A DNA stretch of 64,000 bases from Escherichia coli (lineage in GTDB: Bacteria > Pseudomonadota > Gammaproteobacteria > Enterobacterales > Enterobacteriaceae), in the NCBI RefSeq assembly GCF_046105845.1, contig NZ_CP151004.1, one strand, 5' to 3'. The position numbers and the translations under genes were made by a program. Within the stretch, counting starts at the first letter, position 1, and every line of letters starts with the position of its first letter. Below are positions 1 through 64,000 of this stretch, in pieces. The notes below the pieces were generated by a model. The model was not told the DNA's origin, made no database searches, and saw nothing but the letters and a program-made list of their open reading frames with translations.

Positions 1-86
1 GCTTCTGCCAGTCGCGAAAGACTCCAGCCGCGCTGCTGACGTAGTTGTTTAAGTGTGGTGGATAAAAAGCGAGTGAGATTTTCCAT
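1..86 (-). CDS. ydcN: HTH-type transcriptional regulator YdcN, N-terminal 28 codons only (gene runs off window start)
   Basis: Minus-strand reading from ATG at 86 gives MENLTRFLSTTLKQLRQQRGWSLSRLAE, matching the YdcN N-terminus from memory; truncated by window edge. Confidence 0.7.
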   Translation of the reverse strand, partial: MENLTRFLSTTLKQLRQQRGWSLSRLAE

Positions 87-177
87 GTGACTCCTCCGGC
101 AAAGCGGAAGTTTATCACTTGTGCGTTATAACGGACAAATGCTACGGTGCCTGTACGCTATAACGCACGAGGTGACC

Positions 178-1350
178 ATGCGTCTGTTTTCTATTCCTCC
201 ACCCACGCTACTGGCGGGGTTTCTGGCGGTATTAATTGGCTACGCCAGTTCAGCGGCAATAATCTGGCAAGCAGCGATTGTCGCCGGAGCCACCACTGCA
301 CAAATCTCTGGCTGGATGACGGCGCTGGGGCTGGCAATGGGCGTCAGTACGCTGGCTCTGACATTATGGTATCGCGTACCTGTTCTCACCGCATGGTCAA
401 CGCCTGGCGCGGCTTTGTTGGTCACCGGATTACAGGGACTAACACTTAACGAAGCCATCGGCGTTTTTATTGTCACCAACGCGTTAATAGTCCTCTGCGG
501 CATAACGGGACTCTTTGCTCGTCTGATGCGCATTATTCCGCACTCGCTTGCGGCGGCAATGCTTGCCGGGATTTTATTACGCTTTGGTTTACAGGCGTTT
601 GCCAGTCTGGATGGTCAATTTACGTTGTGTGGCAGTATGTTGCTGGTATGGCTGGCAACCAGGGCCGTTGCGCCGCGCTATGCGGTAATTGCCGCGATGA
701 TTATTGGGATCGTGATCGTTATCGCGCAAGGTGACGTTGTCACAACTGATGTTGTCTTTAAACCCGTTCTCCCCACTTATATTACCCCTGATTTTTCGTT
801 TGCTCACAGCCTGAGCGTTGCACTCCCCCTTTTTCTGGTGACGATGGCATCGCAAAACGCACCGGGTATCGCAGCAATGAAAGCAGCTGGATATTCGGCT
901 CCTGTTTCGCCATTAATTGTATTTACTGGATTGCTGGCACTGGTTTTTTCCCCTTTCGGCGTTTATTCCGTCGGCATTGCGGCAATCACCGCGGCTATTT
1001 GCCAAAGCCCGGAAGCGCATCCGGATAAAGATCAACGTTGGCTGGCAGCTGCCGTTGCCGGCATTTTCTATTTGCTCGCAGGTTTGTTTGGTAGTGCCAT
1101 TACCGGGATGATGGCTGCCCTGCCCGTAAGTTGGATCCAGATGCTGGCAGGTCTGGCGCTGTTAAGTACCATTGGCGGCAGTTTGTATCAGGCGCTGCAT
1201 AATGAGCGTGAGCGAGACGCGGCGGTGGTGGCATTTCTGGTAACGGCAAGTGGATTGACGCTGGTCGGGATTGGTTCTGCGTTCTGGGGATTAATTGCCG
1301 GAGGCGTTTGTTACGTGGTGTTGAATTTAATCGCTCACAGAAACCGATAA
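178..1350 (+). CDS. ydcO: BenE-family inner membrane transporter YdcO
   Basis: ORF 121..1350; internal ATG at 178 (MRLFSIPPPTLLAGF...) matches remembered YdcO start; highly hydrophobic multi-TM protein. Confidence 0.88.
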   Translation: MRLFSIPPPTLLAGFLAVLIGYASSAAIIWQAAIVAGATTAQISGWMTALGLAMGVSTLALTLWYRVPVLTAWSTPGAALLVTGLQGLTLNEAIGVFIVTNALIVLCGITGLFARLMRIIPHSLAAAMLAGILLRFGLQAFASLDGQFTLCGSMLLVWLATRAVAPRYAVIAAMIIGIVIVIAQGDVVTTDVVFKPVLPTYITPDFSFAHSLSVALPLFLVTMASQNAPGIAAMKAAGYSAPVSPLIVFTGLLALVFSPFGVYSVGIAAITAAICQSPEAHPDKDQRWLAAAVAGIFYLLAGLFGSAITGMMAALPVSWIQMLAGLALLSTIGGSLYQALHNERERDAAVVAFLVTASGLTLVGIGSAFWGLIAGGVCYVVLNLIAHRNR

Positions 1351-1351
1351 T

Positions 1352-1376
1352 AAAAAGCGCCATCTTACGATGGCGC
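1352..1376 (-). terminator. Hairpin (gcgccatc-ttac-gatggcgc) with T-run on minus strand; likely ydcL terminator
   Basis: 8-bp perfect stem directly after ydcL stop, A-run 1352-1356 on plus strand = T-run on minus. Confidence 0.55.
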
Positions 1377-1384
1377 GGCTGGAA

Positions 1385-2053
1385 TTACTTTTTGTTAACG
1401 TCAAACATAGTGGCATCGGTCGCCATGTCATCAATAACTTGTTTAATATTTTCGAAAGCCATTGGCGTACTTTCGTTATTCAGGTCTTTACCTTCGCCCT
1501 GACGAACGACTTTGATAACCGGTTTATTAGTCGCTGCATCAATCAGCTCACCTTCAAAATACAGGCGAGTATCCATGGTACGGTGGCCCGTCGCCATTTG
1601 CGTCCCCGCGACCACTAATGCGACAGGAACCACTTCATAGAATTGCAGCCCTTCTTTGCTGGTATCAACACCGGTAATGGCCCCACGGAAAATCAGACTA
1701 CGCGGCCCAGCGGTGGTAACCAGTGGTTTACGCTGCGCTATCGCTTCTTTCATTTCGGTGTTGGTATAGTTCAAAATTTTATCCAGAACTTTCTGCCCTA
1801 CCTGGGTAGAAGGTTTTGGCACCGGATAATAAGTGATTGGGTTCCAGACGATGCTGTCATATTTGCTTTGATCAAAACTCGGGTCTACCCAACGTAAAAC
1901 AGGTTTACCTGTTGCTGAGGTTGTTTCTTTTAAATCAGAGTAATTGTTTAAAAAACCAGAATATTTATCTGGCTGGGTGATTTTAGAGGCACAACCAGAC
2001 AGAGCCAACAAGCCGCATAAAGCTGCAACTTTCGCAAATGATGTGGTACGCAT
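1385..2053 (-). CDS. ydcL: Lipoprotein YdcL (signal peptide with lipobox LSGC)
   Basis: 222-aa ORF, N-terminus MRTTSFAKVAALCGLLALSGCAS typical lipoprotein signal; matches K-12 position between ydcO and tehB. Confidence 0.88.
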   Translation of the reverse strand: MRTTSFAKVAALCGLLALSGCASKITQPDKYSGFLNNYSDLKETTSATGKPVLRWVDPSFDQSKYDSIVWNPITYYPVPKPSTQVGQKVLDKILNYTNTEMKEAIAQRKPLVTTAGPRSLIFRGAITGVDTSKEGLQFYEVVPVALVVAGTQMATGHRTMDTRLYFEGELIDAATNKPVIKVVRQGEGKDLNNESTPMAFENIKQVIDDMATDATMFDVNKK

Positions 2054-2355
2054 GAATAGTTTCCTGAGATGATTATATTACTTTCTAAGTTATAGCAAAA
2101 AGCGCCGCTTCGTGTTGTGGCAAAAAAAGTGTTGGTGAAAATAAATTTTTTAGCCCCTTTTCAGACGACATAGTCAATGCCGAAAAAGGGGCTAAGTCAA
2201 TCATCAGTAGTTAAATTTCAGTAAGTTAAGCGGCTAAAAAACTTCGACTACTGTGATTAATTTCACATCCCTTCGATAAAAAATATGCTTACCGAAAAGA
2301 AGAACAGTAAACCATCTCAGCGTGGGGAATTTTCACGCGCTTTGTTCTTACCGGA

Positions 2356-2949
2356 TCATTTTTTACGTGCCAGCATCGTGGCGAAACGCAGTTTAATACG
2401 ATTACCGTTGGCGTCGGTGCGGTGCAGCTCGCCGACGTCTTCATTGTATTTCACCCTCTCCCAGCCTTCGTAATATCGACGTAATTCTCCCTCTTTGAAG
2501 GCAAACGGGAAGCCGACGGTACATGGATAATCAGCGGTATCCATCGCCGCCACAATCAGGTTGTAACCGCCAGGTTTCGTGCAACGTTGCATATTGGCAA
2601 TCAGCCCTGGGATGGTTTTAGCCTCAAGGAACATCAGCACCACAGTCGAAATAATAAAATCGTACTGTCCATCAAATGTGAGGTTATTCAGATCAACGAC
2701 CCGGGTGTGTAAATTATCCAGATTTTCAATGGACTTAATGCGCTCGACGTTGGCGATACTCATGGCATTTTTATCCCATGCGTCAACATCATAACCATTG
2801 GCTGCCAGGTAAAGACTGTTACGACCATTGCCACAGCCCAGATCCAGCGTTTTACCCGGTTTAACCACTTTCACCGCTTCCAGCACTTCAGAGTGTGTGC
2901 GGGTTAATTCATATTTATCAGTAAAATAGTTTTCATCACGAATGATCAT
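2356..2949 (-). CDS. tehB: Tellurite resistance SAM-dependent methyltransferase TehB
   Basis: 197-aa ORF with methyltransferase motif [15 protein letters not shown]; 4-bp ATGA overlap with upstream tehA. Confidence 0.93.
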
Positions 2950-3938
2950 TCTTTGTCCTCTGCTTTCATTAAAACGGCGCGCTCGGTTCTGACTAACAAT
3001 TTTCCCTGCATCAGAAGCGCAAAAGTACGGATGAGCAGTATTGCAATAATAAAATTGGTAAAGATAAACAGCGGCACCGCCAGCGTATGGAAAAATCCAT
3101 TATCGCTGCCACTCCCCAGATGCAAACCGGTGGTTGCCAGTGCAGATACGCCGAACGAGAAACTCCAGAATGAAGCATTAAATGGCTGGGAGAGATACCA
3201 TGGCATCAGACGTAGCATAAACAGCAGTTGCAGCAGTCCATAACCGAAAAGCATTTTCGCCAGCGTGTCACCCTCGCCGCCGTTGACGCTCAGCCAGGCA
3301 CTACAGGCCACCAGCGCAGGAGCGAGCTGAATGCCGAGTGATGTCCGCAGCGCCGTGGGTAATTCTCCCGAACTGCGCAGACGCTGCAAGATCACCGGTT
3401 CAAGGCTTAGCCATGAGAAAACGCCTGCGCCTAAAAACACCAGACCGGCGTCGGTGTAGCCCAACGCACCACAGGCCATTGCGCTGATAAAGTTGTTGGC
3501 AACTGTCGGCAGATACAGTCCAGGCGTGGTAGCTTCTTCAGGATGAGATCCGCGCCATAATCCCGCAGTTTGCCAGGCGGCATAAGCCAACTGTACAACG
3601 ACACCAAAACTGAACAGGCATACCGCCAGTGGGCGAAACCACGGAACAAAACCAATCGCCACCAGCATCGTCGTTGCCGGAAACAAACTCACAAAACTGC
3701 TCAGCACTGGATGGCGAACTTCCGCCAGCACGCTATGCGGAAAGCGTATGAGTCGGGTAATAAATGCGCTAGTCAATAATCCCCAGATGATCATCGCCAG
3801 AATCACCAGCCCATCCCCTAACCAGTGGCTGACCTGCCAAACCTGGCTGGCATAGCGCCAGGCAAATCCCATCCCTATCGTCCCCAACACAATACCAAAG
3901 TAGCCTGCCGGCAAATTGAGCACTTTATCGCTCTGCAT
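2946..3938 (-). CDS. tehA: Tellurite resistance / dicarboxylate-transporter-family membrane protein TehA
   Basis: ORF track gives 366 aa; remembered TehA start [15 protein letters not shown] corresponds to ATG at 3938 (330 aa). Confidence 0.9.
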
Positions 3939-4061
3939 CTTCTTACTCATTTTGTTTAATTTATAAAGTATATTTGAAATGCATTTTATGGAATTTTCTC
4001 GAGCATAGCCAGAGCCGCAGAATTTGCTACGGTTATAGTAAGTCACCTGTGGGAAAACGCT

Positions 4062-5042
4062 ATGCGCAAATATCGTCTAAGTGAAGAACAGCGAGCCTTT
4101 AGTTATCAGGAAGATGGCACTAAAAAAAGTGTGTTATTACGGCAAATTATCGCCATTAGCGATTTTAACGATGTGATAGCAGGAACCGCTGGCGGCTGGA
4201 TCGATCGCGAAACGGTGTTAGCACAGGAAGGAAATTGCTGGATTTACGACCAGAATGCTATTGCGTTCGGCGGAACGGTGATATCCGGGAATACGCGTAT
4301 CACCGGCACCAGCGTGCTGTGGGGAGAGGTTTACGCAACGGATAATGTCTGGATCGATAATAGTGAAATCAGCCAGGGTGCATATATAAGTGACAGTGTC
4401 ACCATTAGTGACTCATTAGTTTGCGGTCAATGTAGAATATTTGGTCACGCCTTAATTGATCAACATTCTATGATCGTCGCCGCACAAGGCTTAACGCCCG
4501 ACCATCAACTCCTGCTACAAATTTATGATCGCGCGAGGGTTAGCGCCTCGCGTATTGTCCACCAGGCACAAATTTATGGCGATGCCGTCGTCCGGTATGC
4601 TTTTATTGAACATCGCGCCGAAGTTTTTGATTTTGCCAGTATTGAAGGTAATGAAGAGAACAACGTCTGGCTATGCGATTGCGCTAAAGTTTACGGTCAC
4701 GCGCAGGTGAAAGCTGGCATAGAAGAAGATGCCATTCCGACGATTCATTACAGTTCACAGGTGGCGGAATATGCCATTGTGGAAGGTAATTGTGTGTTAA
4801 AACATCATGTCTTGATTGGCGGAAATGCCGTGGTATGTGGCGGACCGATTCTGCTCGACGAGCACGTTGTCATACAAGGTGAGAGCCGTATTACAGGTGC
4901 GGTGATAATTGAAAACCATGTGGAGTTAACCGACCACGCCGTCGTTGAAGCCTTTGATGGCGACACGGTTCATGTCCGTGGCCCAAAAGTCATTAACGGC
5001 GAGGAGCGCATTACGCGAACGCCGCTGGCAGGGTTATTGTGA
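4062..5042 (+). CDS. ydcK: Uncharacterized hexapeptide-repeat protein YdcK
   Basis: 326-aa ORF, repetitive left-handed beta-helix-like sequence; K-12 synteny. Confidence 0.85.
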
Positions 5043-5573
5043 ATCGATAATACGCGCGTATAAGTTCACATCATCATAGGCATCATTCAGGAACTCAGCC
5101 TGTTTCAGACAACCTTCAAGGATAAAACCATTGCGCAAAGCGACTTGGTTGCTTTGCGCATTGTCCACCCGACATTTGATCACGAAGCGTCTAAGTTCAC
5201 CAGACTGAGCGTAATGATGAATCAATGCCTTCAGCGCCTGAGAAATGATCCCCTGCCCCTGATGAGATTCGTCCAGCCAGTAGCCGATTTCAGCGGTTTT
5301 ATTCAGTGGTTCAATACGATTAAACGAGATAACGCCGATAAGTTCATCTTCTTTGAAAATCATGAACATTTTGGCATAGCCGCGTTGATGCAACATCACA
5401 TTACCCTGCACCGTTTTTCGCGTGTCCTCTTCACTCTGAACAAACTGCGGCCAGTTTAGCGACTGCTGTAACCAGGTTTTATTTTTACAGATTAACTGAT
5501 AAAGAGGTATGACATGACTTTCTGCAACAGCATGTAATTCAAGTGATTCACTTACTTTTATCGTTTCAGTCAT
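5034..5573 (-). CDS. rimL: Ribosomal-protein-L7/L12 serine N-acetyltransferase RimL
   Basis: GNAT-family ORF; start trimmed to [10 protein letters not shown] (179 aa); 3' end overlaps ydcK 3' end by 9 bp. Confidence 0.88.
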
Positions 5574-5635
5574 CTTATCTCCAGTCAATCCATGCAGTTG
5601 TTAAAAAAGCCGCCTGGTTGGCGGCTTAGGAAAGT

Positions 5636-5860
5636 TTACACCTCTTTGACGCTCTCCTGCTGCAGGATTTTGAGCATCTCATCTTTTAACTGTAACTTTT
5701 GTTTTTTCATGCGGACCACTTCCGCATTGTACCCTCGACCGTCGGAACCTTCCTTTCTGGCAATTTCATGATCAAGTTTATTGTGTTTATCGAACAAGGA
5801 CATAAAGCGAGGATTTTCGTTTTTCAGACGGGATATTAAATCTCGGTATTCTGGAAACAT
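5636..5860 (-). CDS. ydcH: DUF465-like small protein YdcH
   Basis: 74-aa product from MFPEYRDLISRLK...; K-12 synteny. Confidence 0.8.
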   Translation of the reverse strand: MFPEYRDLISRLKNENPRFMSLFDKHNKLDHEIARKEGSDGRGYNAEVVRMKKQKLQLKDEMLKILQQESVKEV

Positions 5861-5999
5861 ACGCACTCCCTGTTAGTGGCTGACAAGGTGTATCTGAAAT
5901 ACACACTATCAGATTACTCATTTAACTTAGGGAAAAATGCGAGCGGGATCGTGTTTAACCAGACGGCACCTCCCGAAGAAGGTGCCGAAGAAAAAACGA

Positions 6000-7655
6000 T
6001 TAACTCATCACGCGGTCGTCAACATACTGACGTTTATCCGGCGCTGGCGGGAAATACTGATACAGCCATGTTTCACTGATAGCGTCGCCCTGACAACGCA
6101 GATACATCCGCATATCGACCGGATCAGTGGAGTCCGAAGTCGGATACCAGTCAAACTGAATACGATAACCATCAATGGGTTCAATATAGAGAATTTCGAT
6201 TTGCTTCGCTTCCCCACTGGAAAGCGTAATCACCGGCTCAATGCCTTTTGGTGCGGCAGCTTTCAGATCACCACCAACGAAATCGACGGCAAAACGACGC
6301 GCCCATTTTTCGGGATAGTGTTCACCTGGCGCCCAACCTTCCGGGAAACCGCCCATGCCGGTACGCGTCGCCATAACGCGCGCTAATGGGCAATGAACAG
6401 GCGGTTGCCCACTCCAGTACAGACGATACTGGAATGCAAACTCATCACCCGCTTTTACAGCTTTTTCTGGCTGCCAGAAGCAGACAATGTTATCCAGCGT
6501 TTCGCCCGTTGTTGGGATTTCCATCAGGCCGATGGTGCCCTTACCCCACTTGTTACGCGGTTCCACCCACAGACTTGGGCGTTTGTTATACCAGCCCATA
6601 ATGTCCTGATAATGAGAGAAATCACGATCCAGTTGCAATAAACCAAACCCTTTCGGGTTGTTGTCGGTGTAAGCATTGAACTGCAATTTTTGCGGATTGT
6701 TCAGCGGACGGCAAATCCACTCGCCGTTGCCCCGCCACATGGACAGACGATCAGAGTCATGGATTTGCGGATGAATGGTGTCGCACATCCGACGTTCATT
6801 AGTACCGCAGCTGAACATGCTGGTCATCGGCGCAATGCCCAGCTGTTTAATGTCTTTGCGCGCATACAGGTGATTTTCCACATCCATAATCACCTGACTT
6901 TTCTCACAATGGATAGTGAACTTATAGGCACCAGTAATGCTGGCGCTATCGAGCAACGCATAAACGGTAAAGGTGGTTGCCCCCGGTTTTACCGTATCAA
7001 ACCAGAAGGCGGTAAAGTCGGGGAATTCTTCTTTACTGTCGGTGTAAGTGTCGATCGCCAGGCCGCGAGCCGATAGACCGTATTGATATGTATCATCAAC
7101 CGCGCGGAAATAACTCGCGCCGAGGAATGATACGACATCACGGCGCGCCAGTTCGGGGGCTTTAAACACGCGAAAACCGGCAAAACCGAGATCACTTTGC
7201 CCTTCTAATTGTTTGGTATCAACACCCGCATCGTTGTATTTGAACAACTCCGGGCGAAAGTGAATTTCACGCGCCAGATGTGTTGCGGGATCAACAGAAA
7301 ACATACGAACGCGGCGACGGAATCCCATTCCCATATGGAAGAACTGAGCGTCCAGTTGACGGTTCTCAACGTTATGCCAGAGCGATTTTTCGGCGTCGTA
7401 TTGAATACTGTTATAAGCCTGCGGCGTCATTGTCGCCAGAGTGTCAGGTAACGGACGCGGCGCACCACGCCACGCGGTTTGCGCTAAGTCGTGCGCCATT
7501 GACTGTAGAATGGAGAAGTCAAAACGCTGGGTTTGCCCGTCGGCAATATCAGAATCTGCCGCGAATGCCGCCTGAGAAAAAAGAGAAGCAATGCCGCTGG
7601 TACCGCACACGGCGGCCATAGCCATTGAACCTTTAATAAATCGTCTACGATCCAT
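6000..7655 (-). CDS. opgD: Glucans biosynthesis protein D (OpgD/MdoD), Tat-exported
   Basis: 551-aa ORF; N-terminal twin-arginine motif DRRRFIKG; matches OpgD. Confidence 0.93.
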
Positions 7656-7879
7656 ACCTGAAAGTGAGTCCTTCTGGTGTTGTGAATGGTCCCGCGCTGG
7701 TCGTTTTCAGCGGCAAGAAAGTGCTTATTTATGACCGCTCACTCTAGACAATATTTATTAATAATCCAATTGTTGAACTGAGAGAATATGCATAAATCGG
7801 CAATTTTTTTATGTCGATGGGATGAGCCTGATTCGTTTGTAAAATCAGGCAAATTTTTGCAAAGGCGGATGGTCAGAAT

Positions 7880-9223
7880 TTAAAGCAAACCACAGCGACG
7901 TTTACTGCGTTCTTCCGCTTCCTGATAAAGCTGGAACTCATCCATAACCGGGCAGCCCAACGCCTGCTCAAATGCTTCGCGACTGGCATTACCGTGACTG
8001 CGTGCCTGCGTTTCATTACCCAGATTTGACTGGAAGATCCCCGCCGCGCTAACAGGCAAGAAATCTTCATAGGTAATGGGTTGCGCCACTACCCAACCAC
8101 GTTCAATTAAGGGCTGTGGATCGTCTCCGGGATGAATCGCCTGACGATGCGCCTCACCCGAAGGCGTCAGACGGTACCGGAACCATGCCAGCCCTTGCTG
8201 ACGCATTAAAAACTCACTATCAGGAAAAGCGCGGAAGGTTTCCTGTAAATGCATTTGGTGAGTGAGATTATCCTGCCCGGTTCCAGCGTTCCGCAGTAGA
8301 TCATCATACAGTTGTCGTCCTTTCGGCGTTAATGCCACGCCACGCTGCTCTATTTCACCAAAGCGCGCGGTATGCGTGCCCTGTTTCTGCCCTGCAAACA
8401 ACACCGTCTCTTCCAGTGCTTTAAAGCTGGTCTGGCGTAGTAAAATCGGTACCTCGCGGCGCGGCGGCCCTTCGATCAGAATTTTGGGTTCAATCCCGCA
8501 TTCAGGCATCATCGACTGCACCCGGTCAATATCCAGCGTACGTGGCGTCAGGTGGTTGATATGGCATCCAGGAAAACAGACCACATCAGCAATCAACCGA
8601 TGTTCGTTGTGCAAGGCGCGATAGGTTTCTTCATCTACCGTTGCTGACTGGTGCCAACGAAACGTTTCCAGGGCTTCCTGCACAAACTCCTGTGCCTGTG
8701 TTTCGTTAAAACCGCCCCGCTGCTCATATTCCTCTAACAGTTGTCGACAACGTGGGGTGAAGATATCGCGCTGACGCAGAATCTCCGCCGCTTTCTGGCG
8801 CAAAATTTCGTTCTCGATAAGCTCAAGGCGGAGTAATGAAGTAAAAACGCGGAAGGGATTACGCGCCAGAGAAGCATCATCAATGGGCCGAAATGCTGTC
8901 GAATGTACCGGCACCCCCGCCTGCGAGAGATCGTAATAGCTCACCGGGTACATCCCCATAATGGCAAACATCCGCCGAAGAGTAGCAAGCTCTTGTGCAG
9001 TCCCAACACGAATCGCCCCATGACGTTCAACATTCAGTCGCGCCAGCTCGTCTGCATTTACCATTTTTTCGTGCAGTTGAGGATTGTTTTCCAGCACAGC
9101 CAGATTCACATCAGCTACCAGTTCCAGCAGCGTGCCGTACTGCGGAACTTCTTGCTGGTACATGGCTGACATTGCCTGCGAAAACTGTTCCCGAATCTCA
9201 TCCGCCGTGATGCTGTTCGCCAT
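7880..9223 (-). CDS. ydcJ: DUF1338-family protein YdcJ
   Basis: 447-aa ORF, K-12 synteny and length match. Confidence 0.88.
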   Translation of the reverse strand: MANSITADEIREQFSQAMSAMYQQEVPQYGTLLELVADVNLAVLENNPQLHEKMVNADELARLNVERHGAIRVGTAQELATLRRMFAIMGMYPVSYYDLSQAGVPVHSTAFRPIDDASLARNPFRVFTSLLRLELIENEILRQKAAEILRQRDIFTPRCRQLLEEYEQRGGFNETQAQEFVQEALETFRWHQSATVDEETYRALHNEHRLIADVVCFPGCHINHLTPRTLDIDRVQSMMPECGIEPKILIEGPPRREVPILLRQTSFKALEETVLFAGQKQGTHTARFGEIEQRGVALTPKGRQLYDDLLRNAGTGQDNLTHQMHLQETFRAFPDSEFLMRQQGLAWFRYRLTPSGEAHRQAIHPGDDPQPLIERGWVVAQPITYEDFLPVSAAGIFQSNLGNETQARSHGNASREAFEQALGCPVMDEFQLYQEAEERSKRRCGLL

Positions 9224-9439
9224 AGTATCTGCCTCCAGTGGTCAGTAATCTGGAGTGTAGGTAACCGCATTCACTCCGGCGGGAAGAATTTACAAACTGT
9301 GATCTCGCCGCGAAAACATCAATATTATCCATTTTGCTGTAACATAATTGCTTTAATTGTTAATAATATTTTGCAATCAAGTTATCATAATCAAACAACT
9401 TCACTTGTCAGCGACACCGCTTCGTTTTTAACATCGCTT

Positions 9440-10363
9440 ATGGAAAAAAATAGTCTGTTTAGTCAGCGCATCCGTTTGCGCCACCTTCATACATTCGTAG
9501 CTGTCGCACAACAAGGAACTTTGGGGCGCGCGGCTGAAACCCTTAATTTGAGTCAACCTGCGCTCTCTAAGACATTGAATGAACTGGAGCAACTGACGGG
9601 CGCTCGCTTGTTTGAGCGTGGTCGTCAGGGGGCGCAACTTACCTTACCCGGCGAACAATTTTTAACGCATGCAGTCAGAGTTCTTGACGCCATCAACACT
9701 GCCGGACAGTCGCTTCATCGTAAAGAAGGTCTTAATAATGATGTCGTCAGGGTTGGTGCACTACCTACTGCGGCACTGGGGATATTACCTTCGGTTATAG
9801 GTCAGTTTCATCAGCAACAAAAAGAGACGACCTTGCAAGTTGCAACAATGAGTAACCCTATGATTCTGGCAGGTTTAAAAACCGGGGAAATCGATATCGG
9901 CATTGGTCGGATGTCAGATCCTGAACTGATGACCGGGCTTAATTACGAACTGCTGTTTCTTGAATCGCTGAAGCTGGTTGTCCGCCCTAATCACCCGCTA
10001 CTTCAGGAGAACGTAACGCTAAGCCGGGTGCTGGAATGGCCGGTTGTTGTATCACCAGAAGGCACTGCGCCACGCCAGCATTCAGATGCATTAGTGCAGA
10101 GCCAGGGCTGTAAAATTCCTTCGGGCTGTATCGAAACACTGTCTGCTTCTCTATCTCGTCAACTTACGGTTGAATACGACTACGTGTGGTTTGTCCCTTC
10201 TGGCGCTGTAAAAGACGACCTGCGTCATGCCACGCTGGTGGCCCTACCTGTTCCGGGTCATGGTGCAGGCGAACCGATTGGAATACTGACCCGCGTAGAT
10301 GCGACGTTCTCTTCTGGTTGCCAGTTGATGATTAACGCTATTCGAAAATCAATGCCGTTCTGA
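9440..10363 (+). CDS. ydcI: LysR-family transcriptional regulator YdcI
   Basis: ORF track start over-extended; ATG at 9440 (MEKNSLFSQRIRLRHLHTFVAVAQQGTLGRAAE, LysR HTH) gives 307 aa. Confidence 0.9.
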   Translation: MEKNSLFSQRIRLRHLHTFVAVAQQGTLGRAAETLNLSQPALSKTLNELEQLTGARLFERGRQGAQLTLPGEQFLTHAVRVLDAINTAGQSLHRKEGLNNDVVRVGALPTAALGILPSVIGQFHQQQKETTLQVATMSNPMILAGLKTGEIDIGIGRMSDPELMTGLNYELLFLESLKLVVRPNHPLLQENVTLSRVLEWPVVVSPEGTAPRQHSDALVQSQGCKIPSGCIETLSASLSRQLTVEYDYVWFVPSGAVKDDLRHATLVALPVPGHGAGEPIGILTRVDATFSSGCQLMINAIRKSMPF

Positions 10364-10368
10364 AAGGT

Positions 10369-10392
10369 GAAGGGATCTGTCGATCCCTCCTT
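10369..10392. terminator. Hairpin between convergent ydcI and trg (agggatc-tgtc-gatccct)
   Basis: 7-bp stem in 37-bp convergent intergenic region; weak T-runs. Confidence 0.4.
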
Positions 10393-10400
10393 AAACATTT

Positions 10401-12041
10401 TCACACTGTAGCGAAACTAACTGGTTCACCAGCTCCGCGAGGTACTGCCGACACGGAATGTTTGTTCAGACGAAATACGTCCACCGCCTCAGCTAATCGT
10501 GCCGCCTGTTCTTCAAGGGACACCGCCGCCGCTGAGGCCTCTTCTACCAGAGAAGCATTCTGTTGCGTCACCTTATCCATTTCAGAAATCGCCTGGCTAA
10601 CCTGCGTTATGCCCCTACTTTGCTCATCCGAGGCGGCGGCAATTTCCTGCATGATATGTGTGACACTCGCGACGGCATCAACAATAGTGCTCATGGTTTT
10701 CCCGGCCGTGGCCACCTCATCCGATCCCAGGTCAATTAACCTGACTGATTCACTGATCAAGCCTTCAATCTCTTTCGCCGCCTGAGCGCTGCGGCTTGCG
10801 AGTGTCCGTACTTCGCTGGCGACAACGGCAAATCCACGCCCTTGCTCACCCGCTCGCGCGGCTTCAACGGCAGCATTCAGTGCCAGAATATTCGTCTGGA
10901 AAGCAATACTGTTGATGACGGCGGTGATCTCAGAAATTTTCTTCGAACTCGTGGAGATAGCGCCCATCGTTTTTACTACACCGGAAACCGTCTGCCCGCC
11001 ATTGCAGGCTTTAATAGAAGCCTCTTGCGCCAGTTTGCTGGCATGATGCGCGTTATCTGCATTCTGTTTCACCGTCGCAGTAAGTTGCTCCATGCTGGCG
11101 GCAGTTTGTTCGATAGCCGCCGCTTGTTCTTCGGTGCGAGATGACAGGTCCGCATTGCCAGCTGAAATTTCGCTGGTGCCACGATAAATCTCTTCCGCAC
11201 CCTGTCGAACAGTCCCTACTGTCATCCCCAGTGAATGCTGCATTTGCTGTAAATGACGACTTAAGCGACCGATTTCATTACGACCTGCCGGATCATCATT
11301 CATCGTCAGATCGCCACTGGCGATTTTTTCAATCCGTTGTGCGGCATGTTGCAGTGGACGAATGACAATCCGACGTAGCACCATAAATGTTATCAGTGTC
11401 ATGACCAGGGCAAGCACAAACGCGCCAATCATGAACATCCCACCCAGGCGGGTGCGCTGATGGGCCAGTTCCGCCAGTTGGTTGGCTCTGGTGCTACGTA
11501 TCTTAACGGCTTTGCTCAAAATATCGGTATAAGCATTATCCAGCGGTCGGATCTGCTCACTTTCATGATTGATAATCGCTTCAAACATGCCATTTTTGGC
11601 ATATTTCAACATCGGTTGCATACCCGTGATATAAGCCTGGAAGCGTTGATTTAATTCAGTGTCGAGGGCTTCATCAGCAGGTGTTTTCACCGACCGATTC
11701 TGATAAGCACGATACCCTTGCTGCGACTGTTTAATCTCCGATTCGGCTTGCGCAATATTTCGCTTCATTGCTTCCATTTCCGCAATACGACTCGCTGCCC
11801 CGGCCTGAATCATATTGACCCGGGCTGAACGCAAAAAATCTGAACTGTTCGCTAACCCGGTCCGAATCTCAATTTCCGCAGTAACATCCCGCTGATCGCG
11901 ATCGGCCTGCCAGAGGAAATAGCCAGCCAGAGCTGAACTTAATGCGAATAGAACTAAGATACCGCCAAGAATGCAGGCAAATAACGGAACCAGCCTGATG
12001 TGATGCAAAAAACCTAATCGCTGTGAGGGAGTTGTATTCAT
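10401..12041 (-). CDS. trg: Methyl-accepting chemotaxis protein III (ribose/galactose sensor) Trg
   Basis: 546-aa ORF with MCP signalling domain and methylation region ([21 protein letters not shown]); K-12 synteny. Confidence 0.93.
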
Positions 12042-12080
12042 TACCGTTGTCTCTCTTCCAGGTTTACTCCTGATAGAAAG

Positions 12081-12107
12081 TCATCGGCACTTGACGGTAA
12101 TTTCTTA
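12081..12107 (-). promoter_or_regulatory. Putative sigma-28 (FliA) promoter for trg: TAAG-N15-GCCGATGA on minus strand
   Basis: Reverse complement of 12081-12107 reads taag aaattaccgtcaagt gccgatga, close to FliA consensus TAAA-N15-GCCGATAA, about 40-65 nt upstream of trg ATG. Confidence 0.5.
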
Positions 12108-12334
12108 CGACCAAAAACCTCTTTGCGTCACATTTTTACAACAATTATGGCAGAGAAGATTAATGCCATTGGAATGAAGAGAGTAACGAATGATTAAACT
12201 GGCTAAACCGAATGACGAAAAATTCTGGAAAACAGCACGCAATTTCGTCAGGTGATTATTTTCGTCCCTAAGGAAACCACATAGGATGCTCACGGGTGCC
12301 TGAGACTTTCTGTTTTCAGGCTAACCGGGAATCA

Positions 12335-12381
12335 GAAAGACGAAGGCCCCGACCGATATTTCTATCAACCGAGGCCAACGA

Positions 12382-12395
<14 letters not shown>
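12335..12395 (-). ncRNA. sokB: Approximate position of SokB antisense RNA (antitoxin of hokB), inferred by locus architecture only
   Basis: hok/sok loci encode Sok antisense to the mok translation-initiation region; boundaries not determinable by eye. Confidence 0.3.
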
Positions 12396-12589
<194 letters not shown>

Positions 12590-12653
12590 GGGCAAGCGCG
12601 GGGATTTTCCCCGCGCATCTGACTAGCGGATTCATTTTCTCATGGCACCCCTT

Positions 12654-12833
12654 TTACACTTCAGTAGTGCATGTTTTTTTCGATGCACTAATAGAACCAT
12701 CATTACAGACAAATTTGCCGCCTGCCGTACAGTGTGAGATCCCCCCTTTAGAACCAGAACAGGGTTTGCGCCCGGCATCGGCATAAAAGGAAACAAGCGC
12801 TCCCATAACCAAGATAAGTGCCAGTTTTTTCAT
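12654..12833 (-). CDS. ydcA: Small secreted/lipoprotein-like protein YdcA
   Basis: 59-aa product [59 protein letters not shown] with SD (ggaggt) upstream; missed by ORF track. Confidence 0.8.
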
Positions 12834-13003
12834 ATAACCTCCATGGTTTATCGAATCTTATGTTCGATTTGAACGTTATACGCTGGTTTATTTTGATACC
12901 GTTGATGAGATCAAAGATCGGGTGAATTGATTAAAGATAAGCCAGATGGACGTATGGACCAGGATTATGGTTTTATTTGTCATACAAATAAATATAATAG
13001 GCG

Positions 13004-13068
13004 CTTCCGATGTAGGCCCGTATTCTTCGCCTGTACCACGGGTCGGTTTTAGTACAGGCGTTTTCTTT
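13004..13068 (+). ncRNA. rydC: RydC small regulatory RNA (Hfq-dependent)
   Basis: cttccgatgtaggcccgtattcttcgcctgtaccacgggtcggttttagtacaggcgttttctt matches remembered RydC sequence nearly base-for-base; located between ydcA and cybB as in K-12. Confidence 0.85.
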
Positions 13069-13077
13069 AAATATCCT

Positions 13078-13608
13078 TCAGGAACGTTTACGCGGCATCA
13101 TGCGTAGAAGTGTGTTGTCCTTCCAGAAATAATGGTGTGCCAGTGCAGCCGCAGCGTGCAACCCGATGACAAAGTATCCCATATTCGCCAGCGTTTCATG
13201 CCACGACTTTAAGCTATCAACCCGTTCGAAATTGGCCTCTGATGCATAAGGCATCGTCATACCAAACGCAAACCACGGGTTACCCCGGTTATACATCATC
13301 ACCAAACCAATCACTGGCAGCGCAATAAACAGGAGATAGATCACCAAATGTCCCAAATGCGCCAGTCCCGTCATCATCGGTTTTGGCTTAGGTATAATCG
13401 GCGGGGTTGGGTATTTCAGCCTTAACAAAAGACGAACCACCATCAGCACGAGAATTGTGATGCCACAGGAAACATGAATCATGTTGATGAGCGGCCGATC
13501 GCTACGTGGGAAGAAACCACGAAACTCCATTGCGCAATACGCTGCGATAACCAGCAAAAAGACCAGCCAGTGAATGCTGATTTGTAACCTTGAGTATTTA
13601 TTTTCCAT
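13078..13608 (-). CDS. cybB: Cytochrome b561 CybB
   Basis: Start trimmed to MENKYSRLQISIHWLVFLL (176 aa); His-rich heme-binding TM protein. Confidence 0.9.
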   Translation of the reverse strand: MENKYSRLQISIHWLVFLLVIAAYCAMEFRGFFPRSDRPLINMIHVSCGITILVLMVVRLLLRLKYPTPPIIPKPKPMMTGLAHLGHLVIYLLFIALPVIGLVMMYNRGNPWFAFGMTMPYASEANFERVDSLKSWHETLANMGYFVIGLHAAAALAHHYFWKDNTLLRMMPRKRS

Positions 13609-13796
13609 AACATTTCCTGCTTTAAAACAATTTGCCGTTAACATAACGAGCTTTTCTTAAAATTTCATTAAATATTGTTCACCCGTTTTCAGTACGTTAC
13701 GTTTCACGGCAAGAATGTAGATTGCCCATCCCGCCATCCTGGTCTAAGCCTGGAAAGGATCAATTTTCATCCGAACGTTCCTGACAGGAGAAGACC

Positions 13797-14798
13797 ATGA
13801 GTAAAGTTGGTATTAACGGTTTTGGTCGTATCGGTCGACTGGTGTTGCGTCGATTACTTGAAGTCAAAAGCAACATAGACATTGTTGCTATTAATGATCT
13901 CACTTCCCCAAAAATTCTCGCCTACCTGTTGAAACATGATTCAAACTACGGACCGTTCCCCTGGAGCGTTGATTTTACGGAAGATTCACTTATCGTTGAT
14001 GGAAAAAGTATCGCGGTTTACGCCGAAAAAGAGGCTAAAAATATTCCATGGAAAGCGAAAGGCGCAGAAATCATTGTCGAATGTACTGGCTTTTATACCT
14101 CCGCCGAGAAATCGCAGGCGCACCTTGATGCTGGTGCGAAGAAGGTGTTGATTTCCGCCCCTGCCGGTGAAATGAAAACCATCGTTTATAACGTCAATGA
14201 CGACACACTGGATGGCAACGACACCATTGTTTCCGTGGCGTCATGCACCACTAATTGTCTTGCACCGATGGCCAAAGCCTTGCACGACAGTTTCGGAATA
14301 GAAGTCGGCACGATGACGACCATTCATGCCTATACCGGCACTCAGTCACTGGTGGATGGTCCGCGAGGTAAAGATCTACGCGCTTCACGTGCAGCGGCAG
14401 AAAATATCATTCCCCACACTACAGGTGCGGCAAAAGCCATTGGTCTGGTGATCCCGGAACTGAGCGGCAAACTGAAAGGTCATGCGCAACGCGTGCCGGT
14501 GAAAACAGGTTCGGTGACTGAGCTGGTATCGATTCTCGGAAAAAAAGTGACTGCCGAAGAGGTGAATAACGCACTTAAACAAGCAACCACCAATAACGAG
14601 TCATTTGGTTATACCGATGAAGAAATAGTCTCTTCCGATATCATTGGCAGCCATTTCGGTTCGGTGTTTGATGCCACGCAAACGGAAATTACCGCCGTGG
14701 GCGATTTACAACTGGTGAAAACGGTCGCCTGGTACGATAACGAATATGGCTTCGTCACGCAGCTTATTCGCACCCTCGAAAAGTTCGCTAAACTCTGA
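13797..14798 (+). CDS. gapC: Glyceraldehyde-3-phosphate dehydrogenase GapC, full-length (333 aa)
   Basis: Intact ORF with GAPDH motifs ([21 protein letters not shown]); at K-12 gapC position. Confidence 0.9.
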
Positions 14799-14806
14799 CG
14801 CGCAAA

Positions 14807-14835
14807 GGCGGAGGGGAAAACCTCCGCCTCTTTTA
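14807..14835 (+). terminator. Rho-independent terminator after gapC (ggcggagg-ggaaaa-cctccgcc + TCTTTT)
   Basis: 8-bp GC-rich stem followed by T-run, between convergent gapC and aldA. Confidence 0.7.
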
Positions 14836-14839
14836 CTCA

Positions 14840-16279
14840 TTACGACTGTAAATAAACCACCTGGGTCTGCAGGTATTCATGCAAGCCATGTTTGCCATCT
14901 GCGCCGCCAATACCCGATTTACGCCATCCGGCGTGGAATCCTTGCATAGCTTCGAAGTTTTCACGGTTGATGTAAGTTTCACCAAACTTCAGCCCTTTAA
15001 TGGCTTTCATCGCGACGTTCAGATTTTGGGTATAGAGTGATGAGGTCAGGCCGTAATCACTGTCATTAGCCATTGAGATAGCCTCTTCCAGCGTGTCAAA
15101 TGCGACCACTGGCAGCACCGGGCCAAAGGTTTCCTCGTGCATAATCGACATTTCCTGGCGAACATCCAGCAGCAATGTCGGCGGATAATAATATCCTTTC
15201 CCCTCTACCGCTTTGCCACCCAACGCCACTCTCGCCCCTTCTTCTACTGCGCGCGCCACTTTTTGCTCGACCCTTTCCAGCGCCGCGGCGTTAATCAACG
15301 GCCCCATCGCAATGTCGTTGCGTTCAGCGGGGTTACCAAATTGAACCGCCTGCATCGCTTCACCCAGCCGATTGACGAACTGATCATAAATGCCTTTCTG
15401 TACATAAACACGTTCTGCACAGTTACACACTTGCCCACTATTAATGACGCGTGAATCAACGATGGCTTTGACTGCCAGTTCAAGATCGGCATCGTCCATT
15501 ACGATAGCCGGTGCTTTACCCCCCAATTCCAGGCACACTTTGGTGATGTTTTTCGCCGCAGTCGTCATAATCTTTTCACCTGCAGAGACGCTGCCTGTCA
15601 TACTGACCATTGCGACCTTTGGGTTACCCGCCAGTTCTTGCCCAACGGTTTCACCACGCCCCAGAACAAGGTTAAACACGCCGCGCGGAAGGCCTATTTC
15701 ATCGACGATTTTGGCGAATGCAATCGCATTGTTTGGCGTAAATTCACTGGGTTTAATGACGATGGTATTACCGGTCAAAAGAGCGGGAGCCATTTTGCGG
15801 GCAATGAGGAAGAACGGGAAGTTCCACGGCAGAATGCCGGTAGTCACGCCAAGCGCACGTTTAAACAGAAGAATATTTTCTCCTGGACGATCGCTTTGAA
15901 TAATCTCGCCTTCATAACGCCGTGCCCACTCCGCCATGTAATCGATATAGTCCGCAGTAAAAGCCACTTCGACTTCAGCCAACTGCTGGATCTTGCCCCC
16001 TTCTTCAACAATCAGCGCACTGATTTCACTGGCGCGTTCGCGGATCCCGGCGGAGATTTTGCGCAACCAACTGGCGCGTTCAATAGCAGGCAACGCTTCC
16101 CATTCTGGTTGTGCACGTTCTGCTGCATCGATTGCTTTACGGGCATCCTCGGCCTGACCATCGGGAATGCGGGAAATGACCGCCTCTGTAGCAGGGTTTA
16201 CCACATCAATCCATGCGTCTCCACGCCAGGTAACAAACTGTCCATCAATATACATAGGATGTTGAACGGGTACTGACAT
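14840..16279 (-). CDS. aldA: Lactaldehyde/glycolaldehyde dehydrogenase AldA (NAD-dependent aldehyde dehydrogenase)
   Basis: 479-aa ORF, aldehyde dehydrogenase signatures (catalytic Cys region VCNCAERVYVQ, ELGGKAP); K-12 synteny. Confidence 0.93.
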   Translation of the reverse strand: MSVPVQHPMYIDGQFVTWRGDAWIDVVNPATEAVISRIPDGQAEDARKAIDAAERAQPEWEALPAIERASWLRKISAGIRERASEISALIVEEGGKIQQLAEVEVAFTADYIDYMAEWARRYEGEIIQSDRPGENILLFKRALGVTTGILPWNFPFFLIARKMAPALLTGNTIVIKPSEFTPNNAIAFAKIVDEIGLPRGVFNLVLGRGETVGQELAGNPKVAMVSMTGSVSAGEKIMTTAAKNITKVCLELGGKAPAIVMDDADLELAVKAIVDSRVINSGQVCNCAERVYVQKGIYDQFVNRLGEAMQAVQFGNPAERNDIAMGPLINAAALERVEQKVARAVEEGARVALGGKAVEGKGYYYPPTLLLDVRQEMSIMHEETFGPVLPVVAFDTLEEAISMANDSDYGLTSSLYTQNLNVAMKAIKGLKFGETYINRENFEAMQGFHAGWRKSGIGGADGKHGLHEYLQTQVVYLQS

Positions 16280-16475
16280 GGGCGACTCCTGTGATTTATA
16301 TGTTTGTTTTCGGTGAATACATTGTTAATTAACATCAATCATCAAAGAGACGGCATCGTGAAAGGACAATTCTGTGAAGGGCTTCATAAAAACAAGTGTA
16401 AAAGGAATAAAAGGCAGAAATAAACGTCAGGAGTCATGCCCGTTTGCAAACAAGTGGTTCACAAACGGGCAATTT

Positions 16476-17276
16476 TTAACGTAACGAGCGACTTTCCATC
16501 GCCTCGATGAGCACCGCATCGTGTTTCAGCGTTTGCCATGCATGGATGACTTCTGCCGGAAAATCAACGTGAACGATAAAATCTCGCCCGCGGGGACCGT
16601 AGCCATCGCTATCATCGCGTAAACGCGGCAGCTCGCCAGTGAGTAGTGAGAGATAACGCTCAACCGGCCATAATCCTTGCAACGGATTAACAAAGATTAC
16701 ACTGTCTGCGTTGTTTCCTAGCTGAGGAACGAATCCGGGATAACTTAACCAGCGTGGTGCATCGGGATTGTCCCCAGTCATACGGCGGAACGTCGCCATC
16801 GTGCGCCGCTGCATGGTGGGGTCCTGAACAACGATAGCCGTATGAACTCGTTCTACGGCCTGATTCAATAGCGCGATGCTAAAGCGTGCGTTTTCACCGC
16901 AGTTTGTTGACTGGTCTTCAATCCAGATTTTTTCATGCGGAATGTGCCAGAACTGATGAGCGATATCCGCCAGGATGGTCGCTTCTGCTCTGCCAGTGGT
17001 GCGGATAGTGTTGTAGTGCGGATGCTGTGCGATGGCACTATACAAAAAAGTTGTCGAGTGACCGATACCACCACTAATCAGTAGAGGAATTTGCTGATCG
17101 CGGGCAATCTTGCATGCCGCATCGATAGTTGGCATAACCGCATTGCCTGCAAGGATCACGCAATCGGCCTGATACGGCATCTCACCGGAGAAATCATCCT
17201 GCGCCAGCCACTGACCGATAACATTTATGGCATCTATGGTTGCCGGCGAAAGCGTCGGAAACGGGGTAATGTTCAT
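16476..17276 (-). CDS. ydcF: DUF218-family protein YdcF
   Basis: 266-aa ORF, strong SD (aggagg) upstream; K-12 synteny. Confidence 0.85.
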
Positions 17277-17490
17277 GGTTCCTCCTTATCGTTCCCTTAA
17301 GAATACTGCGTGAGATAATAGTGAGAAGCGGAGCACTCTGAAAGGAGGAAGTCGTATTTCCTTAACCGCCACTCCGCAAGCCTGACATATCTTTTAAGGA
17401 AATGCTGTAGATAAACATTATTCATCTTGCAGCTGAGAATTGTATTTTTCTGAATTCCTGAATTTTTGCCCTTACCGTTTTAGAATTAAT

Positions 17491-17519
17491 AAAAAACCCG
17501 GCGCTAAATGCTTACCGGG
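17491..17519 (-). terminator. Probable hrpA terminator (short stem cccgg...ccggg followed by T6 on minus strand)
   Basis: Hairpin about 30 nt downstream of hrpA stop with A6 on plus strand. Confidence 0.5.
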
Positions 17520-17547
17520 TTTTAGATTTATCAGGCAAATAGCAGTG

Positions 17548-20500
17548 TTAACCGCTAATCTGCTCCATCGCCTGCAAAATACGCTTATCTGAAATCGGAT
17601 AAGGCGTACCAAGTTGTTGAGCGAAGTAACTAACGCGCAACTCTTCTATCATCCAACGGATCTCTTTAACGTCTTCATCCTCACGACGTGCGGGCGGTAG
17701 TTTGTTGAACCATTGCTGCCACGCCTGCTGGACGTTTTCGACTTTCAGCATCTGAGCACGGTCGCGATGCGGATCAACCGCCAGTTTTTCCAGTCGTTTT
17801 TCAATCGCCTGCAAATAACGCAGCGTGTCGCCCAGCCGTTTAAAACCGTTGCCAGTGACAAAACCGCGATACACCAGCCCGCCCATCTGCGCTTTAATGT
17901 CAGAAAGCCCCAGCGCCATGGTCATATCCACCCGCCCTTTCAGGCGTTTGTTGATATTGAACACTGCCGTAAGGATTTGCTCGACCTGCTTTGCAATATC
18001 CACCACCGTGTCGTTCAGTTCAGCGCGAACTTTTTCATGCAGCGCAGCAAAGCCTTCTTCCGTCCAGACCGGGCCACCATTGGCGTCGATCAGTTGATCC
18101 ACACCGCAGGAGATACAGTCGTCGATCAGCTCCAGCACTTTGCCATACGGGTTAAAGTACAGCCCAAGTTTGGCTTTGTTTGGCAACTTCTCATGCAAGT
18201 ATTTGATTGGTGAAGGAATATTCAGCAGCAGTAAACGACGAAGACCGTTCCACATCGCTTGCTTTTGTTCCAGCGGGTTATCAAACAGTTTGATCGCCAC
18301 GCTGTCGCGCTCATCCACCAACGCTGGCCACGCCTTCACTTTGTAGTTGCCACGCTTCTGTTCGTAGCTTTCCGGCAGCTGACCAAAACTCCAGATATGT
18401 AAGCCGCTCTGCTCGATACCGTCATCCGCCACCGCAGACAGCGTTTCCTGCACTTTGCCTTTCAGAGCATCTTTCAGATCCTGTAATGAGCGCCCTTCTT
18501 TTAACTTCTTGTTTTTGTCATCCACCACACGGAAGGTGATTTTCAGGTGATCGGGCACCTGATCCCAGTGCCAGTCTTCGCGGTCAACGGTGACGCCAGT
18601 CATCCGCCGTAGCTCTCGTTCAAGACTGTCGAGCAACGGCAATTCCAGCGGTGTGACGCGGCCTAGAAACGCTTCGGCGTAGGTTGGCGCGGGCACAAAA
18701 TTACGGCGTACTGGTTTCGGCAACGATTTAATCAGAGCAATCACCAGTTCGCGGCGCAGACCGGGGATCTGCCACTCAAACCCGCTCTCCTCAACCTGGT
18801 TAAGTAACGGCAGCGGGATATGCACAGTCACACCGTCAGCATCTGCCCCCGGCTCAAACTGATAGCTCAAACGCAGTTTGAGATTGCCCTGATGCCAGAA
18901 GTTCGGGTAATCCAGCTTGCTGATCTTTTCCGCCCCTTCTTTGATCAACATGCTCTTTTCAAAGTTGAGCAAATCAGGCGTTTCGCGGCTGACTTTTTTC
19001 CACCAGCTGTCGAAGTGACGTGCGGAGATCACATCGTGGCTGATGCGCTGGTCGTAAAACTCAAACAGCGTTTCGTCATCCACCAGAATATCGCGGCGAC
19101 GTGTTTTGTGTTCCAGTTCTTCCACTTCGGCCCGTAGTTTCAGGTTTTCACGGAAGAATGCGTGACGCGTCTGCCAGTCACCTTCCACCAGCGCGTGGCG
19201 AATAAAGAGTTCACGACATAACGCCGGATCGATCTGGCTGTAGTTGACCTTGCGCGCGGCAACAATCGGCAAGCCATAAACAGTGACTTTTTCCGTTGCC
19301 ATCACCGCGCCCTGCGCCCGTTCCCAGTGTGGTTCGCTGTAGGTGCGTTTAATTAAATGCTGAGCAACTGGCTCCACCCATTCTGGATCGATGCGTGCCG
19401 CAATGCGCCCCCACAGGCGGCTGGTTTCTACCAGTTCCGCCACCATTACCCATTTCGGCGGCTTTTTGAATAAACCAGAACCGGGAAAGATGGAAAAACG
19501 CGCGTTACGTGCGCCGGTATATTCTTGTTTATCGGCATCTTTCATGCCGATATGGGAAAGCAAACCGGTCAGTAAGGCGATGTGAATTTCGCGATACTCC
19601 GCCGGTTCGCTGTTAACCGGAATGCCAAGTTCTTTCACCACCTGGCGCAACTGGGTGTAGATATCCTGCCATTCGCGCACGCGCAGATAGTTGAGATAAT
19701 CGGTACGACACAGGCGACGGAAGGCGTTAGAAGAAAGCGCCTTTTGCTGCTCGCCAAGATAATTCCACAGATTTACAAACGCGAGGAAGTCGGATTCTTT
19801 GTCGTGGAAGCGACGATGTTTTTCGTCCGATGCCTGCTGTTTGTCCATTGGTCGCTCACGCGGATCCTGAATGGAGAGCGCGGACGTGATAATCATCGCC
19901 TCACGCACGCAGCCATGTTTTTGCGCTTCCAGCACCATACGCGCCAGACGAGGATCGACAGGCAATTGCGAAAGCTGGCGACCGAGCGGCGTTAGTTTAT
20001 AGGCGCTGGCCTGTTCATCAGTGGTGATCGCACCCAGCTCTTCAAGCAGACGCACGCCATCCTGGATATTGCGTTTATCCGGTGCTTCGACAAACGGGAA
20101 CGCCGCGATATCACCCAGCCCCAGCGCGGTCATCTGCAAAATAACCGAGGCCAGGTTGGTACGCAGAATCTCCGGATCGGTAAACTCCGGGCGCGAGAGG
20201 AAATCGTCTTCGGAATAGAGACGAATACAGATCCCTTCAGACACACGACCACAGCGGCCTTTACGCTGATTGGCAGACGCCTGCGAAATCGGCTCAATCG
20301 GCAAACGCTGCACTTTGGTGCGATAGCTGTAGCGGCTGATACGTGCTGTACCGGGGTCGATAACGTATTTAATCCCCGGTACGGTCAGCGAGGTTTCCGC
20401 GACGTTGGTCGCCAGCACAATACGCCGTCCGCTGTGCGACTGGAACACGCGGTTCTGTTCGCTGTTCGAAAGCCGCGCATAAAGCGGCAAGATTTCGGTA

Positions 20501-21450
20501 TGCCGCAGATTTAGCTTGTTCAGCGCATCGGCGGTATCGCGAATTTCCCGCTCACCGCTCATAAAGATCAGAATGTCGCCTGGGCTTTCCTGACTCAGTT
20601 CGTCTACGGCGTCAAAAATCGCCTGCAGCTGATCGCGCTCGGTGTCATCGGCTTCTTCAACAATCGGTCGATAGCGCACTTCCACCGGATAGGTCCGACC
20701 GGAGACTTCGATAATCGGCGCATTATTAAAGTGGCGCGAAAAGCGTTCCGGGTCGATAGTCGCGGAAGTGATAATGATTTTTAGGTCAGGACGCCGCGGT
20801 AGCAACTCTTTCAAATAGCCGAGCAGAAAATCGATATTCAGGCTGCGTTCGTGCGCTTCGTCAATAATGATAGTGTCGTACTGCATCAGCAGGCGGTCTT
20901 GCTGGATCTCCGCCAGCAGGATACCGTCGGTCATCAGCTTGACCATCGTGTTATCACTAACGTGATCACTGAAACGCACTTTGTAACCGATGCAACCGCC
21001 CGGCTCCGTTTTCAGCTCTTCCGCAATACGGTTCGCCACCGTTCGCGCAGCCAGACGACGCGGCTGGGTATGGCCGATCAGCCCTTTAATCCCGCGCCCC
21101 AGCTCCATACAGATTTTCGGTAGCTGAGTCGTTTTACCGGAACCCGTTTCCCCGGCGACGATCACTACCTGGTGATCACGAATTGCTTCGAAAATGTCCT
21201 GCTTTTTCTGACTAACCGGCAAATTGTCCGGATAAGTGATTTCCGGTCGTGCCGCTTCACGCAGCAGGACTTTCCCTGCCGCATGGTCAATCTCTTTCGC
21301 CATCTCCTGGAAAATGGCCTGTTGTGCATCAGGATTTTTAACCTTCTTCACGCCGTGCAGACGGCGAGAAAAACGCAGTCTGTCGCGCAGCATCAGCGAA
21401 TCCAGCCGCTGCTGCAAGGCCGTAAAGGTCAATTTTTGTTGTTCTGTCAT
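17548..21450 (-). CDS. hrpA: ATP-dependent RNA helicase HrpA (DEAH-box)
   Basis: 1300-aa ORF with Walker A GETGSGKTTQLP and DEAH box; length identical to K-12 HrpA. Confidence 0.95.
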   Translation of the reverse strand: MTEQQKLTFTALQQRLDSLMLRDRLRFSRRLHGVKKVKNPDAQQAIFQEMAKEIDHAAGKVLLREAARPEITYPDNLPVSQKKQDIFEAIRDHQVVIVAGETGSGKTTQLPKICMELGRGIKGLIGHTQPRRLAARTVANRIAEELKTEPGGCIGYKVRFSDHVSDNTMVKLMTDGILLAEIQQDRLLMQYDTIIIDEAHERSLNIDFLLGYLKELLPRRPDLKIIITSATIDPERFSRHFNNAPIIEVSGRTYPVEVRYRPIVEEADDTERDQLQAIFDAVDELSQESPGDILIFMSGEREIRDTADALNKLNLRHTEILPLYARLSNSEQNRVFQSHSGRRIVLATNVAETSLTVPGIKYVIDPGTARISRYSYRTKVQRLPIEPISQASANQRKGRCGRVSEGICIRLYSEDDFLSRPEFTDPEILRTNLASVILQMTALGLGDIAAFPFVEAPDKRNIQDGVRLLEELGAITTDEQASAYKLTPLGRQLSQLPVDPRLARMVLEAQKHGCVREAMIITSALSIQDPRERPMDKQQASDEKHRRFHDKESDFLAFVNLWNYLGEQQKALSSNAFRRLCRTDYLNYLRVREWQDIYTQLRQVVKELGIPVNSEPAEYREIHIALLTGLLSHIGMKDADKQEYTGARNARFSIFPGSGLFKKPPKWVMVAELVETSRLWGRIAARIDPEWVEPVAQHLIKRTYSEPHWERAQGAVMATEKVTVYGLPIVAARKVNYSQIDPALCRELFIRHALVEGDWQTRHAFFRENLKLRAEVEELEHKTRRRDILVDDETLFEFYDQRISHDVISARHFDSWWKKVSRETPDLLNFEKSMLIKEGAEKISKLDYPNFWHQGNLKLRLSYQFEPGADADGVTVHIPLPLLNQVEESGFEWQIPGLRRELVIALIKSLPKPVRRNFVPAPTYAEAFLGRVTPLELPLLDSLERELRRMTGVTVDREDWHWDQVPDHLKITFRVVDDKNKKLKEGRSLQDLKDALKGKVQETLSAVADDGIEQSGLHIWSFGQLPESYEQKRGNYKVKAWPALVDERDSVAIKLFDNPLEQKQAMWNGLRRLLLLNIPSPIKYLHEKLPNKAKLGLYFNPYGKVLELIDDCISCGVDQLIDANGGPVWTEEGFAALHEKVRAELNDTVVDIAKQVEQILTAVFNINKRLKGRVDMTMALGLSDIKAQMGGLVYRGFVTGNGFKRLGDTLRYLQAIEKRLEKLAVDPHRDRAQMLKVENVQQAWQQWFNKLPPARREDEDVKEIRWMIEELRVSYFAQQLGTPYPISDKRILQAMEQISG

Positions 21451-21641
21451 AACGTTAGTGGGCAGTAGGCTGCCTGATTAATTTTCTTTTAAATGATAGA
21501 TATAGAGTACCACATCGCGGCTTTCTATGCGTTGTTCAATAAATTCGAACATAGGCTTCGATTTATTGCGCTATCTCTGTGGCAGGATTGTGAATAAAGT
21601 GTCAACAAGCAACGGGGCATCGCCCATTCAAACATCTATAA

Positions 21642-22256
<615 letters not shown>

Positions 22257-22270
22257 CCGGACACGGTCTT

Positions 22271-22300
22271 GATGTGGACTGTAGATATTCAGTCCACATC
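22271..22300. terminator. Bidirectional hairpin between convergent azoR and ydbC (gatgtggactg-N8-cagtccacatc)
   Basis: 11-bp perfect inverted repeat in the 113-bp intergenic region. Confidence 0.6.
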
Positions 22301-22369
22301 TTAATCCGCTTACCTGTTTTCTATCGCTTTGTGCTCTTCCTTAAGCACAATCTGCGAGCGCCTGACTCG

Positions 22370-23230
22370 TTATTCTCGCGAAATACCATCCAACGTAGAC
22401 AACACTTCCTCAGAAAGATGCAATTTTTCAGCAGCCATATTCTCCCGTAAATGCGCAACAGAAGACGTCCCTGGGATCAGCAAAATATTCGGTGAACGTT
22501 GTAACAGCCACGCCAGCGCCACCTGCATTGGTGTTGCACCCAGGCTCGCAGCAACATCGGAAAGCGTGGAAGATTGCAGCGGCGTAAAGCCCCCGAGCGG
22601 AAAGAACGGCACGTAGGCAATGCCATCGCGGGCCAAATCATCAATCATTGCGTCATCAGCACGATGAGCAATGTTGTATTCGTTCTGCACACAGACGATT
22701 TCGGTAATCTTACGCGCCTCTGCAACCTGCGTCGGTGTGACGTTGCTCAGGCCAATATGTTTTACCAGGCCTTGTTGTTGCATCTCTGCCAGCACGGTCA
22801 GGCTGGCTTCAATCGATCCTTCCGCCGGGCCATGACCATCCCCCATCATGACGCGCAGGTTAACCACATCCAGTACGTCCAGACCGAGATTACGTAGATT
22901 ATCGTGCACCGCTTTTTGCAGCTCTGCCGGAGAAAATGCGGGCAACCAGGAAGCGTCCTCTCCACGCCGCGCACCAATTTTAGTGACAATTGTCAGGTCG
23001 TCAGAGTAAGGATGTAGCGCTTCGCGGATAATCTGATTGGTGACGTGCGGACCATAAAAGTCGCTGGTATCAATATGATTGACGCCCAATGCCAGCGCCT
23101 CGCGCAGCACGGTTATAGCAACGTGGCGATCTCTTGGGGGGCCAAAAACCCCAGGGCCTGCCAGTTGCATCGCGCCATAACCAAGACGGTTAACGGATTT
23201 TGTACCGAGAGTAAATGTGTTGCTGCTCAT
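22370..23230 (-). CDS. ydbC: Aldo-keto reductase family oxidoreductase YdbC
   Basis: 286-aa ORF with AKR fold signatures; matches remembered YdbC. Confidence 0.88.
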   Translation of the reverse strand: MSSNTFTLGTKSVNRLGYGAMQLAGPGVFGPPRDRHVAITVLREALALGVNHIDTSDFYGPHVTNQIIREALHPYSDDLTIVTKIGARRGEDASWLPAFSPAELQKAVHDNLRNLGLDVLDVVNLRVMMGDGHGPAEGSIEASLTVLAEMQQQGLVKHIGLSNVTPTQVAEARKITEIVCVQNEYNIAHRADDAMIDDLARDGIAYVPFFPLGGFTPLQSSTLSDVAASLGATPMQVALAWLLQRSPNILLIPGTSSVAHLRENMAAEKLHLSEEVLSTLDGISRE

Positions 23231-23385
23231 CGCACCCTGCCCTGTAGTAAAACGGATTAAGAAAAATCAGTATAGAAACGAAAAGAGATAAATAATGCGA
23301 AGGCGTAAACAAGATTACTGGATGAGTTGCTCTATTGTCCTTGAAGACACCAAACCAAAACGCCTAAAGCATCGCATCCGGCAAT

Positions 23386-23416
23386 AAAAAACCGCAACCT
23401 GTATCAGCGTTGCGGT
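23386..23416 (-). terminator. Rho-independent terminator downstream of paaY (accgcaac...gttgcggt + T-run on minus strand)
   Basis: 8-bp stem with A5 on plus strand; adjacent partial REP-like motif gcatcgcatccggcaa. Confidence 0.6.
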
Positions 23417-23460
23417 TTGTGTATCACATGCTAAAAATTAGAACGTCCAGCATCAGGACG

Positions 23461-24051
23461 TTACTGTTTCGGTCGCAGATTCTCATCAAATACCAGGCGT
23501 TTCCTGCCAGGTTCAACTTCCCGCAATGGCTCGACTTGATGTAACGTCTGCTTACAGCGTGTCACCAGCACCTGGTACTCATGCGTACCCTGCTTTTTCC
23601 ATGCCAACTCCTGCTCACTGAGTTCACGAATCGCTTTCGCCGGGCTGCCGACAATCAGGTAATTAGCTGGCATTTCTGCTTTGGCTTTCACAAATGCGGA
23701 TGCGCCAACAATGCTGTTCTCGCCAATCACCGCACCGTCTATCACTACCGCGTTCATTCCCACTAATGCATTGCGGCGGATAATGCAGCCGTGAAGGATA
23801 GCGCTATGACCAATATGTCCATCTTCTTCCACGACAGTATCCTGCTCGGGAAAACCGTGCATAACGCAATTATCCTGAATGTTCGCGCCATTTTTCACCA
23901 CGATACGATCAAAATCGCCACGCAGGCTGGCATTTGGCCCAACGTAAACGCCCTTGCCGAGAATAACATCGCCGATCAATACCGCTGTCGGATGAACAAA
24001 ACTCTCTTGTGGTACAACCGGAGTCAGACCGTCTATCTGATAAATTGGCAT
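23461..24051 (-). CDS. paaY: PaaY-like hexapeptide-repeat acyltransferase/thioesterase, intact but lacking the rest of the paa cluster
   Basis: 196-aa [37 protein letters not shown]... with left-handed beta-helix repeats; matches PaaY. Confidence 0.85.
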
Positions 24052-24158
24052 AACGCCTCCTGTTCAATATTCAAGCCGCCAAAACGTTGAAAATACAGGC
24101 TTCCCGGCGCAGGCAATTCACCGACCGAGGTTTCACCTTTTTCACTAACGAACGCTAA
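24033..24158 (-). pseudogene. paaX: 3'-terminal remnant of paaX (about 40 C-terminal codons), 5' part deleted
   Basis: Minus-strand frame ends 19 nt inside paaY as expected for paaX; N-terminal part of the 97-aa ORF is antisense to the feaR remnant, so only about 24033-24158 is likely paaX-derived; junction position approximate. Confidence 0.45.
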
Positions 24159-24392
24159 AGCAGCAGGCGCTACGCGCTGATAAAGTTTGCCGATAAAGGT
24201 TTGGTAGTCGCGCAATATATCCGTAACCGTCGTCTCGATTTTTGTGCAGATGCGATTCGCCATGCCGCAGATGATGAAAAACTGGCAGGCATTGGCTTTC
24301 ATTGGGGATTTTCCGACCAGAGTCATTTTTCAACGGTATTTAAGCAACGCTTTGGGATGACGCCAGGCGAGTATCGACGTAAATTCCGCTAA
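24159..24392 (+). pseudogene. feaR: 3'-terminal remnant of feaR (AraC-family C-terminal HTH region), 5' part deleted
   Basis: Plus frame ...YALIKFADKGLVVAQYIRNRRLDFCADAIRHAADDEKLAGIGFHWGFSDQSHFSTVFKQRFGMTPGEYRRKFR* is a typical AraC/XylS second HTH; in-frame stop at 24156-24158; convergent with ydbL as feaR is in K-12. Confidence 0.5.
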
Positions 24393-24428
24393 CTAATTCG
24401 CGTTGCATGTACAGCAACGCGAATTAGT
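24391..24428. terminator. Perfect 16-bp inverted repeat (aactaattcgcgttgc-atgtac-gcaacgcgaattagtt) between feaR remnant and ydbL
   Basis: Seen directly; lies at the convergent 3' ends; no strong T-run, so could be a bidirectional terminator or a protein-binding palindrome. Confidence 0.5.
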
Positions 24429-24563
24429 TAAAACAGATATTTGACTATGCATTTTTCAGGGCGAAAGGCAATTTGACAGGAATTTTTGAATATTCACCTT
24501 GTTTCCGGAAAATAGAATAATCGCCTTCTCCTGTAGCGTTATCCCGATATTGCGGTTTTGCTA

Positions 24564-24890
24564 TTAAAATTTTCGCACCCATTTACCGTTTATCCCTTGT
24601 ACATATTCCCCCGGTTTAGCCCGAGCTACGAGCTTTTGCCCGGCGAGTTTCGCGATATCATCTACCGAGACATTATTTTGCTTTGCCAGTTGTTGGTAAC
24701 TCGCTTTACGTTCGGCATTAATGTCGTTTACTAATTTCTCTGTTTCAGCATCTGTTTTCAGCGCAACCAGATAACCATAAAATGTTTCCCCTACCCGCCC
24801 CTGAGTTCTGGCTTCATCCAGAGTCAATGCCATTACATTGCTGCTTACCAGCCCAACAAGAAACGCACAAAGAAGTAATGTTTTCTTCAT
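24564..24890 (-). CDS. ydbL: DUF1318-family periplasmic protein YdbL
   Basis: Start trimmed to MKKTLLLCAFLVGLVSSNVMA (signal peptide), 108 aa. Confidence 0.85.
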   Translation of the reverse strand: MKKTLLLCAFLVGLVSSNVMALTLDEARTQGRVGETFYGYLVALKTDAETEKLVNDINAERKASYQQLAKQNNVSVDDIAKLAGQKLVARAKPGEYVQGINGKWVRKF

Positions 24891-24897
24891 CATCGCC

Positions 24898-25083
24898 TCA
24901 AAAAAGATCGCTACGAGTCTCAAGCAGCTCTTCGACATCTTTGTCTGCCTTGATGATGATCTCATGCTCAATTTTAACGTTCATATTGATAGTGATTGGT
25001 TCCTTAGGTGCAGCGACTTCAATGCGAGGCGTACAGCCAACCAGCATAAAAGATGACGTCAACGCAGCCAGTAAAATTTTCAT
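24898..25083 (-). CDS. ynbE: Small lipoprotein YnbE
   Basis: 61-aa ORF with lipobox (LVGCT); overlaps ydbH stop (coupled). Confidence 0.85.
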   Translation of the reverse strand: MKILLAALTSSFMLVGCTPRIEVAAPKEPITINMNVKIEHEIIIKADKDVEELLETRSDLF

Positions 25084-27719
25084 TGTTTTTCCTCACACTC
25101 TTTTCCTTGCGGACAGTCATTTCCCGGCAGACGTGCGTTCTGCTCCAACCATGCCTGGAGATTATCGCCAAAGCGTAAACTGCGCCACAGCGTAAAAATA
25201 TTCTCTTCGTGATGGTAATTAAGGTTTACCGTACCGCTTTTACCATCAACGCGACTGGTACCTGTAATGTTGGCCTGCATGGTTAATAAACCGAGATTAT
25301 CTAAGTTAATTTTTGTCGATGAACGGCTAATTTCCATATAGCGCAACCAGTTAATTGCTGAACCCGCAGTCATATTGTCTTTTACCACCGCATCAGCAGT
25401 GTCTTTATCCAGCCGCAAGGTCATTGGCCCGCTATTTGCCAGCCAACCATCTTTCACTATCCATTTTTCGTTGTTTAGCCATAACGGCAATGCACCACTA
25501 AATGCCCCGGACATGGCGAATTGTTTCGGATTGACGGCGCTAACCAGTTCGCTGGATGAGAGATTATTCAGCCGCAACAGCGCCGGGTCATGTTGCGGCA
25601 TACGTAATTGTTTCATCAGCACGTTACCGCCTAACACATCGACGCTAACATCAGTCAACAGCAATGGTTCTTCTTCAGTCCACGGATAACGCCCTTGCAA
25701 ATCAGCCGTAATATTTTTCGCTGTCACCAGATTAATCACTTCGGCAATTCGCAACGTAACGGGGCCGCGAGTCCCCAGATGCCAGGCTCCATCGGCAAAA
25801 CGGAAAGGCAGGACAAAATCGACACCGTTAACCTGATTATCTGGCATCCAGGCACTACCGCCTTTCAACACACCGTGCCCTCCCGCGCGGAATCCTTGTT
25901 CAGGCGCAGCAGAAAATGCAACCTGGGCATACAGTTCGCCATCGCGTAAGTTCATCTTCCAGTCGGGTGGCACCAGCGGCTGGAATACAGTTAGTGATTG
26001 TTTAGGCCACCAGGCGTTACCGCGCAGACGAATACCGTCCCAGCGACCATTTACCCGAACCGGGCCAATCTCACCAGCATGTAAATCGCCTTTAAAGAGG
26101 AAATACGTCGGATCGCGTCCATCGACGCTAAATTTTAAGGTTGATGGCGGTAACACACTGCCGCCAGTGAACAGCGTTTGCCCGGCGTCCAGTGACAGCG
26201 CGCCGCTAAAGGAGGGATGCTGTGCGTCACGTACCCAGACGACGGGCTTATCGAGAATTAGTCGCGGCTTTTCTACCGTCATCGTACCGTATTGTAACTG
26301 GTCGAAACCGGTGGAGAGATCGGTCAGCGTAATCGTGCTGTCATGCCACTCACCCTTTCCTGCGACATCCCAGGTGGCATTCATCGGTGTAAAACTGCCT
26401 TTTCCCCAGTAGCGCCACTGCCAGCGGCCAGCGTCAGGGAGAAAATCATTCGCCAGTCCATCCATATGCAGCACGAAATCGCCCAGTTCATTTTCATGCG
26501 CCTGCAAAATGGCCTGCAAACGTCCGTCAACACCACGTTGGGTGACTTTTACACCCGCTAAAGGCCAGCGGATTTCATCGATGTCCAGCGAATCGATGAC
26601 TCTTCCCTTCGAACGTAATAACGCGCCTGGCTCAAAGGCCAGCGTTGGGTCAGTCAGACTTCCGCTTAGCTGCGCAGGTAAACGGGCATATAAAATGAGG
26701 TCCGCCTGTTTCGCTTCACCGGTCAGTTGCATAGGCAGCTGGCTGTTATCCATGCTTAATTTTCCAGGGCCAAAATTAAGCACCGCGTTGCCCTTACCCG
26801 CTTGCCCCTGGGTCAGCACACTCAGTCGTCCGCTGACCAGAGCGTTCTCGAGCCCTGCCTGCCAGTTGTCGACTTTGACACCCAGTCGGCCACTCAAAGG
26901 AAAACCTGCATACGGCCAGCTCCAGCGACCATCGCTTACGGTCAATTGTTGACGAGTAATTTGCCACGGCAGATCGAGCAACGGATCACCGTTATCCTGT
27001 GCCAGCACAATCAATTGCCCGCTATTTTCCTGCCAGTCCAGCTCGGCATCCACCAGTGAAGGCTCCTGCGGCAAGTTTAACGTCGCAGTAGCATGACCAC
27101 TTACAGGAAGTCCATCCGGCACGAGCGGCATAGTAAATTCCCCCACCAGTTTAACCGGCGGCTGATTTTCAAACGCGACGACATCCAGTTCGCTGACTGT
27201 AAGTTGTTGCCCTTTCAGCTGGCCTTGAAATTTAACTTTTTCGCCCTGATAACGCAGTTGCTGGATATCAGAGGTTAACGCGAGAGAGAGTTTTCCCTGC
27301 CACTCCTGCCAGGGAGAAAAAATCAGTTTATCGATATTGATCCAGGTGTTAGGCAACATGGCCTGCCACTGCGCGAGGGTTTTTGGAGCGGCAGGCGATT
27401 GCTCCGTCTGCGGCAATTTCGCCAGACAAGCAGAATCAAGTTCTACCGTGCCGACGTTCAATAACCAGCGGCTGGGATGTGAAAGGCTGGCGTTGGTGAT
27501 ATGCGCAAGCTGACAATCTCCCACCAGATAACGGAGATCGGGGATGATTAAACCTTTACGCGTAATACGTGGGCTTTCATCTAATGCAATACGTGTCCCG
27601 AGCGGTAGCCAGATGCCCGCCAGCGTGGGAACCCACAAGCCGAGCGTCATCAGCAGCGTCAACGGCACAAGAATAATCAGTAATAACAGCGCGAGAACGG
27701 CTTTATTTTTACCCAGCAT
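25080..27719 (-). CDS. ydbH: Large AsmA-like/DUF748 envelope protein YdbH
   Basis: 879-aa ORF with N-terminal TM anchor; length identical to K-12 YdbH; ydbH-ynbE-ydbL operon. Confidence 0.9.
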   Translation of the reverse strand: MLGKNKAVLALLLLIILVPLTLLMTLGLWVPTLAGIWLPLGTRIALDESPRITRKGLIIPDLRYLVGDCQLAHITNASLSHPSRWLLNVGTVELDSACLAKLPQTEQSPAAPKTLAQWQAMLPNTWINIDKLIFSPWQEWQGKLSLALTSDIQQLRYQGEKVKFQGQLKGQQLTVSELDVVAFENQPPVKLVGEFTMPLVPDGLPVSGHATATLNLPQEPSLVDAELDWQENSGQLIVLAQDNGDPLLDLPWQITRQQLTVSDGRWSWPYAGFPLSGRLGVKVDNWQAGLENALVSGRLSVLTQGQAGKGNAVLNFGPGKLSMDNSQLPMQLTGEAKQADLILYARLPAQLSGSLTDPTLAFEPGALLRSKGRVIDSLDIDEIRWPLAGVKVTQRGVDGRLQAILQAHENELGDFVLHMDGLANDFLPDAGRWQWRYWGKGSFTPMNATWDVAGKGEWHDSTITLTDLSTGFDQLQYGTMTVEKPRLILDKPVVWVRDAQHPSFSGALSLDAGQTLFTGGSVLPPSTLKFSVDGRDPTYFLFKGDLHAGEIGPVRVNGRWDGIRLRGNAWWPKQSLTVFQPLVPPDWKMNLRDGELYAQVAFSAAPEQGFRAGGHGVLKGGSAWMPDNQVNGVDFVLPFRFADGAWHLGTRGPVTLRIAEVINLVTAKNITADLQGRYPWTEEEPLLLTDVSVDVLGGNVLMKQLRMPQHDPALLRLNNLSSSELVSAVNPKQFAMSGAFSGALPLWLNNEKWIVKDGWLANSGPMTLRLDKDTADAVVKDNMTAGSAINWLRYMEISRSSTKINLDNLGLLTMQANITGTSRVDGKSGTVNLNYHHEENIFTLWRSLRFGDNLQAWLEQNARLPGNDCPQGKECEEKQ

Positions 27720-27926
27720 GGGTAGTTAATATCCTGATTTAGCGAAAAATTAAGCATTCAATACGGGTATTGTGGCATGTTTAACCGTTCAGTTGAAGGT
27801 TGCGCCTACACTAAGCATAGTTGTTGATGAATTTTTCAATATCGCCATAGCTTTCAATTATATTTGAAATTTTGTAAAATATTTTTAGTAGCTTAAATGT
27901 GATTCAACATCACTGGAGAAAGTCTT

Positions 27927-28916
27927 ATGAAACTCGCCGTTTATAGCACAAAACAGTACGACAAGAAGTACCTGCAACAGGTGAACGAGTCCTTTGGCTT
28001 TGAGCTGGAATTTTTTGACTTTCTGCTGACGGAAAAAACCGCTAAAACTGCCAATGGCTGCGAAGCGGTATGTATTTTCGTAAACGATGACGGCAGCCGC
28101 CCGGTGCTGGAAGAGCTGAAAAAGCACGGCGTTAAATATATCGCCCTGCGCTGTGCCGGTTTCAATAACGTCGACCTTGACGCGGCAAAAGAACTGGGGC
28201 TGAAAGTAGTCCGTGTTCCAGCCTATGATCCAGAAGCCGTTGCTGAACACGCCATCGGTATGATGATGACGCTGAACCGCCGTATTCATCGCGCGTATCA
28301 GCGTACTCGTGACGCCAACTTCTCTCTGGAAGGTCTGACCGGCTTTACTATGTATGGCAAAACGGCAGGCGTTATCGGTACCGGTAAAATCGGTGTGGCG
28401 ATGCTGCGCATTCTGAAAGGTTTTGGTATGCGTCTGCTGGCGTTCGATCCGTATCCAAGTGCGGCGGCACTGGAACTCGGTGTGGAGTATGTCGATCTGC
28501 CAACCCTGTTCTCTGAATCAGACGTTATCTCTCTGCACTGCCCGCTGACACCGGAAAACTACCATCTGTTGAACGAAGCCGCCTTCGATCAGATGAAAAA
28601 TGGCGTGATGATCGTCAATACCAGTCGCGGTGCATTGATTGATTCTCAGGCGGCAATTGAAGCGCTGAAAAATCAGAAAATTGGTTCGTTGGGTATGGAC
28701 GTGTATGAGAACGAACGCGATCTGTTCTTTGAAGACAAATCCAACGACGTGATCCAGGATGACGTGTTCCGTCGTCTGTCTGCCTGCCACAACGTGCTGT
28801 TTACCGGGCACCAGGCATTCCTGACAGCAGAAGCACTGACCAGTATTTCTCAGACTACGCTGCAAAACTTAAGCAATCTGGAAAAAGGCGAAACCTGCCC
28901 GAACGAACTGGTTTAA
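27927..28916 (+). CDS. ldhA: Fermentative D-lactate dehydrogenase LdhA (NAD-dependent 2-hydroxyacid dehydrogenase)
   Basis: 329-aa ORF MKLAVYSTKQYDKKYLQQVNE..., NAD-binding GxGxxG (GVIGTGKIG). Confidence 0.95.
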   Translation: MKLAVYSTKQYDKKYLQQVNESFGFELEFFDFLLTEKTAKTANGCEAVCIFVNDDGSRPVLEELKKHGVKYIALRCAGFNNVDLDAAKELGLKVVRVPAYDPEAVAEHAIGMMMTLNRRIHRAYQRTRDANFSLEGLTGFTMYGKTAGVIGTGKIGVAMLRILKGFGMRLLAFDPYPSAAALELGVEYVDLPTLFSESDVISLHCPLTPENYHLLNEAAFDQMKNGVMIVNTSRGALIDSQAAIEALKNQKIGSLGMDVYENERDLFFEDKSNDVIQDDVFRRLSACHNVLFTGHQAFLTAEALTSISQTTLQNLSNLEKGETCPNELV

Positions 28917-28923
28917 TCTTGCC

Positions 28924-28948
28924 GCTCCCCTGCATTCCAGGGGAGCTT
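28924..28948 (+). terminator. Hairpin after ldhA (gctcccctg-cattc-caggggagc)
   Basis: 9-bp stem immediately after stop; T-run weak. Confidence 0.5.
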
Positions 28949-29026
28949 ATTCAGATAATCCCCAAAGACCTTTCATCCTCTATTCTTAAAATAGTCCTGA
29001 GTCAGAAACTGTAATTGAGAACCACA

Positions 29027-29449
29027 ATGAAGAAAGTAGCCGCGCTCGTTGCGCTAAGCCTGCTGATGGCGGGATGTGTAAGTAATGACAAAATTGCTGT
29101 AACCCCAGAGCAGCTACAGCATCATCGCTTTGTGCTGGAAAGCGTAAACGGTAAGCCCGTGACCAGCGATAAAAATCCGCCAGAAATCAGCTTTGGTGAA
29201 AAGATGATGATTTCCGGCAGCATGTGTAACCGCTTTAGCGGTGAAGGCAAACTGTCTAATGGTGAACTGACAGCCAAAGGGCTGGCAATGACCCGTATGA
29301 TGTGCGCTAACCCGCAGCTTAATGAACTCGATAACACCATTAGCGAAATGCTGAAAGAAGGTGCACAAGTGGATCTGACCGCGAACCAGTTAACGCTGGC
29401 GACCGCGAAACAGACATTAACTTATAAGCTAGCGGATTTAATGAATTAA
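29027..29449 (+). CDS. hslJ: Heat-shock lipoprotein HslJ (META domain)
   Basis: Start trimmed to MKKVAALVALSLLMAGCVSN (lipobox), 140 aa. Confidence 0.9.
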   Translation: MKKVAALVALSLLMAGCVSNDKIAVTPEQLQHHRFVLESVNGKPVTSDKNPPEISFGEKMMISGSMCNRFSGEGKLSNGELTAKGLAMTRMMCANPQLNELDNTISEMLKEGAQVDLTANQLTLATAKQTLTYKLADLMN

Positions 29450-29712
29450 TAGCTGCCACAGCTCCCGGCGGCAAGTGACTGTTCGCTACAGCGTTTGCCG
29501 TTGGGTAATGCACACATCCCAATCGCCGTACCATCCAGTTGACGGGCAACAGAAAGCGAACCGCCGATCATTGCACAATTTGCTTCTCCACTACTGGACA
29601 TCGACGCTTTTAAACCTGGCGCTACGTGCGCCGCAGTCGCCTGCTGAACAGGTTCACTACTACACGCCGACAACAATAAAGCGGCACACCCTACCCAAAA
29701 CGCTGCTCGCAT
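29446..29712 (-). CDS. ydbJ: DUF333-family small secreted protein YdbJ
   Basis: 88-aa ORF with signal peptide/lipobox (LLSACSS); K-12 synteny. Confidence 0.8.
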   Translation of the reverse strand: MRAAFWVGCAALLLSACSSEPVQQATAAHVAPGLKASMSSSGEANCAMIGGSLSVARQLDGTAIGMCALPNGKRCSEQSLAAGSCGSY

Positions 29713-29985
29713 CTTTTCTTCCTCTGATCTTCAAGCCAAACGACACCGCCATAAATAATAGGCAGCACAGAGGGCGACGTCGAGAGCTGTCCTGCGCGTT
29801 GCCCCGCATTTTTACTTTTTTATGGCTATTTTTTTGCCCTCTGTTTGATCAAAACATTCATTACGCTGATGTGGGGGACACAAAAGCGAAAATGCAGAAG
29901 AAAGCCATTTGCTAAAATTGAAAGATAACTACTGGGCGCGCAGCAATTTCGTGCGCCCCTCATTTGCGCAATGTAAGGGTGTCAT

Positions 29986-32900
29986 ATGATTACTATTGAC
30001 GGTAATGGCGCGGTTGCTTCGGTGGCGTTTCGCACCAGTGAAGTTATCGCCATCTACCCTATTACCCCCAGTTCCACGATGGCAGAACAGGCTGATGCAT
30101 GGGCAGGAAACGGCTTAAAGAACGTTTGGGGAGACACACCACGCGTGGTTGAAATGCAGTCGGAAGCGGGTGCTATCGCTACCGTGCATGGCGCTTTGCA
30201 GACGGGTGCCCTTTCAACATCGTTTACGTCATCGCAGGGTTTGCTGCTGATGATCCCGACGCTGTACAAACTGGCAGGCGAACTGACGCCATTTGTCCTG
30301 CATGTAGCGGCACGTACCGTTGCCACACATGCACTCTCTATTTTTGGCGATCATTCCGACGTTATGGCGGTGCGCCAGACGGGTTGCGCGATGTTGTGTG
30401 CAGCAAACGTCCAGGAAGCGCAAGACTTTGCTCTTATTTCGCACATCGCGACGCTGAAGAGTCGCGTGCCATTTATTCATTTCTTTGATGGTTTCCGCAC
30501 GTCCCACGAGATCAATAAAATTGTCCCGCTGGCCGATGACACTATTCTTGAACTGATGCCGCAGGCCGAAATTGATGCTCATCGCGCCCGGGCACTCAAC
30601 CCGGAACATCCGGTGATCCGCGGTACGTCCGCCAATCCTGATACTTATTTCCAGTCTCGCGAAGCCACCAACCCATGGTACAACGCGGTCTATGACCATG
30701 TTGAGCAGGCGATGAATGATTTCGCTGCCGCGACAGGTCGTCAGTATCAGCCGTTTGAGTATTACGGGCATTCGCAAGCGGAACGGGTGATTATCCTGAT
30801 GGGCTCTGCCATTGGTACCTGTGAAGAAGTGGTTGATGAACTGCTAACCCGTGGCGAAAAAGTCGGCGTGCTGAAAGTTCGCCTGTACCGTCCCTTCTCC
30901 GCCAAACACTTGCTACAAGCTCTGCCGGGATCCGTACGCAGCGTGGCGGTACTGGACAGAACCAAAGAACCAGGTGCCCAGGCAGAACCGCTCTATCTGG
31001 ATGTGATGACCGCACTGGCAGAAGCCTTTAATAATGGCGAGCGCGAAACCCTGCCCCGTGTCATTGGTGGGCGCTATGGTCTTTCATCCAAAGAATTTGG
31101 CCCGGACTGTGTACTGGCGGTATTTGCCGAGCTCAACGCGGCTAAACCGAAAGCGCGCTTTACGGTTGGTATTTACGATGATGTGACCAATCTGTCACTG
31201 CCGTTGCCGGAAAACACCCTGCCAAACTCGGCGAAACTGGAAGCCTTGTTTTATGGCCTTGGCAGTGATGGCAGCGTTTCCGCGACCAAAAACAATATCA
31301 AGATTATCGGTAATTCCACGCCGTGGTACGCACAGGGCTATTTTGTTTACGACTCCAAAAAGGCGGGCGGCCTGACGGTTTCTCACCTTCGCGTGAGCGA
31401 GCAGCCGATTCGTTCCGCTTATCTCATTTCCCAGGCTGATTTTGTTGGCTGCCACCAGTTGCAGTTTATCGATAAATATCAGATGGTTGAACGTTTAAAA
31501 CCTGGCGGCATTTTCCTGCTCAACACGCCGTACAGCGTAGATGAAGTGTGGTCGCGCTTGCCGCAGGAAGTTCAGGCCGTGTTAAACCAGAAAAAAGCGC
31601 GCTTCTATGTGATTAACGCGGCGAAAATCGCCCGCGAATGTGGCCTGGCGGCCCGTATTAATACCGTCATGCAGATGGCTTTTTTCCATCTGACGCAAAT
31701 TCTGCCTGGCGATAGCGCCCTCGCAGAATTGCAGGGTGCGATTGCCAAAAGTTACAGTAGCAAAGGTCAGGATCTGGTGGAGCGCAACTGGCAGGCTCTG
31801 GCGCTGGCGCGTGAATCCGTAGAAGAAGTTCTGTTGCAGCCGGTTAATCCGCACAGCGCCAATCGACCGCCTGTGGTTTCCGATGCCGCTCCTGATTTCG
31901 TGAAAACCGTTACCGCGGCGATGCTCGCCGGGCTTGGTGATGCCCTCCCCGTTTCGGCGCTGCCGCCAGACGGCACCTGGCCGATGGGCACCACGCGCTG
32001 GGAAAAACGCAATATCGCCGAAGAGATCCCCATCTGGAAAGAGGAACTCTGTACCCAATGTAACCACTGCGTCGCCGCTTGCCCACACTCAGCTATTCGC
32101 GCAAAAGTGGTGCCGCCTGAAGCGATGGAAAACTCCCCTGCCAGCCTGCATTCGCTGGATGTGAAATCGCGTGATATGCGCGGGCAGAAATATGTCTTGC
32201 AGGTGGCTCCGGAAGATTGCACCGGTTGTAACCTGTGCGTCGAAGTTTGCCCGGCGAAAGACCGTCAGAATCCAGAGATTAAAGCCATCAATATGATGTC
32301 GCGGCTGGAACATGTCGAAGAAGAGAAAATCAATTACGATTTCTTCCTCAACCTGCCAGAAATCGACCGTAGCAAACTGGAACGTATTGATATTCGTACA
32401 TCGCAGCTGATTACACCGCTGTTTGAATATTCCGGTGCTTGCTCCGGTTGTGGCGAGACGCCGTATATTAAATTGCTGACTCAGCTCTATGGCGACCGGA
32501 TGTTGATCGCTAACGCCACCGGCTGTTCTTCAATTTATGGCGGTAACCTGCCCTCTACACCGTATACCACCGATACCAACGGTCGCGGGCCGGCATGGGC
32601 GAACTCTCTATTTGAAGATAATGCCGAATTTGGCCTTGGTTTCCGCCTGACGGTCGATCAACACCGTGTCCGCGTGCTGCGTCTGCTGGATCAATTTGCC
32701 GATAAAATCCCGGCGGAATTACTGACTGCGTTGAAATCAGACGCCACGCCAGAGGTTCGTCGAGAACAGGTCGCAGCTTTACGCCAGCAACTCAACGATG
32801 TTGCCGAAGCACATGAACTGCTACGTGACGCAGATGCACTGGTGGAAAAATCGATCTGGCTGATTGGTGGCGATGGCTGGGCTTACGATATCGGCTTTGG

Positions 32901-33510
32901 CGGTCTGGATCATGTATTGAGTTTGACCGAAAACGTCAACATTCTGGTGCTGGATACGCAATGCTATTCCAATACCGGTGGTCAGGCGTCAAAAGCCACG
33001 CCGCTTGGCGCGGTGACTAAGTTTGGCGAGCACGGCAAACGTAAAGCGCGTAAAGATCTTGGCGTCAGTATGATGATGTACGGTCATATTTATGTGGCGC
33101 AGATATCTCTCGGCGCGCAGCTCAACCAGACAGTAAAAGCGATTCAGGAAGCGGAAGCGTATCCGGGACCATCGCTGATCATCGCTTATAGCCCGTGTGA
33201 AGAGCATGGTTACGATCTGGCACTCAGTCACGACCAGATGCGCCAACTCACTGCCACCGGCTTCTGGCCGCTATATCGCTTCGATCCTCGTCGTGCCGAT
33301 GAAGGCAAACTGCCGCTGGCGCTGGATTCACGCCCGCCGTCAGAAGCACTGGAAGAAACGTTACTTCACGAGCAGCGTTTCCGTCGTCTGAATTCGCAGC
33401 AGCCAGAAGTGGCAGAACAGTTATGGAAAGATGCTGCAGCTGATTTGCAAAAACGCTATGACTTCCTGGCACAAATGGCCGGAAAAGCGGAAAAAAGCAA
33501 CACAGATTAA
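29986..33510 (+). CDS. ydbK: Pyruvate:flavodoxin/ferredoxin oxidoreductase (PFOR) YdbK
   Basis: 1174-aa ORF with two 4Fe-4S ferredoxin motifs (CTQCNHCVAACP, CTGCNLCVEVCP) and TPP-binding domain. Confidence 0.95.
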   Translation: MITIDGNGAVASVAFRTSEVIAIYPITPSSTMAEQADAWAGNGLKNVWGDTPRVVEMQSEAGAIATVHGALQTGALSTSFTSSQGLLLMIPTLYKLAGELTPFVLHVAARTVATHALSIFGDHSDVMAVRQTGCAMLCAANVQEAQDFALISHIATLKSRVPFIHFFDGFRTSHEINKIVPLADDTILELMPQAEIDAHRARALNPEHPVIRGTSANPDTYFQSREATNPWYNAVYDHVEQAMNDFAAATGRQYQPFEYYGHSQAERVIILMGSAIGTCEEVVDELLTRGEKVGVLKVRLYRPFSAKHLLQALPGSVRSVAVLDRTKEPGAQAEPLYLDVMTALAEAFNNGERETLPRVIGGRYGLSSKEFGPDCVLAVFAELNAAKPKARFTVGIYDDVTNLSLPLPENTLPNSAKLEALFYGLGSDGSVSATKNNIKIIGNSTPWYAQGYFVYDSKKAGGLTVSHLRVSEQPIRSAYLISQADFVGCHQLQFIDKYQMVERLKPGGIFLLNTPYSVDEVWSRLPQEVQAVLNQKKARFYVINAAKIARECGLAARINTVMQMAFFHLTQILPGDSALAELQGAIAKSYSSKGQDLVERNWQALALARESVEEVLLQPVNPHSANRPPVVSDAAPDFVKTVTAAMLAGLGDALPVSALPPDGTWPMGTTRWEKRNIAEEIPIWKEELCTQCNHCVAACPHSAIRAKVVPPEAMENSPASLHSLDVKSRDMRGQKYVLQVAPEDCTGCNLCVEVCPAKDRQNPEIKAINMMSRLEHVEEEKINYDFFLNLPEIDRSKLERIDIRTSQLITPLFEYSGACSGCGETPYIKLLTQLYGDRMLIANATGCSSIYGGNLPSTPYTTDTNGRGPAWANSLFEDNAEFGLGFRLTVDQHRVRVLRLLDQFADKIPAELLTALKSDATPEVRREQVAALRQQLNDVAEAHELLRDADALVEKSIWLIGGDGWAYDIGFGGLDHVLSLTENVNILVLDTQCYSNTGGQASKATPLGAVTKFGEHGKRKARKDLGVSMMMYGHIYVAQISLGAQLNQTVKAIQEAEAYPGPSLIIAYSPCEEHGYDLALSHDQMRQLTATGFWPLYRFDPRRADEGKLPLALDSRPPSEALEETLLHEQRFRRLNSQQPEVAEQLWKDAAADLQKRYDFLAQMAGKAEKSNTD

Positions 33511-33538
33511 ATGCACTGGATAAGGATTATCCAATTCT

Positions 33539-33648
33539 AAAAAAAAGCCCGGACGACTGTTCGGGCTTGTCTTTTTATATGTTGGAAAATCAGTGCCAAT
33601 GCAATGGCCCAACAGAAAATAAAATCTGTGACAATAAAGGCATATAAC
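33539..33648 (-). ncRNA. micC: MicC small RNA (Hfq-dependent repressor of ompC/ompD)
   Basis: Reverse complement GTTATATGCCTTTATTGTCACAGATTTTATTTTCTGTTGGGCCATTGCATTGGCACTGATTTTCCAACATATAAAAAGACAAGCCCGAACAGTCGTCCGGGCTTTTTTTT matches remembered MicC including terminator; divergent from ompN as in K-12. Confidence 0.9.
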
Positions 33649-33875
33649 CCGCGCAGAATAACGTATAGCAAATTAAAAGTATAATTTTTATTTTGTATGT
33701 ATTATCTTCGATACATTCACCAGACTTATTATCATTTCAGAGGAATTATTTGATTAAGGTTTTACTTAAGGCGTAACAAATGATATTTATCGGCTAACTG
33801 TACTTCTCCTTTAGGATGTTTTCACTCCCCGAAATGGGGATAAAAGGCAAATAAAATAACTAAAGGATTTATTCA

Positions 33876-34994
33876 ATGAAAAGCAAAGTACTGGCACTTT
33901 TAATTCCCGCCCTGCTCGCCGCAGGTGCTGCACATGCAGCCGAAGTTTATAATAAAGACGGCAACAAATTAGATCTGTATGGCAAAGTTGATGGCCTACA
34001 TTATTTTTCTGATAATACCAATAGTGATGGTGATCAAACTTATGTGCGTTTTGGTTTTAAGGGTGAAACGCAAATCACGGATCAACTGGTTGGGTATGGC
34101 CAGTGGGAATATAACGTGCAGGCTAATGGCTCTGAAGGTGATAAAGGTGATTCCTGGACTCGTCTTGCTTTTGCCGGTCTGAAATTTGGTGACCTGGGTT
34201 CATTCGACTATGGTCGTAATTATGGCGTAATGTACGACATCGAAGGCTGGACCGATATGCTACCGGAATTCGGTGGTGACTCTTATACCAAAGCCGATAA
34301 CTATATGACCGGTCGAGCCAATGGCGTAGCAACCTATCGTAATACTGATTTCTTCGGTCTAGTTGATGGTCTGAATTTTGCGTTACAGTACCAGGGCGCG
34401 AATGAAAACCAGGTCACCCATGAGCAAGAAGGTACCGCAAACGGTGGTGATCGAAACATTAAGAACGCCAATGGAGACGGTTTTGGCATCTCCACTACCT
34501 ACGACTTAGGTATGGGCATGAGTTTTGGTGCCGCCTATACCAGCTCCGATCGCACTAACCAGCAGGCTGAATTCTCTACCGCAAAAGGCGATAAGGCTGA
34601 CGCCTGGACTGCCGGGGCAAAATACGATGCTAACAATATCTACCTGGCGACCATGTATTCTGAAACGCGTAACATGACACCTTACGGTGATTCAACAAAT
34701 ACGATTGCCAACAAAACCCAGAACTTTGAAGTTACTGCGCAGTATCAGTTCGATTTTGGGCTGCGTCCGGCAGTCTCTTTCCTGATGTCTAAAGGCAAGG
34801 ATTTGGTCGGTACCGACGGTGATAAAGATCTGGTTAAATACGCCGATGTTGGCGCGACTTACTATTTCAACAAAAATATGTCCACCTACGTTGACTATAA
34901 AATCAACCTGTTGGATGAAGATGACAGCTTCTACGCTGCCAACGGCATCTCTACCGATGATATTGTCGCTTTAGGTCTGGTTTATCAGTTCTAA
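33876..34994 (+). CDS. ompN: Outer membrane porin OmpN (general-diffusion porin, OmpC/F family)
   Basis: 372-aa ORF with signal peptide and C-terminal LGLVYQF porin motif; at K-12 ompN position. Confidence 0.85.
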
Positions 34995-35002
34995 ATCCTC
35001 CT

Positions 35003-35027
35003 GCCCGCTGTTATGGCGGGCTTTTTC
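35003..35027 (+). terminator. Rho-independent terminator after ompN (cccgc-tgttatg-gcggg + T5)
   Basis: GC stem followed by CTTTTTC. Confidence 0.7.
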
Positions 35028-35053
35028 TGCTTATTCTTCCTCCTTTGATCTAA

Positions 35054-35569
<516 letters not shown>

Positions 35570-35576
35570 CACTAAC

Positions 35577-35601
35577 GCCCGCACATTGCTGCGGGCTTTT
35601 T
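35577..35601 (+). terminator. Rho-independent terminator after uspF (gcccgca-cattgc-tgcgggc + T5)
   Basis: Stem-loop followed by TTTTT. Confidence 0.7.
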
Positions 35602-35744
35602 GATTCATTTCGCAAATGTGCTGACATTTTCCCCTCTAATCCGTACCATACACGCCACAGTTTTTATATCAGATTTCTTATGCTGGGCGTTCCGGCATGA
35701 CGCATACTCTTCTGATGCCATATAACGAATTGAGTCGCTTTTAA

Positions 35745-36680
35745 ATGTCGCAAAATCAAGAAATTAGTAAGAAAGAACAATACAACCTGAACAAATTACA
35801 AAAACGTCTGCGTCGTAACGTGGGCGAAGCCATTGCTGACTTCAATATGATTGAAGAAGGCGATCGCATCATGGTTTGCCTCTCCGGGGGTAAAGACAGC
35901 TATACCATGCTGGAAATTCTGCGCAATTTGCAGCAAAGCGCGCCAATCAATTTTTCGCTGGTGGCTGTTAACCTCGATCAAAAGCAACCGGGCTTCCCGG
36001 AACACGTTCTGCCCGAGTATCTTGAAAAGCTGGGCGTTGAGTACAAGATTGTTGAAGAGAACACTTACGGTATCGTGAAAGAGAAGATTCCGGAGGGCAA
36101 AACCACTTGCTCACTGTGTTCTCGTCTTCGTCGCGGAATTCTTTACCGTACCGCAACGGAACTGGGAGCGACGAAGATCGCGCTGGGTCACCATCGTGAC
36201 GATATCCTGCAAACGTTGTTCTTAAATATGTTCTACGGTGGCAAGATGAAAGGTATGCCTCCGAAATTGATGAGCGATGATGGCAAACATATCGTGATTC
36301 GTCCGCTGGCCTACTGCCGCGAGAAAGATATTCAGCGCTTTGCCGATGCAAAAGCGTTCCCGATTATTCCGTGCAACCTGTGCGGTTCACAGCCTAACCT
36401 GCAACGTCAGGTGATTGCTGACATGTTGCGTGACTGGGATAAACGTTATCCGGGGCGTATCGAGACGATGTTCAGCGCGATGCAGAATGTGGTGCCGTCG
36501 CATCTGTGCGATACCAACCTGTTCGATTTCAAAGGCATTACCCACGGTTCTGAAGTGGTTAACGGGGGTGATCTGGCGTTTGATCGCGAAGAGATCCCTC
36601 TACAACCGGCGGGTTGGCAGCCTGAAGAAGATGAAAATCAGTTGGATGAGTTACGACTGAATGTGGTTGAAGTGAAATAA
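35745..36680 (+). CDS. ttcA: tRNA 2-thiocytidine(32) synthetase TtcA, full length
   Basis: 311-aa ORF with PP-loop SGGKDS and CxxC motifs (CSLC, CNLCGSQ). Confidence 0.95.
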
Positions 36681-36682
36681 CC

Positions 36683-36771
36683 CGGATAGCGCCCGATGCG
36701 CAAGCGTATCGGGCTACTCTTATGGAGGCCGGATAAGACGCGGCCAGCGTCGCATCCGGCAATCCCGAAGA
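36683..36771. repeat. REP/BIME element (pair of REP palindromes) between ttcA and dbpA
   Basis: gccggataagacgcggccagcgtcgcatccggcaat and flanking cccggatagcgcccgatgcgcaagcgtatcgggc are classic enterobacterial REP sequences. Confidence 0.7.
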
Positions 36772-36808
36772 AGATGTTGACTCTTGCACCCTGCGATTCA
36801 ACATTTCA

Positions 36809-38182
36809 TTATTTTAATAACCGCACCCGGCACGTTTTTCCTTTAATCTTCCCGCCCTGTAACTGTTTCCATGCTTTATGAGCAACAGCCTGACGCACCG
36901 CGACATAGACATGCGCCGGATGCACGGCGATTTTGCCAATATCTGCGCCATCAAGCCCGATATCTCCTGTCAGCGCACCTAATACATCACCCGGGCGCAT
37001 TTTGGCTTTTTTCCCGCCATCGATACATAACGTTGCCATTTCGGCTTCCAGCGGCACAATGGAACTATTAACTGGCGGCGTTTGCCAGTTAAGTTTTATC
37101 TGCAACATGTCAGAAATGATATTGGCCCGCTGTGCTTCTTCCGGGGCACAGAAACTGATCGCCAGACCGCTATTTCCTGCACGCGCTGTACGACCGATGC
37201 GATGTACATGAACTTCAGGATCCCACGCCAGCTCAAAGTTCACCACCAGCTCAAGCGATTTAATATCCAGACCTCGCGCAGCAACATCAGTCGCAACCAG
37301 TACACGGGCGCTACCGCTAGCAAAACGTACCAGGGTCTGATCGCGATCACGTTGCTCCAGATCGCCGTGTAACGACAATGCACTTTGCCCTACTTCATTC
37401 AGCGCGTCGCAGACAGCCTGGCAATCTTTTTTGGTATTGCAAAACACCACACAAGAGGATGGCTGATGCAAGCTTAATAACCGTTGCAACAGAGGAATTT
37501 TGCCTTTACTGGATGTCTCATAAAATTGTTGTTCAATGGGTGGCAGAGCATCTGTTGAGTCAATTTCAATCGCTAAAGGATCGCGTTGCACTCGTCCGCT
37601 GATTGCGGCGATGGCTTCCGGCCAGGTTGCCGAAAACAGAAGCGTCTGGCGAGATGCTGGCGCAAAACGGATGACATCATCAATGGCGTCGCTAAATCCC
37701 ATATCCAGCATGCGGTCGGCCTCATCCATCACCAGCGTATTCAACGCATCCAGTGATACCGTGCCTTTTTGCAGATGATCCAACAAACGGCCCGGCGTTG
37801 CCACGATAATATGCGGCGCATGTTGCAACGAATCACGCTGCATACCGAACGGTTGACCACCGCACAACGTCAAAATTTTGGTATTTGGCAGAAAACGCGC
37901 CAGCCGACGCAATTCACCTGCCACCTGATCCGCCAGTTCACGCGTAGGACACAGCACTAAAGCCTGGGTTTGAAATAGCGACGCATCAATTTGCTGTAAC
38001 AAGCCGAGGCCAAAAGCCGCCGTTTTGCCGCTGCCGGTTTTCGCCTGCACGCGAACATCTTTTCCGGCAAGGATCGCCGGAAGCGCGGCGGCCTGCACCG
38101 GCGTCATGGTTAAATAACCCAACTCATTAAGGTTCGTGAGTTGGGCGGGAGGCAAAACATTCAGGGTAGAAAAAGCGGTCAC
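36809..38182 (-). CDS. dbpA: ATP-dependent 23S rRNA-specific DEAD-box RNA helicase DbpA
   Basis: 457-aa ORF with Walker A (AKTGSGKT) and DEAD motif (VMDEADRM); GTG start. Confidence 0.95.
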   Translation of the reverse strand: MTAFSTLNVLPPAQLTNLNELGYLTMTPVQAAALPAILAGKDVRVQAKTGSGKTAAFGLGLLQQIDASLFQTQALVLCPTRELADQVAGELRRLARFLPNTKILTLCGGQPFGMQRDSLQHAPHIIVATPGRLLDHLQKGTVSLDALNTLVMDEADRMLDMGFSDAIDDVIRFAPASRQTLLFSATWPEAIAAISGRVQRDPLAIEIDSTDALPPIEQQFYETSSKGKIPLLQRLLSLHQPSSCVVFCNTKKDCQAVCDALNEVGQSALSLHGDLEQRDRDQTLVRFASGSARVLVATDVAARGLDIKSLELVVNFELAWDPEVHVHRIGRTARAGNSGLAISFCAPEEAQRANIISDMLQIKLNWQTPPVNSSIVPLEAEMATLCIDGGKKAKMRPGDVLGALTGDIGLDGADIGKIAVHPAHVYVAVRQAVAHKAWKQLQGGKIKGKTCRVRLLK

Positions 38183-38211
38183 AATCTATTCTCGTGGTCA
38201 TCGACGCAAAG

Positions 38212-38385
38212 TCAGCAGGCGCGTATCCTCGCAGATCTACGCTCACGATGCGACAATTTAATCGGTTCTTCGTCGGGTGGTGGGTCAGGCATGGGTTGCG
38301 GGCGAGGGATTGGATCGGGCACAGGAACAGGATCGCCAGGAATCGGTTCAGGGACAGGAATTTGCAAATAAATAAGTGTCGTCAT
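38212..38385 (-). CDS. Candidate 57-codon proline-rich small ORF immediately upstream of dbpA (hypothetical)
   Basis: ATG at 38385 preceded by GGAGGG 5 nt upstream; product MTTLIYLQIPVPEPIPGDPVPVPDPIPRPQPMPDPPPDEEPIKLSHRERRSARIRAC; not in ORF track (<60 aa); the plus strand of the same DNA gives Gly-rich ORFs, so coding status is unproven. Confidence 0.4.
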   Translation of the reverse strand: MTTLIYLQIPVPEPIPGDPVPVPDPIPRPQPMPDPPPDEEPIKLSHRERRSARIRAC

Positions 38386-38442
38386 ATTTCCCTCCGGTCA
38401 TTGGGTGGACACTTAAAGGGTAGACGCTGATAAATAACAGGC

Positions 38443-38564
38443 AAAAAAAAGCCGACTCATCAAAGTCGGCGTCGTACGAATCAATTGTGCTATGCAGTAA
38501 TTCAAAAAAGGAAGTAAGACAATATGGAGCGCAACGCCCATCGCTTGACGTTGCATTCACCTGC
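38443..38564 (-). ncRNA. fnrS: FnrS small RNA (FNR-activated, Hfq-dependent)
   Basis: Reverse complement begins GCAGGTGAATGCAACGTCAAGCGATGGGCGTTGCGCTCCATATTGTCTTACTTCC and ends in GC hairpin + T8, matching remembered FnrS; between zntB and dbpA. Confidence 0.9.
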
Positions 38565-38599
38565 AAGAGAGATATTGCCCTGAATGGGTAGAGAGTTTA

Positions 38600-38613
38600 T
38601 TGACTTCGCTCAA
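38600..38613 (-). promoter_or_regulatory. FNR binding site (TTGAG-CGAA-GTCAA on minus strand) centred about -42 of fnrS
   Basis: Near-consensus FNR box TTGAT-N4-ATCAA at class II activator position relative to inferred FnrS 5' end. Confidence 0.65.
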
Positions 38614-38659
38614 ACTTTGCGGCGTTTTTGTATACAGAAAGCCGGGAAAATTTCTTTTG

Positions 38660-39664
<1,005 letters not shown>

Positions 39665-39897
39665 TTATTTTGTAGTCTAGCCTTCTGGCCCTGTTACGCA
39701 ACATCTCATCACCCCATTACCCTGAAATGATTAATAAAATTCTGTCTAAATTGAATACAAAAAGCAAAATGCTTTTCCGTATACAAACCGTGTGAAGTGT
39801 TAAATAGCGTCTATCATTATCAGAATTATCTGATCATATGACGTGGCTTTTTTGCGATCGGATAGCAACAAAAATTGATAAAAATAACGGGATCTCA

Positions 39898-41130
39898 ATG
39901 ATTACGCACAACTTCAATACCCTGGACTTACTCACCAGTCCTGTCTGGATCGTTTCGCCCTTTGAGGAACAGTTAATTTATGCCAACAGCGCGGCGCGAC
40001 TGTTGATGCAAGACCTCACGTTTAGTCAGCTACGAACCGGTCCCTATTCCGTCTCCTCACAAAAAGAACTGCCGAAATACCTCTCCGATCTGCAAAACCA
40101 ACACGATATTATCGAAATCCTCACCGTTCAGCGCAATGAAGAGGAAACAGCATTGAGCTGTCGGCTTGTTTTGCGAAAGCTGACAGAAGCAGAACCGGTG
40201 ATTATTTTCGAAGGTATCGAAGCACCGGCAACGCTGGGTTTAAAAGCCAGTCGCTCGGCAAATTATCAGCGCAAAAAACAAGGTTTTTATGCGCGCTTTT
40301 TTCTGACTAACTCTGCACCAATGTTGTTGATTGACCCCTCACGAGATGGCCAAATCGTCGATGCTAACCTCGCCGCGCTCAATTTCTATGGCTATAACCA
40401 TGAAACGATGTGCCAGAAACATACCTGGGAAATTAATATGCTCGGGCGTCGCGTCATGCCTATCATGCATGAAATTTCGCATTTACCCGGTGGTCATAAA
40501 CCTTTGAATTTTGTTCATAAACTGGCGGATGGTTCGACTCGTCATGTGCAGACCTATGCTGGGCCGATTGAAATTTATGGCGACAAGCTCATGTTATGTA
40601 TTGTGCATGATATTACTGAGCAAAAACGGCTGGAGGAGCAGCTGGAACATGCTGCCCACCATGACGCGATGACCGGATTACTGAATCGGCGACAGTTTTA
40701 TCACATTACCGAGCCAGGCCAAATGCAGCACCTCGCCATCGCCCAGGATTACAGCTTGTTGCTCATCGACACCGATCGTTTTAAACACATTAACGATCTC
40801 TATGGGCATTCTAAAGGTGATGAGGTGTTATGCGCCCTCGCCCGCACTCTCGAAAGTTGCGCTCGCAAAGGCGATTTGGTATTTCGTTGGGGAGGCGAAG
40901 AGTTTGTCTTATTGCTACCAAGAACCCCACTGGATACCGCGCTTTCGCTGGCTGAAACTATCCGCGTAAGCGTGGCAAAAGTGAGTATTTCGGGCTTACC
41001 ACGCTTTACCGTCAGCATTGGTGTGGCGCATCACGAAGGAAATGAAAGCATCGATGAACTGTTTAAACGCGTTGATGATGCTTTGTATCGGGCGAAAAAT
41101 GATGGACGCAACCGCGTGCTGGCGGCATAA
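39898..41130 (+). CDS. dgcM: Diguanylate cyclase DgcM (YdaM), PAS-PAS-GGDEF
   Basis: Start trimmed to MITHNFNTLDL (410 aa); GGEEF active site (RWGGEEFVLLL). Confidence 0.9.
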   Translation: MITHNFNTLDLLTSPVWIVSPFEEQLIYANSAARLLMQDLTFSQLRTGPYSVSSQKELPKYLSDLQNQHDIIEILTVQRNEEETALSCRLVLRKLTEAEPVIIFEGIEAPATLGLKASRSANYQRKKQGFYARFFLTNSAPMLLIDPSRDGQIVDANLAALNFYGYNHETMCQKHTWEINMLGRRVMPIMHEISHLPGGHKPLNFVHKLADGSTRHVQTYAGPIEIYGDKLMLCIVHDITEQKRLEEQLEHAAHHDAMTGLLNRRQFYHITEPGQMQHLAIAQDYSLLLIDTDRFKHINDLYGHSKGDEVLCALARTLESCARKGDLVFRWGGEEFVLLLPRTPLDTALSLAETIRVSVAKVSISGLPRFTVSIGVAHHEGNESIDELFKRVDDALYRAKNDGRNRVLAA

Positions 41131-41150
41131 GCCGCGGATGCGTCTCGAGA

Positions 41151-41714
41151 TCAACGGCTGCGCTTAGCGTGGCGCTCCCAGTTTTCTTGCTTCGCCTGCG
41201 CCGTTTTACGTAGTGCGACGTAACACGCCCCGCTGCCGCCATGATACGGTAGCGCGGTGCAATATGCCTGAACATCATCAAATTCGGTCAGCCAGCGCGC
41301 CACATAGCTGCGGACAATATTGGCATGCGATTTATCATCCCGCCCTTTACCATGAATAATCAGCACGTTACGCAAACCATCCGCCATGGCTTGTTGAATG
41401 AAACTGAACATCATTTTGCGGCACTCTTCCACCGGCTGGCGCAAAAGATTCAGGCTCGCCTGTTGCGGATATTTACCACTGCGCAGCTTATCCAGCACCC
41501 CATGTTGCAACCCTTCCCGCCGAAACTCCAGCGGCTGACTTAGCGGGATGATGTCGAGAAATCCGGTGGTGAGGAAATTATCAAGTTGCAGCGTGTCAAT
41601 ACGCTGCGGCGCACGTTGGTTACGCGTTGGATGCCAGTGGACATCTGTAGCACGTTTCAGCGGCTGGACATCTTCCATGGCGTCAAGAAACAGCGATTTG
41701 TCGTCAAGGTTCAT
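41151..41714 (-). CDS. smrA: Smr-domain endonuclease SmrA (YdaL)
   Basis: 187-aa ORF with Smr domain (LIIHGKG); K-12 synteny. Confidence 0.88.
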   Translation of the reverse strand: MNLDDKSLFLDAMEDVQPLKRATDVHWHPTRNQRAPQRIDTLQLDNFLTTGFLDIIPLSQPLEFRREGLQHGVLDKLRSGKYPQQASLNLLRQPVEECRKMMFSFIQQAMADGLRNVLIIHGKGRDDKSHANIVRSYVARWLTEFDDVQAYCTALPYHGGSGACYVALRKTAQAKQENWERHAKRSR

Positions 41715-41908
41715 GTAACCTCCTATGCACCTTCACACGTCGTGATTCAGACGGGTTAATTGTTCATACTTACTGCATCGTTCCCTTCACAGATTGAAAC
41801 AATACTCTACTTCATACCTGTGAGTATCTGCGCAGGCGGGGCATTTTATACTAGCCTGTTAGCAGTATCGAACAGTTTAGCCCGAGTTTAATTCAGCACA
41901 GGCTCCGA

Positions 41909-43423
41909 TCAGGATGATTTATTCATAGCAGGAACCAACAAAAATGCGATAAATAACAGACCACTGATTAGCAGAAAGGTATCCGAAAATGCCATAGTTT
42001 GCGCCTCCCTCAGCATCAATTGACTCAATAATTTGGTTGAAGCCAGTATTTCCGATGTCTGGTCACTTCCACTGCGATTAAAAAACAAAGCACTTCTGGA
42101 AATGAAGTCATTCACCGTATGGGGAACAGAAACCATTTTTTCACTCATTCTCGAAAAATGAAAATTAGTTCGATTATTGAGAATAGAGCCACACAGGGCA
42201 ATACCAATCGCGCCCCCAAGATTACGTGTTAAATTAAATACACCAGAGGCTAACTTCAGCCGTTCTTTTGGAATTCCCCCCAGCGTTAATGTTACGATGG
42301 GGGCCATCGCAAACTGCTGCGAAATCCCTCTAATTGCCTGTGGAAACAGTAACTCCTGCCATCCCCATTCGTGGGTTATAGGGGTAAAAAGATACATTGA
42401 AAACACAAATCCACCCAGCCCCGCCATCAACAGCCATCGCAGATTTATTTTTTTACTTAACCAGAAGTAAAAGGGAACAGAAAATAACTGGAAAATACCT
42501 GTTGTGCAAACGGCAAAACCTATCTCTTCGGCATTTAATCCGCGAACCTGTCCCAAAAACACAGGTATTAAATATACAGTAGAGAATATCCCAACCCCTC
42601 CAGAAAAAGAAAAAAAACATCCCAGCGTGAAATTTTTATCCTTAAAAGCATGAAGATCCATTATCGGATTGGATATTGTAAGTGTACGCGCAGCAAATAA
42701 AATAAAACTCACCAATGCCAGAACTGATGTCAGCAAAATAGTATTATCATCCAGCCATCCCCAGCGCGCTCCTTCTTCAAGGGTATATTCCAGACATCCC
42801 AGTGTCATGGCCAACAGGATAATACTCGGATAATCAGCAACTTTCAGTAAAGAGAGATCAGGTTTATCAAAATTAACCAGAAAAGGAATACTCAAAACTA
42901 AATATATGCCAGGTAATATATTGATATAAAATAGCCATCGCCAGTCGAGGTTATCAGTGATCCAGCCCCCCAGAGTTGGCCCTAGCGTCGGTGACAGTGA
43001 GGCCAGCGCACTGACTACCGCAGCAGCCAACCCCAACTCTTTACCCTGGTAATAAATAAACGCCGTCGTGAAAACTAAAGGGATCATGGATGCGCCAGCC
43101 GCTCCCTGTAAAGCACGAAACAAAATCATGATCTGAATATTCCATGCAAGTCCACACGCGATACTCATTAAAGTAAATATTCCCGCGGATAGAGTAAAAA
43201 GCCAACGAGTGGAAAATACCCGTGACAGCCACCCAGAGAGCGGAATAACAATAATCTCAGCAATTAAATAGCTGGTCTGAAGCCAGGCCATTTCGTCTTT
43301 ACCTGCGGACAGACCACCACCTATTTCATTTAGGGATGACGATACAATTTGAATATCAAGCTGAGCAATAAATAATCCCATACACATACTGGCGAAAGCA
43401 ATATGTTTACGCATAGACATCAT
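41909..43423 (-). CDS. MFS drug/H+ antiporter, DHA2 (14-TMS, EmrB/QacA-like) family
   Basis: 504-aa highly hydrophobic ORF with MFS signatures; 4-bp overlap with upstream MFP gene; AT-rich relative to flanks; no counterpart at this position in K-12 (memory). Confidence 0.85.
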   Translation of the reverse strand: MMSMRKHIAFASMCMGLFIAQLDIQIVSSSLNEIGGGLSAGKDEMAWLQTSYLIAEIIVIPLSGWLSRVFSTRWLFTLSAGIFTLMSIACGLAWNIQIMILFRALQGAAGASMIPLVFTTAFIYYQGKELGLAAAVVSALASLSPTLGPTLGGWITDNLDWRWLFYINILPGIYLVLSIPFLVNFDKPDLSLLKVADYPSIILLAMTLGCLEYTLEEGARWGWLDDNTILLTSVLALVSFILFAARTLTISNPIMDLHAFKDKNFTLGCFFSFSGGVGIFSTVYLIPVFLGQVRGLNAEEIGFAVCTTGIFQLFSVPFYFWLSKKINLRWLLMAGLGGFVFSMYLFTPITHEWGWQELLFPQAIRGISQQFAMAPIVTLTLGGIPKERLKLASGVFNLTRNLGGAIGIALCGSILNNRTNFHFSRMSEKMVSVPHTVNDFISRSALFFNRSGSDQTSEILASTKLLSQLMLREAQTMAFSDTFLLISGLLFIAFLLVPAMNKSS

Positions 43424-44451
43424 CTCTCATCAACACTGACGGTGACGGACAGTCCCGGGCGAAGAAGTTGCTTTAATTCCTTTGCGTCGTCAAATGCAAT
43501 CCGTACCGGGACACGCTGAACAATTTTGGTGAAATTGCCAGTGGCATTTTCTATCGGAATCAAGCTGAAACTGGCTCCTGTCGCTGGGGAAAGGCTTTCA
43601 ATGTGACCGTGAAACACTTCCCCTTTGAGAATATCAGCACGGATCTCAGCCTTCATTCCTGGCTTCATTCCCGCTATTTGGTTTTCTTTATAATTTGCAT
43701 CAACCCACAACTCACTGACTGGTACTAGTGAAACTAACGATGTGCCGCCTTCCACCCAACTGCCTGTATGGGCGCTGCGGTTTGCGACAATGCCATCAAT
43801 CGGCGCACGAACAAGGGTATATTCCAGATCCAGTAGTGCCTGAGTCAAAGCGGCCTGAACTTCTTCGATACTCGCACGTGCGTTTTCTTCCTGAGCAGAT
43901 AAAACTGCCAGCCGTTGCTTCTCCACCATGAAATCGTTCGCGGCTTTGCGCTCCTTTGCTGCGACCTGCTGGTAGTCAAACCTGGCGTTATCAATAATTT
44001 GTTGCGATATTGCCGCTGATTGTGCGAGTTTTTCATAACGTTCAGTATCTCGCAGGCGCTTTTGCTCCTCATGTTTTACTGCCTGCCATGTTTCACTGGC
44101 ACTTTGAATTATCGACTGCTGCATCGCAATAGTGGCTTGAATGCTTTCGAGATTGGCTTTGCTACTTTTTATTTTTGCCTCAAGCCTGGCGACATTTGCA
44201 CGATAATCCCGATCATCGAGACGCAGGATAATATCGCCTTTTTTTACGCTCTGATTATCGCGCACCTCTATAGCAGAAATATAACCAGAAACTTTACTTG
44301 CCACCGTGGTGATATTACCACCAATGTAAGCATCATCCGTCGTCTGTATAAATCTTCCTTTACTTACCCACCAGATAAAAAAGACAACGCCAGTCAAAAG
44401 AATACCGATCGCTACCACCCCAATAAGCTGTTTTTTAGAAATTATCATCAC
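43420..44451 (-). CDS. HlyD/EmrA-family membrane fusion protein (periplasmic adaptor)
   Basis: 343-aa ORF with N-terminal TM anchor, long coiled-coil segment and beta-barrel/lipoyl regions typical of EmrA-like MFPs. Confidence 0.85.
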   Translation of the reverse strand: MMIISKKQLIGVVAIGILLTGVVFFIWWVSKGRFIQTTDDAYIGGNITTVASKVSGYISAIEVRDNQSVKKGDIILRLDDRDYRANVARLEAKIKSSKANLESIQATIAMQQSIIQSASETWQAVKHEEQKRLRDTERYEKLAQSAAISQQIIDNARFDYQQVAAKERKAANDFMVEKQRLAVLSAQEENARASIEEVQAALTQALLDLEYTLVRAPIDGIVANRSAHTGSWVEGGTSLVSLVPVSELWVDANYKENQIAGMKPGMKAEIRADILKGEVFHGHIESLSPATGASFSLIPIENATGNFTKIVQRVPVRIAFDDAKELKQLLRPGLSVTVSVDER

Positions 44452-44544
44452 TCTTTACACCGTATATATCCGGAAACTTGCATTCGTCATATTTAAAATT
44501 TAACATGGCTTATTTGATGGTTTCTGACAAAATACCTACTGTAA

Positions 44545-45360
44545 ATGACAATCACACTGCAACCCAAAGCATCACCAGGGCATCACATTATCGGACTGGA
44601 TTCGGAACATCTGAATGGAGGCACAGTTCCCTGGCATAAACATCTCTATGCCCAGTTGCTTTACCCGGCTGAAGGAGTCGTTCGTGTATGGGCTGGAGAA
44701 AGCGTCTGGTTAGTGCATGCCAGCAGCGCGCTTTGGCTGCCCCCACAAATGCCGCATAAGTTTGTTGCGACAGGCAACGTACTTTTAAAAACCGTACTGG
44801 TTTCAGAAGCGGAAAGTGAAACGCTGGGAAAAGTTTGCTTCATGACGGGTATTTCACCCCTGTTAAGAGAATTACTAATTGCAATTAACCAACTTCCACC
44901 GTCGCAAAGTACCACAGATAAACAACAGTTACGTTTTTCAGCCCTCGAGACACTGATACTTCAGGAAATAAAAATGGGGGTGAAAATGTCACTTGAACTC
45001 CCTTGGCCAAATGATGAGCGGCTACAGCAGCTTTGTGAGAATTTGCTAAACAACCAAGGGTATCTGCCAACACTGGATAATCTAGCGGATAAAATTAACG
45101 TCAGTAGCCGTACACTCATGCGCTTATTTGTTAAAGAGACGGGATTAACATTTCGCCACTGGGTTCAGCAAATGCACGTTATTTCTGCAGTGACGCTTCT
45201 TGATGATGGATATTCGTTGACCAAAATTGCCCATCGTCTGGGCTATGCCTCAGCTGAATCGTTCGGCAATATGTTTAAGCGTCGAACGGGCTACTCGCCC
45301 GGTAAATTTACTCGTCGATTAACGATGCATGATTATGCAATCACAAGACAAATGATTTAA
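44545..45360 (+). CDS. AraC/XylS-family transcriptional regulator with N-terminal cupin-like sensor domain
   Basis: 271-aa ORF; C-terminal HTH pair (…SRTLMRLFVKETGLTFRHWVQQMHV… LGYASAESFGNMFKRRTGYSPGKF); divergent from the MFP-MFS operon with 93-bp intergenic. Confidence 0.8.
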   Translation: MTITLQPKASPGHHIIGLDSEHLNGGTVPWHKHLYAQLLYPAEGVVRVWAGESVWLVHASSALWLPPQMPHKFVATGNVLLKTVLVSEAESETLGKVCFMTGISPLLRELLIAINQLPPSQSTTDKQQLRFSALETLILQEIKMGVKMSLELPWPNDERLQQLCENLLNNQGYLPTLDNLADKINVSSRTLMRLFVKETGLTFRHWVQQMHVISAVTLLDDGYSLTKIAHRLGYASAESFGNMFKRRTGYSPGKFTRRLTMHDYAITRQMI

Positions 45361-45430
45361 CTTATATTTTCGTGAAATCTGTCACTGAAGAAAATTGGCA
45401 ACGGATGGGTAAAACCGTTATAACACTGTC

Positions 45431-45524
45431 ACCGGTCACCAGGACCCCAGGCCGGATTTAAGACGAGGATGCACTGCTGTGTGTACTGTAGAGTCTGGCG
45501 GATGTCGACAGACTCTATTTTTTT
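45431..45524 (+). ncRNA. mcaS: McaS (IsrA) small RNA
   Basis: ...ggccggatttaagacgaggatgcactgctgtgtgtactgtagagtctggcggatgtcgacagactctattttttt matches remembered McaS 3' two-thirds and terminator; convergent with abgR as in K-12. Confidence 0.8.
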
Positions 45525-45532
45525 ATGCAGTT

Positions 45533-46441
45533 TTAACTTTGCAGATAGCCGCATTCTCGCCGAAATTGCGTGATTAATGACGCGGTCAGTGGTGTCTGGC
45601 GACTATCACGCCGCTGAATCAAATAATAGGTCGCTTTCGGTAAAATTTCGCTAACCGGCAACATCACCAGCCCCTGTCCGTGCAAGGGATCGCAGCCCAT
45701 TTCTTCAGGTAGTATGCTGAGAAAATCGCTTTTTGCCACCAGACTGATACAGGCTGAGAACGTCTCGCAGACTACGCCGACCTGTGGCGTTTGCGCCTGA
45801 TCGTCAAGCAATTCACTCAAGTGTTTGTAGTAGCTGCCGTGTGGCGTCGGCATTGTCCAGCTGTAGTCCAGTAACTGTTTGATCGAACGGGCACCAATGG
45901 CGGGATGTCCCGGGCGGCAAAAGATCGCGAATTGCTTTTCCAGTAATTTCTCAAAAGTAAATTCGTGGTCGTAGGGTCCCTGATAATAGGTATTGATGGT
46001 GAAATCCAGTTCCCCCTGGCGCAATTCATTAATCATCGATACCAGTTGCCCTTCCATAATGCGTACTTTTACCTGCGGATGCTGCTGATGAAAACGAGAT
46101 ATGACAGCTGGCATCAGACTGCGGGAAATACTGGCCCCCATGCCGATATTAATTTGCCCTGCCAGTTGCCCTTGTCGTTGGCGAATATCCTCTTGCGCTG
46201 CGCGCAGCTCTTCAAGAATAAGACTGGCGTGCTGATAAAAACTTTCACCGGCATCAGTTAACGTCACGCCTTTACTACGGCGAAAAAAGAGTTGTGCCGC
46301 CAACCCTTCTTCCAGCTCCTGAATAGATTTACTCAGTGCCGGTTGCGACATATTCAACATTCGGCTCGCTCCGCGAATGCTGCCCTGACGAGCCACTTCA
46401 ACAAAAGCCCGAATTTGATGAATTTTTACCTGAAAAGCCAT
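45533..46441 (-). CDS. abgR: LysR-family regulator AbgR
   Basis: 302-aa ORF, LysR HTH (IRGASRMLNMSQPALSKSIQELEEGL); divergent from abgAB-T. Confidence 0.9.
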   Translation of the reverse strand: MAFQVKIHQIRAFVEVARQGSIRGASRMLNMSQPALSKSIQELEEGLAAQLFFRRSKGVTLTDAGESFYQHASLILEELRAAQEDIRQRQGQLAGQINIGMGASISRSLMPAVISRFHQQHPQVKVRIMEGQLVSMINELRQGELDFTINTYYQGPYDHEFTFEKLLEKQFAIFCRPGHPAIGARSIKQLLDYSWTMPTPHGSYYKHLSELLDDQAQTPQVGVVCETFSACISLVAKSDFLSILPEEMGCDPLHGQGLVMLPVSEILPKATYYLIQRRDSRQTPLTASLITQFRRECGYLQS

Positions 46442-46616
46442 GACGCCACCGATAACCGTTATTTATCAGACCAAAGAAACTGGCATCTACTTTAATGCAG
46501 ATGATTGTGTCAGGGTAATTTATGAACGGTTAAAACTGTGAAAAATCAGTTAGTGATAAGTAAAAACTATCGCTACGTGAACCGGGTCACACTTTTTACT
46601 GATGACGGGAAAGGTT

Positions 46617-47927
46617 ATGGAGTCTTTGAATCAATTTATTAATTCGCTTGCCCCAAAATTATCGCACTGGCGACGTGATTTTCACCACTATGCAGAGTCT
46701 GGCTGGGTGGAATTCCGCACTGCCACCCTTGTTGCGGAAGAATTGCACCAGCTCGGTTATTCACTGGCGCTGGGCCGCGAAGTAGTTAATGAAAGTAGCC
46801 GGATGGGATTACCTGATGAATTCACTCTACAACGCGAATTCGAGCGCGCTCGTCAACAGGGTGCGCTAGAACAATGGATTGCGGCTTTTGAAGGCGGTTT
46901 CACTGGCATCGTCGCTACCCTGGATACCGGTCGCCCCGGTCCGGTGATGGCTTTCCGTGTTGATATGGACGCGCTGGATCTCAGTGAAGAACGGGATGTC
47001 AGCCATCGCCCCTATCGCGACGGTTTTGCGTCATGTAACGCCGGAATGATGCATGCCTGTGGTCATGATGGACATACCGCCATTGGGCTTGGGCTGGCGC
47101 ATACCCTTAAACAGTTCGAGTCCGGACTACATGGCGTCATCAAACTGATTTTTCAACCTGCAGAGGAAGGTACGCGTGGCGCGCGGGCGATGGTCGATGC
47201 AGGAGTAGTGGATGATGTTGATTATTTTACTGCCGTGCACATTGGCACTGGTGTACCTGCGGGCACAGTAGTGTGCGGCAGTGATAATTTTATGGCAACC
47301 ACCAAATTTGACGCGCACTTCACCGGGACCGCCGCTCACGCAGGCGCAAAACCAGAAGACGGTCACAATGCCTTGTTGGCGGCAGCACAAGCAACTCTTG
47401 CACTGCATGCAATCGCCCCGCACAGCGAAGGCGCTTCCAGAGTAAACGTGGGCGTTATGCAGGCAGGAAGCGGTCGTAATGTTGTTCCCGCCTCAGCGTT
47501 GCTGAAAGTGGAAACACGCGGGGCCAGCGACGTCATTAATCAATATGTTTTTGACCGTGCACAACAAGCGATTCAGGGCGCAGCAACCATGTATGGTGTC
47601 GGCGTTGAAACTCGTCTGATGGGTGCAGCTACCGCCAGTTCTCCTTCGCCGCAATGGGTCGCATGGTTGCAAAGTCAGGCAGCTCAGGTCGCGGGGGTCA
47701 ATCAGGCCATTGAACGTGTTGAAGCGCCTGCGGGTTCCGAAGATGCCACATTAATGATGGCCCGCGTGCAGCAACATCAAGGGCAAGCCTCCTATATGGT
47801 GTTTGGCACACAGCTGGCGGCAGGTCATCACAACGAAAAATTCGATTTTGACGAGCAGGTTCTCGCTATTGCCGTCGAAACGCTGGCGCGCACCGCGCTC
47901 AATTTTCCCTGGACGCGAGGTATCTGA
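46617..47927 (+). CDS. abgA: p-Aminobenzoyl-glutamate hydrolase subunit A (M20 peptidase family)
   Basis: Start trimmed to MESLNQFINSLAPKL (436 aa); M20 metal-binding motifs (HACGHDGH). Confidence 0.9.
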   Translation: MESLNQFINSLAPKLSHWRRDFHHYAESGWVEFRTATLVAEELHQLGYSLALGREVVNESSRMGLPDEFTLQREFERARQQGALEQWIAAFEGGFTGIVATLDTGRPGPVMAFRVDMDALDLSEERDVSHRPYRDGFASCNAGMMHACGHDGHTAIGLGLAHTLKQFESGLHGVIKLIFQPAEEGTRGARAMVDAGVVDDVDYFTAVHIGTGVPAGTVVCGSDNFMATTKFDAHFTGTAAHAGAKPEDGHNALLAAAQATLALHAIAPHSEGASRVNVGVMQAGSGRNVVPASALLKVETRGASDVINQYVFDRAQQAIQGAATMYGVGVETRLMGAATASSPSPQWVAWLQSQAAQVAGVNQAIERVEAPAGSEDATLMMARVQQHQGQASYMVFGTQLAAGHHNEKFDFDEQVLAIAVETLARTALNFPWTRGI

Positions 47928-49372
47928 TGCAGGAAATCTATCGTTTTATCGACGATGCGATTGAAGCCGATCGCCAACGTTATACCGATATTGCCGATCA
48001 AATCTGGGATCATCCAGAAACACGTTTTGAAGAGTTCTGGTCAGCGGAGCATCTGGCTTCGGCGCTGGAGTCTGCAGGCTTCACCGTTACCCGCAACGTA
48101 GGCAATATCCCAAATGCCTTTATTGCTTCGTTTGGTCAAGGCAAACCGGTTATCGCCCTGCTGGGGGAATATGACGCCCTGGCAGGTTTAAGTCAGCAAG
48201 CAGGTTGCGCGCAACCTACATCCGCGACGCCCGGTGAAAATGGTCACGGTTGCGGACACAATTTGCTGGGAACCGCCGCCTTTGCCGCAGCAATAGCCGT
48301 CAAGAAATGGCTGGAACAATATGGGCAAGGCGGCACGGTGCGCTTTTATGGTTGTCCTGGCGAAGAAGGCGGCTCGGGTAAAACGTTCATGGTTCGCGAG
48401 GGGGTATTTGATGATGTGGATGCGGCACTCACCTGGCACCCGGAAGCCTTTGCCGGTATGTTCAATACCCGCACGCTGGCAAACATTCAGGCATCATGGC
48501 GCTTTAAAGGGATCGCAGCACATGCCGCGAACTCCCCTCATTTGGGACGCAGCGCCCTTGATGCCGTAACGTTGATGACCACTGGCACCAACTTCCTCAA
48601 CGAACATATTATTGAAAAAGCGCGCGTACACTATGCCATCATAGATAGCGGCGGGATCTCGCCCAACGTGGTCCAGGCGCAGGCAGAAGTGCTTTATCTT
48701 ATCCGCGCCCCCGAAATGACCGATGTGCAGCATATTTATGATCGGGTCGCCAAAATCGCCGAAGGTGCGGCATTGATGACCGAAACCACGGTTGAATGCC
48801 GCTTCGACAAAGCCTGTTCCAGTTATCTCCCGAATCGCACCTTAGAAAATGCCATGTACCAGGCCCTATCCCATTTTGGTACTCCGGAATGGAACTGCGA
48901 AGAACTGGCTTTTGCGAAACAAATTCAGGCTACGCTCACCCTCAACGATCGTCAAAACAGTCTGAATAATATCGCTGCAACCGGTGGCGAAAACGGCAAG
49001 GCTTTTGCACTACGTCATCGTGAAACGGTACTGGCGAATGAAGTCGCTCCATATGCCGCCACCGATAACGTGCTTGCGGCATCAACTGATGTCGGCGACG
49101 TCAGTTGGAAACTGCCTGTTGCCCAGTGTTTCAGCCCCTGTTTTGCCGTCGGTACCCCGCTACATACATGGCAACTGGTTAGCCAGGGGCGAACATCTAT
49201 TGCTCATAAAGGAATGCTGCTGGCGGCGAAAACTATAGCAGCAACCACACTTAATCTCTTCATTGATTCAGGGCTATTGCAAGAATGCCAACAAGAGCAT
49301 CAGCAAGTTACGGACACGCAACCGTATCACTGCCCTATCCCGAAAAACGTGACACCGTCACCTTTAAAATAA
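47927..49372 (+). CDS. abgB: p-Aminobenzoyl-glutamate hydrolase subunit B (M20 peptidase family)
   Basis: 481-aa ORF; start overlaps abgA stop; HGCGHNLLGTA motif. Confidence 0.9.
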   Translation: MQEIYRFIDDAIEADRQRYTDIADQIWDHPETRFEEFWSAEHLASALESAGFTVTRNVGNIPNAFIASFGQGKPVIALLGEYDALAGLSQQAGCAQPTSATPGENGHGCGHNLLGTAAFAAAIAVKKWLEQYGQGGTVRFYGCPGEEGGSGKTFMVREGVFDDVDAALTWHPEAFAGMFNTRTLANIQASWRFKGIAAHAANSPHLGRSALDAVTLMTTGTNFLNEHIIEKARVHYAIIDSGGISPNVVQAQAEVLYLIRAPEMTDVQHIYDRVAKIAEGAALMTETTVECRFDKACSSYLPNRTLENAMYQALSHFGTPEWNCEELAFAKQIQATLTLNDRQNSLNNIAATGGENGKAFALRHRETVLANEVAPYAATDNVLAASTDVGDVSWKLPVAQCFSPCFAVGTPLHTWQLVSQGRTSIAHKGMLLAAKTIAATTLNLFIDSGLLQECQQEHQQVTDTQPYHCPIPKNVTPSPLK

Positions 49373-49408
49373 CAACAACAACGCAAACACAACAAACGAG
49401 GAATGCCC

Positions 49409-50935
49409 ATGAGTATGTCATCCATACCGTCGTCCTCCCAATCCGGGAAGCTCTATGGCTGGGTCGAAAGAATTGGTAACAAGGTTCCCCATCCTTTTTT
49501 GCTCTTTATCTATTTGATTATCGTACTCATGGTGACGACAGCAATTTTGTCGGCCTTTGGCGTCAGTGCGAAAAACCCGACCGATGGTACGCCGGTGGTC
49601 GTGAAAAACCTGCTCAGTGTGGAAGGATTACACTGGTTTTTACCCAATGTTATTAAAAACTTTAGCGGTTTTGCTCCACTTGGAGCGATCCTGGCGCTGG
49701 TTTTAGGTGCCGGTCTGGCGGAGCGCGTCGGCTTACTGCCAGCGTTGATGGTTAAAATGGCATCGCATGTGAATACGCGCTACGCCAGTTATATGGTGCT
49801 GTTTATTGCTTTTTTCAGCCACATTTCTTCCGATGCGGCGTTAGTGATCATGCCACCGATGGGTGCGCTGATTTTTCTGGCGGTGGGCAGGCATCCAGTT
49901 GCAGGTTTACTGGCCGCCATTGCAGGCGTAGGTTGCGGCTTTACGGCTAATTTACTGATTGTCACAACCGACGTGTTGCTGTCGGGGATCAGCACGGAGG
50001 CTGCGGCTGCGTTCAATCCGCAAATGCACGTCAGTGTAATTGATAACTGGTATTTTATGGCCAGCTCCGTAGTCGTACTGACGATTGTTGGCGGCCTGAT
50101 AACCGACAAAATCATCGAGCCACGGTTAGGTCAATGGCAGGGAAACAGCGATGAGAAACTGCAGACATTGACCGAAAGTCAGCGTTTTGGTTTACGCATA
50201 GCAGGTGTCGTATCGCTACTTTTTATTGCTGCGATTGCGCTGATGGTGATCCCGGAAAACGGGATATTGCGCGATCCGATTAATCACACCGTGATGCCAT
50301 CACCCTTTATTAAAGGTATCGTGCCACTGATCATTCTTTTTTTCTTTGTGGTCTCGCTGGCTTATGGCATCGCTACCCGCACAATTCGACATCAGGCGGA
50401 TTTACCGCATTTAATGATTGAACCGATGAAAGAGATGGCGGGATTTATCGTGATGGTTTTTCCCCTCGCCCAGTTTGTCGCCATGTTTAACTGGAGCAAC
50501 ATGGGGAAATTCATCGCCGTGGGGCTGACCGATATACTGGAAAGTTCAGGGCTTAGCGGCATCCCGGCGTTTGTCGGTCTGGCGTTGCTTTCCTCTTTCT
50601 TATGCATGTTTATCGCCAGCGGTTCCGCAATCTGGTCGATTCTGGCCCCCATTTTCGTACCGATGTTTATGCTACTTGGCTTTCACCCGGCATTTGCGCA
50701 AATCCTCTTTCGTATTGCCGACTCATCCGTATTGCCTTTAGCGCCGGTATCTCCTTTTGTTCCACTGTTTCTTGGATTCCTGCAACGTTACAAACCAGAC
50801 GCGAAACTGGGTACTTACTATTCGTTAGTTTTGCCCTATCCACTTATCTTTTTGGTGGTATGGCTGCTGATGTTGCTGGCGTGGTATCTTGTCGGTCTGC
50901 CGATAGGTCCGGGGATTTACCCACGTTTGTCTTAA
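49409..50935 (+). CDS. abgT: p-Aminobenzoyl-glutamate transporter AbgT
   Basis: ATG at 49409 has better SD spacing (gagga, 7 nt); 508-aa polytopic membrane protein. Confidence 0.9.
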
Positions 50936-50945
50936 GAGAGAACGG

Positions 50946-51461
50946 ATGCTGAGATTACTTGAAGAAAAAATTGTCACGCCACTGGGTCCACTGTGGGTGA
51001 TTTGCGATGAGCAATTTCGCCTGCGGGCGGTTGAATGGGAAGAGTACAGCGAACGCATGGTGCAGCTGCTGGACATCCATTATCGCAAAGAAGGCTATGA
51101 GCGCATTTCTGCCACCAACCCAGGTGGTTTAAGCGACAAGCTTCGTGAATATTTTGCCGGTAATCTTAGCATTATTGATACGCTTCCCACTGCCACGGGG
51201 GGGACGCCATTTCAGCGCGAAGTCTGGAAAACACTACGTACTATCCCCTGCGGGCAGGTAATGCATTACGGTCAACTGGCCGAACAATTGGGTCGCCCTG
51301 GCGCGGCGCGTGCCGTTGGTGCGGCTAACGGATCGAATCCCATCAGCATTGTTGTACCTTGCCATCGGGTTATTGGCCGAAACGGCACCATGACCGGATA
51401 TGCAGGTGGAGTTCAGCGAAAAGAGTGGTTATTGCGCCACGAAGGTTATCTTTTGCTGTAA
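50946..51461 (+). CDS. ogt: O6-methylguanine-DNA-protein-cysteine methyltransferase Ogt
   Basis: 171-aa ORF with active-site PCHRV motif ([10 protein letters not shown]). Confidence 0.95.
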
Positions 51462-51622
51462 ACATTAAACAATTTGTGCCAGCTTGTTCACACTTTTATG
51501 TAAAGTTACCCTTAACAACTTAAGGGTTTTCAAATAGATAGACATATATTTACATCTAATATCGGAATTCTCTGCTGTTAAGGTTTGCTTAGACTTACTT
51601 GCTCCCTAAAAAGATGTTAAAA

Positions 51623-51636
51623 TTGACAAATATCAA
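51623..51636 (+). promoter_or_regulatory. FNR box (TTGAC-AAAT-ATCAA) in fnr promoter/leader, consistent with negative autoregulation
   Basis: Near-perfect FNR consensus 20 nt upstream of fnr ATG. Confidence 0.55.
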
Positions 51637-51655
51637 TTACGGCTTGAGCAGACCT

Positions 51656-52408
51656 ATGATCCCGGAAAAGCGAATTATACGGCGCATTCAGTCTGGCGGT
51701 TGTGCTATCCATTGCCAGGATTGCAGCATCAGCCAGCTTTGCATCCCGTTCACACTCAACGAACATGAGCTTGATCAGCTTGATAATATCATTGAGCGGA
51801 AGAAGCCTATTCAGAAAGGCCAGACGCTGTTTAAGGCTGGTGATGAACTTAAATCGCTTTATGCCATCCGCTCCGGTACGATTAAAAGTTATACCATCAC
51901 TGAGCAAGGCGACGAGCAAATTACTGGTTTCCATTTAGCAGGCGATCTGGTGGGATTTGATGCCATCGGCAGCGGTCATCACCCGAGCTTCGCGCAGGCG
52001 CTGGAAACCTCGATGGTATGTGAAATCCCGTTCGAAACGCTGGACGATTTGTCTGGTAAAATGCCGAATCTGCGTCAGCAGATGATGCGTCTGATGAGCG
52101 GTGAAATCAAAGGCGATCAGGACATGATCCTGCTGTTGTCGAAGAAAAATGCCGAGGAACGTCTGGCTGCATTCATCTACAACCTGTCCCGTCGTTTTGC
52201 CCAACGCGGCTTCTCCCCTCGTGAATTCCGCCTGACGATGACTCGTGGCGATATCGGTAACTATCTGGGCCTGACGGTAGAAACCATCAGCCGTCTGCTG
52301 GGTCGCTTCCAGAAAAGCGGTATGCTGGCAGTCAAAGGTAAATACATCACCATCGAAAATAACGATGCGCTGGCCCAGCTTGCTGGTCATACGCGTAACG
52401 TTGCCTGA
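51656..52408 (+). CDS. fnr: Global anaerobic regulator FNR (CRP/FNR family, 4Fe-4S)
   Basis: 250-aa product [32 protein letters not shown]... with N-terminal Cys cluster; ORF track start over-extended. Confidence 0.95.
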
Positions 52409-52559
52409 TTTTTCCGCATAACTCACTATCCTTCTGTCATATCATTAAATTTTTCTGATTTATTGATCTGGCAGAAGGTTCAACACTGTTTCATTCACCA
52501 GATATGGGTTAATCTTTTAATTACAAACTGCGTTGACAGTTGTTGTAAGGAGACCCTGT

Positions 52560-53510
52560 ATGGCTATGTATCAGAACATGCTCGTTGTTATCGATCCTAA
52601 CCAGGACGACCAACCAGCATTGCGGCGAGCTGTTTATTTACATCAACGGATTGGTGGCAAAATTAAAGCCTTTTTGCCGATCTATGACTTCTCATACGAA
52701 ATGACCACCCTGCTCTCTCCGGACGAACGTACCGCTATGCGTCAGGGCGTCATCAGCCAGCGTACAGCCTGGATCCACGAGCAGGCAAAATATTATCTCA
52801 ATGCTGGCGTTCCCATTGAAATTAAAGTGGTCTGGCATAACCGTCCTTTCGAAGCCATCATTCAGGAAGTGATCAGCGGCGGGCACGATTTGGTGCTAAA
52901 AATGGCGCACCAACATGACCGTCTGGAAGCGGTGATTTTTACGCCAACGGACTGGCATCTGTTACGCAAATGCCCAAGCCCGGTGTGGATGGTGAAAGAC
53001 CAGCCGTGGCCGGAAGGGGGTAAGGCGCTGGTGGCGGTGAATCTCGCCAGTGAAGAGCCGTATCATAATGCGCTCAATGAAAAACTGGTCAAAGAGACGA
53101 TCGAACTGGCGGAACAAGTCAACCATACCGAAGTTCATCTGGTTGGCGCTTATCCGGTAACGCCAATTAATATCGCGATTGAACTGCCGGAATTTGATCC
53201 GAGCGTTTATAACGATGCCATTCGTGGGCAACATTTGCTGGCAATGAAAGCCCTGCGGCAGAAATTCGGCATTAATGAAAACATGACGCACGTAGAAAAA
53301 GGTCTGCCAGAAGAGGTGATTCCTGATTTGGCGGAGCATTTACAGGCGGGGATTGTGGTTCTGGGCACGGTCGGACGCACCGGTATTTCAGCGGCATTCC
53401 TCGGCAACACGGCGGAACAGGTGATTGATCATCTTCGCTGCGACCTGCTGGTCATTAAACCTGACCAGTATCAGACACCCGTTGAACTGGATGACGAAGA
53501 AGACGATTAA
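52560..53510 (+). CDS. uspE: Tandem-domain universal stress protein UspE
   Basis: Start trimmed to [17 protein letters not shown] (316 aa). Confidence 0.9.
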
Positions 53511-53531
53511 CGACTCTTCAATAACTGACAA

Positions 53532-53557
53532 GGCCCGAGTTATCGGGCCTATTTTTT
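53532..53557 (+). terminator. Rho-independent terminator after uspE (ggcccga-gtta-tcgggcc + T6)
   Basis: 7-bp stem followed by TATTTTTT; also abuts ynaJ 3' end. Confidence 0.7.
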
Positions 53558-53559
53558 AC

Positions 53560-53817
53560 TTACTGCTCTTCGCCGCCAAGAAAATAAATTCCCAACGGGA
53601 TTGCCAGCAACACAGTAAAGACCAGGCTATAAACAAAAATCATCGATGACTGAATCACATACATTGATGTCGTCCACTCAGACAGCGGAATATTGTACTG
53701 TTCTATAACGCCGCCGATGGTCGCGCGAGTCACAACCGACGCCGCAATAATGAAAACCGCCAACAAACCAAAGAGAAATTTCTTCCCTTTCGCTGACTTC
53801 AGTTTCGCCATAATCAT
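53560..53817 (-). CDS. ynaJ: Small inner-membrane protein YnaJ (DUF2534)
   Basis: 85-aa ORF with two predicted TM helices; K-12 synteny. Confidence 0.82.
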   Translation of the reverse strand: MIMAKLKSAKGKKFLFGLLAVFIIAASVVTRATIGGVIEQYNIPLSEWTTSMYVIQSSMIFVYSLVFTVLLAIPLGIYFLGGEEQ

Positions 53818-54060
53818 GATGTAATCCTTGTGCAGACAAATTTCTTGTTACCTAAACGTAACAATACCATGACATTTTACCGTTGTCTGCTCTGAAAACC
53901 TCACCTCTTAGCTGGATTTACAATCAACGCATTGATTAGTTAGCTAATGTTGCTACTTCCTTCCCTGACTATTGATGATCTGAATGAATTGTCGCGGTAA
54001 AATAGCCCCGCCAGGGGTTTCCGGCATGACGACAATTATCTGGAGGAGCCTGATAAAACA

Positions 54061-55092
54061 ATGATCGCTGAACTGTTTACAAATAATGCGCTTAATCTGG
54101 TCATTATTTTCGGTAGCTGCGCAGCATTGATTCTGATGAGCTTTTGGTTTCGCCGCGGAAATCGTAAAAGAAAAGGGTTTTTATTCCATGCGGTGCAATT
54201 TTTAATCTACACCATAATTATCAGTGCTGTTGGTAGCATCATTAATTATGTTATAGAAAACTATAAACTCAAATTTATCACCCCAGGCGTTATCGATTTT
54301 ATCTGTACGTCCCTGATTGCGGTTATTCTGACGATTAAACTATTTCTGCTGATAAATCAGTTTGAAAAACAGCAGATTAAAAAAGGTCGCGATATCACCA
54401 GTGCGCGGATTATGTCGCGTATCATCAAAATCACCATTATTGTTGTGCTTGTTCTGCTTTATGGCGAACATTTCGGCATGAGCCTTTCTGGCTTGTTGAC
54501 CTTTGGTGGTATTGGTGGTCTGGCTGTCGGTATGGCCGGTAAAGATATTTTGAGTAACTTCTTTTCCGGGATTATGCTCTATTTCGACCGTCCTTTTAGT
54601 ATTGGCGACTGGATCCGTTCACCGGACAGAAATATCGAAGGTACAGTAGCGGAAATTGGCTGGCGAATTACCAAAATTACGACTTTTGATAATCGTCCGT
54701 TGTACGTACCGAACTCGCTGTTTTCGTCAATCAGCGTAGAAAACCCAGGACGAATGACCAACCGGCGCATTACCACGACCATTGGTTTACGTTATGAGGA
54801 TGCGGCAAAAGTGGGCGTTATTGTCGAAGCCGTACGTGAGATGCTGAAAAATCACCCGGCCATCGACCAGCGACAAACCTTACTGGTTTATTTCAACCAG
54901 TTTGCTGACTCTTCATTGAATATTATGGTTTATTGCTTTACCAAAACCACGGTATGGGCTGAATGGCTTGCTGCACAGCAAGACGTTTATTTGAAGATTA
55001 TCGATATTGTACAGTCACACGGCGCGGACTTTGCCTTCCCCAGCCAGACGCTGTATATGGATAACATTACACCGCCGGACCAGGGTCGCTAA
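54061..55092 (+). CDS. ynaI: Low-conductance mechanosensitive channel YnaI (MscS family)
   Basis: 343-aa ORF, MscS-type TM region and beta-domain; K-12 synteny. Confidence 0.9.
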
Positions 55093-55103
55093 ATCAGACA
55101 TCA

Positions 55104-55133
55104 CTGGCGTTATCCACAAGGGTAACGCCAGTT
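55104..55133. terminator. Hairpin between convergent ynaI and mppA (ctggcgtta-N10-taacgccag)
   Basis: 9-bp perfect inverted repeat in the 50-bp convergent intergenic region. Confidence 0.45.
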
Positions 55134-55142
55134 CCCATCACA

Positions 55143-56756
55143 TCAATGCTTCACAATATACATAGTCCGACTGTACGCCACATCTTCCGGGTTATTAATG
55201 GGATAACCTTTCAGCCACGGCTTGATTAATCGTCCATTGGTATATTGATAAATTGGTGCAATCGGTGCTTGCTCCATGAGGATTTTTTCTGCCGCGTTGT
55301 AATCGGCATTACGCGCTTTAACGGTATTTTCCGTCGATGCCTGGGCCAGAACTTTGTCATATGCCGGATTGTTAAAGCGTGAAATATTCCCGGAATGCGT
55401 TGACGTTAATAATGTCAGGAAAGTGGAGGGTTCATTATAATCCCCTACCCACGAGGCGCGGATAACATCAAAATTGCCGGTATTACGGCTATCGATATAG
55501 GTTTTCCATTCCTGGTTTTGCAATTTAACATCTACGCCCAGGTTCTTTTTCCACATCGATGCTACAGCAATCGCAATTTTTTGATGGTTTTCTGAAGTGT
55601 TATACAAAAGCGTCAGCTTCAGCGGTTTTTGCGGACCATAACCAGCGGCGCTCAACAAAGTTTTTGCCTGCGCATTCAGTTCTTCCTGACTCATTTGTTC
55701 AAACGGCGAAGGCTCCGGCGTAAAACCGGCAGTAACATCTGGTGTAAAATGCCACGCTGGCTTTTCCCCCGTCCCCAACACTTTTTCGGTCATCAGGCGG
55801 CGATCTATCGTCATACTTAATGCCAGGCGAACACGCTGATCGGCCGTCGGCCCTTTTTGCGTGTTAAACGCATAATAATAGGTCCCGAGCTGCGGCGGCG
55901 TATAAACCTGCCCCGGAATATCCTTCAACAGCTTCTGATACATATTTTTCGGGAAGGATTCGGTGATATCAATATCCCCCGCGAGGTAACGCTTAGTGGC
56001 TGCGGATTCCTGATTAATTGGCAGGAAGGTCACTTTTTGCAGTACCGTTTTGGCGTTATCCCAATAATGGGTATTCGGTACCACGACCAGTTTTTCATTG
56101 ACTACGCGCTCTTTAAGAACATAAGCGCCATTGCCGATCAGTTTTCCGGGTTTCGTCCACTCTTTACTGCTTTCTACGTTGGCTTTTTGCACCGGGAAGA
56201 AGGCAAAGTTAGCGGTTAAATTCACAAACCACGGCAACGGTTTATCAAGCTGAATTTTCAAAGTATGGGCATCAACTGCGGTGACGCCAAGCTGGTCAGG
56301 CGTAGCTTTACCATCAATAATCGCCTGTGCGTTGTTGATTCCCGCCAGCGCGGCAAACCATGCAAATGGCGATAGCGTTTTCGGGTCCACCAGACGCTGC
56401 CAGCTGTAGACAAAATCTTGCGCCGTTACCGGTGTGCCATCCGCCCATTTTGCGTTATCGCGCAGGGTAAAAGTCCAGATACGGTTGTCATTACTTTTCC
56501 ACTGAGTCGCAACGCCGGGGACAATCTCCCCTTTCTCGTTCTGATTCACCAGTCCTTCAAACAGATCGCGAATGACCTGTATCTCCGGCAGGCCCACGGC
56601 TTTAGCGGGATCCAGCGACGCTGGCTCATCTTTAATGTGGCGCACCAGCTCCTGCTTCTCTGCCAGTACTGTGCCGCTCGGAACTTCTGCAGCATACGAA
56701 AGAGAAATGCTGCTGACCAACAGCGCACAACACGTGACTGAAACAGAGTGCTTCAT
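55143..56756 (-). CDS. mppA: Periplasmic murein tripeptide-binding protein MppA (OppA paralog, SBP family 5)
   Basis: Start trimmed to MKHSVSVTCCALLVSSISLSYA (signal peptide); 537 aa. Confidence 0.9.
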   Translation of the reverse strand: MKHSVSVTCCALLVSSISLSYAAEVPSGTVLAEKQELVRHIKDEPASLDPAKAVGLPEIQVIRDLFEGLVNQNEKGEIVPGVATQWKSNDNRIWTFTLRDNAKWADGTPVTAQDFVYSWQRLVDPKTLSPFAWFAALAGINNAQAIIDGKATPDQLGVTAVDAHTLKIQLDKPLPWFVNLTANFAFFPVQKANVESSKEWTKPGKLIGNGAYVLKERVVNEKLVVVPNTHYWDNAKTVLQKVTFLPINQESAATKRYLAGDIDITESFPKNMYQKLLKDIPGQVYTPPQLGTYYYAFNTQKGPTADQRVRLALSMTIDRRLMTEKVLGTGEKPAWHFTPDVTAGFTPEPSPFEQMSQEELNAQAKTLLSAAGYGPQKPLKLTLLYNTSENHQKIAIAVASMWKKNLGVDVKLQNQEWKTYIDSRNTGNFDVIRASWVGDYNEPSTFLTLLTSTHSGNISRFNNPAYDKVLAQASTENTVKARNADYNAAEKILMEQAPIAPIYQYTNGRLIKPWLKGYPINNPEDVAYSRTMYIVKH

Positions 56757-57092
56757 AAGTTTCCCTCTAACCGACATTAAAATTGATGCGTAATTATTTG
56801 TTTCGCCTTAAAGGAATGCAAACAACTTCCATCAAAAAAGTGACAAAGGAAGCATCAAATGTTTTAAGTATCAATATATCAAATCAGATTTAGTGTAAAT
56901 AATAGTCTCCAAAATGCGGTAAAGCACATAGAACTCCGAACACTACGTTCGGGCTTCGCACGTTCAAACCCGTTTTCGGTATCATAATCAGCATCTGTCG
57001 CCATTGTACGAAGAATAAAAAATGACCAAAACGTTGAAAGGAACTGAGAATACGTTAAGAGAAGAATTAAATTAATGTATCAGCAAGTAGTG

Positions 57093-57992
57093 CTAAACAG
57101 CACCTTTATACTTCAGCCTATCTATAAATAATGAGAATGCCGAGCCTGCATGTCGACGGTGTGGATAGTACAGGTGATAACCGGGTAAATCTGGTGTGAA
57201 TTTATCCAAAACACGTATCAGTTTTTTTTCTTTAATAGCCCGCTCAACCTGATCATAAGGTAGATACGCCAATCCATGCCCATCAATTGCAGCATCAATG
57301 ATCAGGTCTATCGTATTCAGTAAAAGCTGACCTTCCATGCGAACACGAACTTCACGTCCACCGCGTATTAATCTCCAGCGATTTGCTGTACCCGATGTGG
57401 GAAGATACAAATTAATTGCCTGATGATCTATTAATTGTGACACTGACGTTGGAGCACTTCGACGAGAAAAATAATCCGGTGAGCCAACAATAGCCATTGG
57501 TATATCTGGCCCGATTCGAATGGCGATCATATCTTTATCCATCTCCCCACCCAGACGGACGCCTGCATCAAAACGTTCAGAAACGACATCGGTCAAACCA
57601 TAATCAATGGTAAGCTGGATATCAATTTCAGGATGCGATTTCAGGAATGTGCGCATAGCTGGTAACAATATCGTTTTTGCTGCATGTTCTACAGTAGTAA
57701 TACGTATTGTCCCGGATGGGCGGTTCTGCAGATCGCTCAGGGATGTCAGGGCAGAATCTATGTCATGCAACATAGGGCCAAGAACAGACAAAAGATGCTC
57801 GCCCGCTTCAGTGGGAACAACGCTGCGCGTGGTTCGCGTCAGAAGCCGCAATCCTAATCGTTCTTCTATACGGCGCACTATCTGGCTTAAAGCTGACTGC
57901 GCCATGCTCAGGCGGGCTGCTGCGCGAGTGAAGCTACGCTCCTCTGCAACGACGACAAACGCCATCAGATCAGCGATTTCTTCACGCTTCAT
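57093..57992 (-). CDS. pgrR: LysR-family regulator YcjZ/PgrR
   Basis: 299-aa ORF with LysR HTH (FTRAAARLSMAQSALSQIVRRIEERLG). Confidence 0.85.
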   Translation of the reverse strand: MKREEIADLMAFVVVAEERSFTRAAARLSMAQSALSQIVRRIEERLGLRLLTRTTRSVVPTEAGEHLLSVLGPMLHDIDSALTSLSDLQNRPSGTIRITTVEHAAKTILLPAMRTFLKSHPEIDIQLTIDYGLTDVVSERFDAGVRLGGEMDKDMIAIRIGPDIPMAIVGSPDYFSRRSAPTSVSQLIDHQAINLYLPTSGTANRWRLIRGGREVRVRMEGQLLLNTIDLIIDAAIDGHGLAYLPYDQVERAIKEKKLIRVLDKFTPDLPGYHLYYPHRRHAGSAFSLFIDRLKYKGAV

Positions 57993-58129
57993 TCAGTATC
58001 TCCATACAATCTATTAATCATTTAAATGATAGGTCTAATCATGATTTTGGGTCTAATCAACTTAATGATCAATATCTATAGTGATATCACCAACCGTCAA
58101 AACGAACCGACAACTCCATGAGGAACGGA

Positions 58130-59050
58130 ATGATGAATAATAAAGTCAGCTTCACTAACAGCAATAATCCAACCATCTCTTTGTCTGCAGTGATCTATTT
58201 CCCTCCAAAATTTGATGAAACCCGTCAGTATCCGGCAATTGTGGTATCTCACCCAGGTGGGGGCGTTAAAGAGCAAACGGCCGGAACCTATGCCGAAAAA
58301 CTGGCGGAAAAGGGATTTGTCACTATTGCTTATGACGCATCTTATCAAGGTGAAAGCGGCGGCGAGCCGCGTCAGTTAGAAAACCCATACATTCGTACTG
58401 AAGACGTCAGTGCCGTGATTGATTACCTGACAACGCTTTCTTATGTCGACAATACCCGAATTGGTGCGATGGGAATTTGTGCCGGTGCAGGATATACAGC
58501 CAATGCTGCAATTCAGGATCGCCGCATCAAGGCCATCGGTACCGTTAGTGCGGTCAATATTGGTTCGATGTTCCGTAATGGTTGGGAAAACAATGTGAAA
58601 TCTATTGATGCCCTACCATACGTTGACGCAGGTTCAAACGCCCGAACCAGCGATATTAGCAGCGGAGAATACGCCACTATGCCACTGGCACCAATGAAGG
58701 AGTCCGATGCGCCGAACGAAGAACTGCGTCAGGCCTGGGAGTATTACCACACCCCTCGCGCGCAGTATCCAACAGCACCGGGTTACGCTACTTTGCGCAG
58801 CCTTAACCAGATTATTACCTATGATGCTTACCATATGGCGGAAGTGTACCTGACTCAGCCGATACAGATTGTGGCGGGCAGCCAGGCAGGGAGCAAATGG
58901 ATGAGTGACGACCTGTACGATCGAGCATCAAGCCAGGATAAACGCTATCACATTGTTGAAGGCGCAAACCATATGGATCTTTATGACGGCAAAGTCTATG
59001 TGGCTGAAGCAATTTCAGTATTAGCTCCGTTCTTTGAGGAAACTCTGTAA
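58130..59050 (+). CDS. ycjY: Alpha/beta hydrolase (dienelactone hydrolase-like) YcjY
   Basis: About 306-aa product; catalytic Ser motif GICAGAGY; start approximate. Confidence 0.82.
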   Translation: MMNNKVSFTNSNNPTISLSAVIYFPPKFDETRQYPAIVVSHPGGGVKEQTAGTYAEKLAEKGFVTIAYDASYQGESGGEPRQLENPYIRTEDVSAVIDYLTTLSYVDNTRIGAMGICAGAGYTANAAIQDRRIKAIGTVSAVNIGSMFRNGWENNVKSIDALPYVDAGSNARTSDISSGEYATMPLAPMKESDAPNEELRQAWEYYHTPRAQYPTAPGYATLRSLNQIITYDAYHMAEVYLTQPIQIVAGSQAGSKWMSDDLYDRASSQDKRYHIVEGANHMDLYDGKVYVAEAISVLAPFFEETL

Positions 59051-59120
59051 TGAAACATATTCAAATCCGCAATAGTGATATGGCCTGGCATATTACTGCC
59101 AATAATCTGGGAAAAGTTTC

Positions 59121-59759
59121 ATGAAAAATGTACTGATTCTTGGTGCTGGCGGTCAGATAGCCCGCCATGTGATTAATCAACTGGCAGATAAACAAACCAT
59201 TAAACAAACTTTATTTGCCCGTCAGCCAGCAAAAATCCACAAACCCTATCCAACTAATAGCAAGATTATTATGGGGGATGTACTGAATCATGCAACACTG
59301 AAGCAGGCCATACAGGGACAGGATGTTGTGTATGCCAACCTTACGGGGGAAGATTTAGATATTCAGGCAAATTCAGTGATCGCTGCGATGAAAGCCTGTG
59401 ATGTTAAACGTCTGATCTTTGTTCTTTCCCTCGGTATTTATGATGAAGTTCCAGGAAAATTTGGCGAATGGAATAATGCAGTTATTGGTGAACCCCTAAA
59501 ACCATTCCGCAGGGCTGCGGATGCAATTGAGGCTTCTGGACTGGAATATACAATTCTTCGCCCTGCCTGGCTGACCGATGAAGATATTATTGATTATGAG
59601 CTTACCTCACGCAATGAACCATTCAAAGGTACGATCGTATCACGTAAGAGTGTCGCAGCATTAATTACAGATATCATCGATAAACCTGAGAAACACATTG
59701 GTGAGAATATAGGCATCAATCAACCCGGGACTGATGGTGATAAGCCATTCTTCATGTAA
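59121..59759 (+). CDS. ymjC: NAD(P)-binding Rossmann-fold protein (NmrA/atypical SDR-like), intact 212 aa; corresponds to the ymjC/ymjD locus
   Basis: N-terminal GAGGQIARH dinucleotide-binding motif; single uninterrupted ORF between ycjY and mpaA. Confidence 0.7.
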   Translation: MKNVLILGAGGQIARHVINQLADKQTIKQTLFARQPAKIHKPYPTNSKIIMGDVLNHATLKQAIQGQDVVYANLTGEDLDIQANSVIAAMKACDVKRLIFVLSLGIYDEVPGKFGEWNNAVIGEPLKPFRRAADAIEASGLEYTILRPAWLTDEDIIDYELTSRNEPFKGTIVSRKSVAALITDIIDKPEKHIGENIGINQPGTDGDKPFFM

Positions 59760-60049
59760 ATCAATTATATAGCTACCATCGTACTGTACTATGTGCAGTA
59801 CGATTTATTAAACTTATTAAGGTGAACTGATCAATCAGATGCGATTAACATGTGTAGAACCAGTAAGAATAAAATACGCCATGTATATAACATTACGACA
59901 ATTCTAATATCTGCACATCAATGAAAATGCAAACAACTTCCGGCAAAAAGGTGATACAAGATCGATGACATAGCGTTGAAGAAAAGGATTTGATAATCCG
60001 CAAAATTTGCACAACACTGCCTGTAATACTTCCTGAACCAGAGACGATC

Positions 60050-60778
60050 ATGACCGTAACTCGCCCACGCGCCGAACGCGGCGCATTTCCGCCCGGAACA
60101 GAACATTACGGACGTTCATTATTGGGCGCGCCGTTAATCTGGTTTCCGGCCCCTGCAGCCAGTCACGAAAGTGGTTTGATTCTGGCTGGCACTCACGGTG
60201 ATGAAAACTCTTCGATCGTCACGCTCTCCTGTGCTCTGCGGACGTTGACACCTTCTTTGCGCCGTCATCATGTGGTGCTGTGTGTGAATCCTGACGGCTG
60301 CCAGTTGGGGTTAAGGGCCAATGCTAATGGTGTGGATTTAAACAGAAACTTTCCGGCGGCGAACTGGAAGGAAGGTGAAACCGTTTATCGCTGGAACAGC
60401 GCCGCTGAAGAACGTGATGTCGTATTGCTGACAGGTGACAAACCTGGCTCCGAACCTGAAACCCAGGCGCTGTGCCAGCTTATACACCGCATTCAACCTG
60501 CCTGGGTGGTCTCATTCCACGATCCGCTGGCCTGTATTGAAGATCCCAGACACAGCGAATTAGGCGAATGGCTGGCCCAGGCGTTTGAATTGCCTCTGGT
60601 AACCAGCGTCGGTTATGAAACACCTGGCTCTTTCGGTAGTTGGTGTGCGGATCTCAACCTACATTGCATCACCGCAGAGTTTCCCCCCATCTCCTCCGAC
60701 GAAGCCAGCGAAAAATATCTCTTTGCGATGGCAAACTTGCTGCGCTGGCATCCTAAAGATGCAATTCGCCCGTCGTGA
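60050..60778 (+). CDS. mpaA: Murein peptide amidase A (gamma-D-Glu-Dap amidase, M14 carboxypeptidase family)
   Basis: Start trimmed to MTVTRPRAERGAF (242 aa); zinc-ligand motif HGDEN. Confidence 0.85.
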   Translation: MTVTRPRAERGAFPPGTEHYGRSLLGAPLIWFPAPAASHESGLILAGTHGDENSSIVTLSCALRTLTPSLRRHHVVLCVNPDGCQLGLRANANGVDLNRNFPAANWKEGETVYRWNSAAEERDVVLLTGDKPGSEPETQALCQLIHRIQPAWVVSFHDPLACIEDPRHSELGEWLAQAFELPLVTSVGYETPGSFGSWCADLNLHCITAEFPPISSDEASEKYLFAMANLLRWHPKDAIRPS

Positions 60779-61718
60779 ACTGAAGCGCCGGTTCCACATC
60801 TACCGCCAGCCAGGTCGGTCCGTCAAGATCGGCGAAACTGACCTGCGGCACCAGCGGTAAAGCGGCGCTAATGGCACGAGAGGTACACAACATGCAGCCC
60901 AGCATCAGACTAAAACCTTGTGCACGTGCTTCAGTCGCCAGCGCCAGCGCTTCCGTCAGGCCACCCGTTTTATCGAGCTTAATGTTAACCATCTCATAGC
61001 GCCCTTTCAGCGCCTTCAGATTGCTACGAGTATGACAACTTTCATCTGCACAAATCGGTAACGGATGAATAAAATTCTCCAGTGCCGCATCGTCCTGCGC
61101 AGGGAGCGGTTGTTCAAGCATCGCAACGCCTAAATCCGCCAATAGCTGGCAACGCGCCGCCAACCCTTCTGCACGCCAGGATTCATTTGCGTCAACGATC
61201 AGCGTCGCATCGGGCACAGCTGTGCGAATTGCCACCATCCGCTCACTGATAAGATGGTTATCCAGCTTCACTTTCAGTAATTTCGCGCCTGCCTGCCAGA
61301 GTGTTGATGCACCATTGGCCATCTGATCAGGCGTACCGATGACTACCGTCTGGGCAGTGGTAACTATCTCGGGAAGCGTTACGCCAATCAAATCAGCCAG
61401 CGATTGCTGCTGTTTTCGCGCCGCCAGATCCCACAATGCACAATCCAGCGCATTACGTGCTGCGCCGGCAGGGAGAATTTTTTGCAACTCCTCCCGTGTC
61501 AGCCCTTTCTCTATTTGCGGCACGACGCTCATAATTTGCGCCATTACCGAGGCATCACTTTCTCCATAGCGCGGATACGGCGTGCATTCACCGGTGCCTT
61601 TAATACCCTCTTCTTCCAGTTCAACCACCACCACGCGCGCTTCACTGCGACTTCCCCGAGCAATCACAAACGGGGTATGTAAGGGCCAGGCTTCCTCAAA
61701 TACCTTAACGGTTCTCAT
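60753..61718 (-). CDS. ycjG: L-Ala-D/L-Glu epimerase YcjG (enolase superfamily)
   Basis: Start trimmed to MRTVKVFEEAWPLHTPF (321 aa); 3' end overlaps mpaA 3' end. Confidence 0.85.
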   Translation of the reverse strand: MRTVKVFEEAWPLHTPFVIARGSRSEARVVVVELEEEGIKGTGECTPYPRYGESDASVMAQIMSVVPQIEKGLTREELQKILPAGAARNALDCALWDLAARKQQQSLADLIGVTLPEIVTTAQTVVIGTPDQMANGASTLWQAGAKLLKVKLDNHLISERMVAIRTAVPDATLIVDANESWRAEGLAARCQLLADLGVAMLEQPLPAQDDAALENFIHPLPICADESCHTRSNLKALKGRYEMVNIKLDKTGGLTEALALATEARAQGFSLMLGCMLCTSRAISAALPLVPQVSFADLDGPTWLAVDVEPALQFTTGELHL

Positions 61719-61836
61719 CTTTACTCCTTGTTGTCGCAGTGGTCTGCGGATTAAGCGCAAATAGCGTTTGCTGTGTTATTGACAGTTAGCATAAACTAGG
61801 TGTGACGTTAACTATATGTAAACAGGAAAGATAATC

Positions 61837-62343
61837 ATGTCACAAACCGTTCATTTCCAGGGCAACCCGGTTACAGTCGCCAATTCCATCCCGCAGGCGG
61901 GTAGCAAAGCGCAGACTTTTACTCTCGTGGCAAAAGATCTGTCTGACGTCACCCTCGGTCAGTTTGCGGGTAAACGCAAAGTGCTGAACATTTTCCCGAG
62001 TATTGATACCGGTGTTTGCGCCGCATCAGTACGTAAGTTTAACCAACTGGCAACCGAGATCGACAACACCGTTGTGCTGTGTATCTCTGCCGATCTGCCG
62101 TTCGCCCAGTCTCGTTTCTGCGGCGCAGAAGGTCTGAACAACGTTATCACCCTCTCCACTTTCCGTAACGCTGAATTCCTGCAAGCCTACGGTGTGGCAA
62201 TTGCTGATGGCCCACTGAAAGGTCTGGCAGCGCGTGCCGTTGTGGTTATTGATGAAAATGACAATGTGATTTTCAGCCAGCTGGTGGATGAAATCACCAC
62301 CGAGCCGGATTACGAAGCAGCTCTGGCTGTACTGAAAGCATAA
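61837..62343 (+). CDS. tpx: Thiol peroxidase Tpx (atypical 2-Cys peroxiredoxin)
   Basis: 168-aa ORF with peroxidatic Cys motif (SIDTGVCA). Confidence 0.95.
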
Positions 62344-62348
62344 GTTAA

Positions 62349-62380
62349 TATGCCTGATGGTGTTGCACCATCAGGCATAT
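62349..62380. terminator. Bidirectional hairpin between convergent tpx and tyrR (atgcctgatggtg-N4-caccatcaggcat)
   Basis: 13-bp perfect inverted repeat. Confidence 0.65.
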
Positions 62381-62386
62381 TCGCGC

Positions 62387-63928
62387 TTACTCTTCGTTCT
62401 TCTTCTGACTCAGACCGTATTCCCGCAACTTATTGGCAATCGCGGTATGCGAAACGCCCAGGCGTTTTGCCAGTTTGCGCGTGCTGGGATAATTGCGATA
62501 AAGCTGGGTTAATACCGAGCGTTCAAAACGGCTGGTGATTTCGTCCAGCGAACCTTCCATCGCATCTTCGCCCACGGCTACCGTTGCGGCGTCATAATCC
62601 GGTAACAAAATATCCTGTGGACGCAGCTCATAACCGTCCAGTTGTGTTAGTGCGCGATAAATAGCGTTCTTTAACTGCCGCACATTTCCCGGCCACGCAT
62701 AACGCGTAAGTACAGTATTCAGGTCAGCGGCCAGTTTCGGACGCGGCACGCCCTGCTCGTCGGCAAAGCGGGCGACGAACAGCTCGGTTAACGGCATGAT
62801 GTCCTGCGGACAGTCACGTAGCGGCGGCAGATTGAGCGTCAACACGTTCAGACGATAATAGAGATCTTCACGGAACACGCCTTTTTGCACCAGTTCGACC
62901 AGATTCTTCTGCGTCGCGCAAATCACCCGCACATCGACATGCACCTCATGGTCTTCGCCAACCCGACGGAAAGTGCCATCATTAAGGAAACGCAGTAATT
63001 TCGCCTGCATCCGTGGTGACATCTCACCTATTTCATCCAGCAGTACCGAACCACCGTTCGCCTGCTCAAAGAATCCTTTCTTCCCTTCCGGAGCATGACC
63101 AAACAGCTCACTCTCGACCGCATCTTCCGGTATAGACGCACAGTTCAGCGCCAGGTAAGGTTTGCTCGCTCTGGGGCTTGCCTGATGGCAGGCGTAGGCA
63201 AAGAGATCTTTACCTGTACCTGTGTCACCCGTAATCAGCAGCGGCGCGCTTAGCATCGCCAGTTTCTGCGCCTGTTCGACAACATGCTTCATTTTCGGGC
63301 TGACGGCGACAATTTGACTAAAGGCGCTGACGTCCTGGGCGGCGACATTTTGCAACTGGCGGCCCATACGAATCGTTGATCGCAACATCACCACCGCACC
63401 GGTCAGGACGTGTTGATCATTTTCATCCTGAAGATAAACAGGCGTAATCTCCATCAGGAAATTCTGCCCATTAATAACGACATGCTCGTTATGGGAATCC
63501 TGCGGTTCGCTTTCCAGCCAGCGTAAAAAATTAAAGCCGTTAATCAATTGCGCGGCGGTATGGTTGCGCAGACGATCCAATTTTTGCCCAAAAAGCTGAC
63601 AGCTCGCCGGGTTCGCCATATCCACTTTGCTTTTCATATCGACAGAGAGCACAGGTTCAGGCAACGCTTCCAGTAACGCGCTCAACGCCAGATGCTCACG
63701 TTCAGAAGGCATCCACGGGACAGTACGGACATCGGTAACACCTGCAATACGGCGTATTTCGGCCATCAGACTGCTGAAACTCTCAAACTCCAGTTCAGCA
63801 AAATTGAGGTAGATTCGCCCAATGGGGTCAATCTCAATACCGCGTAAATCAATGCCTCTTAGCACGAGTAGATCGAGTAATTCGCGGGTCAGACCGAGTC
63901 GGTCTTCACAAAAGACTTCCAGACGCAT
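62387..63928 (-). CDS. tyrR: Aromatic amino acid regulator TyrR (sigma-54-type AAA+ domain with C-terminal HTH)
   Basis: Start trimmed to MRLEVFCEDRLGLTRELLDLL (513 aa); Walker A GDTGTGKD. Confidence 0.92.
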   Translation of the reverse strand: MRLEVFCEDRLGLTRELLDLLVLRGIDLRGIEIDPIGRIYLNFAELEFESFSSLMAEIRRIAGVTDVRTVPWMPSEREHLALSALLEALPEPVLSVDMKSKVDMANPASCQLFGQKLDRLRNHTAAQLINGFNFLRWLESEPQDSHNEHVVINGQNFLMEITPVYLQDENDQHVLTGAVVMLRSTIRMGRQLQNVAAQDVSAFSQIVAVSPKMKHVVEQAQKLAMLSAPLLITGDTGTGKDLFAYACHQASPRASKPYLALNCASIPEDAVESELFGHAPEGKKGFFEQANGGSVLLDEIGEMSPRMQAKLLRFLNDGTFRRVGEDHEVHVDVRVICATQKNLVELVQKGVFREDLYYRLNVLTLNLPPLRDCPQDIMPLTELFVARFADEQGVPRPKLAADLNTVLTRYAWPGNVRQLKNAIYRALTQLDGYELRPQDILLPDYDAATVAVGEDAMEGSLDEITSRFERSVLTQLYRNYPSTRKLAKRLGVSHTAIANKLREYGLSQKKNEE

Positions 63929-64000
63929 GGGAACCTTCACCTGAAAAAAGAACAATTAATATGATGATATGACACTATTTGGATAGCAGGAAGGTTTCTG

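Follow-up and report, generated by a model that had tools for sequence, protein, structure and literature searches.

Genomic islets bounded by attL/attR-type repeats carry foreign genes between direct repeats at their junctions, have single-copy empty sites in relatives and in some conspecific strains, can be lost precisely to leave one repeat copy and undergo progressive decay of their cargo. Target-site duplications of transposons and insertion sequences similarly consist of target DNA duplicated in direct orientation on both sides of an insert; the known ones span 2 to 14 bp, and we know of no transposase that makes a 37-bp target duplication. The mppA-mpaA region of Escherichia coli resembles both systems. 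It holds foreign genes between direct repeats, has empty sites in relatives and in some E. coli strains, and shows cargo decay and a precise loss that left a single, chimeric copy. The locus differs from attL/attR-type islets in a size of only 3 to 4 kb, in having no integrase, transposase or tRNA target, in its location within a divergent promoter spacer and in a repeat that is imperfect (30 of 36 positions) from the earliest form seen; it differs from transposon duplications in a length of ~37 bp and in the lack of terminal inverted repeats and of a transposase. Of the known kinds, the best match was a small genomic islet between direct repeats that occurs naturally in empty, occupied and excised forms.

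The islet also contains the gene for a described regulator. In strain K-12, PgrR controls the ycjY operon (ycjY-ymjDC-mpaA) from the pgrR/ycjY spacer (Shimada et al. 2013, as summarized in the accessible text of PMC5934670), and mpaA is reported there as the last gene of that operon (PMC5934670). The genes of this K-12 regulon are the same as those found here.

The window, a 64,000-nucleotide stretch of E. coli DNA, is 99.2% identical to E. coli strain LF82 in this region and contains, in order, mppA (murein tripeptide binding protein; 55143-56756, minus strand), pgrR (minus), ycjY (plus), a gene for an SDR/NmrA-type oxidoreductase (plus) and mpaA (murein tripeptide amidase; 60050-60778, plus), followed by ycjG and tpx. 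The initial annotation described a near-identical motif upstream of both mppA and mpaA, and this repeat was found to be real. Two copies were located on the plus strand in direct orientation at 56815-56850 and 59926-59961, with identity at 30 of 36 positions and an exact common core of 16 nt, AATGCAAACAACTTCC. The coordinates first given (56807-56842 and 59922-59957) had indicated the right place and were off by 4 to 8 nt. With the preceding A included, copy 1 (A-AATGCAAACAACTTCCATCAAAAAAGTGACAAAGGA; 56814-56850) forms the left junction of the insertion on the mppA side and copy 2 (A-AATGCAAACAACTTCCGGCAAAAAGGTGATACAAGA; 59925-59961) forms the right junction on the mpaA side. The start-to-start spacing is 3,111 bp, and the copies immediately flank the candidate insert. 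A search with up to two mismatches detected the core exactly twice in the window, while dinucleotide-preserving shuffles (n = 100) averaged 0.04 matches and never reached two. The likeness of the copies did not clearly extend beyond ~37 nt; weak residual similarity outside both ends may reflect a duplication of up to ~47 to 55 nt with decayed edges. The position upstream of both genes was upheld, with distances from the annotated starts revised to 59 to 94 nt for copy 1 (mppA ATG at 56756) and 89 to 124 nt for copy 2 (mpaA ATG at 60050). It was also correct that pgrR (57093-57992, minus strand) is encoded between the two copies.

The short length of the motif would, taken alone, be compatible with a chance match or with a member of a dispersed repeat family of the REP, BIME, ERIC or MITE-like kind. 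The genome-wide distribution spoke against this explanation. The 37-mer was present at 10,654 places in 5,418 E. coli genomes, with a median of 2 per genome (range, 1 to 4) and a single place in the listed empty-site strain. The motif is thus no generic repeat with many unrelated copies, and the dispersed-repeat explanation was rejected on the per-genome count. Together with the absence of shuffles containing two matches, of a matching Rfam family and of hairpin potential, these counts reduced the probability of a dispersed or accidental origin to practically nil.

As the copies sit in 5' regions, each could instead belong to a small-RNA or 5' leader module that was duplicated, as the initial annotation had proposed alongside a duplicated promoter. 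Folding of both copies on both strands gave energies within shuffle expectation (z scores of -0.41 to +0.75), and neither copy had an Rfam match; a structured RNA was rejected on these two results. Furthermore, copy 1 lies upstream of the predicted mppA -10 element and so would not be transcribed with mppA. A small-RNA module was therefore judged to be highly improbable. The promoter half of the proposal fared better in that promoter-region DNA has indeed been duplicated.

The history of the repeat was examined in relatives. The mpaA locus was taken from 80 species-representative genomes and its neighbors were located by tblastn, which gave 77 analyzable loci with both gene starts present. In 74 of these 77 species loci, mppA and mpaA were adjacent and divergent, with no pgrR, ycjY or SDR gene between them, and the spacer measured 182 to 192 bp apart from two outlier lengths. 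Genera with this empty site included Citrobacter, Enterobacter, Leclercia, Lelliottia, Kluyvera, Raoultella, Pluralibacter and others, and the site was likewise empty in the species closest to E. coli, namely E. albertii, E. whittamii and three representatives of cryptic Escherichia. Among the species loci, the E. coli arrangement was found elsewhere only in Escherichia sp. E1V33. Where the motif was recognizable in empty-site genomes, it was present in a single copy, located in most of them at -120 to -125 from mpaA, with outliers at -82 to -136 and one at -169 in a locus outside the 74 spacers. A double motif was seen only where the insert was present, in E1V33 and E. coli. The proposed test of conservation in other enterobacteria therefore pointed to one ancestral copy and not to two.

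Joining window positions 56757-56850 to 59962-60049, with 56851-59961 removed, gave a sequence of 182 nt that aligned base for base with the 182-nt spacers of five empty-site Escherichia loci (L001, L002, L004, L005 and L008). Because removal of the insert and one repeat copy restores this colinear 182-bp spacer, and because relatives have single-copy empty sites, the repeat was interpreted as a target duplication flanking an inserted cassette. The ancestral stretch of ~37 nt reads AAATGCAAACAACTTCCGGCAAAAAAGTGATACAAGA. Copy 2 of K-12 is identical to the single copy of Escherichia sp. L001, and copy 2 of the window has one difference from the ancestral form. Copy 1 has five differences from the L001 single copy (GG>AT, T>C, C>A and A>G), all within the insert-proximal 20 nt, and its AT/GTGACA form was present in all seven of the insert-bearing E. 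coli loci that were read. Both motifs thus have a common origin, as had been proposed, in being the two junction copies of one ancestral stretch, and their placement on the same DNA strand despite the divergence of the genes, which the initial annotation had also pointed out, is what a target duplication gives. Overall, direct copies flanking an insert, a colinear single-copy empty site and an independent foreign history of the insert were all found. These results indicated that the two motifs are very probably the left and right copies of ~37 bp of ancestral mppA-mpaA spacer DNA duplicated around a horizontally acquired cassette that entered the spacer in the E. coli lineage.

This history bears directly on the proposal that the motif is a shared operator for PgrR, or for another regulator of murein peptide recycling, kept similar by selection. 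The proposal has some appeal, since mppA and mpaA act in one pathway with pgrR between them, and the single ancestral copy has parts (AAATGCAAA and AAA..TGAT) that are conserved from genus to genus and may include a protein-binding site. However, PgrR arrived with the insert, and the motif predates it, being present in genera that lack pgrR at this locus; hence PgrR is not the reason for the existence of the motif. A LysR-type operator would be expected to co-occur with its regulator gene and to have an interrupted T-N11-A dyad conserved in both copies. The motif has no dyad symmetry: no inverted repeat was detected within either copy, and the sole near-palindrome, TTCCGGCAA, has been lost from copy 1, which reads TTCCATCAA. 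Seen from the gene that each precedes, the copies also have opposite orientations, lie at unequal distances and cover different parts of the upstream region. The initial annotation had called for comparison with published PgrR binding. The genomic SELEX peak for PgrR lies in the ycjY/ycjZ (pgrR) spacer, and none is listed at mppA or directly upstream of mpaA in the accessible text of PMC5934670; the local PgrR site region in the window is accordingly the pgrR/ycjY spacer at 57993-58117 and not the repeat.

The copies are, moreover, diverging. In O157, copy 1 carries further changes beyond GG>AT, T>C, (C>A) and A>G, and a G>A change in the copy 2 core was found in both O157 and SCU-124. Each copy appears, from these comparisons, to decay in its gene-distal half (the distal half of copy 1 and the core of copy 2), which is the opposite of what would be expected of a selected shared operator. 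A PgrR operator was rejected on the age of the motif and the location of the SELEX site, and we consider a selected operator for any recycling regulator to be very unlikely. Matches to CRP-, CytR- and sigma-E-like motifs were too weak to claim. Similarity by descent thus replaces the common regulator site that the initial annotation had suggested, and we infer that the copies are alike for this reason and not because one regulator binds both.

Parts of the duplicated stretch may be promoter elements. The mppA-proximal part of the ancestral spacer (56757-56813) contains the conserved block GTAATTATTTGTTTC, and the mpaA-proximal part (59962-60049) contains GGATTTGATAATCC and TTTGCACAACACTG. Across genera, the conserved spacer blocks were GTAATTATTTGTTTC, AAATGCAAA, AAA(A/G)TTGAT, GAAAC-ATTTGAT-A and TTTTGCACAACACTG. 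Read on the mppA strand, the first two give TTTGCA(T) and AATAAT, 17 to 18 nt apart. A consensus scan predicted a sigma-70 promoter for mppA at 56793-56822 on the minus strand, with a -35 element TTTGCA (56822-56817) inside the repeat core, an 18-nt spacer and a -10 element AATAAT (56798-56793); it was the sole promoter-like site called upstream of mppA. The predicted site has proper hexamer spacing and is conserved across species, with AAATGCAAA and the -10 block showing 90 to 99% conservation across genera and the two hexamer regions forming the most conserved blocks of the spacer. The repeat core would therefore correspond to the mppA -35 element, and the A-tract/TTGAT part, ~15 to 25 nt upstream of it, would be suitably placed for an UP element or an activator site. 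A literature search for an mppA promoter or transcription start site returned nothing useful.

On the mpaA side, the last two conserved blocks fall between copy 2 and mpaA, beyond the repeat, and form a candidate mpaA promoter on the plus strand with TTGATA (59990-59995), a 17-nt spacer and AACACT (60013-60018). This candidate was recognized by reading the sequence and was not called by the consensus promoter scan. GGATTTGATAATCC, which contains a GGATT/AATCC dyad in Escherichia, and TTTGCACAACACTG together (59985-60019) were the most conserved noncoding blocks upstream of mpaA in ~20 genera and are candidates for a promoter and/or a site for an unknown regulator. If these assignments are right, the duplicated stretch carries the mppA -35 element and the upstream A-tract, and mppA would have kept a complete promoter on copy 1, with the -35 element plus ~30 bp beyond it after insertion. 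The mpaA gene would have kept 124 bp of its own upstream DNA, from copy 2 onward, so that each flanking gene retained part of the old shared promoter region.

The inserted cassette itself spans 3,074 bp (56851-59924) and consists of a left noncoding arm, the LysR-type regulator gene pgrR, the alpha/beta hydrolase gene ycjY (58118-59050, plus strand), a stub of a second hydrolase gene, the SDR gene (59121-59759, plus strand; intact here and truncated to ymjC in K-12) and a right noncoding arm. The G+C content of the insert is 43.9%, compared to 49.1% for the window and ~54% for mpaA/ycjG. YcjY is 82 to 88% identical to proteins of Pluralibacter, Rhizobium, Agrobacterium, Mesorhizobium, Sphingobium and Burkholderia. 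PgrR is 79% identical to a Pluralibacter LysR protein encoded beside a ycjY homologue and 74% identical to a Rhizobium LysR protein, and the SDR protein is 65% identical to its counterpart in the Rhizobium cassette. The order of a divergent LysR gene, a hydrolase gene and a second hydrolase gene was also found in Pluralibacter gergoviae and on a Rhizobium plasmid (CP004016.1 and relatives), with a 211-amino-acid SDR gene added in the latter. On this plasmid (L089/L090), the cassette is located between IS21 (istA/istB) and three consecutive tyrosine-recombinase genes, which suggests that it travels on mobile DNA in alphaproteobacteria. Nucleotide homology to the Pluralibacter, metagenome-contig and Rhizobium cassette loci was confined to pgrR-ycjY and part of the SDR gene and did not reach the insert ends. 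The motif was absent beside these homologous cassettes, where the only hit was a three-mismatch chance match in the recombinase gene region. Overall, the cassette is foreign in origin and decaying, and it originally consisted of pgrR, ycjY, a second hydrolase gene and an SDR gene.

Two further observations concern the noncoding content of the insert. A partial pseudogene fragment annotated by PGAP as epoxyqueuosine reductase QueH is present at the equivalent place in the left arm of O157, ECO2947, UC4224 and SK6988; its equivalent in the window is ~56920-56995 (minus strand), overlapping a moderately stable hairpin at 56936-56952, and it is possibly a relic of the gene neighborhood of the donor. 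An Rfam match to RAGATH-10 inside the pgrR coding sequence (57538-57642, minus strand) reached only 24 bits where the gathering score is 41 (E = 0.32) and is almost certainly due to chance.

A third element lies at the right end, where a terminator-like hairpin (59778-59804, plus strand), with a 12-bp stem followed by UUUAUU, directly follows the SDR stop codon. Its predicted stability of -17.2 kcal/mol (z = -3.2) was reached by none of 200 shuffles. This hairpin is likely, on its predicted fold, to be an intrinsic terminator between the cassette and mpaA.

Decay of the cassette was evident in a comparison of E. coli strains. All four cassette genes were kept in ECO2947 and UC4224, including a full 933-bp second hydrolase gene. 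In O157:H7 the second hydrolase gene is frameshifted, and in the window it has been lost through a deletion of ~895 bp that left only the first ~54 nt of the gene, within 59050-59120; this stub may correspond to the K-12 remnant ymjD. A 666-bp deletion was detected in K-12 (L081) and in E1V33 (L003), extending from SDR codon 46 to within 1 to 2 nt of the left edge of copy 2 (window equivalent, 59260-59925). It removes the body of the SDR gene and the hairpin, and on the right it ends at the insertion junction, where there is AATA/AATGA microhomology. In SCU-124 (L096, 1194-2125), an internal deletion has joined the 3' portions of pgrR and ycjY, and both are pseudogenes.

Empty sites were also present within E. 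coli. The reconstructed empty site matched contiguously in 174 of 5,426 complete genomes (~3%). Most of these sites had the ancestral GG form, including those of IAI39, CE10 and ST648, which belong to phylogroup F; the ~150 GG sites may be ancestral or may be old excisions. An exact chimera was found in 10 empty-site genomes, in which the copy 1 AT was joined to the copy 2 or ancestral GTGATACAAGA-TCGAT. The chimeric query matched at 99% in four more genomes, and one of these that was read, CP131_Sichuan, had the same chimera, K-12-type flanks and the K-12 MppA and MpaA protein accessions. As insert-bearing genomes with the other right-flank haplotype (TCGATAAC) exist, both classes of chimera could be derived by a crossover between copy 1 and copy 2 within one chromosome. 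The chimeric single copies in at least 14 genomes, with copy 1 sequence on the left and copy 2 sequence on the right, constitute direct evidence that the cassette has been lost precisely through the repeats, probably more than once. The converse exchange may have occurred in E1V33 (L003, 5373-8000), which is a mosaic: in its outer flanks and in the left part of copy 1 the sequence is of the type of its own clade, and its insert is of the K-12 type. This pattern suggests that E1V33 gained the islet from E. coli through homologous recombination in which the crossovers fell at the repeats or close to them.

Neither a mobility gene nor a terminal inverted repeat nor any known att structure was found at the insert ends, and this lack of integrase, transposase and terminal inverted repeats leaves the interpretation of the repeat as an insertion footprint unaffected. 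An exact recent duplication followed by neutral drift is opposed by the differences in copy 1 at 4 to 5 of the 20 junction-proximal positions in all E. coli read; this excess may have resulted from error-prone repair at insertion, from relaxed constraint or from part of the copy having come with the incoming DNA. The duplication may have been made by fill-in of a staggered break, by Campbell-type integration of a circle that bore the patch, or by a site-specific recombinase that was subsequently lost.

The last of these would make the repeats attL and attR, produced when a lost tyrosine recombinase integrated a circular cassette whose attP shared a 37-bp identity segment. Direct repeats of tens of base pairs around foreign DNA are typical of integrase-mediated islands, the Rhizobium cassette adjoins three tyrosine-recombinase genes and IS21, precise loss of the cassette occurs, and the same spacer holds a different islet, with cdt-like genes, in Salmonella arizonae and diarizonae. 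On the other hand, none of the E. coli loci read had an integrase gene or remnant within the insert or close to it, the homologous cassettes of Pluralibacter and Rhizobium are not accompanied by the motif, direct repeats do not flank the Salmonella islet, and RecA or slippage between identities of 16 to 29 nt would account for the chimeric junctions equally well. An integrase origin was therefore considered to be unlikely. A further reading, in which the repeat is the recombination site of an unrecognized mobility system for small cassettes, mobilized in trans and reversible, with the duplication selected for re-creating both promoters, is decidedly improbable. Under such a system, tyrosine recombinases like the Rhizobium trio, acting in trans, would target the mppA-mpaA promoter spacer.

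The Salmonella islet was read in Salmonella enterica subsp. arizonae and diarizonae (L022, 4848-8000; L023, 4562-8000). The insert in the mppA-mpaA spacer measures 3.1 to 3.4 kb, replaces the mppA-proximal conserved block and contains three minus-strand open reading frames of 270, 275 and 191 amino acids, presumably a cytolethal-distending-toxin cdtABC cluster. A search for direct repeats flanking this islet found none. Given this second insert, the mppA-mpaA spacer may be a recurrent landing site.

Returning to the insertion footprint in E. coli, the state of the right arm may matter for regulation of mpaA. The K-12 allele lacks the SDR body and the hairpin, whereas in the window both separate the cassette from mpaA. 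Since K-12 has deleted the hairpin that stands between the SDR gene and mpaA, cotranscription of mpaA with ycjY, and hence control of mpaA by PgrR, may be favored by, or specific to, the K-12 allele.

In conclusion, the repeat lies outside any operator, small-RNA or dispersed-repeat family tested. It is a commonplace footprint of an insertion rather than a regulator site common to both genes, although it is of some evolutionary interest. A search of the accessible literature found no description of the repeat or of the insertion polymorphism. A conspicuous repeat is explained without new regulation: the cassette split the ancestral divergent promoter region of mppA and mpaA, and PgrR, the named regulator of peptidoglycan recycling, sits in a horizontally acquired, variably present and decaying cassette. 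The locus provides natural strain pairs, with the insert present, absent or excised, for studying how duplication of promoter DNA preserves gene expression on either side of an insertion. The main value of these findings is a rereading of the relationship between PgrR and mpaA and a clear case from nature of promoter-spacer DNA duplicated at an insertion. If this history is true, control of mpaA by PgrR in K-12 could be a by-product of the insertion and the later 666-bp deletion rather than an evolved circuit.
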